A stretch of DNA of 27,555 nucleotides from a virus. The position numbers and the translations under genes are program-made. The stretch lies in IMG/VR virus record IMGVR_UViG_3300028628_000030, positions 1 through 27,555 of that record; one strand, given 5' to 3'. Every line of letters begins with the position of its first letter. The stretch's first letter is position 1. Below are positions 1 to 27,555 of the stretch, piece after piece. Under the pieces are notes generated by a model. It ran no database searches. It was given only the letters and a program-made list of their open reading frames with translations, and was not told the DNA's origin.

Positions 1-396
1 GACGACTGCCTGGACATCGTCAACGGAGGAGATGCCGCAGCGGTCGCCGCCGCCGGCGGGGAGAACCTCACCGGCCTCATCAAGCGGCAGATCGCCACGC
101 AGGGCTGGACCTACTTCGTCAGTGCCGGCGCCGGCTACTTCGTCCGGCAGGCTCACAGCGAGACCGACGCAGTCTATCTCTCCTCCGAGACCGGGCTCCT
201 CGAAGTCGTCCCGCAGGATGACGACCAGGAAGGCGAGGCTTACACCGTGAAGTGCATCCTCAACTGGAAGATCAAGGCCGACTCCCTCGTCCGGCTCGAC
301 TCCCGCGTCGTCCAGGGTGACTTCAAGGCCAAGACCTTCACGCACCGGCTCGCCGGCGACGACTACAGTACCGAGTGCGAGGTGGTCCCCATATGA
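1..396 (+). CDS. Baseplate hub-like tail protein, C-terminal part (5' truncated by window)
   Basis: Frame 1 is open from base 1 to TGA 394-396 (DDCLDIV...VYLSSETGLLEV...CEVVPI); the LSxxTGL motif and position just upstream of the spike gene fit hub proteins. Missing from the ORF track because it has no start in the window. Confidence 0.6.
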   Translation, partial: DDCLDIVNGGDAAAVAAAGGENLTGLIKRQIATQGWTYFVSAGAGYFVRQAHSETDAVYLSSETGLLEVVPQDDDQEGEAYTVKCILNWKIKADSLVRLDSRVVQGDFKAKTFTHRLAGDDYSTECEVVPI

Positions 397-926
397 ACCT
401 TGGCCAGGCCATCCTCACCGCCGCCACCCGGGCCGTCGACCGCGTCAACACCTGCCGGGTAGGGGTCCTCACCCAGGTCGACCTCCCCCGGCTGCGGTGC
501 AACGTCCTCCTCAAAGGACTCCTGCAGGGCCAGCAGGTCGAGCTCTTCGAGGTCCCGATCGCCGTCCAGGCCTACCACGGCTCGGCCCTCATCGTCGCGC
601 CGAAGGTGGGCGATATCGTCCTCGTCGCGTTCACCAAGCAGGACCTCGAGGAGCAACTCAAGACCCGTGACGTCGTCCCGGTCAACGAGCGCCACCAGTA
701 CAGCATCAACAACGCCGTCGTCATCGCCGGCCTCTACACCCTCGCCGACACCCCGCCCGCCGTCGGCGAAGACGAGGTCCTCCTCCACCACGTCTCCGGC
801 ACCGAATACCGGATCCGGCAGACCGGCGATATCGAGATCACCCACCATACCGGGGCCGGCATCACGATCACCGGCGAAGGCGCCGTCACCATCACCGCAA
901 CGTCCGTCGACTTCATGGAGCTCTGA
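393..926 (+). CDS. Baseplate central spike protein (gpV/gp5-like OB-fold plus short beta-helix)
   Basis: ATG 393 overlaps the previous stop (ATGA); PKVGDIVLVAF motif, N-A-V-V-I-A-G, then a beta-strand-rich C-terminus; followed by a PAAR gene. Confidence 0.75.
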   Translation: MNLGQAILTAATRAVDRVNTCRVGVLTQVDLPRLRCNVLLKGLLQGQQVELFEVPIAVQAYHGSALIVAPKVGDIVLVAFTKQDLEEQLKTRDVVPVNERHQYSINNAVVIAGLYTLADTPPAVGEDEVLLHHVSGTEYRIRQTGDIEITHHTGAGITITGEGAVTITATSVDFMEL

Positions 927-932
927 GGCACC

Positions 933-1259
933 ATGCCCCTCATCGCCGTCGACGGAGACTATGAGCCTTACTCCGACGCCCACGTCCCCCCGACCGGCGG
1001 CGGGGACAAGACCATCCCCGGCACCCTGCAGACCTTCGTCCGGATCGCCGGCAAGCCCGTCATCCTGCAGGGCCAGGAGTTCCCGACCGACTGCCCGATC
1101 TGCGACGCCACCTGCACCGCCGGCACCACCGGGGCAAGCCAGCTCGTCCGGATCAACGGCGTCCCGGTCTGCCGGGCAGGCGACGTCGGGGAGGACGGCG
1201 ACCACGACGGCCAGGGGATCCTCGTCACCGGGCAGGCCTTCGTCACCGACCACTCCTGA
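933..1259 (+). CDS. PAAR-like spike tip protein
   Basis: 108 aa; repeated VRIAGKPV / VRINGVPVCRAGD motifs, Cys/His residues, located directly after the spike gene. Confidence 0.75.
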   Translation: MPLIAVDGDYEPYSDAHVPPTGGGDKTIPGTLQTFVRIAGKPVILQGQEFPTDCPICDATCTAGTTGASQLVRINGVPVCRAGDVGEDGDHDGQGILVTGQAFVTDHS

Positions 1260-1271
1260 CCTCCCTTTTTA
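1256..1271 (+). promoter_or_regulatory. Late-promoter-like motif (CTGACCTCCC-TTTTT-A)
   Basis: Variant of the recurring CCGACYYTCC-T5-7-A motif; ATG 1295 lies 24 nt after the A. Confidence 0.5.
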
Positions 1272-1294
1272 TTCCGCTCCTCTGACCGCATAGT

Positions 1295-1657
1295 ATGTAC
1301 GGCAGGACGCTGCAGCTCACCCCCGACGGGGACCTGCTCAAAAGCTCGCTCAACCGGTTCGAGGAGATCACCGGCACCGCCAAGGTCGCCCAGGACCTGA
1401 CGGTCATCCTCCGGACCGTCAAGGGGTCATACCCCTTCAACACCGCGTTCGGCGTGGACTGGGTGGCCATCGCCCATAGCGGCTACAACCGCACGCTCAT
1501 CAACGCCGAGATCCGGACCGCCCTCCTCTCCCACCCGGCGGTCAAGACCGTCGACTCCCTGGAGATCAGCCGGGACACCCCCGCCCGGCACGCGACGATC
1601 ACGGCCACCGTCACCCTCTACGACGGCGACACAATCGCCCTGGAGGCTGATGTATGA
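1295..1657 (+). CDS. Baseplate wedge protein, gp25/gpW/XkdS-like
   Basis: 120 aa; QDLxxILRTxKGSYPFNTAFG motif, EIRTALLSHPAV; directly upstream of baseplate J. Confidence 0.7.
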   Translation: MYGRTLQLTPDGDLLKSSLNRFEEITGTAKVAQDLTVILRTVKGSYPFNTAFGVDWVAIAHSGYNRTLINAEIRTALLSHPAVKTVDSLEISRDTPARHATITATVTLYDGDTIALEADV

Positions 1658-2742
1658 CTGATTACGGCGTCACCCCTACGGGATTCGTACGAAAACCGTT
1701 CACAGCTATCCTGGCCGACTACGAGGCCCGGGCCCGGGCTGCTCTCGGCGACGATATCGACCTGCAGCCGCACTCCCCGTTCTATCAGTTGCTCGAGTCC
1801 GTCGCCTACGAGACCGCCCTGATCTGGGACCTCCTCGAGGACCTCTACTACAGCGGCTACGTCGACTTCGCCACCGGGGACAGCCTGGACCACCTCGTCG
1901 CGCTGCTAGGCATCCGCCGCAAGGCCGCCACCCCGGCAAGAGGGGCCGTCCTCTTCTCGCGCCCGGCCCCCGGCTCCACCCTCACCATCCCCGCCGGCAC
2001 CCGGGTGGCCACCCAGGACCTGACCCTCGTCTACCAGACCACCCAGACCGCCGACCTGACCGACCTCTCCATCTCGGTCCCCGTGATCGCCGTCGACCAT
2101 GGCGCCGCCGGCAACGTCGCCCCGGCCACCATCACCCGGCTCGTCGACCCCCTCTCCGGGATCACGGCCGTCGCCAACCCGGCAGCTACCTCCGGCGGCG
2201 CGGATGCGGAGACCGACCCCGAGCTCCACCTCCGTGCGATCACCTACTCCCCCTCCGCGAGGGGAACGCGGTACAGCATCGTGGCCGCGCTCACCGCCCT
2301 GGAGGGAGTCCAGGACGTTGCCCTCGACGAGAACTTCACCGCCTGCACGATCACCCTCACCGTCGTCGGCGGCGACGACGCCGAGATCGCCGCCACCCTC
2401 GAAGATACCCGGCCGGCAGGAATCCTGGCCACCTGGCAGCGGCCCACCCCGGTCAGCGTCGCCGTCACCGCGACCGTATCCCGAACCCCCTCGGCAGACG
2501 CCCCCACCGTCCAGGCCGGCGTGGAGGCCGCCGTCACGGCATACCTGGGCGGTCTCCCGATCGGGGACGACGTCATCTACTCCGACCTGGTCCGGACGGT
2601 CCTCGGTGTCGACGGCGTCAACGATATCCTCGCAATGTCCGCGACCGCCGGGTCCACGACCATCCAGCAGTTCGGGCAGACCCTGGTCATCCCCGCCGGG
2701 CAGAAAGCCTCTCCCGGACTCATCTCGATCACGGTGGTGTGA
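1654..2742 (+). CDS. Baseplate J-like protein
   Basis: 362 aa; ATGDSLDHL..GIRRK.AT.A.G, GAAGNV....I, GG.DAETD.EL motifs typical of Baseplate_J; ATGA overlap. Confidence 0.9.
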   Translation: MTDYGVTPTGFVRKPFTAILADYEARARAALGDDIDLQPHSPFYQLLESVAYETALIWDLLEDLYYSGYVDFATGDSLDHLVALLGIRRKAATPARGAVLFSRPAPGSTLTIPAGTRVATQDLTLVYQTTQTADLTDLSISVPVIAVDHGAAGNVAPATITRLVDPLSGITAVANPAATSGGADAETDPELHLRAITYSPSARGTRYSIVAALTALEGVQDVALDENFTACTITLTVVGGDDAEIAATLEDTRPAGILATWQRPTPVSVAVTATVSRTPSADAPTVQAGVEAAVTAYLGGLPIGDDVIYSDLVRTVLGVDGVNDILAMSATAGSTTIQQFGQTLVIPAGQKASPGLISITVV

Positions 2743-2745
2743 ACC

Positions 2746-3807
2746 ATGGACCCCGCTGACCGGATCCTCTCCTGCCTCTCCAGCGCCCTGAAACCCGGGG
2801 GCAACAATGCCCGGGTCGCCGAAACCCTTGCCGGAGAACTCGACGTCGCCCGCTCGACGGCCGCTGCGATCGACACCGTGCGGAACCCCGACCTCACGAC
2901 CGGGCGGACTCTTGACTACGTTGCGCAGATGTTCAACGTCGCCCGCACCTCCGGCGAGTCGGACGACAGCCTCCGGTCCCGCATCATGACCCAGATCAAG
3001 CGATACTACAGTTGCGGGACCCTCACGGACATCCGGGACGTCATCGAGTACTTCACCGGCCTGACCGGAGACCGGGTCCGGATCCGGGAACCTCCCGACG
3101 TCCACGAGGGATGGGGATACGGAGAAGGACGATATGGGTCTCTGCCCTGGGGCACCCCGCCCGCCATGTTCCGCATCGAGCTCCTCGGCGACGACCACAC
3201 CGCCATCATGCTCCCCGGTCTCGTGGCCGCCAGCGCGCTCGTCCGGGCCGCCGGCGTCTACGTCCAGGACCTGGTCGTCTACAGCACCCTGCAGGAAGTC
3301 CTCGTCGGCGCGGAAGGCTCGACCCTCTGGGACGTCCCCGCTCCCCTGCGCTCGGGCTACGGCACCTGTGGCTACGGCACCTGTGGCTACGGTGGCGTGT
3401 ATACGATCCGATCGACGGCAGAGGGAGCGGTTGACCTGCAGGTGAACGCCGAGGCCGCAGTAGTGGCCGGCATTCGTCATGGGCTCGGTTTCGGGCAGTT
3501 CCCATACGGCTGGGAAGGGTATGGAGGCCGGATTGACACCGCTACAATCGAGTATGACGTCCAGGGCGAGGCTCCCGTCGAGGTAACTGTCTCGACTGAC
3601 CACCAGATCCTCGTAGAGACGGTGCTCGGCTACGGTGCCGGCCGGCTCGGCACTGAGCCGTACGGATCGCGTGCGGGGTCCGTTGATGCCCTGGCAGGGA
3701 GCGCCGTCGACCTGGTCGTCGAACCGACCGCCGCGGTCACGGCGCAGGCGGCCAGTTACCTCGGCTACGGCGCCTGGCGCTATGGCCAGTACGAGTTCGG
3801 CTACTAA
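2746..3807 (+). CDS. Baseplate wedge protein (gpI/XkdU-like N-terminus) with Gly-Tyr-Gly motif blocks
   Basis: TGRTLDYVAQMFNVARxxGESDDSLRSRI motif, position after J; five GYG/GFG..YG blocks. Confidence 0.65.
   Translation: MDPADRILSCLSSALKPGGNNARVAETLAGELDVARSTAAAIDTVRNPDLTTGRTLDYVAQMFNVARTSGESDDSLRSRIMTQIKRYYSCGTLTDIRDVIEYFTGLTGDRVRIREPPDVHEGWGYGEGRYGSLPWGTPPAMFRIELLGDDHTAIMLPGLVAASALVRAAGVYVQDLVVYSTLQEVLVGAEGSTLWDVPAPLRSGYGTCGYGTCGYGGVYTIRSTAEGAVDLQVNAEAAVVAGIRHGLGFGQFPYGWEGYGGRIDTATIEYDVQGEAPVEVTVSTDHQILVETVLGYGAGRLGTEPYGSRAGSVDALAGSAVDLVVEPTAAVTAQAASYLGYGAWRYGQYEFGY
3355..3392 (+). repeat. 15-bp tandem repeat x2.5 (GGCTACGGCACCTGT, GYGTC)
   Basis: Two perfect units plus GGCTACGG, read directly. 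Confidence 0.85.
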
Positions 3808-3809
3808 CC

Positions 3810-3825
3810 CCGACTTTCCTTTTTA
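3810..3825 (+). promoter_or_regulatory. Late-promoter-like motif (CCGACTTTCC-TTTTT-A)
   Basis: 10-mer identical to the 23523 copy; ATG 3851 lies 26 nt after the A. Confidence 0.65.
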
Positions 3826-3850
3826 AACGGGCCATCCCGACCCTCTCTGC

Positions 3851-3961
3851 ATGTCTAACAACGCGAATGTATGTGTTTCCGTGGAATCGGAGGTAATCCA
3901 GTTCCGCGTCGACGCAGAAGGCAAGGAGGTGCCGCTCGATGGTCGGGAAGATCGTCACTAA
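3851..3961 (+). CDS. Small ORF, 36 aa (MSNNANVCVSVESEVIQFRVDAEGKEVPLDGREDRH)
   Basis: ATG at the promoter-motif distance; normal codon usage; overlaps the start of 3939..4307. Below the ORF-track cutoff. Confidence 0.5.
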   Translation: MSNNANVCVSVESEVIQFRVDAEGKEVPLDGREDRH

Positions 3962-4307
3962 CGCCGGCATCAATGAACTGCCCAAACTCCTGGCAGGGTC
4001 CGGCAGCAAGATGGGCTGGATCGCCGTCGGGACCAGCACCGTCAACCCGGCCGTCGGCGACACCGCGATGAAGGGTGAGGTCGCCCGCAAGGCCGCCACC
4101 TACTCGGTCAGTGGCGGCCAGGTGGTCTTCGAGGCCGTCTTCGCTCCCGGTGAGCTGGGCAGTGCCGTCATCACTGAGCTCGGGCTGCTCTCTGCAGCGT
4201 CTGGCGGCGTCCTCTACTACCGTGAGGTCCGGAACCCGCTCAGCTTCGACGCTTCGGTCGGCGCAGCGTTCAAGGTGAAGGCCTCATTCGCACGGGGGGC
4301 TGCCTGA
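3939..4307 (+). CDS. Tail collar/tail-fibre-associated protein
   Basis: GGAGGTG RBS; IVTNAG...IAVGT...P..GDT.M.GE..RK...ITELGL pattern typical of tail-collar fibre domains. Confidence 0.65.
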   Translation: MVGKIVTNAGINELPKLLAGSGSKMGWIAVGTSTVNPAVGDTAMKGEVARKAATYSVSGGQVVFEAVFAPGELGSAVITELGLLSAASGGVLYYREVRNPLSFDASVGAAFKVKASFARGAA

Positions 4308-4513
4308 TGCAGGTCAAACAGCAGATCCAGATTGACACCGCCGCCGGCCGGGAGGTCCTCGACGCGGATCGCTACGCCATCGTCGAGGAGACGTACGTCT
4401 TCCTCAGCGGCAACACGGTCGTCCGCACCGTGCCGATCGAGGACATCGTCGAAGAATACGACGAGGACGGCGACCAGACGAAGGGCATCGTCACCATCTA
4501 CTCCAGGACGTGA
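4307..4513 (+). CDS. Hypothetical acidic protein (68 aa)
   Basis: TGATG coupling to the upstream gene; typical codon usage. Confidence 0.6.
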   Translation: MQVKQQIQIDTAAGREVLDADRYAIVEETYVFLSGNTVVRTVPIEDIVEEYDEDGDQTKGIVTIYSRT

Positions 4514-4519
4514 TCTTGC

Positions 4520-5884
4520 ATGGCTACACCCAAATTCAACCTCGAAAAACCCGGGTTCGGCGATCTGGACTGGCACATCCCCCACAACCAGAATTTTGAC
4601 CGCATCGACGCTGCGCTCATCAACGTCATGGGCTCGCAGATCGGCGACCCGACCTACGATCTCAACCTGCGCTCGCCTGCGCTCCCGAACCGCGTGCTCC
4701 GCATCAAGGACGGCGGCGACACCCCGAACGACCTGGAGATCCACCAGGTCTGGATCCCGTTCTTCCGCAGCGCTGGCTTCACACAGCCGAACCTCAATGA
4801 CCTGATCCTCGGTGGGTTCTGGGTCGACAAGTTCCAGGCCTGCCAGCCGCTGGCAACGGCGACCTCCCGCGGCGGCCTGACCCCCAACAGCCCCGGTGCC
4901 GGCGTCGGCGCCGCGAGCAAACCCCACGTCGTCCCCTGGACGGACGTCTCGTGGAACACCGCCCGGGCCGCCCTCGAGAACCGTGGCGGCGCCGCGAACA
5001 AGTCCGCCTCCGGCACCCCGACCCCCTGCACGATGTACGCGACCGGCGACCACCCGAAGGCCGAGTTCCTCGTCGACAATATTGAGCACCTGGTCGGCCG
5101 GCGTGTCGAGATAGTTCAGGGCGGCACGACCTACTTCCGCCGGATTATCAAGGCCGGCAAGTTCGGCGAGGCCAAGTATGTCCGGGTCTTCCCGGAGCTC
5201 CCGGCGACCATCACCACCGACGACACCTACACCATTGTCGGCCACCACATGATCACCCCCGACGAGCAATTCGCCCTGGCCGCCTGGGCGATGACGTTCC
5301 GCTACCGGCATGGATTGCAGTACCCCAAGGGCAACAACGACTACGGCAAGGACATCGGGGACACGCGCGCGATCGAGTATGAGGGGCTAACTGACCCGGT
5401 GCTCGCCGGCGACGCGACCCACGAGAAGCGCCGGTGCCTGACCGGGTCCGGACCGCTCAGTTGGTCCTTGAACGGCCGTGCCGATGGGGTCTGGGACCTC
5501 AATGGTAACGTCTGGGAGTGGAACTTCCAGCAGATCGTCTCCGATGGGGTCAACCTCTCGATTGCCCCGGGATACCCCGGTGCCGGAACTATCGTCACTC
5601 CGCCTGGCACCACCGGGCAGCGGATCACAGCGATGTACGACGCCGACACCCCCGTCGACGGCCTCTCCCTGAACCCGGACATCTGCCTGCCGACGGGGGT
5701 AACCAGTGGCGGATCCGCAGAGTTCGGGAACGACGGATGCTGGTGGAAACTGGATGCGGCCACCTATGCTGCCCTACGGGGCGGGTATTGGTACGGCGGC
5801 CTCGGCATCGGGGTGTGGGCCGTGTTTCTGTACTACTTCCCCACGCATACGGACTACAACGTCGGGTTCCGCGGCGCATTCTGA
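4520..5884 (+). CDS. DGR target: tail fibre/receptor-binding protein with C-terminal CLec (FGE-sulfatase-like) fold
   Basis: N-terminal MATPKFNLEKP..DW..P.NQNFDRID tail-fibre anchor; GFWVDKFQA, PWTDVSW, DLNGNVWEW, ALRGG.W and VGFRG motifs of CLec/FGE-fold DGR targets; its 3' end is the VR. Confidence 0.9.
   Translation: MATPKFNLEKPGFGDLDWHIPHNQNFDRIDAALINVMGSQIGDPTYDLNLRSPALPNRVLRIKDGGDTPNDLEIHQVWIPFFRSAGFTQPNLNDLILGGFWVDKFQACQPLATATSRGGLTPNSPGAGVGAASKPHVVPWTDVSWNTARAALENRGGAANKSASGTPTPCTMYATGDHPKAEFLVDNIEHLVGRRVEIVQGGTTYFRRIIKAGKFGEAKYVRVFPELPATITTDDTYTIVGHHMITPDEQFALAAWAMTFRYRHGLQYPKGNNDYGKDIGDTRAIEYEGLTDPVLAGDATHEKRRCLTGSGPLSWSLNGRADGVWDLNGNVWEWNFQQIVSDGVNLSIAPGYPGAGTIVTPPGTTGQRITAMYDADTPVDGLSLNPDICLPTGVTSGGSAEFGNDGCWWKLDAATYAALRGGYWYGGLGIGVWAVFLYYFPTHTDYNVGFRGAF
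5767..5877 (+). repeat. DGR variable region (VR)
   Basis: 111-nt ungapped match to 6285-6395 with 17 mismatches, 15 opposite TR adenines; ends in invariant TCGGGTTCCGCGGCGC (IMH-like). Confidence 0.95.
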
Positions 5885-5937
5885 GCATCTGGAGGCCTGA
5901 CACTCTGACATCTGACCTTAAAAATCTGAAAATCTAC
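5880..5937 (+). repeat. TCTGA-type short repeat cluster downstream of VR
   Basis: TCTGA at 5880, 5904, 5911, 5925; variants TCTGG 5888, CCTGA 5897, TCTAC 5933. Confidence 0.7.
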
Positions 5938-6249
5938 CAGAAGGCTCGGGACCTGGCGGTCCTCATCTTCCCGGTGACGGACCGCTACCCCAAGCCGCAG
6001 CAGTACGGAGGCCTGGCCTCCGAGCTGCGGCAGGCAACGCTGGACCTGCTCAAGACGATCGCCGCGGTCAACGAGTCTCACAGCCGGCTGCTGCACGAAG
6101 CTATCGACGCCGACCTGCGGCAGATCGGCCTGATGCTCGACCTGGCCACAGACCTCAAGTACATGACGCCGGACCAGCGCGACGCGCTGCGGATCCGGAT
6201 CGACGAGATCGGACGCATGAACGGAGGGTGGATGAAGACGGCCGCATAG
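5905..6249 (+). CDS. avd: DGR accessory variability determinant (four-helix bundle), probable CTG start
   Basis: LKIYQKARDL...RYPKPQQYGGLASELRQ...EIGRMNGGWMK matches the Avd/23S-IVP four-helix family; lies between VR and TR; GGAGG 5891-5895 is 9 nt before in-frame CTG 5905. The start is inferred. Confidence 0.85.
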   Translation: MTSDLKNLKIYQKARDLAVLIFPVTDRYPKPQQYGGLASELRQATLDLLKTIAAVNESHSRLLHEAIDADLRQIGLMLDLATDLKYMTPDQRDALRIRIDEIGRMNGGWMKTAA

Positions 6250-6570
6250 GCCGTCCGACACTGCGGGCCGGGTCCGGAACCCCTTGCTGCCCTACGGGGC
6301 GGGAATTGGAACAACGGCCTCAACAACGGGGTGTGGGCCGTGAATCTGAACAACGTCCCCACGAACACGAACAACAACATCGGGTTCCGCGGCGCGCAAT
6401 ACCCTCAACGGCACAGACGGTTGCGACCACGGTTGCGCCGTCGCCGATTGATGGTACAGGACCCGGATCCCGCCGCCACATCGGCGAAAAATCCAGCCCG
6501 TGAGGGGGAGCCAGTAGGCGAGGATCGCCGACCCCTCCGCCTCATTTTACTTTTACCAGGAGTTGATACC
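6250..6570 (+). ncRNA. Putative DGR template RNA region (5' leader, TR, 3' spacer)
   Basis: Region between avd and RT; hairpins 6471-6486 and 6502-6537; CCGGGTCC (6268-6275) is complementary to GGACCCGG (6459-6466). Boundaries unknown. Confidence 0.6.
6285..6395 (+). repeat. DGR template region (TR)
   Basis: 28 adenines, including 12 AAY codons in the VR reading frame; 111-nt match to VR. Confidence 0.95.
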
Positions 6571-7599
6571 ACGAAAACCTACACGAACCTCTACCCGACG
6601 GTCTGCTCCCCAACGAATCTTTTCAGCGCATACACCCAGTGCCGCCGGGGAAAAGGCGACAAATCCTACGTCACCGAGTTTGAAAAGCATCTTCAGGAGA
6701 ACCTCGACACCCTGGCAGAAGCCCTGCAGTCCAGGACGTGGACGCCGAAGGGTTACAGCCGGTTCTACGTGAACGACCCCAAGCGTCGCCTGATCAATGC
6801 TCCGGCATTCGAAGACCGCATCGTCCATCGGGCACTCTACGATGTCATCATGCCGCCTTTTGAGAGGGGGTTCTACCCCCACAGTTACGCCTGCCGGCGC
6901 GGGAAGGGCGCGCATGCCGGCGTCGCCTGCCTCCGTCAGTATCTCCGTCAGTACTCGACGCCACCATACTACCTCCAGATCGACATCAAATCGTACTTCG
7001 CCAGCATCCATCACGACACCCTCATGGCCATCATCCGGAGAAAGATCGCCGACTCGGACGTCCTCGCCCTGATCAGGAAGATCCTCGACAGTTACCACGA
7101 CAGCCCGGGCACGGGCATCCCCTTAGGCAATCTGACCAGCCAGCTCTTCGCCAACATCTACCTCAACGAACTCGACCACTACGTCAAGCACGTTTTGAGA
7201 TGCCGGCACTACATTCGGTATATGGACGATATTATATTACTGAGCGAAACAAAAGCCCAACTCTGGGAATGGAAGGCGGCCATCGAAGAGTTCATCGCCC
7301 GGCTGCGACTCCGCCTCCACCCGCGCAAGCAGGTCGTCGCGCCTGCCCGCTGCGGCATCGACTTCCTCGGCTACGTCATCTACCCAGACCACGTCCGGGT
7401 GCGGAACCGCAACATCCACCGGGTCTACGACCGGATGAAGCGGATCGAGGCCGGCACGTATCCCCGGGACCCGCGGGGCTCGATCATGTCCTGGATGGGA
7501 TACTCCATCCACGCCGACGCGCACGGCCTCAACCAGAGCATCCAGCGAAAGCACCCCTTCCTCGTCCTCGGGACCGAGAAGTTCTACGGGAGGTGCTGA
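6571..7599 (+). CDS. DGR reverse transcriptase (probable ACG start 6571; alternative in-frame ATG 6451)
   Basis: KTYxNLY N-terminus, PKRRLINAPAFEDRIVH, DIKSYFASI, GIPLGNLTSQLFANIYLNELD (GxxxSQ), YIRYMDD, GIDFLGY, SW.G..HA; no maturase domain. Confidence 0.95.
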   Translation, partial: TKTYTNLYPTVCSPTNLFSAYTQCRRGKGDKSYVTEFEKHLQENLDTLAEALQSRTWTPKGYSRFYVNDPKRRLINAPAFEDRIVHRALYDVIMPPFERGFYPHSYACRRGKGAHAGVACLRQYLRQYSTPPYYLQIDIKSYFASIHHDTLMAIIRRKIADSDVLALIRKILDSYHDSPGTGIPLGNLTSQLFANIYLNELDHYVKHVLRCRHYIRYMDDIILLSETKAQLWEWKAAIEEFIARLRLRLHPRKQVVAPARCGIDFLGYVIYPDHVRVRNRNIHRVYDRMKRIEAGTYPRDPRGSIMSWMGYSIHADAHGLNQSIQRKHPFLVLGTEKFYGRC

Positions 7600-7601
7600 G
7601 C

Positions 7602-7745
7602 ATGCCTCCGCGTGAACACGACCTGCACAACGCGCTCTTTGCCCTCGACGACGTCACCGAGCGTCTAGATGCAGTCCTCGCCGCCCTCACTGCATTGAAG
7701 CAGTCGCTGGGCACCCTGCAGGATTACCTGGAACGGTTCCTTTGA
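7602..7745 (+). CDS. Small coiled-coil-like protein (47 aa)
   Basis: GGAGGTG RBS 7589-7595, ATG 7602; heptad-like Leu pattern (MPPREHDLHNALFALDDVTERLDAVLAALT...). Confidence 0.6.
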   Translation: MPPREHDLHNALFALDDVTERLDAVLAALTALKQSLGTLQDYLERFL

Positions 7746-7760
7746 AGGGCCCTTTCCCTA

Positions 7761-7780
7761 TTCAATACATATATATATAC
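7761..7780 (+). promoter_or_regulatory. Archaeal TATA-box-like promoter (TTCAATACATATATATATAC)
   Basis: AT island in GC-rich DNA about 25 nt upstream of GTG 7801, consistent with a leaderless transcript. Confidence 0.6.
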
Positions 7781-7800
7781 CTTGCAGCATACCCCATACC

Positions 7801-7965
7801 GTGGGACCTGTGAAAATCGAGCTGCCACGACTCCACTGCAAGCGGTGCAATCACTGCTGGATCCCGCGGTCGGACCTTCTCCCGAAGAGATGTCCCAACT
7901 GCGGCACGCAGTTCTGGCAGACTTATCCTGTCAAAGCGCACGTTCCCGCTGAGATCGAGAGTTGA
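7801..7965 (+). CDS. Zn-ribbon microprotein (CKRC...CPNC), start GTG 7801 or 7810
   Basis: Manual translation: (MGP)VKIELPRLHCKRCNHCWIPRSDLLPKRCPNCGTQFWQTYPVKAHVPAEIES*. Not in the ORF track. Confidence 0.75.
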   Translation: MGPVKIELPRLHCKRCNHCWIPRSDLLPKRCPNCGTQFWQTYPVKAHVPAEIES

Positions 7966-8009
7966 GTGAATCGTCATGGATCGAGCAGTTGCCCAGGGTG
8001 CAAGGGTGA

Positions 8010-8038
8010 CGACCCGGGTTCGAATCCCGGCCGGGGCG
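8010..8038 (+). other. 3' fragment of a tRNA (T-arm plus acceptor strand; tRNA-Asp-like), possible att core
   Basis: CGAC-CCGGG-TTCGAAT-CCCGG-CCGGGGC-G is a perfect T-arm plus 7-nt acceptor strand and G discriminator; no 5' acceptor strand or D-arm at the expected distance. Confidence 0.65.
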
Positions 8039-8122
8039 TCTCCACAATTTTCTCCGACAACCTCCTGGTCAAGCGGAGCGTCTGACCCCAGCCTAAGCCG
8101 CGCCGCCGCAAACCTCCCCTAT

Positions 8123-9349
8123 ATGGAGGTAGATCATGTTCGGGACACCGCGCGGATGCGGGTCTATCGCCTCGACGGCGTCGAGGTGCAGACAACGATC
8201 GGGTCGGTGCTCGAATCAGTTCTCAAGCAGATCAAAAACCTGGGCCGTCCGTACCTAACGTCGATGGAGCTGAAGGGCGACCCCGTGCAGGTGAGCGGTG
8301 CGTTGCGAGCCCTGGTGAAACGAGGAGCGCTCGCCCGCAGCCCGGGGATCCTCTCGGTCCGCGGGAACGAGCGGTTCTACCTGTATTACAGCCTGCTCAG
8401 TTACTGCGTCAAGGACCAGCTCATCGAGGACTACCTTGAGGCCAACTCCCCCGATCCGCGCATCGTCGAGATCTTCCACCGGGTCAAGTATAGGGGAGAG
8501 ATCCTCTCCAACTACGACATCCGCGCGGAGTTCGGCGCGATTGACCTGATCCAGCTGCAGAACTACATCAGGAACGGCATCCTGGGCGAACGCTACGTCA
8601 AGCGGCACAACAACACCTACATCGACGCGACGTTCTGGTTCCCGGTCGGCATGGCCCCCGAGGCCGTCGACCAGGCCATCCAGGAGAAACTCGACTCCTC
8701 GATCCTCAAGCGGAAAGCAGCGATTGACAAGGGTAAAGAGTTCGAAAACAGTTTATATGCGGCATTTGGAACCATGTTTGCCGCACAAAGCCTGCAATTC
8801 AGTGTCTTCGACCACAAAAAGCAGGTGCGCAAGCAGCTCGCTGGCGGGCGGCTGCGGATCTTCGACATGGTCGCGTATGCGGCACCCGTGCTTATGGATA
8901 GCGGCGGTCACCAGAAACCACTGAAGTGGTTTCACGGCTCCATTAAACTTGTATTCGAATTCAAATATAATTTTCGGGTCACGAAAGGATTCCTGGCTGA
9001 GTACTACATGGACGTCCACGAAGCCTACGGCGATCTGGCCGTCCCGGTGGTCGTCGCCGGCGGGGATCCGGGGTACGGAGCAGTCTACGACTCCGGGTGG
9101 CAGTTCGCCAAGTGCCACAACGGCGTCTGGCTGATCACCGGCTCCTCTCTGACCCAGGTGCTCTCAGGAGGGTTTTCCCTCGCTTCACAGGCCCACAACA
9201 CAGGTGAAGCAAATGAGCACGAAATCGAACACGACAGACTACATCATAACGGATGTACCCCGTACCGAACTGACGAACACGATTGCGGCGGCCCTCTCAC
9301 GGCCTGGCTCGCGACCGATCGAACTGACGGCGACCCTGACCGCCCCTAA
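8123..9349 (+). CDS. Winged-helix + Mrr-like PD-(D/E)xK nuclease (start 8123 or 8156)
   Basis: N-terminal wHTH pattern (VSGALRALVKRGAL); KGKEFE...FD...LVFEFK catalytic pattern and C-terminal LITGSSL, as in Mrr-type restriction endonuclease domains. Confidence 0.65.
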   Translation: MEVDHVRDTARMRVYRLDGVEVQTTIGSVLESVLKQIKNLGRPYLTSMELKGDPVQVSGALRALVKRGALARSPGILSVRGNERFYLYYSLLSYCVKDQLIEDYLEANSPDPRIVEIFHRVKYRGEILSNYDIRAEFGAIDLIQLQNYIRNGILGERYVKRHNNTYIDATFWFPVGMAPEAVDQAIQEKLDSSILKRKAAIDKGKEFENSLYAAFGTMFAAQSLQFSVFDHKKQVRKQLAGGRLRIFDMVAYAAPVLMDSGGHQKPLKWFHGSIKLVFEFKYNFRVTKGFLAEYYMDVHEAYGDLAVPVVVAGGDPGYGAVYDSGWQFAKCHNGVWLITGSSLTQVLSGGFSLASQAHNTGEANEHEIEHDRLHHNGCTPYRTDEHDCGGPLTAWLATDRTDGDPDRP

Positions 9350-9458
9350 CTCCTACACGGTCCAGGTCGTCGAAGAAGTCCCGCTCCGCCGGCGCCTCGC
9401 TGCCACCCCGGGCATCATCGACGTGGAGCAGGTCCAGGCCGGCCTGGTGGTGGTCTGA
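9213..9458 (+). CDS. Hypothetical protein
   Basis: GGTGA RBS, ATG 9213; first gene of the coupled early operon. Confidence 0.65.
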   Translation: MSTKSNTTDYIITDVPRTELTNTIAAALSRPGSRPIELTATLTAPNSYTVQVVEEVPLRRRLAATPGIIDVEQVQAGLVVV

Positions 9459-9677
9459 ATGGGGGCCCTCACGGCCTCCACGAAACCCTCTGTCCGGGTT
9501 CCGCGCAAGCAGCTCATGGCAGCCCGCCGCTGGGCCTTCAGCCACCCCTGCTCGCACTGCGGCGGCTACCTCTCCCGGGAGACATTCTACCGGCGGCAAC
9601 GGCTCGTCAGGTTCACCTGCCGAGCCTGCGGAGCCCGGGTAGAAGTTGCCTTCAAAGACGCGGGGGTGCTGGTCTGA
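9459..9677 (+). CDS. Zn-ribbon protein (CSHC...CRAC)
   Basis: Two CxxC pairs; abuts neighbouring genes. Confidence 0.7.
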   Translation: MGALTASTKPSVRVPRKQLMAARRWAFSHPCSHCGGYLSRETFYRRQRLVRFTCRACGARVEVAFKDAGVLV

Positions 9678-9814
9678 TGGCCCCCTTTTTGCTTGCTCTC
9701 CCCAGCCTCGCAAAGCGCCTCCAGGAGGACGCCGAGCGCTGCCTGGCAGAGATGGAAGCCTACCAGGCTCGGCAGGAGCGACGGGCTGCCACAAAGGGAT
9801 GTGGTGCCGAATGA
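9677..9814 (+). CDS. Hypothetical protein (45 aa)
   Basis: TGATG and ATGA coupling on both sides; manual translation MAPFLLALPSLAKRLQEDAERCLAEMEAYQARQERRAATKGCGAE. Confidence 0.55.
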   Translation: MAPFLLALPSLAKRLQEDAERCLAEMEAYQARQERRAATKGCGAE

Positions 9815-10035
9815 CCGAGATCCCTCCTGTCGCCCGAAACCTGCACGCCGCGATCGTTGCGGCCGTCGAGGCCGGCCTGGCCTATCCCTGTCCCGGCTCC
9901 AACTTCCCTGACCCAAAGTGCGATACGTGCCCACTCGTCGTCTACGAGCGTGATGGGACCAGTTACTGCGGCTTCTACGACCTGCAGCAGACCCTGAAGC
10001 GGATGGGACCGAAGACAAGCGGGGGGGATGCCTGA
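9811..10035 (+). CDS. Cys-rich hypothetical protein
   Basis: ATGA overlap; C..CDTC..C pattern. Confidence 0.65.
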   Translation: MTEIPPVARNLHAAIVAAVEAGLAYPCPGSNFPDPKCDTCPLVVYERDGTSYCGFYDLQQTLKRMGPKTSGGDA

Positions 10036-10220
10036 TGCCGGGTCAGTGGCGCATCCTAAGCCAGGACATCAACGGTCGGCGGATGTACATTGCCGGCAGG
10101 CAGAAGGACTTATCGGAGCCCCTGCACGGCGGAAACGTCGAGTACTGCGGCATGTATTCGGATAACCGCGACGGGATCGAGAGGCGGGTCGAGGAGCTCA
10201 ACGCCGGGGAGCGGTGCTGA
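10035..10220 (+). CDS. Hypothetical protein (61 aa)
   Basis: TGATG coupling on both sides. Confidence 0.65.
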   Translation: MPGQWRILSQDINGRRMYIAGRQKDLSEPLHGGNVEYCGMYSDNRDGIERRVEELNAGERC

Positions 10221-10540
10221 TGCCCCACATCACCCTCAAGTTCTGCCAGGAGATGCGGCAGGCCATCTACGAGGGCCGAAAGTGCTGCACGACGCGAACA
10301 GAGGCACGGGGCAGGGCCGGAGACATGTTCGTGATAGGTTCCAGGAACTACGGGATCATTGACGTCCAGAAAAACTGGCTCGGCGAGATCAGGGACTCTC
10401 TCTTCCTCCAGGAAGGATTCGACAGCCCGGAGGCGTTCGAGGCCTTCTGGCGGACCCATTACCGCGGTGAATTCCCCGTGGAGCAGGTCTGCTACGTCCA
10501 CTGGTTCGCCCGGGTTGAACAGGAGGCGGATGCCCGATGA
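10220..10540 (+). CDS. ASCH (PUA-like) domain protein
   Basis: LKF..EM..AI.EGRK..TTR, GD.F, EGF.S.EAF..FW pattern characteristic of ASCH domains. Confidence 0.75.
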   Translation: MPHITLKFCQEMRQAIYEGRKCCTTRTEARGRAGDMFVIGSRNYGIIDVQKNWLGEIRDSLFLQEGFDSPEAFEAFWRTHYRGEFPVEQVCYVHWFARVEQEADAR

Positions 10541-10926
10541 AAACCGATATCGCCTTCGAGGTCCCGGACATCATCCTCGAGGAGACCCTCCTCGAGCAGG
10601 CCTACCTGGTCCAGGAGCACATCGCCCACCTCAAGAAAGAGATCAAGCGGGCGGAGGCGTTCCACCGCGAACTCCTCGGGCAGGCCCGGGAACAGTGCAT
10701 CACAGAACAGGGCAACTTCCGGCTGAAGACCTCGACCCGGGAGGCGCGGGCCGTCATCCCGCACCGCTTCTACGAGCTCTTCCCGGACGAATTCTACAAA
10801 CTGGCTTCCATTCCAGTCACTAAGGCCGAAGCCGCTGTGGGCAAAGCCCGCCTCGCCGACTGCATCCAGACGACCGTGACCGAGACCGTCAAGGTCGAAT
10901 ACGTCCGCCGGGGGCCTGCCAGGTGA
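10537..10926 (+). CDS. Hypothetical protein with N-terminal coiled coil
   Basis: ATGA overlap, typical codon usage. Confidence 0.7.
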   Translation: MKTDIAFEVPDIILEETLLEQAYLVQEHIAHLKKEIKRAEAFHRELLGQAREQCITEQGNFRLKTSTREARAVIPHRFYELFPDEFYKLASIPVTKAEAAVGKARLADCIQTTVTETVKVEYVRRGPAR

Positions 10927-11075
10927 CCACGTCAGCCGAGACCCCATGCGACATCCTAGATTATAAGCATATCTGCTCCCGGCACACCCTCCTCCTCTCC
11001 GGAGGACAGGTCATCGGCCGGGGGGAAGAGGCTCTGGAGGAGTACCTCCGCAGGGTCCAGGAGGTGCCCGCTTGA
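10923..11075 (+). CDS. Hypothetical protein (50 aa, GTG start)
   Basis: GTGA and TTGA overlaps fill the gap exactly; manual translation. Confidence 0.55.
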   Translation: MTTSAETPCDILDYKHICSRHTLLLSGGQVIGRGEEALEEYLRRVQEVPA

Positions 11076-11596
11076 TCGCCCGAACTGTGCACCTCTCCCC
11101 CCGGTACCTAGACGTCTACACCGACCACCCCTCCCCTCTCCATCACCCCGTCGAGCGGATCACGATCGCGGGCCAGACCTGGGTGCGCCGGTTCGACCGC
11201 CGGGACAGGGACGAGGAAGACCTCCTTATCCAGACGATCTCCCTCCTGACTGCTGAAGAAGACATCGTGATCGTCGGGTACAACAGCGCGATCTTCGACC
11301 TGCCGTTCATGAGCATGCGGGCGGTCGCTCTCGATCTCCCCCCCTCCCTGGTCAGTCGACTACGGCGAGCCTATCACGTCGACCTGGCCTACCTGGTCAA
11401 CCGGTACCTCCAGCCGTTTAATCGCTGGACCAACTGGCGGGAACTCATCCCGGTTCTGGACCTCCCGGAAGACGCCTCAAAACTCGACGTCACCCGGGAG
11501 CTCTACAAGAGGATCGACGCCCTGACCATCCAGAACATGCAGAGCCGGTATGCCCCGCTCCGGAACTGCGCGATCGTGTTCGACGATGCCCGCTGA
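11072..11596 (+). CDS. RNase H-like/DEDD 3'-5' exonuclease-fold protein (YprB/PolB-exo-like), degenerate motif I
   Basis: IVGYNSAIFDLPFM (ExoII), HVDL, DV..ELY; ExoI reads LDVYT instead of DxE. TTG start after GGAGGTG. Confidence 0.6.
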   Translation: MIARTVHLSPRYLDVYTDHPSPLHHPVERITIAGQTWVRRFDRRDRDEEDLLIQTISLLTAEEDIVIVGYNSAIFDLPFMSMRAVALDLPPSLVSRLRRAYHVDLAYLVNRYLQPFNRWTNWRELIPVLDLPEDASKLDVTRELYKRIDALTIQNMQSRYAPLRNCAIVFDDAR

Positions 11597-13337
11597 GGAC
11601 GCCATCATGCATGCTCTGAGAGCCAGGCCCCTGACGCAGCGGGAGCTCTGCGAGGTGACTGGCTATACGGACCGGCACGTCCGGAGGGTTCTGAAGACCC
11701 TCCCCGGGGTAGTGGCCACCCGTACCGGCAGGACCACTACCTACAGTATTACTACTATACCGGACATCCCGGAGCCCACTGGGAAAACACCGGACATACC
11801 CGGTTCCTGCGGTCGCCTGTCCGATCTAGCCAGCCTCCGCCGTCCGATAACCCCGGACAATACCGGACATTCTGATGTCCGGTATCCGACACCGGACATG
11901 ACACCGGACATACCGAAAAAGAAAGCCCAGAAGAAGAAACAGGCCCCTAAAAACCCGTCTAACACCGGACATGTCCGGTATCCGACACCGGACATTTCGG
12001 ACATCGACACCGGACATGAACACCGGGCATCGCCGCAGCAGCCTCCGATCGCGGAACGACAGGGCAAAAGGCATAGGGAAAGCCCCCTTTCGGCCCCGGT
12101 GCCGGCCCCCGGCGCGGATTGCCCACCGGATTGCACCGATCGCACCTGCCGGTCATGTCCGCTATCGATCGCCACGATGGAGCGGGACACCATCCAGTTC
12201 GTCCTGGTCGACCAGGTCTTCCGGGACCAGGTCCTCCGCTGGGTCGCGGCCAGGAGGTGGGCGCACAAAGAGATCCGGGGCATCACCTGGGTCTACCCGG
12301 GCGACCACCTCACCCTACAGGTCGGGGCCGACAGCGTCGTCATTTACAGCGACGAGCCCGGCGACCTGAAATGGATCGAGGCCTGGGTCCGCCGCTACTT
12401 CGAGGCCAGCTACCCCGACATCGAGAGCCTCCTCGCCCGGATCCGCTCCCCCGAACGCCTGACGCGAGACGAACTCACCGTCGTCGTCACGCATCAGCCC
12501 ACCATCGACGCCGTCATGGCCAGCATCGGCATGCACATGGGGCCGAACAAGACCTTCTACCTCAAAGCGCCGAACTCCCACACCCCGGGCTTCAAAGCCT
12601 ACCTCAGCGGCGGCACCCTGCGCTGCGAGTTCGACTGCCGGAACCAGTTCCAGAGCATCTCCGCCCTGGGCATGCGGCAGCGGCTGCTCACGATCCTGCC
12701 CGAGGTCCGCAAGGCCGAAGGGCTCATCTGGGAGTATCTGACGGACTACTACAACCCCTACGAACACCCGATCGTCATCGACACCGGCGTCGAGTCCATC
12801 GTCCAGCAGTTCAGCGCCCTCGCCCAGTCCCTCACCAGGACGTTCGCCGACGCCATGGCCGACGCCATCCGGGACATCCGGCCCGCGGCCTCCTCCCCGG
12901 CACCGGCCGCCCCCGCCCCGACCCTCGACGACGCGGAGATCTTCCCCTCCGAGGAGGAAGAGACGGCCATCGTCGAGACCATCGGGATCATGCGGTCGAT
13001 GATGGAGGCCCTCACCGCGATGGACACCTACGAGCTCGAGGAGATCCTCCGGACCTTCAAGACCACCATGAAGCTCGAGGAGCGCGTCACCCTCGTCTAC
13101 CTCGCCGCCTTCGCCGCCTGGGCGAGGAAGAACTTCCGGGGATCCGTCATCATCGAGGACCTGATCCCCACGCTCGAGGGGGCGAGGACGCCGCTTTCTG
13201 CGGCCGAGATAGCGGACGCTGTCGACGACCTCAAGAAAGCCGGCCTCCTCAAGGACCACCCCGACCTGGAGATCTGCTTCTCCTCCTTCGGCAGCCGGCT
13301 CGGCCGCAAGCTCGTTGCGAAGTGGAGGCGCTCATGA
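11586..13337 (+). CDS. Large HTH/wHTH protein, putative replication initiator containing iterons
   Basis: N-terminal HTH (LTQRELCEVTGYTDRHVRRVLK), low-complexity linker encoded by the ACCGGACAT array, C-terminal wHTH-like segment. The function is inferred. Confidence 0.6.
   Translation: MPAEDAIMHALRARPLTQRELCEVTGYTDRHVRRVLKTLPGVVATRTGRTTTYSITTIPDIPEPTGKTPDIPGSCGRLSDLASLRRPITPDNTGHSDVRYPTPDMTPDIPKKKAQKKKQAPKNPSNTGHVRYPTPDISDIDTGHEHRASPQQPPIAERQGKRHRESPLSAPVPAPGADCPPDCTDRTCRSCPLSIATMERDTIQFVLVDQVFRDQVLRWVAARRWAHKEIRGITWVYPGDHLTLQVGADSVVIYSDEPGDLKWIEAWVRRYFEASYPDIESLLARIRSPERLTRDELTVVVTHQPTIDAVMASIGMHMGPNKTFYLKAPNSHTPGFKAYLSGGTLRCEFDCRNQFQSISALGMRQRLLTILPEVRKAEGLIWEYLTDYYNPYEHPIVIDTGVESIVQQFSALAQSLTRTFADAMADAIRDIRPAASSPAPAAPAPTLDDAEIFPSEEEETAIVETIGIMRSMMEALTAMDTYELEEILRTFKTTMKLEERVTLVYLAAFAAWARKNFRGSVIIEDLIPTLEGARTPLSAAEIADAVDDLKKAGLLKDHPDLEICFSSFGSRLGRKLVAKWRRS
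11759..12030. repeat. ACCGGACAT iteron-like array (8 direct + 2 inverted perfect copies) with A-rich spacer; putative replication origin
   Basis: Direct copies at 11759, 11789, 11862, 11891, 11903, 11964, 11987, 12009; inverted at 11875, 11971; 25-bp duplicate 11875-11899 / 11971-11995; A-rich tract about 11916-11953. Confidence 0.8.
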
Positions 13338-13549
13338 TGCGGCTCGCCACCCGCGAGGGCCTCAACTGGGATACCATCGAGGAGCGCCGCAACCGACCCA
13401 GGATCCCGCTCGTCACCGAGTGCCGGAGCTGCGGCCGGGTCATCGCCGACGGCGAGACGCACTGCGAAGGGTGCCAGGTCCGCCACCAGCTTGCGGACAG
13501 GGACTGGCGGGCGGCCCATGACCTCTGCCAGCGGAGGCTCGTCCCGTGA
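13334..13549 (+). CDS. Zn-finger protein (CRSC...CEGC)
   Basis: ATGA overlap with GGAGG RBS; C-terminal part of track ORF 12119..13549. Confidence 0.7.
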   Translation: MMRLATREGLNWDTIEERRNRPRIPLVTECRSCGRVIADGETHCEGCQVRHQLADRDWRAAHDLCQRRLVP

Positions 13550-13758
13550 ATGTGAGGTTTCCGGAACTCCAGGACCGGGCCTGGCTAGAGCAGCACTACC
13601 TGAAGGATCTCAAGTCCGCGAAAGAGATCGCAGACAGCCTCGGGTGCTCTAGATCCACGATCACCCTTGCACTCCGGAGACATGAGATCGCCACGATCCC
13701 GCCGCTGCTCAGGAAGGCCCTCAAGGCACGCCGGGATCAGCAGGAGGCGACCTCGTGA
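13546..13758 (+). CDS. HTH DNA-binding protein
   Basis: WLEQHY....SAKEIADSLGCSRSTITLALRRHEI helix-turn-helix. Confidence 0.75.
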   Translation: MNVRFPELQDRAWLEQHYLKDLKSAKEIADSLGCSRSTITLALRRHEIATIPPLLRKALKARRDQQEATS

Positions 13759-14501
13759 GCCAGGTTCGCTACCCGCACCGGGCCACCAAGCGCCTCGACG
13801 ACCTCGAGCCGCTCAACGGCCCCCGGCTGCACGACCGGATCTACAACGACATCCTCGTCGCCGGGCTCGACTTCCGCCGGGACCAGGCCGAAGAGTGCCC
13901 GGGTGTCAAACTCCTCGGCACCCTCATGGACATCCACCAGGCCTACAGCGACGAAGCCGGCCCCTTCGGCGACATGTTCGGCGAGTGGCTCGAATGCAAC
14001 GGGCAGACCAGCGAGCGGAACGGCCAGTTCTTCACCCCGATCGACATCGTCGACATGATCGTGGAGATGACGTTCCAGGGCACCGACCTCAGCCGGAAGG
14101 CCCCGTGGACCATCAACGACCCCGCCTGCGGCACCGGGCGGTTCATGCTCCGGACCGCCCGCTACTTCGCCGGCAACAACCACGGGGCGCTCAACTTCCT
14201 CTTCACCAACGTCGACATCGACCGCCGGGCCTTCACGTTCTGCACGATGAATGCCGTCCTCAACGGCATCCCCGGGATCCACATCCACGGCGACACCCTC
14301 CGGGTGGAAGTCTGGGACGCCTTCGCCACGCTCCCGATCGGCCAGTTCGCCCTCTGGGAGCGCCTCCGGCCGGAGGTCGCCCGGGACCTCATCATCCAGT
14401 CTCTCAAGCCCCCGGCGGAGCAGCCTGCAAAGCCGGCACCCCTGCCTGCCCCGAAAGAGTCCGTGCAGGCCCGCCTCTTCCAGGACGGTGAGGCCGCATG
14501 A
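13755..14501 (+). CDS. N6-adenine DNA methyltransferase-like protein lacking an NPP(F/Y) motif
   Basis: GQFFTP, INDPACGTGRFML (SAM-binding), DID, GDTL present; no NPPY/F/W in the 248 aa. Confidence 0.7.
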   Translation: MSQVRYPHRATKRLDDLEPLNGPRLHDRIYNDILVAGLDFRRDQAEECPGVKLLGTLMDIHQAYSDEAGPFGDMFGEWLECNGQTSERNGQFFTPIDIVDMIVEMTFQGTDLSRKAPWTINDPACGTGRFMLRTARYFAGNNHGALNFLFTNVDIDRRAFTFCTMNAVLNGIPGIHIHGDTLRVEVWDAFATLPIGQFALWERLRPEVARDLIIQSLKPPAEQPAKPAPLPAPKESVQARLFQDGEAA

Positions 14502-14893
14502 TCGCCGAGCAGGCCCCGGCCGCAGCGGCCCCCTCAGCCCCCTCGTTCCTCGAGCAGATCGCTCACGACCTCCTCGCCTGGGAGCGTGCGGAAGGCCTGG
14601 AGGTCCTGCAGATCTGGCTGAACGGATGGGGGATCTGGTGCCTCGACTGGCGAAAACCGGCCGGTAAGGGCTCCAGGGACCGCCACGAGTACGGCCGCGT
14701 CTATGGGACGGACATGGATGACCGATATCGCCGCCTGGTCGCGGACCTGATCGACGCCGGCAACCTTGCCGGGCTCCAGGTCACCCACGTGGCCAAACCC
14801 CTCGAGCCGGCAGGCACCCTGCTCGTCTGGGGAGCAGACGCAGCCGGCCGGCTGCAGCACCGCAAGATGACCATCTCAACAAAGGAGGACTGA
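14498..14893 (+). CDS. Hypothetical protein
   Basis: GGTGAGG RBS, ATGA overlap. Confidence 0.7.
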   Translation: MIAEQAPAAAAPSAPSFLEQIAHDLLAWERAEGLEVLQIWLNGWGIWCLDWRKPAGKGSRDRHEYGRVYGTDMDDRYRRLVADLIDAGNLAGLQVTHVAKPLEPAGTLLVWGADAAGRLQHRKMTISTKED

Positions 14894-14895
14894 TT

Positions 14896-15369
14896 ATGGA
14901 TATCACACTGAACCTCACAAATGGAAACCAGGAAACACACAAAAACGCGAAATTCGACCCCTTCGAGCACCACTGGATAACCTTCTCGCCCCGGTCCGGG
15001 CCGATGAAAGGAGAGAAGATCTCCGTCAACCTGAAAGCCTACTCAGTGCAGCGGCCGACGGAGAAAGGCCCCCGGGTGACCGACGCGATCGAGAGCATCA
15101 CCATCGGCAAGAACACCCCCCGCGGCGACTGCCGGACCTGTGCCGTCGATGCCACCCTCACCGCCCTCCAGGCCGAGGTGCAGCGGCTGCAGGCAGCGCA
15201 GGACAACCCTGCTCAGCCCGTCACCGACGCCCTGAAGAAGATGCGGCAGATCGTCCGGAACATCCAGGACGACCCGGACGGCCCCCACACCTCGCAGGCC
15301 GACGACCTGGCCGGGCTGCTCGACACCATCGAGCGAACCCTTCCCCAGCGCAACAGAGGTGACGCATGA
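14896..15369 (+). CDS. Hypothetical protein (CxxC, coiled coil)
   Basis: GGAGGA RBS; CRTC followed by a heptad segment. Confidence 0.7.
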   Translation: MDITLNLTNGNQETHKNAKFDPFEHHWITFSPRSGPMKGEKISVNLKAYSVQRPTEKGPRVTDAIESITIGKNTPRGDCRTCAVDATLTALQAEVQRLQAAQDNPAQPVTDALKKMRQIVRNIQDDPDGPHTSQADDLAGLLDTIERTLPQRNRGDA

Positions 15370-15788
15370 ACACACCCTCCGAGCCCCCGCAGCAGAAGAA
15401 GCGAGGCGGCCGGCCTCCCGGCCCCGTGACCCGGGAACGAGCCATGCAAGCGATATCGCTCCTGCAGCGATCCGACCTCACCCCCGAGGAGATCTCCCGG
15501 CACCTCCTCCCCCCGGCGCCGCCCAGAGCCCCGGAAGACCTCTGGGCCGAGCTGCAGCGGACCGGTGCCATCCCTGCCAGCATGGCCCTGCAGGACCTCG
15601 CCGCCCCTCGGCCGGCCGGCTCACCATCCAGGATCCTGGTCGAGCTCGCCCCGCTCGATGACGGCGTCAACCCGGTCGAACTCCTCATCTACCTTCCGGA
15701 CGCGATCCGGACCTGTGCCGCTGCCCTGGTAGGCATCCAGGGAGAGATGCGCGAGTTGACGAAGGCCGTGCGGGAGGCCTCTTCATGA
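15366..15788 (+). CDS. Hypothetical protein, possible AT-hook/HTH N-terminus
   Basis: KKRGGRPPG followed by LTPEEISRHL; ATGA overlaps. Confidence 0.65.
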   Translation: MNTPSEPPQQKKRGGRPPGPVTRERAMQAISLLQRSDLTPEEISRHLLPPAPPRAPEDLWAELQRTGAIPASMALQDLAAPRPAGSPSRILVELAPLDDGVNPVELLIYLPDAIRTCAAALVGIQGEMRELTKAVREASS

Positions 15789-16138
15789 AGCCGACCCTCG
15801 CCCTCGACTTCGACGGCGTCCTGCACCAGTACACAGGGTTCCGCGGCGACACCATCATCGACGGGGGTCCGGTCCCCGGCGCCGTCGAGTTCGTCCAGGC
15901 AGCCCAGGAGAACTTCGACGTCGTCATCCACTCCGCCCGGGCAAAGACCAGGTTCGGCCGGCGGGCCATGCAGGCCTGGCTCAAGGAGAACGGGTTCCCC
16001 TTCCTCGAAATCGCTGCCGAAAAACCGCCGGCACACGTCACCCTGGACGACCGGGCGCTCTGCTTCACCGGCACCTTCCCGGACCCCGACGCCCTGCTAC
16101 AGTTCCGCCCGTGGTGGAAGCAGCTGGAGGCGGTCTGA
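15785..16138 (+). CDS. HAD-superfamily phosphatase
   Basis: LALDFDGVLH (motif I), IHSAR (II), KPPAHVTLDDRA (III/IV). Confidence 0.8.
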   Translation: MKPTLALDFDGVLHQYTGFRGDTIIDGGPVPGAVEFVQAAQENFDVVIHSARAKTRFGRRAMQAWLKENGFPFLEIAAEKPPAHVTLDDRALCFTGTFPDPDALLQFRPWWKQLEAV

Positions 16139-16359
16139 TGCCCGGCCTCGCCTCCATCTGTGCCGTTGACCGGGACTACGTCCTGGTCATCGAGCGAGCC
16201 CTCAAGGCCGCCGACATCACACCCACGTTCACCCCCGACGTCGACCGGTCCACCCACTACATCGTCCAGGTCGCCCAGGAGGACGTCGACCGGGCATCCA
16301 CAGCCCTGAAAGAGTACGGCGCTTTCGTGCCCCTGGAGGAGAAGGCCCATGCCGAATAA
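16138..16359 (+). CDS. Hypothetical protein
   Basis: TGATG coupling with GGAGG RBS. Confidence 0.65.
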   Translation: MPGLASICAVDRDYVLVIERALKAADITPTFTPDVDRSTHYIVQVAQEDVDRASTALKEYGAFVPLEEKAHAE

Positions 16360-16765
16360 ACTCTACGAACGTGGCTACCGTGCCGAACTCAAGGCCGTCC
16401 GGATCCTGCAGGCGCTATCCTACTGGACGGAGCGCAACCACGCCTCGAAGGGCACGTTCGACATCGTCGCCAGCAGCGCAGACGAGACGCTCTTCATCCA
16501 GGTGAAGAGGACGAAGACGCCCATCACATCGATCGCGGCCGTCTACAGGGTGAACAAGAAAGACATCACGCGGATGCAGGCCGTTCCCCACCCGGAAACG
16601 ACCCGGGTCGAGCTCTGGGTCTACGTCGACCGGCAGCCCGGCAGCGTGACCGGCACCTGGCACCGGTATACCGTCACCGCGAGCGGCCTGCTGGAGATCC
16701 CCATGGTGCCGCTGCCGGCCAAGAAGAAGCCCGGCCGGAAACCCGGGGAGGGTGCACCATGCTAG
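16349..16765 (+). CDS. Holliday junction resolvase, archaeal Hjc-like PD-(D/E)xK
   Basis: YERGYRAELKA..IL, FDIVA, LFIQVKR match the Hjc motif order (Q in place of E). Confidence 0.7.
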   Translation: MPNKLYERGYRAELKAVRILQALSYWTERNHASKGTFDIVASSADETLFIQVKRTKTPITSIAAVYRVNKKDITRMQAVPHPETTRVELWVYVDRQPGSVTGTWHRYTVTASGLLEIPMVPLPAKKKPGRKPGEGAPC

Positions 16766-16995
16766 ACCTCCTACAGGCCCCGGCCGTCATCCTCGGTATC
16801 GTCGGAGCTCTCTTCGTCTCCGGCTACTCGCTCAAGTCCCGGCGGATCGGGTTCATCATCTGGATCCTCGGCAACGCCCTCTGGGTGAGCTGGGGCCTCT
16901 GGACCGGCAACCTCTACGTCGCTATCATGTTTGGATTCTACTGGCTGACGGCCTGCCTGGGCCTGAGCAACACGCTCCGGAGGGCTGCCGCATGA
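16759..16995 (+). CDS. Small multi-pass membrane protein
   Basis: Three hydrophobic segments; GFIIWILGNALW pattern. Confidence 0.7.
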   Translation: MLDLLQAPAVILGIVGALFVSGYSLKSRRIGFIIWILGNALWVSWGLWTGNLYVAIMFGFYWLTACLGLSNTLRRAAA

Positions 16996-17393
16996 TCCCC
17001 GGAGTTGCTGATCCTCTCCGGGTGGCGGCCAGCCTCGTCGGGCTCGACGGCATCCTCCGGGTGAACCGGTCGCCCCTCTCCTCACCGTTCTACCGGAAGG
17101 CCGTCCGCTACCTGGAAGAGACCGAAGCCTGGCCCGAGTACCTGCTGATGATCCGCGAGGACCAGGTCGAGCGGGTCCGGGAGACGCTGGCACAGCGGGA
17201 GGAAGATGCCCCGGAGATCGACGTCCTGGGATCCGACGATATCGTCGAAGGGGAAGCCGCCCTCCTCAGGGTCACCGAGGTCCTCGTCACGGCGATGCGA
17301 GCCAACCTCTGGTGCCCTCGTCGGACCGTAGTGGAGACGTGCACGCGGGATGTCAAGGCTGGCGAGCTGCTGCAGCGGGGCGATCTCCTATGA
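16992..17393 (+). CDS. Hypothetical protein
   Basis: ATGA overlap; C-terminal part of track ORF 16752..17393. Confidence 0.65.
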   Translation: MIPGVADPLRVAASLVGLDGILRVNRSPLSSPFYRKAVRYLEETEAWPEYLLMIREDQVERVRETLAQREEDAPEIDVLGSDDIVEGEAALLRVTEVLVTAMRANLWCPRRTVVETCTRDVKAGELLQRGDLL

Positions 17394-17596
17394 CCCGCAC
17401 GGAAAAGCCCCTCATCATCGTCCTGACGCCGACGGAGCGGAAGCGCCTCCGGCCGGTCCTCGAGGGGGAAGGCATCGACACCCGGAGCCCGACGGCCATC
17501 AAGAACTGGCTGCTCGACCAGGCAGGCATCGAGCCGAAGGAGGACTGCCGATACCGGAACCTTGCCCAGGACCTGTGCGGGGGCGAGCGGCCGTGA
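17390..17596 (+). CDS. Small putative DNA-binding protein (RHH-like)
   Basis: ATGA overlap; beta-strand (LIIVL) followed by two helices. Confidence 0.55.
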   Translation: MTRTEKPLIIVLTPTERKRLRPVLEGEGIDTRSPTAIKNWLLDQAGIEPKEDCRYRNLAQDLCGGERP

Positions 17597-17826
17597 CCTG
17601 GCAGTGTGCCATCTGCGGCGTAGATATCCCTCCCGTCACCGATGCAGAACTTGAGGATCAGAGCTACTACCTTCTTGATTTTCCTGAGGGAATACGGATT
17701 GTCTGCCCTAAGCATGGCGTCGAAGAAACGTGCGCCTACATCGCGGTAGAGTCCAAAAAAGCCGGGCACTCCACAATACGGCCCTTAATGTCCATGTACA
17801 AGGTCCTTGAACGGAGGAACCCATGA
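17593..17826 (+). CDS. Zn-finger protein (CAIC...CPKH)
   Basis: GTGA overlap; lower GC than flanks. Confidence 0.65.
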   Translation: MTWQCAICGVDIPPVTDAELEDQSYYLLDFPEGIRIVCPKHGVEETCAYIAVESKKAGHSTIRPLMSMYKVLERRNP

Positions 17827-18050
17827 CCCGGCAGTGCGTCATCTGCGGGACCCCTCTACCCGTCGGACTGAACATAGATGGCCTGACTGACCTCGGCTGG
17901 TGTGCCCTGCAGGAAGGCCGGGGCCCGCGGCACTACTTCTGCTCGAACCACTCTGCAAAAGAGGTCGTTGCCTGGTTTGTAGAGGACAGCAAGACCGGGC
18001 AGATCCTGCGAGGCGAGGTGCCCCGGCGGATCGGGGGCGCACGGCCATGA
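17823..18050 (+). CDS. Zn-finger protein (CVIC...FCSNH)
   Basis: GGAGG RBS, ATGA overlap. Confidence 0.65.
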   Translation: MTRQCVICGTPLPVGLNIDGLTDLGWCALQEGRGPRHYFCSNHSAKEVVAWFVEDSKTGQILRGEVPRRIGGARP

Positions 18051-18316
18051 CCTATCCGATCACCTGCCCAGGGTGTGGCAGTCACCGGGTATCGGTCGAG
18101 AACTTCTGGGCAGACTATGGTTATACGATCCCAATCCCTGGCCGAGAGGACCGCGGCCCGGCAGTCAAGGGGGCATGGTTCACCTGTTGGTGTCAGGATT
18201 GCCGAGTAGGGTTCGAAGTTCGAGCAACTGGGTTTGAGGCATCCATCGGATCCACCATGCCGGAGAGTGCCGCGAAAGACGCCGAATACTCTATATCAGA
18301 GGGTGAGCGGCCGTGA
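18047..18316 (+). CDS. Zn-ribbon protein (CPGC...CQDC)
   Basis: ATGA overlap; two CxxC pairs. Confidence 0.65.
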   Translation: MTYPITCPGCGSHRVSVENFWADYGYTIPIPGREDRGPAVKGAWFTCWCQDCRVGFEVRATGFEASIGSTMPESAAKDAEYSISEGERP

Positions 18317-18492
18317 AACCACCTCTCCAACCACTCCAGATCCGACCATGCGGCACGGCTCCCGGCACCACTCGCCTCAACGACACGGTCCGAGATCGGG
18401 TGCTATTCTGGCTTGGGATGGCTGTGATCACTCTTGGGGGAGCCGGGGTGTTAGTGGGTATTTGGATCGGGTTCGCGAGGTGCTGCCTATGA
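18313..18492 (+). CDS. Single-pass membrane microprotein (59 aa)
   Basis: GTGA and ATGA overlaps fill the gap; hydrophobic VLFWLGMAVITLGGAGVLVGIWIGFA. Manual translation. Confidence 0.6.
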   Translation: MKPPLQPLQIRPCGTAPGTTRLNDTVRDRVLFWLGMAVITLGGAGVLVGIWIGFARCCL

Positions 18493-18992
18493 CTCAATCC
18501 TCCCTCTTCCAGTACATCCTCCCCACCGCCGGCCCGGACGCCCATCCCCTCTACCAGATGACCTCTCGGGAGTGGAGGGACCGCATCGCCGCCGCGAGGA
18601 TCCCGCACGCCATCAAATCCCCCAGGGTCGAGATCTCGAACGAGAATTTCCACCCGCCCGGCGCCGATCACCTGCTGGCGTTCTTCTATTGCCAGGTCGA
18701 CCGGATAGGCGACGACGACGGCTGGAGCCGGGACGACGACGAGATCCGCTACCCCGACATTATGGTGGCACTCTACGCGATCACCGCCGATCTCATCGCC
18801 GACGGGTGGGGGATCGAGCATTGCGACATCATGGGACGAGGCCGGCCGAGCGGGAAACTCGACCCTCGAATCATCGCCATGCGGTGGCACGAAGGCCGTG
18901 TCGTTGACTCGTCCAGATGGCGCCACATCACGGACCCCAACGAGCCGAAGTTCAACGACAAAGTGCCGCTCCGGTGCGGAGGGAAAGCATGA
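18489..18992 (+). CDS. Hypothetical protein
   Basis: GAGGTG RBS, ATG 18489 (MTQSSLFQY...); C-terminal part of track ORF 18234..18992. Confidence 0.65.
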   Translation: MTQSSLFQYILPTAGPDAHPLYQMTSREWRDRIAAARIPHAIKSPRVEISNENFHPPGADHLLAFFYCQVDRIGDDDGWSRDDDEIRYPDIMVALYAITADLIADGWGIEHCDIMGRGRPSGKLDPRIIAMRWHEGRVVDSSRWRHITDPNEPKFNDKVPLRCGGKA

Positions 18993-19192
18993 TCGACACC
19001 GTTGACAAGCCCAAGAACCACTATGCGCTCTGGGGGGCACTCTTCGGCGGACTCATAGCCTGGTGCCTGCTCTTCCTTGTTGCCTTTCTGTACGTGAAAG
19101 AGGCCGAATGGTCTTACTATGCATACCTGGCAGTTATCGTCATCGTAGCATATTGCCTCGGGGAGGTCTCAAAAGAGGAGGCGAAGGCATGA
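18989..19192 (+). CDS. Two-TM membrane microprotein
   Basis: ATGA overlap; two hydrophobic helices. Confidence 0.65.
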   Translation: MIDTVDKPKNHYALWGALFGGLIAWCLLFLVAFLYVKEAEWSYYAYLAVIVIVAYCLGEVSKEEAKA

Positions 19193-19350
19193 TCTACCGA
19201 CGGGAAGACGACCTCCTCTTCCGCCGGACCCTCCTCGGCTACCGCACGGAAGCGCAGGCGGTCGCTGCAGCGAAGGAGGCTTGGCGGGAAGGGTCCGCTG
19301 TCCGGGTCGAGCAGGGCCGGCGCCGGTGGCATGTCTGGAGGTCGGTCTGA
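19189..19350 (+). CDS. Hypothetical protein (53 aa)
   Basis: GAGGAGG RBS, ATGA overlap. Confidence 0.6.
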   Translation: MIYRREDDLLFRRTLLGYRTEAQAVAAAKEAWREGSAVRVEQGRRRWHVWRSV

Positions 19351-19408
19351 TGGTCAAGATTAAAACCAACAAGAGCAAGAAAAGAATAGGTGTGCGGGAG
19401 GAGTGAGT

Positions 19409-19735
19409 ATGACAACTATTTCTAAAGCAGAACTTGAACCAATTTTGAAATTCATGCGCGATACACCGATGGAAGATTGGCCGCTGTCGTTTATTGTCGC
19501 GCCGGAGAACAAGGTCGAAGCCATCATGGCTCAACATAGAATGTTGGCGCATGAGAATAACCTCGCCGATGAGGACAGCCAGAGAGCAGTTGTAATCTTG
19601 AGATCTCCAGATCTAGAAGAACCCGTGATGCTCAAGACTGATGAAGTATTCGCCAAATGTGGTTCAGCATACTTTGAGAACAAGATCTCAAGATTCAGGC
19701 AGGTTCTCAGAGAAGGCAAGAGGACGAGGGAATGA
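19409..19735 (+). CDS. Hypothetical protein (lower GC)
   Basis: GGAGGAG RBS, ATG 19409. Confidence 0.65.
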   Translation: MTTISKAELEPILKFMRDTPMEDWPLSFIVAPENKVEAIMAQHRMLAHENNLADEDSQRAVVILRSPDLEEPVMLKTDEVFAKCGSAYFENKISRFRQVLREGKRTRE

Positions 19736-20130
19736 GCGAAAACAAAGCAACGATGGGTATGATAGACAGCCTGAGCCAAAATGTTCAGGATATGGTGACT
19801 CCCCAGGACTTCTTGGAGTTACTCTACGAGAGAGCCGGGATGACCCTCCCTCAGTACTTCCGCTGCTCCGATCTCCCGGTCAAGTCCGTGCCCTCGCCCC
19901 TCGAAGACATCCGCCGGGCGGTCAAGGAGCTCGCGGAGATCGGAAACCCTCCCCCCCCGGACCGGCTCGTCATCCGCCACCACCCGGACGATACCGAGGC
20001 CGCCCGGGCCCTCGTCGCAGGGATGGAGCCGTGGCGCTACCACCTGGCCGAAACGGAGGAAGTCCCGAAAGGCGACCCGGAGATCTTCGTCATCGACCAC
20101 ATGCCCAGCGGAGGCCGCCGGCTATGGTGA
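19732..20130 (+). CDS. Hypothetical protein
   Basis: ATGA overlap. Confidence 0.65.
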   Translation: MSENKATMGMIDSLSQNVQDMVTPQDFLELLYERAGMTLPQYFRCSDLPVKSVPSPLEDIRRAVKELAEIGNPPPPDRLVIRHHPDDTEAARALVAGMEPWRYHLAETEEVPKGDPEIFVIDHMPSGGRRLW

Positions 20131-20438
20131 GTCAAATACCCCAAGATAAGAAAATCTTGAATGCGATCCGCAAGGAACTGATCGAGGTCGGGAATAAGTC
20201 CCAGGGGTGGATCAAACCAACCGGCATCCGACTACACCCCAAGACCTGTAGGGCCCTGATGTTGGAACTCGATGACATGCTCTGTTCCCCACCACCTCTC
20301 GGAGAGAAGGCAACAGTCTTTGGTATCCCAGTCACTGAAGACGAGAATCTCGAATATCCGGCATATTTAGAGATTCCAAACGGTCAAAAAAGGTTTACGC
20401 TCCACGCGATCCCCCTGGATCCGGAGGGGCTGGTCTAA
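20124..20438 (+). CDS. Hypothetical protein (lower GC), last gene of early operon
   Basis: GGAGG RBS, ATG 20124 (MVSQIPQDKK...). Confidence 0.6.
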   Translation: MVSQIPQDKKILNAIRKELIEVGNKSQGWIKPTGIRLHPKTCRALMLELDDMLCSPPPLGEKATVFGIPVTEDENLEYPAYLEIPNGQKRFTLHAIPLDPEGLV

Positions 20439-20617
20439 ACCCCTGACCCCTCACTCTTCTCGATGACAAGGCGGCCCTTGTCGATCGTCACCGTGACCTC
20501 TTCGCCATCGGCGAAGGGGAAGCGGTCATCTCCTGCCACGTCGGCCGGGATCGACACATACCGGGTACGCGCCCGGTCCGATAACCTGATGATCTTGCCC
20601 TTTCCTTCGTTTGACAT
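20435..20617 (-). CDS. AbrB/MazE/SpoVT-type swapped-hairpin DNA-binding protein (60 aa)
   Basis: MSNEGKGKIIRLSDRARTRYVSIPADVAGDDRFPFADGEEVTVTIDKGRLVIEK matches the AbrB-fold pattern; the only convincing minus-strand gene; ATG next to the AT island. Confidence 0.75.
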   Translation of the reverse strand: MSNEGKGKIIRLSDRARTRYVSIPADVAGDDRFPFADGEEVTVTIDKGRLVIEKSEGSGV

Positions 20618-20704
20618 GATAAGTATATTGGTTAGTAAAGTATATATGCTTATAGGTATACTTAGTATTGTAATAAGTGATATACTAAAACAAAGGTGGT
20701 AAAC
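20618..20704. promoter_or_regulatory. AT-rich divergent promoter/operator region
   Basis: 87-bp AT island between divergent genes; AAGTATAT at 20621 and 20638, inverted GTATACTT 20656 and ATATACT 20680. Confidence 0.7.
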
Positions 20705-21106
20705 ATGCAGCAGTTTGTTAAGGCAGGAAGAATCGTCAAGGACCGGCACGCCCTCAAGGTGGAGCTGGACGGCAGGAACGGACTGGGCGACCTGGTGATC
20801 GGTGCGGCAGCGGTTCCGGAGCTCTTGAGCGGCCGGCGGGTAGAGATCAACTTCGTGCAGTGCCGGACCCCTGACCGGGTATTCATCGGGTACTCCGGCG
20901 AGGCCTGGCTCTCCCGGTCCGGGCGGGCAGTCACCCTCCGGATCGAAGGACAGACCTACACCAGCCCGATCGCACAGGTGCGGCAGGTTGCAGCCGGCAC
21001 CCGGGCGAGTGCCCTGCTCTCCCGGCCCGTCTCCTGTCCGGTGATCGACGCGGACGCGGTGCAGGCCCGACCGATAGATGCCGGACTCATCCGAGGAGGG
21101 TTCTGA
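20705..21106 (+). CDS. Hypothetical protein
   Basis: GGTGG RBS, ATG 20705. Confidence 0.7.
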   Translation: MQQFVKAGRIVKDRHALKVELDGRNGLGDLVIGAAAVPELLSGRRVEINFVQCRTPDRVFIGYSGEAWLSRSGRAVTLRIEGQTYTSPIAQVRQVAAGTRASALLSRPVSCPVIDADAVQARPIDAGLIRGGF

Positions 21107-21107
21107 G

Positions 21108-21476
21108 ATGGACCCAATCCCCGAGGACATCCAGCGGCAACTGGAGCGGTTCATCCAGGAGGACCTCAACGGCGCGGTCGTGACGAGCGCCACGGTCAAT
21201 GTGGATGAGCACGGTCGGATCGAGATCGAAGAACTGATCCTCCGCCGGCAGGACCGGAAAGAAGTCTCGCTCGGGCTCGCCGGCATGCGCCCGGACGGCA
21301 CCCGCCGGGAGCCGGCGATCGTGATAGACATTTACGATACCCCGAAGCCGCGCCGCTCGTGGACGATCGGCGGCTGGCGGGAGATGACGATCGCAGAGCA
21401 CTATGCAGAGGACCTGGCGGAGCTGACCGCCCCACTCTGCCCCCCCGACCCGCCGGAGCCGTGGGACCGCGAATAA
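21108..21476 (+). CDS. Hypothetical protein
   Basis: GAGGAGG RBS, ATG 21108. Confidence 0.65.
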   Translation: MDPIPEDIQRQLERFIQEDLNGAVVTSATVNVDEHGRIEIEELILRRQDRKEVSLGLAGMRPDGTRREPAIVIDIYDTPKPRRSWTIGGWREMTIAEHYAEDLAELTAPLCPPDPPEPWDRE

Positions 21477-21480
21477 GGCA

Positions 21481-21606
21481 CATCCGATCACATCCGATCA
21501 CCTTTGTGCCTCGCCACGCCCCAAGAATCGCCCCGAAACGCGGCCGAACCCCCGACCCTCCTTTTTAACGCCCCCCCTCAAATCCGATCAAGTGATCGGA
21601 TCCGAT
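21481..21606. repeat. ATCCGATCA direct and inverted repeats upstream of terminase small subunit
   Basis: CATCCGATCA x2 (21481-21500); ATCCGATCA-AG-TGATCGGAT inverted repeat (21582-21601); ATCCGAT overlapping the ATG. Confidence 0.75.
21552..21567 (+). promoter_or_regulatory. Late-promoter-like motif (CCGACCCTCC-TTTTT-A)
   Basis: Matches the recurring motif; ATG 21605 lies 38 nt after the A. Confidence 0.6.
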
Positions 21607-22117
21607 GGCCACTAACCTCATCATCAAGCTCGGCCTCGAGGAGCAGGCCGGCCAGCTCGCTGCCGACCCCACCATGAACCCGGGAAAGATCGCCACAGAG
21701 CTCTCCCGCATCTCCGGGCAGAAGATCTCCCGGGGTTCGGTCCTCCGCTACCTCCAGGCCAACAGCGATCCGGTCCAGAAGGCTGTCAAGGCCCGAGAAG
21801 AGATCGTCACCCGGGCAGTCAACGAGCGCCTCGACACCGTCGCCCAGCTCCGGGAGATCAATGACAGGGCCACCGACATCCTCAAGGCCACCCTGGATGA
21901 CGATCCGCGGACCGCCATCCTCGCCCTTCGCGAGATCCGGGAGCAACTCGCCCTGCAGGCCAAGCTCCTCGGCGACCTGCCCCCTGACGGCGCCGTCATC
22001 ATCAACATCCTGCAGAACCCCCTCTTCGTCCAGTACCAGACCCTCGTCGAGGAGGTGATGTGCCCTGCCTGTCGCGACCGCCTCCGAGCCCGCCTCCGTG
22101 AGGTCGCTCGCCCATAA
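21605..22117 (+). CDS. Putative terminase small subunit
   Basis: N-terminal HTH, helical core, C-terminal CPAC; overlaps the terL start. Confidence 0.6.
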   Translation: MATNLIIKLGLEEQAGQLAADPTMNPGKIATELSRISGQKISRGSVLRYLQANSDPVQKAVKAREEIVTRAVNERLDTVAQLREINDRATDILKATLDDDPRTAILALREIREQLALQAKLLGDLPPDGAVIINILQNPLFVQYQTLVEEVMCPACRDRLRARLREVARP

Positions 22118-23522
22118 CCTCCTGCTCCGCACCGACCTCTCCTACTACACCGAGCACACCTCGCACGGCCTCTGGAAGCCCGCAAAGCACCTGGACTTCC
22201 TCTGCCGCAAGCTCGAGGCCGTCGAGCGCGGAGAGATCAAACGCCTCATCGTGACCATGCCTCCCCGGTATGGCAAGAGCGAAGTCATCTCCAAATCCTT
22301 CCCCTCCTGGTGCCTCGGCAAGCACCCCGACTGGGACATCATGATCACCTCCTACGGTGCAGCCCTCGCCGAAGCCCACTCCGAAGTGTGCCGTGACCGG
22401 TTCGAGGAGTTCGCCCCCGAGATCTTCGGAGTCAGCCTCTCCAAAAGTTCCTCCTCCGTCAAAGAGTGGAGCGTCGAAGGCCACCGGGGCACCGTCGTTG
22501 CAGCCGGCGTCGACGGGGCCCTGACCGGCAAGGGCGCTCACATCGCTATCATCGACGACCCCATCAAGAACATGAAGGAGGCCCGGTCCCCCACCGTCCG
22601 GGAGACCGTCAAGGAGTGGTATCGAACCACTCTCCGGACCCGTCTCGCGCCGGGCGGGGCCATCATCCTGGTCCAGACCCGGTGGCACCAGGACGACCTG
22701 GCCGGCTACCTCCTCCACGAGATGGAGGCCGGCACCGGGGAGCAGTGGGAAGTCTTCAACCTCCCCGCGATCGCCGAGGACGACGACCCCCTCGGCCGGG
22801 CCCCCGGCGAACCCCTCTGGCCGGAGCGGTTCTCGCTCGAGGACCTGGAGGCCACCATGGGCTCAATCACCCTCTACGAGTGGAACGCCCTCTACCAGCA
22901 GCACCCCAGCGACCCCGAAGGCGGGCTCTTCAAGCGCGAATACTTCCGTTACTACTCCACCGCAGAGGGAGGCGTCTACACCCTCCATACCCCCGAGGGC
23001 GACCGCCACCTCGCCCGGGAATCCCTCACCATCTTTCAGACCTGTGATCCCGCTGGCAGCCTCAAGTCTTCTGCAGACTGGTTCGTCATCTCGACCTGGG
23101 GTAAGTCTCAGGCCGGAGACCTCCTCCTCCTGGATGTCTTCAGGACCCGGGTCGAGGGGCCCGACCACCTGGCGAACCTCACGAGCCAGGCCGCGAAGTG
23201 GCGGCCGGTAAAGATCGGCGTCGAGCCTGCAAACCTCGGGAAGACCACCTATCAGGCCGCGGTCCGGAGCGGCCTGCCGGTCGTCGAGCTCAAGCCGGAC
23301 GCTGACAAGTACACCCGGGCCCTCACCGTCGCCGCATACTACGAGCACGGGACAGTCTGGCATCCCCGGGACGCACCCTGGCTCGACGTGTGGGAGGAAG
23401 AGCTCGCCGCGTTCCCCACCGGCGCCCACGACGACCAGGTTGACACCGCGGCTTACGCCGGCATCATGTTCTTCAAGATGCCCACCCGGGCGAAGATCTC
23501 CTCCCCGGACGACATCCTCTAG
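22098..23522 (+). CDS. terL: Terminase large subunit
   Basis: RLIVTMPPRYGKS (Walker A), IIDDPIK (Walker B), ILVQTRWHQDD (coupling motif), DPA and HDDQVD nuclease acidic residues. Confidence 0.95.
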   Translation: MRSLAHNLLLRTDLSYYTEHTSHGLWKPAKHLDFLCRKLEAVERGEIKRLIVTMPPRYGKSEVISKSFPSWCLGKHPDWDIMITSYGAALAEAHSEVCRDRFEEFAPEIFGVSLSKSSSSVKEWSVEGHRGTVVAAGVDGALTGKGAHIAIIDDPIKNMKEARSPTVRETVKEWYRTTLRTRLAPGGAIILVQTRWHQDDLAGYLLHEMEAGTGEQWEVFNLPAIAEDDDPLGRAPGEPLWPERFSLEDLEATMGSITLYEWNALYQQHPSDPEGGLFKREYFRYYSTAEGGVYTLHTPEGDRHLARESLTIFQTCDPAGSLKSSADWFVISTWGKSQAGDLLLLDVFRTRVEGPDHLANLTSQAAKWRPVKIGVEPANLGKTTYQAAVRSGLPVVELKPDADKYTRALTVAAYYEHGTVWHPRDAPWLDVWEEELAAFPTGAHDDQVDTAAYAGIMFFKMPTRAKISSPDDIL

Positions 23523-23539
23523 CCGACTTTCCTTTTTTA
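23523..23539 (+). promoter_or_regulatory. Late-promoter-like motif (CCGACTTTCC-TTTTTT-A)
   Basis: ATG 23563 lies 24 nt after the A; downstream CCCGACCCT...GCATG is shared with the 3810 copy. Confidence 0.65.
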
Positions 23540-23562
23540 GGCCCCTGCCCGACCCTGCAGGC

Positions 23563-24999
23563 ATGAAACTCCTCAAAGCGCTCTCCCGCTCCTTCTCCAG
23601 AGCGTCCCCCCCGGCCATGATGATGGATCTCAGCGCCTTCCCTGCCGACGGTGACGAGGACGTCGTCTCGAAGCGTAGCGTCTACGACCCGCACTTCATC
23701 CCTCCGGAGGGCTGGGACGCCTGGTCCGAGTGGGCCGCCGAGCAGGGGAAGATCGCCCGCATCATCAACACCCTCGCGAAATCGACGATGTCGTTCACGC
23801 TCAAAAGCCAGGACAAAGACTGCCAGGACCTCTGCAACGCGATGACCCGGAGCACTCACCTGCACACCGCCCTCCTCACCAGCGCCAGGTACTGGCACAT
23901 CTACGGCAGGGTCTTCATCGAGCCGGTCTGGGCGACCACCTCGAAGACCGCCCTGGCGAAGATCCGGAACCTCTATCCCCCGAGCGTCATGGTCTATCGC
24001 AACTCCGAGGCCGACATCCAGAATCTCAAGGCCGCACTCAAGGACACGGTATACGAACCGTATGCCGCCAGCCTCAAGGCCGGGAACGGGGACACTGTCA
24101 TCGGGTATCTTCAGAACTACGTCCCTCACAACGCGAAGAACGAAAGCATGGTCTTCTTCCGCCCCGACGAACTCATCTTCATCCCCCGGTACCCCAGCGC
24201 CCGGCACCCGAACGGCATCAGCCTGCCGGCGCAGAACTATATCCTCATCATGAACAAGCTCGGCATGGAGAAGGACCAGGCGATCATGGTCAAGCGTCAC
24301 GGCGACCCCAAGCACAAGTTCTTCATTCCGGCCGACACCTGGGACGACCCGGCCGAGCGGGACATGCTGAAGAAAGGGTTCAAGAAAGGGATCCGTGCCG
24401 GGCTTGACTTCTTCTTCCGGTCCGGAGAGACCAATCAGGACAAGATGGACGTCGACCTCGTCGAGCCGAAAGGCAACCCCGCCGCCGTCTCCAAGGCCAT
24501 CGACCACCTCGAAAACCAGTTCAATGCCGCGATGTGCTGGGCCGACTCCTTCAACGAGTCCGGCTCCTCCAACCGCTCGGTCGGCTACATCCAGCTTGCC
24601 TTCTTCGAGCGCGAGATCACCCCGGAGCGCCGGTTCTTCGCCGAGATCCTCGAAGACCAGCTCCTCGCCCCCTGGCTGCAGGCGAACGGCTACGCCCCCG
24701 ACGACGCCTGGTTCGAGTTCGAGGACCTCACCCCCGAAGACCGGCTGCAGAAGGCCGCAATCATCGCCCCCCTCCTCCCCTACCTCCCGGCCAGTGTTGC
24801 TGAGAAGTTCCTGGAGGATATGGGCTACCCGATCGACGGTGCCGGCGGAACCCCCGCAGCGGCGCCCGAACAGACTCCCTACTACAGCTTGAAAGGGGTC
24901 CCGCAACCCGTCAGCCGGGGCACCCGGCCTGTGCGGGACCAGCTCCGCCAGGAGATCGAGGACATCGCGGAGGAGGTCCGCGACGTCCTGGGGTACTGA
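23563..24999 (+). CDS. Portal protein
   Basis: About 478 aa between terL and gpF-like genes; YWHIYGRVFIE, FxPDELI and amphipathic helices typical of portals; assigned mainly by synteny. Confidence 0.75.
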   Translation: MKLLKALSRSFSRASPPAMMMDLSAFPADGDEDVVSKRSVYDPHFIPPEGWDAWSEWAAEQGKIARIINTLAKSTMSFTLKSQDKDCQDLCNAMTRSTHLHTALLTSARYWHIYGRVFIEPVWATTSKTALAKIRNLYPPSVMVYRNSEADIQNLKAALKDTVYEPYAASLKAGNGDTVIGYLQNYVPHNAKNESMVFFRPDELIFIPRYPSARHPNGISLPAQNYILIMNKLGMEKDQAIMVKRHGDPKHKFFIPADTWDDPAERDMLKKGFKKGIRAGLDFFFRSGETNQDKMDVDLVEPKGNPAAVSKAIDHLENQFNAAMCWADSFNESGSSNRSVGYIQLAFFEREITPERRFFAEILEDQLLAPWLQANGYAPDDAWFEFEDLTPEDRLQKAAIIAPLLPYLPASVAEKFLEDMGYPIDGAGGTPAAAPEQTPYYSLKGVPQPVSRGTRPVRDQLRQEIEDIAEEVRDVLGY

Positions 25000-25000
25000 C

Positions 25001-25834
25001 ATGCTCCCGTCAGAAGAAGAGCTCCTGGAGGCCCTCGCCGCCCTCATCGTCCGGAGGTCCGACGGCGCGAAGCGGCGGACCGTCGAGGTCCTCGCCCGTT
25101 ACCTCACCGTCGCCTACGAGATCGGCGGTCAGCAGGCAGGCAAGGAAGTCGGCACCATCGTCCCCATCGGGCTCGACGGTCTTGACCCCGTGCTCAACCG
25201 GCTTGCACCCGTGCTCGACGAGACCTTCGACAACCTCTCCGGAGAACTCACCGGCATCATCGATCAGGGGATCCGCAAGAACAGCACCTACGCCGAGGTC
25301 AGAAACCAGCTCGTCGAGAAACTGAACGGCGGATGGGGCAAGTCCGTCACCTTCACCCGGGCCGGCGAGACCCGCCGCTACGTGTACGTCGCCCCGGACG
25401 GCACTCTGTCATGGCGGACCCGGACCATCACCCGGAACGTCACCATCCCCACCGAGACCTATGCCGACACCCTCTCCCGCACGAACCTCAAGGCCGCCTG
25501 GGCGGAAGGCCACCGGGAACGGTATCGGCAGTCCGGCCGGAAGGGCTGGGTCTTCATGGCCGTCGCCGACGAGCGGACCCGGCCGCACCACCTCGCCCTC
25601 CACGGCAGGGTCTTCATCTTCGGCACCGAGGAAGAGGCGATGGCCATGGCCATCATGGAAGAGCCGAACTGCCGCTGCCGGCCGAGAGCCTGGTTCGACG
25701 ACCCCGCCCTCGACCGCGACCCGGCGAAGTATCTCGAAGAACGGCAGAGGTGGGCGAGGGCCGCCCAGGAAGACTTCCCGGCCGGATCCCCCTGGCAGAA
25801 GTTCCTGGACGGCGTCATCGCCGCCCCCGCCTGA
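25001..25834 (+). CDS. Mu gpF / SPP1 gp7-like head morphogenesis protein
   Basis: WVFMAVADERTRPHHLALHG...PNCRC motif. Confidence 0.85.
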   Translation: MLPSEEELLEALAALIVRRSDGAKRRTVEVLARYLTVAYEIGGQQAGKEVGTIVPIGLDGLDPVLNRLAPVLDETFDNLSGELTGIIDQGIRKNSTYAEVRNQLVEKLNGGWGKSVTFTRAGETRRYVYVAPDGTLSWRTRTITRNVTIPTETYADTLSRTNLKAAWAEGHRERYRQSGRKGWVFMAVADERTRPHHLALHGRVFIFGTEEEAMAMAIMEEPNCRCRPRAWFDDPALDRDPAKYLEERQRWARAAQEDFPAGSPWQKFLDGVIAAPA

Positions 25835-25847
25835 CCTTTTTTTATAT
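25827..25847 (+). promoter_or_regulatory. Late-promoter-like motif variant (CCGCCTGACC-TTTTTTT-ATAT)
   Basis: 7/10 match to the consensus 10-mer; ATG 25871 lies 27 nt after the A. Confidence 0.55.
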
Positions 25848-25870
25848 CCTCAATTCGGCCACGCCTTACT

Positions 25871-26836
25871 ATGAGCACAGGACCCCGAATCTTCGATCTG
25901 ACGTTCCGGGCCGTGGACTGCATCGTCCCGCCCGACTCGGCAGACCTCGCCAAGGAAAAAGAAGGGGGCGCCGTCAAGCGCCGGGTGGTGGCCATCACCG
26001 AAGGCAAGTGGAACGACACCGTCTTCCGCCCCGACGAACTGGACAAAGTCCCGGAGAACACCGAGCGGAGGAAAGGGCGGGATGCCCGGAAGAACCTGAA
26101 CGTCCCCCTGGTCATCGACCACTCCGACGACCTCCTCAAGCGCATCGGCACGACGTTAGCCATGACCACCGGGACCGTCGAGAAGGATGGAAAACAGATC
26201 AAGGCCCTCATCCTGGACCACGAGTTCCAGCAGACCACGTCCGTCCAGAAGGACGTCGTCGCCCTGGTCAAGGCGAAGCCCGACGAGATCCTCTTCTCCA
26301 TCCGTGCCGGCGGGGACCTCAAGTACGACGGCGTGACCAGCGAATACTACTGGACGGACCTCTGGGTCGACCACAACTCCGTCGTCACCAGCCCAGCCTG
26401 CGCGAACACCGGCATCGTAGAAGAGCTCGCGAAGAAGAGATCCGACTCTCCTTTTTATGTCGCACCCGAAAATCTCACAGGCATGGAACCCGCAGACTTC
26501 GAAAAGCGGCTCACCTCTCTCGAACAGTCCGTCGGCAAGATCGTCTCCTACCAGGAGAAGCAGATCGCCGACCAGGCTGCGAAGGAGCAGGCCGCCGCTC
26601 AGGAAGATCTCATGGAGCGGGCTGATACCCTCGCCGCGATCTTCGCGCTCGACCCCGAGGCACCCAGGCCGTTCCTCAAGACCCTCAACAAGGACCAGCT
26701 CAAGACCTACAAGGCCGACCTCGAACGCCGTAAGGCCGCGGCCGCCCCGCCTGCCGACGGGAAGGGCCAGGCCGGCGGTGCAGCCTCCACCGAGCTCTCG
26801 CTCGAGCAGAAGGCCGCCAAGTTCCTGGAGGGGTAA
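25871..26836 (+). CDS. Prohead protease with C-terminal scaffold domain
   Basis: AITEG.WN, PLVIDH...IG (His), FSI (Ser), DHNSVVTSPAC; C-terminal coiled coil. Confidence 0.75.
   Translation: MSTGPRIFDLTFRAVDCIVPPDSADLAKEKEGGAVKRRVVAITEGKWNDTVFRPDELDKVPENTERRKGRDARKNLNVPLVIDHSDDLLKRIGTTLAMTTGTVEKDGKQIKALILDHEFQQTTSVQKDVVALVKAKPDEILFSIRAGGDLKYDGVTSEYYWTDLWVDHNSVVTSPACANTGIVEELAKKRSDSPFYVAPENLTGMEPADFEKRLTSLEQSVGKIVSYQEKQIADQAAKEQAAAQEDLMERADTLAAIFALDPEAPRPFLKTLNKDQLKTYKADLERRKAAAAPPADGKGQAGGAASTELSLEQKAAKFLEG
26442..26457 (+). promoter_or_regulatory. Intragenic late-promoter-like motif (CCGACTCTCC-TTTTT-A)
   Basis: Inside the protease ORF; in-frame ATG 26483 lies 26 nt after the A. Confidence 0.6.
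26483..26836 (+). CDS. Nested in-frame scaffolding protein (117 aa)
   Basis: MEPADFEKRLTSLEQSVGKIV..., coiled coil with Ala/Pro linker and short C-terminal helix; has its own promoter motif. Confidence 0.6.
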   Translation: MEPADFEKRLTSLEQSVGKIVSYQEKQIADQAAKEQAAAQEDLMERADTLAAIFALDPEAPRPFLKTLNKDQLKTYKADLERRKAAAAPPADGKGQAGGAASTELSLEQKAAKFLEG

Positions 26837-26842
26837 GCAACC

Positions 26843-27555
26843 ATGGCTGGAGCAGTTACCTCGCCGGTCGCCTACGACCTCACGGTCGCCGGGCTGCCGG
26901 CGAAAGTCTACAGCACCGACATCACCCCGGATGCAGATGGCTTCTACTACAAGGCCGGGCAGCTCGTGGAGATCGTCGCCGACGAGACCATCAAGGTCGC
27001 CTCAACCGCCGGGGCCGCCATCGGGATCCTCGATGACAGCATCACCGTCAAGACCAACCCGAACGGCCTCGACGGCCGCACCCGGGTCACCGTCCTGCCG
27101 TTCGGCTACCGCCGGGTCCTCCGGATGACCGCCGAAGGCGACCTCACTGCCGGCACCCGGGTCTGCCAGGGCACCACTTCCAAGCAGGCCGTCAAGGCGA
27201 TGGCGGACCTCGCTGCCACGCTCACCGTGGACGCGAGCGAGCTTGCAGCCGCCACCACCGTCGACGCCACGGGCCTGACAGCAGCCACCACCGTCGACGC
27301 CACGGGCCTGACAGCCGCCACCACCGTCGACGCCACGGGCCTGACAGCCGCCACCACCGTCGACGCTACCGCCCTCGCAGGCAGCATCCCGGTCGACTCT
27401 ACCCCAGTCCAGTCCGACGCGGCCCAGCCGACAGTGGCCATCACCGGTGACGTCACCGCAGCGACCACTCTCTCGGGAGACGTCACCGCAGCGACCACTC
27501 TCTCGGGAGACGTCACCGCAGCGACCACTCTCTCGGGAGACGTCACCGCAGCGAC
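26843..27555 (+). CDS. Capsid decoration/cement-like protein with Thr/Ala-rich tandem repeats (3' truncated)
   Basis: GGAGGGG RBS, ATG 26843, frame open to window end; YKAGQLV.I, AIGIL, AEGDLTAGTRV pattern resembles head-decoration (DUF2190-like) proteins; located after the scaffold. Confidence 0.6.
   Translation, partial: MAGAVTSPVAYDLTVAGLPAKVYSTDITPDADGFYYKAGQLVEIVADETIKVASTAGAAIGILDDSITVKTNPNGLDGRTRVTVLPFGYRRVLRMTAEGDLTAGTRVCQGTTSKQAVKAMADLAATLTVDASELAAATTVDATGLTAATTVDATGLTAATTVDATGLTAATTVDATALAGSIPVDSTPVQSDAAQPTVAITGDVTAATTLSGDVTAATTLSGDVTAATTLSGDVTAA
27248..27370 (+). repeat. 33-bp tandem repeat x3.7 (AATTVDATGLT)
   Basis: Units 27248-27280, 27281-27313, 27314-27346 plus a partial unit; one synonymous difference among the full units. 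Confidence 0.9.
27449..27555 (+). repeat. 30-bp perfect tandem repeat x3.6+ (DVTAATTLSG), runs off window end
   Basis: GACGTCACCGCAGCGACCACTCTCTCGGGA at 27449, 27479, 27509 and partial at 27539. Confidence 0.9.

Follow-up and report, generated by a model that had tools for sequence, protein, structure and literature searches.

A DGR next to the tail-fibre genes of a virus linked to Methanoculleus

The window (the whole stretch of viral DNA analysed, 27,555 nt) contains a genuine diversity-generating retroelement (DGR), which diversifies the tip of a probable tail-fibre protein. It is very likely a DGR of the Bordetella-phage/ANMV-1 type that closes the baseplate and tail-fibre module; its carrier is a Methanoculleus (Methanomicrobiales) virus with a contractile tail and a genome of about 38-39 kb. 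Few natural systems hypermutate proteins in a targeted way; DGRs are one of them, and their mechanism is already well known; the locus is a further example of this class, with the DGR of ANMV-1 as its nearest system, and leaves the understanding of DGR workings unchanged. Here, a complete DGR is tied to a cultivable archaeal host by CRISPR spacers, including those of an isolate.

Layout and class of the cassette

The cassette has the order target with variable repeat (VR), avd, template repeat (TR) and reverse transcriptase (RT), as had been described in the initial annotation. That annotation also placed the target after baseplate and tail-collar genes; genes for baseplate J and a P2-I-like protein do precede it, but a 'tail-collar' domain is not detected in 2746-4513. 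The individual features are as follows.

1654-2742, 5' of the target: baseplate J gene
2746-3807, 5' of the target: gene for a P2-I-like protein
3810..3825, + strand: promoter-like motif CCGACTTTCC-TTTTTA, preceding the tail-fibre/DGR gene block
4520..5884, + strand: DGR target gene, 454 aa, with the VR at its 3' end
5767..5877, + strand: VR, 111 nt, the last 37 target codons bar the final two (codons 416-453 of 454)
5862..5877, + strand: GC-rich end common to VR and TR, TCGGGTTCCGCGGCGC, beyond which the repeats are wholly divergent
5905..6249, + strand: avd, encoding a four-helix bundle, between target and TR
6285..6395, + strand: TR, 111 nt, with 28 adenines and 12 AAY codons in the target frame
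6396..6573, + strand: TR-RT spacer, conserved in relatives
6451..7599, + strand: RT ORF (RVT_1)

The TR and VR differ at 17 of 111 nt, with 15 of these mismatches at the 28 TR adenines and two at the 83 other positions (Fisher p = 2.9e-9), which agrees with the adenine bias first reported. The peptide repertoire of about 1e14 estimated from the 12 AAY codons was likewise reproduced (15^12 = 1.3e14), and its ceiling rises to ~8e15 when four other adenine-bearing codons are added, three of which alter the residue. The two mismatches away from adenines (5837 G>T and 5848 C>T) could reflect time elapsed since the latest homing event. No second VR was found within the window.

The RT matches Pfam RVT_1 (E 1e-21) and aligns with nearly the entire length of PDB 8ub7 (E 1e-51, 179 bits), a 328-aa reverse transcriptase which we take to be the bRT of Bordetella phage BPP-1, whereas group II RTs score E 1e-30 to 1e-31 (at most 111 bits) against the same RT. 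The YMDD motif and the GxxxSQ motif noted previously, here IGNLTSQ, are both intact in this alignment. The phylogenetic check proposed at the outset was carried out with a small tree without retron or other RT classes, in which the RT grouped with Brt, ANMV-1 and vir525 at SH-aLRT 100, apart from four group II RTs. A group II intron RT/maturase was also considered and rejected: the TIGR04416 score is 170.5 bits against a cut-off of 300, with only the RT part aligned. Plasmid ltrA genes show 23-31% identity to the RT over 53-71% of the query. By sequence, the RT belongs to the DGR clade and not to the group II introns. The original assignment to the DGR class is therefore upheld by the RT clade together with the adenine-specific TR/VR pair, the Avd and the CLec-fold target described below.

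The avd product matches Pfam bAvd (E 1e-15, 58 bits, cut-off 40). Its best NCBIfam match is DivGenRetAVD (E 2e-18), at 66.5 bits and below the cut-off of 80, with model positions 1-104 covered from avd residue 8 onwards.

The GC-rich stretch TCGGGTTCCGCGGCGC shared by the two repeats may represent the IMH-like 3' boundary of homing, and the sequence directly 3' of the VR is strongly conserved among relatives. Homing in BPP-1 requires a hairpin/cruciform after the VR; none above shuffled controls was detected here downstream of the VR (5860-5960, z 0.42). Within the TR-RT spacer, the first ~100 nt are nearly invariant in six contigs, including one with an RT only 57% identical, and stems are predicted with some compensatory changes. 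This spacer probably forms a structured 3' portion of the RNA of the DGR, comparable to the Sp region of BPP-1.

The motif CCGACTTTCC-TTTTTA was found five times in the window against 0.18 expected, with an ATG ~25-38 nt downstream of its T-run. The copy upstream of the tail-fibre genes probably drives transcription through to the DGR.

By analogy with BPP-1, a complex of RT and Avd would reverse-transcribe an RNA made up of the TR (6285-6395) plus the downstream conserved spacer, and miscopying of template adenines would yield a cDNA randomised at up to 28 positions. The VR (5767-5877), which ends the target gene, would then be exchanged for this cDNA, with 5862-5877 as boundary. The 12 AAY codons and three others, on the ligand-binding face of the CLec domain, would in this way be rewritten while the framework is kept, so that new receptor specificities could be sampled.

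TR-to-VR transfer and the state of the window copy

Four related contigs also carry a TR/VR pair, and the mismatches again fall almost exclusively on TR adenines: 6/6 in L033, 16/16 in L025, 18/18 in L026 and 12/13 in L168. At the 19 TR columns which vary without an adenine in any TR, the VR of the same lineage has the same base, the sole exceptions being column 8 of L168 and column 70 of the window. As lineage-specific, non-adenine changes of the TR are mirrored in their own VRs (L025, L026, L033 and L168), TR-to-VR transfer continued after the lineages split. Mutagenic homing has hence taken place in this lineage, and such a natural variant set lets the transfer be read directly. The window's own copy is presumably still active.

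The initial annotation described the element as apparently functional. All parts are present and the motifs intact; neither avd nor the RT, however, has its canonical start codon in the window, where the ancestral RT start reads ACG. The candidate start codons of both genes are as follows. For avd, the probable start is the CTG at 5905, 9 nt 3' of a GGAGG, and no ATG, GTG or TTG lies upstream of helix 1. Six contigs share this CTG together with the upstream residues, with synonymous changes between them. A GTG start giving a 91-aa Avd, the choice of the gene callers on L168, is judged unlikely because it would drop helix 1, to which the Avd models align, and because the sequence ahead of this GTG keeps its residues and shows synonymous changes.

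For the RT, the ORF start at 6331 has to be discarded: the stretch beginning with this GTG is the TR itself, and the relatives begin at the codon before KTY. Homology to DGR RTs starts at 6574 (KTYTNLY). Directly before it, at 6571-6573, the ancestral ATG start has become ACG in the window and in its nearest relative, L024; seven other relatives have ATG and L031 has TTG. An in-frame ATG at 6451 would extend the RT by 40 residues.

The confinement of this ACG to two contigs would fit a recently silenced relic, in which loss of the ATG has stopped or much reduced homing and the VR is drifting, as would the two non-adenine mismatches of the window, compared with none in L033, L025 and L026. This explanation is considered unlikely. 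From the ATG at 6451 onwards the RT has an open frame of 382 codons, the catalytic motifs are intact and the window and L024 have TRs with 100% identity. Furthermore, the RT changes between these two are skewed towards synonymous ones (nine synonymous and nine non-synonymous, pN/pS 0.30, p 0.02 against neutrality), which indicates that purifying selection was still acting on the RT after the window and L024 separated.

A more specific scheme, in which the DGR works with weak starts, is put forward only tentatively. Avd would be translated from the conserved CTG, 9-10 nt after GGAGG/GGGGG and 21 nt past the target stop, possibly by termination-coupled re-start, and the RT of the window lineage would have shifted to the near-cognate ACG or to the fortuitous upstream ATG. 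Weak initiation might then act as a throttle on mutation of the adhesin. The lineage would be an archaeal DGR virus with a cultivable host genus, and as such a candidate for bench tests.

The diversified protein, the virion and the host

In the target protein, the N-terminus is disordered and the middle domain beta-rich, while the VR lies in a C-type-lectin/FGE-like domain at the C-terminus. The AlphaFold model (pLDDT 85, pTM 0.86; N-terminal 50 residues unmodelled) was compared with known structures by Foldseek, which returned TaqVP (5vf4; E 2e-13) as best match, then TvpA (2y3c) and Mtd (1yu4), and then FGEs. As modelled, the target adopts the CLec fold and matches the solved DGR variable proteins. 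Its C-terminus matches phrog_5302 'tail protein', and a homologue with 65% identity (P0012) bears Mtd_N. The target is probably the tail-fibre receptor-binding protein, which would bind a receptor on the host surface, and its diversification may serve tropism switching against S-layer or glycan receptors, as was initially proposed.

A lectin directed at another ligand, such as particles, partner cells or some other digester surface, was also weighed. The unmodelled N-terminal 50 residues and two small ORFs without assigned function between the target and the baseplate genes leave some room for it. It is nevertheless improbable, given the position of the target in the tail module after baseplate J and the P2-I-like protein, its homology to AdtA and structural similarity to Mtd, the Mtd N-terminal domain of the 65% identical homologue and the match to the PHROG tail protein family. 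A receptor-binding tail fibre is accordingly the favoured reading.

The contractile tail given in the initial annotation is borne out by close relatives, since these supply the sheath, tube and tape-measure genes. The sheath gene itself lies outside the window. L005 and L037, which are 91-95% identical and overlap both window ends, carry genes for sheath (phrog_205), tube, neck, tape measure, hub and spike.

The archaeal host first suggested is confirmed by spacers, a tRNA fragment and TerL relatives, and on this sequence evidence it is Methanoculleus. Seven near-perfect CRISPR spacers in verified arrays of three genomes of the Methanoculleus family match the window: those of the isolate Methanoculleus sp. 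MH98A at 34/34, 35/35 and 35/36 positions, one of a second genome (G054) at 37/37, and those of a third (G092) at 39/40, 35/36 and 35/36. The corresponding sites are listed here with the tRNA fragment.

5159..5194, strand not assigned: protospacer within the target gene, 35/36 to a spacer of Methanoculleus sp. MH98A
1439-1475, 6054-6093, 7419-7454, 8001-8036, 21153-21186 and 23917-23951: other protospacers matched by CRISPR spacers
8011..8038, + strand: tRNA 3' fragment (T-arm and acceptor strand), matching tRNA-Arg(CCG)

The tRNA fragment comprises 30 nt identical to the tRNA-Arg(CCG) of Methanoculleus genomes and may be an attP core; among the species genomes, 119 of the 120 matching its pattern are archaeal. 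No tRNA genes were found within the window. In a six-frame search, relatives of TerL were present in 16 of 301 Methanomicrobiales genomes; identities reach 55-89% in Methanomicrobiales genomes versus at most 41% in cultured phages. A TerL peptide scan of the species genomes found nothing, and there was no TerL match in four named Methanoculleus genomes. Likewise, no window protein was matched in the 120 loci where a provirus was sought beside tRNA genes bearing the att-like fragment. A halophile host was rejected, the proteome not being acidic (D+E 12.2% versus K+R 11.6%).

That the contig is a bacteriophage with coincidental or mis-binned archaeal signals is effectively refuted: two named target homologues lie in MAGs labelled Clostridia and Corynebacterium, a cluster member lies in a Bacilli-labelled MAG and the TerL family is common to many bacteriophages at 35-41% identity, but against this stand the seven near-perfect spacers from three CRISPR arrays, which belong to genomes of the Methanoculleus family with a named isolate among them, the TerL relatives at 55-59% identity on long Methanomicrobiales contigs and the 119 of 120 archaeal genomes with the tRNA fragment.

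Methanoculleus can be cultivated and is of industrial importance as a methanogen in biogas reactors. The host link, together with the variants, could make an archaeal DGR bench-testable. It also suggests a role for receptor diversification in shaping the dynamics between viruses and methanogens in digesters.

It should also be noted that the ORF at 7976/8123-9349 gave only a weak lead to an HTH and an Mrr-like nuclease. It was considered as an SSV-type integrase with internal attP and rejected, no integrase signal being present.

Comparison with known systems

To our knowledge, archaeal DGRs are known from sequence only, namely from ANMV-1, DPANN genomes and bulk metagenome surveys. A literature search found DGRs and Methanoculleus or Methanomicrobiales together only incidentally. 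Bulk mining for DGRs has covered the IMG metagenomes behind the contig (Roux et al., 2021; PMC8144416), and a catalogue may therefore list the locus already.

ANMV-1, named initially as an example of an archaeal viral DGR, is close in both proteins compared. In a search of 50,697 phage records, the ANMV-1 RT is the best match, with 42.6% identity and 87% of the query covered, and AdtA is homologous to target residues 62-454 (29% identity, E 2e-27). The ANMV-1 DGR (GenBank KP703175) has the order AdtA-Avd-TR-RT (Paul et al., 2015; PMC4372165), like the cassette here, and adjoins tail-fibre genes. Its VR also lies in a C-terminal CLec domain rich in AAY codons, with nine such codons compared with the 12 found here, and the ANMV-1 genome, at 38.5 kb, is close in size to the one here. 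The two viruses differ in genome organisation and in their hosts, which are ANME archaea of marine seeps for ANMV-1 and Methanoculleus of anaerobic digesters here. They also differ in the host link, which here is made through CRISPR spacers, some of them from a cultured strain.

BPP-1 (mtd-avd-TR-brt), the experimental prototype, has the identical order of target (VR), avd, TR and RT, and shares the CLec-fold target, the 12-codon AAY repertoire and the GC-rich end of VR/TR homology. However, it is a short-tailed phage of bacteria, whereas the virus here is contractile-tailed and archaeal. Further differences from BPP-1 are the lack of a detected hairpin after the VR, a TR-RT spacer of only about 175 nt, the lack of canonical start codons for avd and RT in the window copy and the absence of detectable target sequence identity beyond the shared fold.

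Caudoviricetes sp. vir525 (BK063673; host Methanosarcinales) is likewise a tailed virus associated with methanogens, and an RT adjoins a tail protein in its deposited genome. This RT shares 36.9% identity with that of the window and falls in the same DGR clade of the tree. The virus differs in host order, in its 60-kb genome and in having no avd annotated between tail protein and RT. Finally, TaqVP of Thermus aquaticus, the best structural match of the target (TM 0.46-0.56), is also its sole sequence-level match in the PDB (E 2e-4) at only 14-16% identity, and is a cellular bacterial protein rather than a virion component.

The DGR cassette and its known relatives

The window record is a linear fragment of 27,555 nt and its cassette is a real and complete diversity-generating retroelement (DGR) of a known kind, carried by a Methanoculleus myovirus. 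The element order proposed in the initial annotation was recovered, with an ORF of the bAvd family (Pfam, E 1e-15; NCBIfam DivGenRetAVD, E 2e-18) between the two repeats and a reverse transcriptase ORF (RVT_1, E 1e-21) 3' of the second.

Elements of the DGR cassette
4520–5884, target gene
5767–5877, variable repeat (VR), within the target gene
5905–6249, avd, counted from its probable CTG start
6285–6395, template repeat (TR)
6451–7599, reverse transcriptase (RT) ORF

The direct repeat pairs 5752–5877 with 6270–6395, and its well-aligned core of 111 nt (5767–5877 against 6285–6395) has 17 mismatches and no gaps. A recount agreed with the earlier figure, placing 15 of these mismatches at the 28 adenine positions of the TR against two at the 83 other positions (Fisher p 2.9e-9). 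The latter (G>T at 5837, C>T at 5848) would fit a last homing event that lies some time back. No further copy of the repeat was present within the window. The VR takes up the final 37 codons of the target ORF, leaving aside its last two codons, and in this reading frame the TR has 12 AAY codons. The repertoire computed from these is 15^12 = 1.3e14 combinations, as had been estimated (about 1e14), rising to approximately 8e15 with three further codons in which an adenine alters the residue. The homology shared by VR and TR terminates in a GC-rich stretch of 16 nt which resembles the IMH of Bordetella phage BPP-1; no hairpin was found 3' of the VR.

The best solved relative of the RT is a 328-aa reverse transcriptase (PDB 8ub7; 179 bits, E 1e-51), which we take to be the Bordetella phage bRT, the record itself naming only a reverse transcriptase. 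The alignment covers nearly the whole chain, with the motifs IGNLTSQLFANIY and YMDD aligned, and in the same structure-database comparison group II intron RTs reached at most 111 bits. The group II RT/maturase model scored 170 bits against a cut-off of 300, and plasmid ltrA genes matched roughly two thirds of the protein at 23–31% identity. The top match in a set of 50,697 phage records was the RT of archaeal virus ANMV-1 (42.6% identity). In a small maximum-likelihood tree, the RT and its relatives clustered with BPP-1 Brt, the ANMV-1 RT and a Methanosarcinales virus RT, separated from the four group II RTs included by a branch with an SH-aLRT of 100. The grouping with group II intron RTs that would speak against the DGR class was therefore not seen.

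Of the systems described so far, the ANMV-1 DGR comes closest (Paul et al., 2015, PMC4372165). RT and target of the window are homologous to those of ANMV-1, both cassettes are ordered alike and adjoin tail-fibre genes, and both VRs have a CLec fold, in keeping with the naming of ANMV-1 in the initial annotation. The order is also identical to mtd(VR)-avd-TR-brt of the BPP-1 prototype, and in a deposited Methanosarcinales virus genome an RT belonging to the same clade comes after a tail protein. DGRs as a class, their occurrence in archaeal viruses and their targeting of tail fibres are already established, and more than 31,000 DGRs have been mined from IMG metagenomes (Roux et al., 2021, PMC8144416). 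What is added here is a firm Methanoculleus assignment, comparative evidence of ongoing homing and peculiarities of the start codons. No literature linking DGRs with Methanoculleus or Methanomicrobiales was found in a search whose coverage did not extend to the main compendium of methanogen viruses, which leaves some doubt as to whether the host link is new. The value of the element lies in its being a candidate system for experiments on archaeal DGRs, rather than a new mechanism.

Homing and expression of the cassette in related contigs

Activity was assessed by comparing independent related contigs as a natural experiment.

TR/VR mismatches located at TR adenines in related contigs
L033, 6 of 6
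L025, 16 of 16
L026, 18 of 18
L168, 12 of 13

The TRs vary among lineages at 31 columns, and at 19 of them none of the TRs has an adenine. In these 19 columns the VR matches the TR base of its own lineage, except at a single position each in L168 and the window, whereas 20 of the 22 columns that are adenine in every TR differ among the VRs. As read from these alignments, the mirroring at non-adenine columns and variation at adenine columns shows information flow from TR to VR, with adenine-specific randomisation, after the lineages separated; this holds for the lineage and not for the window molecule.

Between the stop codon of the target and the first helix of the Avd model, no ATG, GTG or TTG is present in the window. 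In six contigs a CTG is located 9–10 nt 3' of a GGAGG/GGGGG element, and the residues from this CTG onward are conserved with synonymous substitutions, although the frame of avd relative to the target differs between contigs. The best guess is that avd would start at this CTG, and its initiation may be coupled to the end of target-gene translation. The spacer of 175 nt separating TR and RT shows stronger conservation than the flanking coding sequence and folds into predicted stems with a few compensatory changes, which fits a part of a structured DGR RNA, the comparison not being a rigorous one.

The RT of contigs L033, L025, L026–28, L029 and L168 starts with an ATG immediately before KTY(T/N)(N/D)LY, and that of L031 with TTG. 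The conserved ATG is replaced by ACG (6571–6573) in two contigs only, the window and L024, the relative nearest to it. Since the frame is open upstream as far as an in-frame ATG at 6451, the RT might be made with a 40-residue N-terminal extension, or weakly from the ACG. The ATG at 6451 falls within the conserved spacer and is not kept as ATG in L026 or L168. The RT cores of the window and L024 differ by nine synonymous and nine non-synonymous changes (pN/pS 0.30; p 0.02 against a neutral expectation of 1:3), which argues for selection on the gene since the two split. The interpretation given in the initial annotation is supported, but its description of the DGR as apparently functional carries the caveat that the ancestral RT start codon has been lost in the window copy.

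The target protein and the virus genome

No Pfam family was found above threshold for the target protein. Its AlphaFold model, built with 38 homologues, is confident from residue 51 on (pLDDT 85, pTM 0.86), and the best structural matches were TaqVP (E 2e-13), TvpA and Mtd, which are exactly the solved DGR variable proteins, followed by formylglycine-generating enzymes. The latter have the C-type-lectin-like fold in common with DGR variable proteins. Residues 62–454 are homologous to AdtA, the ANMV-1 DGR target (29% identity, E 2e-27), and the Mtd N-terminal domain is present in a 65%-identical homologue. The gene had been placed after baseplate and tail-collar genes; baseplate J and P2-I-like protein genes do lie upstream, an arrangement seen again on related contigs, but no tail-collar domain was found. 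It is a natural inference that the protein is a predicted tail-fibre or receptor-binding protein.

Relatives which are 91–95% identical to both window ends carry the missing part of the genome, namely the end of the major capsid gene, neck, terminator, sheath (phrog_205), tube, 903-aa tape measure, Dit-like, hub and spike. The sheath, tube and tape measure on these overlapping relatives confirm the contractile tail and indicate a genome of approximately 38–39 kb. The gene order is the same on an NCBI MAG contig of 39,182 nt. On the basis of this contig and of overlapping relatives L005 and L037, the window would represent about 70% of the genome, and the CheckV completeness of 32% is probably an underestimate.

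A motif of CCGACYYTCC followed by T5–7 and A was matched five times in the window against 0.18 expected (1256, 3810, 21552, 23523 and 26442; also 25827), approximately 25–38 nt upstream of the ATGs of structural and packaging genes. This geometry fits a predicted archaeal BRE/TATA promoter and mRNAs with a short leader or none. Genes internal to operons have GGAGG-type ribosome-binding sites instead.

Other features of the window
8123–9349 (listed as 7976–9349), ORF without a family in Pfam, PHROG or NCBIfam; in language-model comparison it resembles archaeal clusters of HTH proteins and Mrr-like restriction endonucleases (scores 0.84–0.89, a lead only)
11072–11596, small protein with a weak family B DNA polymerase 3'-5' exonuclease match (E 1e-4, just below cut-off), recurring on related contig L169
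13755–14501, N6 adenine DNA methylase domain in the early region (PF02384, E 1e-15), which may be anti-restriction cargo

The host

The window has a G+C content of about 64% and a proteome that is not halophile-like. A 3' tRNA fragment at 8011–8038 (context 7991–8044) was searched for without mismatches in a set holding a single genome for each prokaryotic species; 119 of the 120 matches fetched were archaeal and about half were from Methanomicrobiales. In Methanoculleus the counterpart, identical over 30 nt, belongs to tRNA-Arg(CCG), where it forms the T-arm and acceptor strand. The sequence of the T-loop is TTCGAAT in the window, against TTCAAAT in L024 and L025. No integrase was recognised near the fragment, and none of the 120 fetched loci adjoined a provirus.

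When 301 genomes of the order to which Methanoculleus chikugoensis belongs were searched in six frames, 16 contained TerL relatives. One relative is 89% identical and several, at 55–59%, lie on long chromosomal contigs; the closest cultured-phage TerL is 41% identical. RT homologues (31–37% identity) occur in ten of 301 Methanomicrobiales genomes, and in five of these (contigs G186:C5, G296:C24, G173:C2, G157:C18 and G181:C19) a DGR-type RT (31–35%) lies 14–17 kb from a TerL homologue (45–59%), the same spacing as in the window. Judged by this shared layout, the five contigs are probably integrated or binned DGR-bearing relatives, which would be spread across Methanomicrobiales.

In a DNA search of 55 genomes of the Methanoculleus chikugoensis family, short near-perfect matches to the window sit in CRISPR arrays.

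Spacer matches to the window
Methanoculleus sp. MH98A, 34/34, 35/35 and 35/36, the 35/36 match lying in the DGR target gene
Genome G054, 37/37
Genome G092, 39/40 (in avd), 35/36 (in RT) and 35/36

The arrays (L171, L172 and L173) have three distinct repeat sequences of 37, 36 and 32 nt, and therefore different CRISPR systems of the host family took spacers independently. Methanoculleus MAGs are the source of three of the five named target homologues. The proposal of an archaeal virus is upheld by the spacers, the tRNA fragment and the TerL relatives, and the assignment to Methanoculleus is firm, with the CRISPR spacers decisive. It should also be noted that another genome of the family (G232, contig C1) has two spacer-like matches 73 nt apart, at 9698–9733 and 9771–9807, one to the TR itself (window 6285–6320, 92%) and the other to window 1401–1437 (86%); this pair may belong to a CRISPR array targeting the DGR template.
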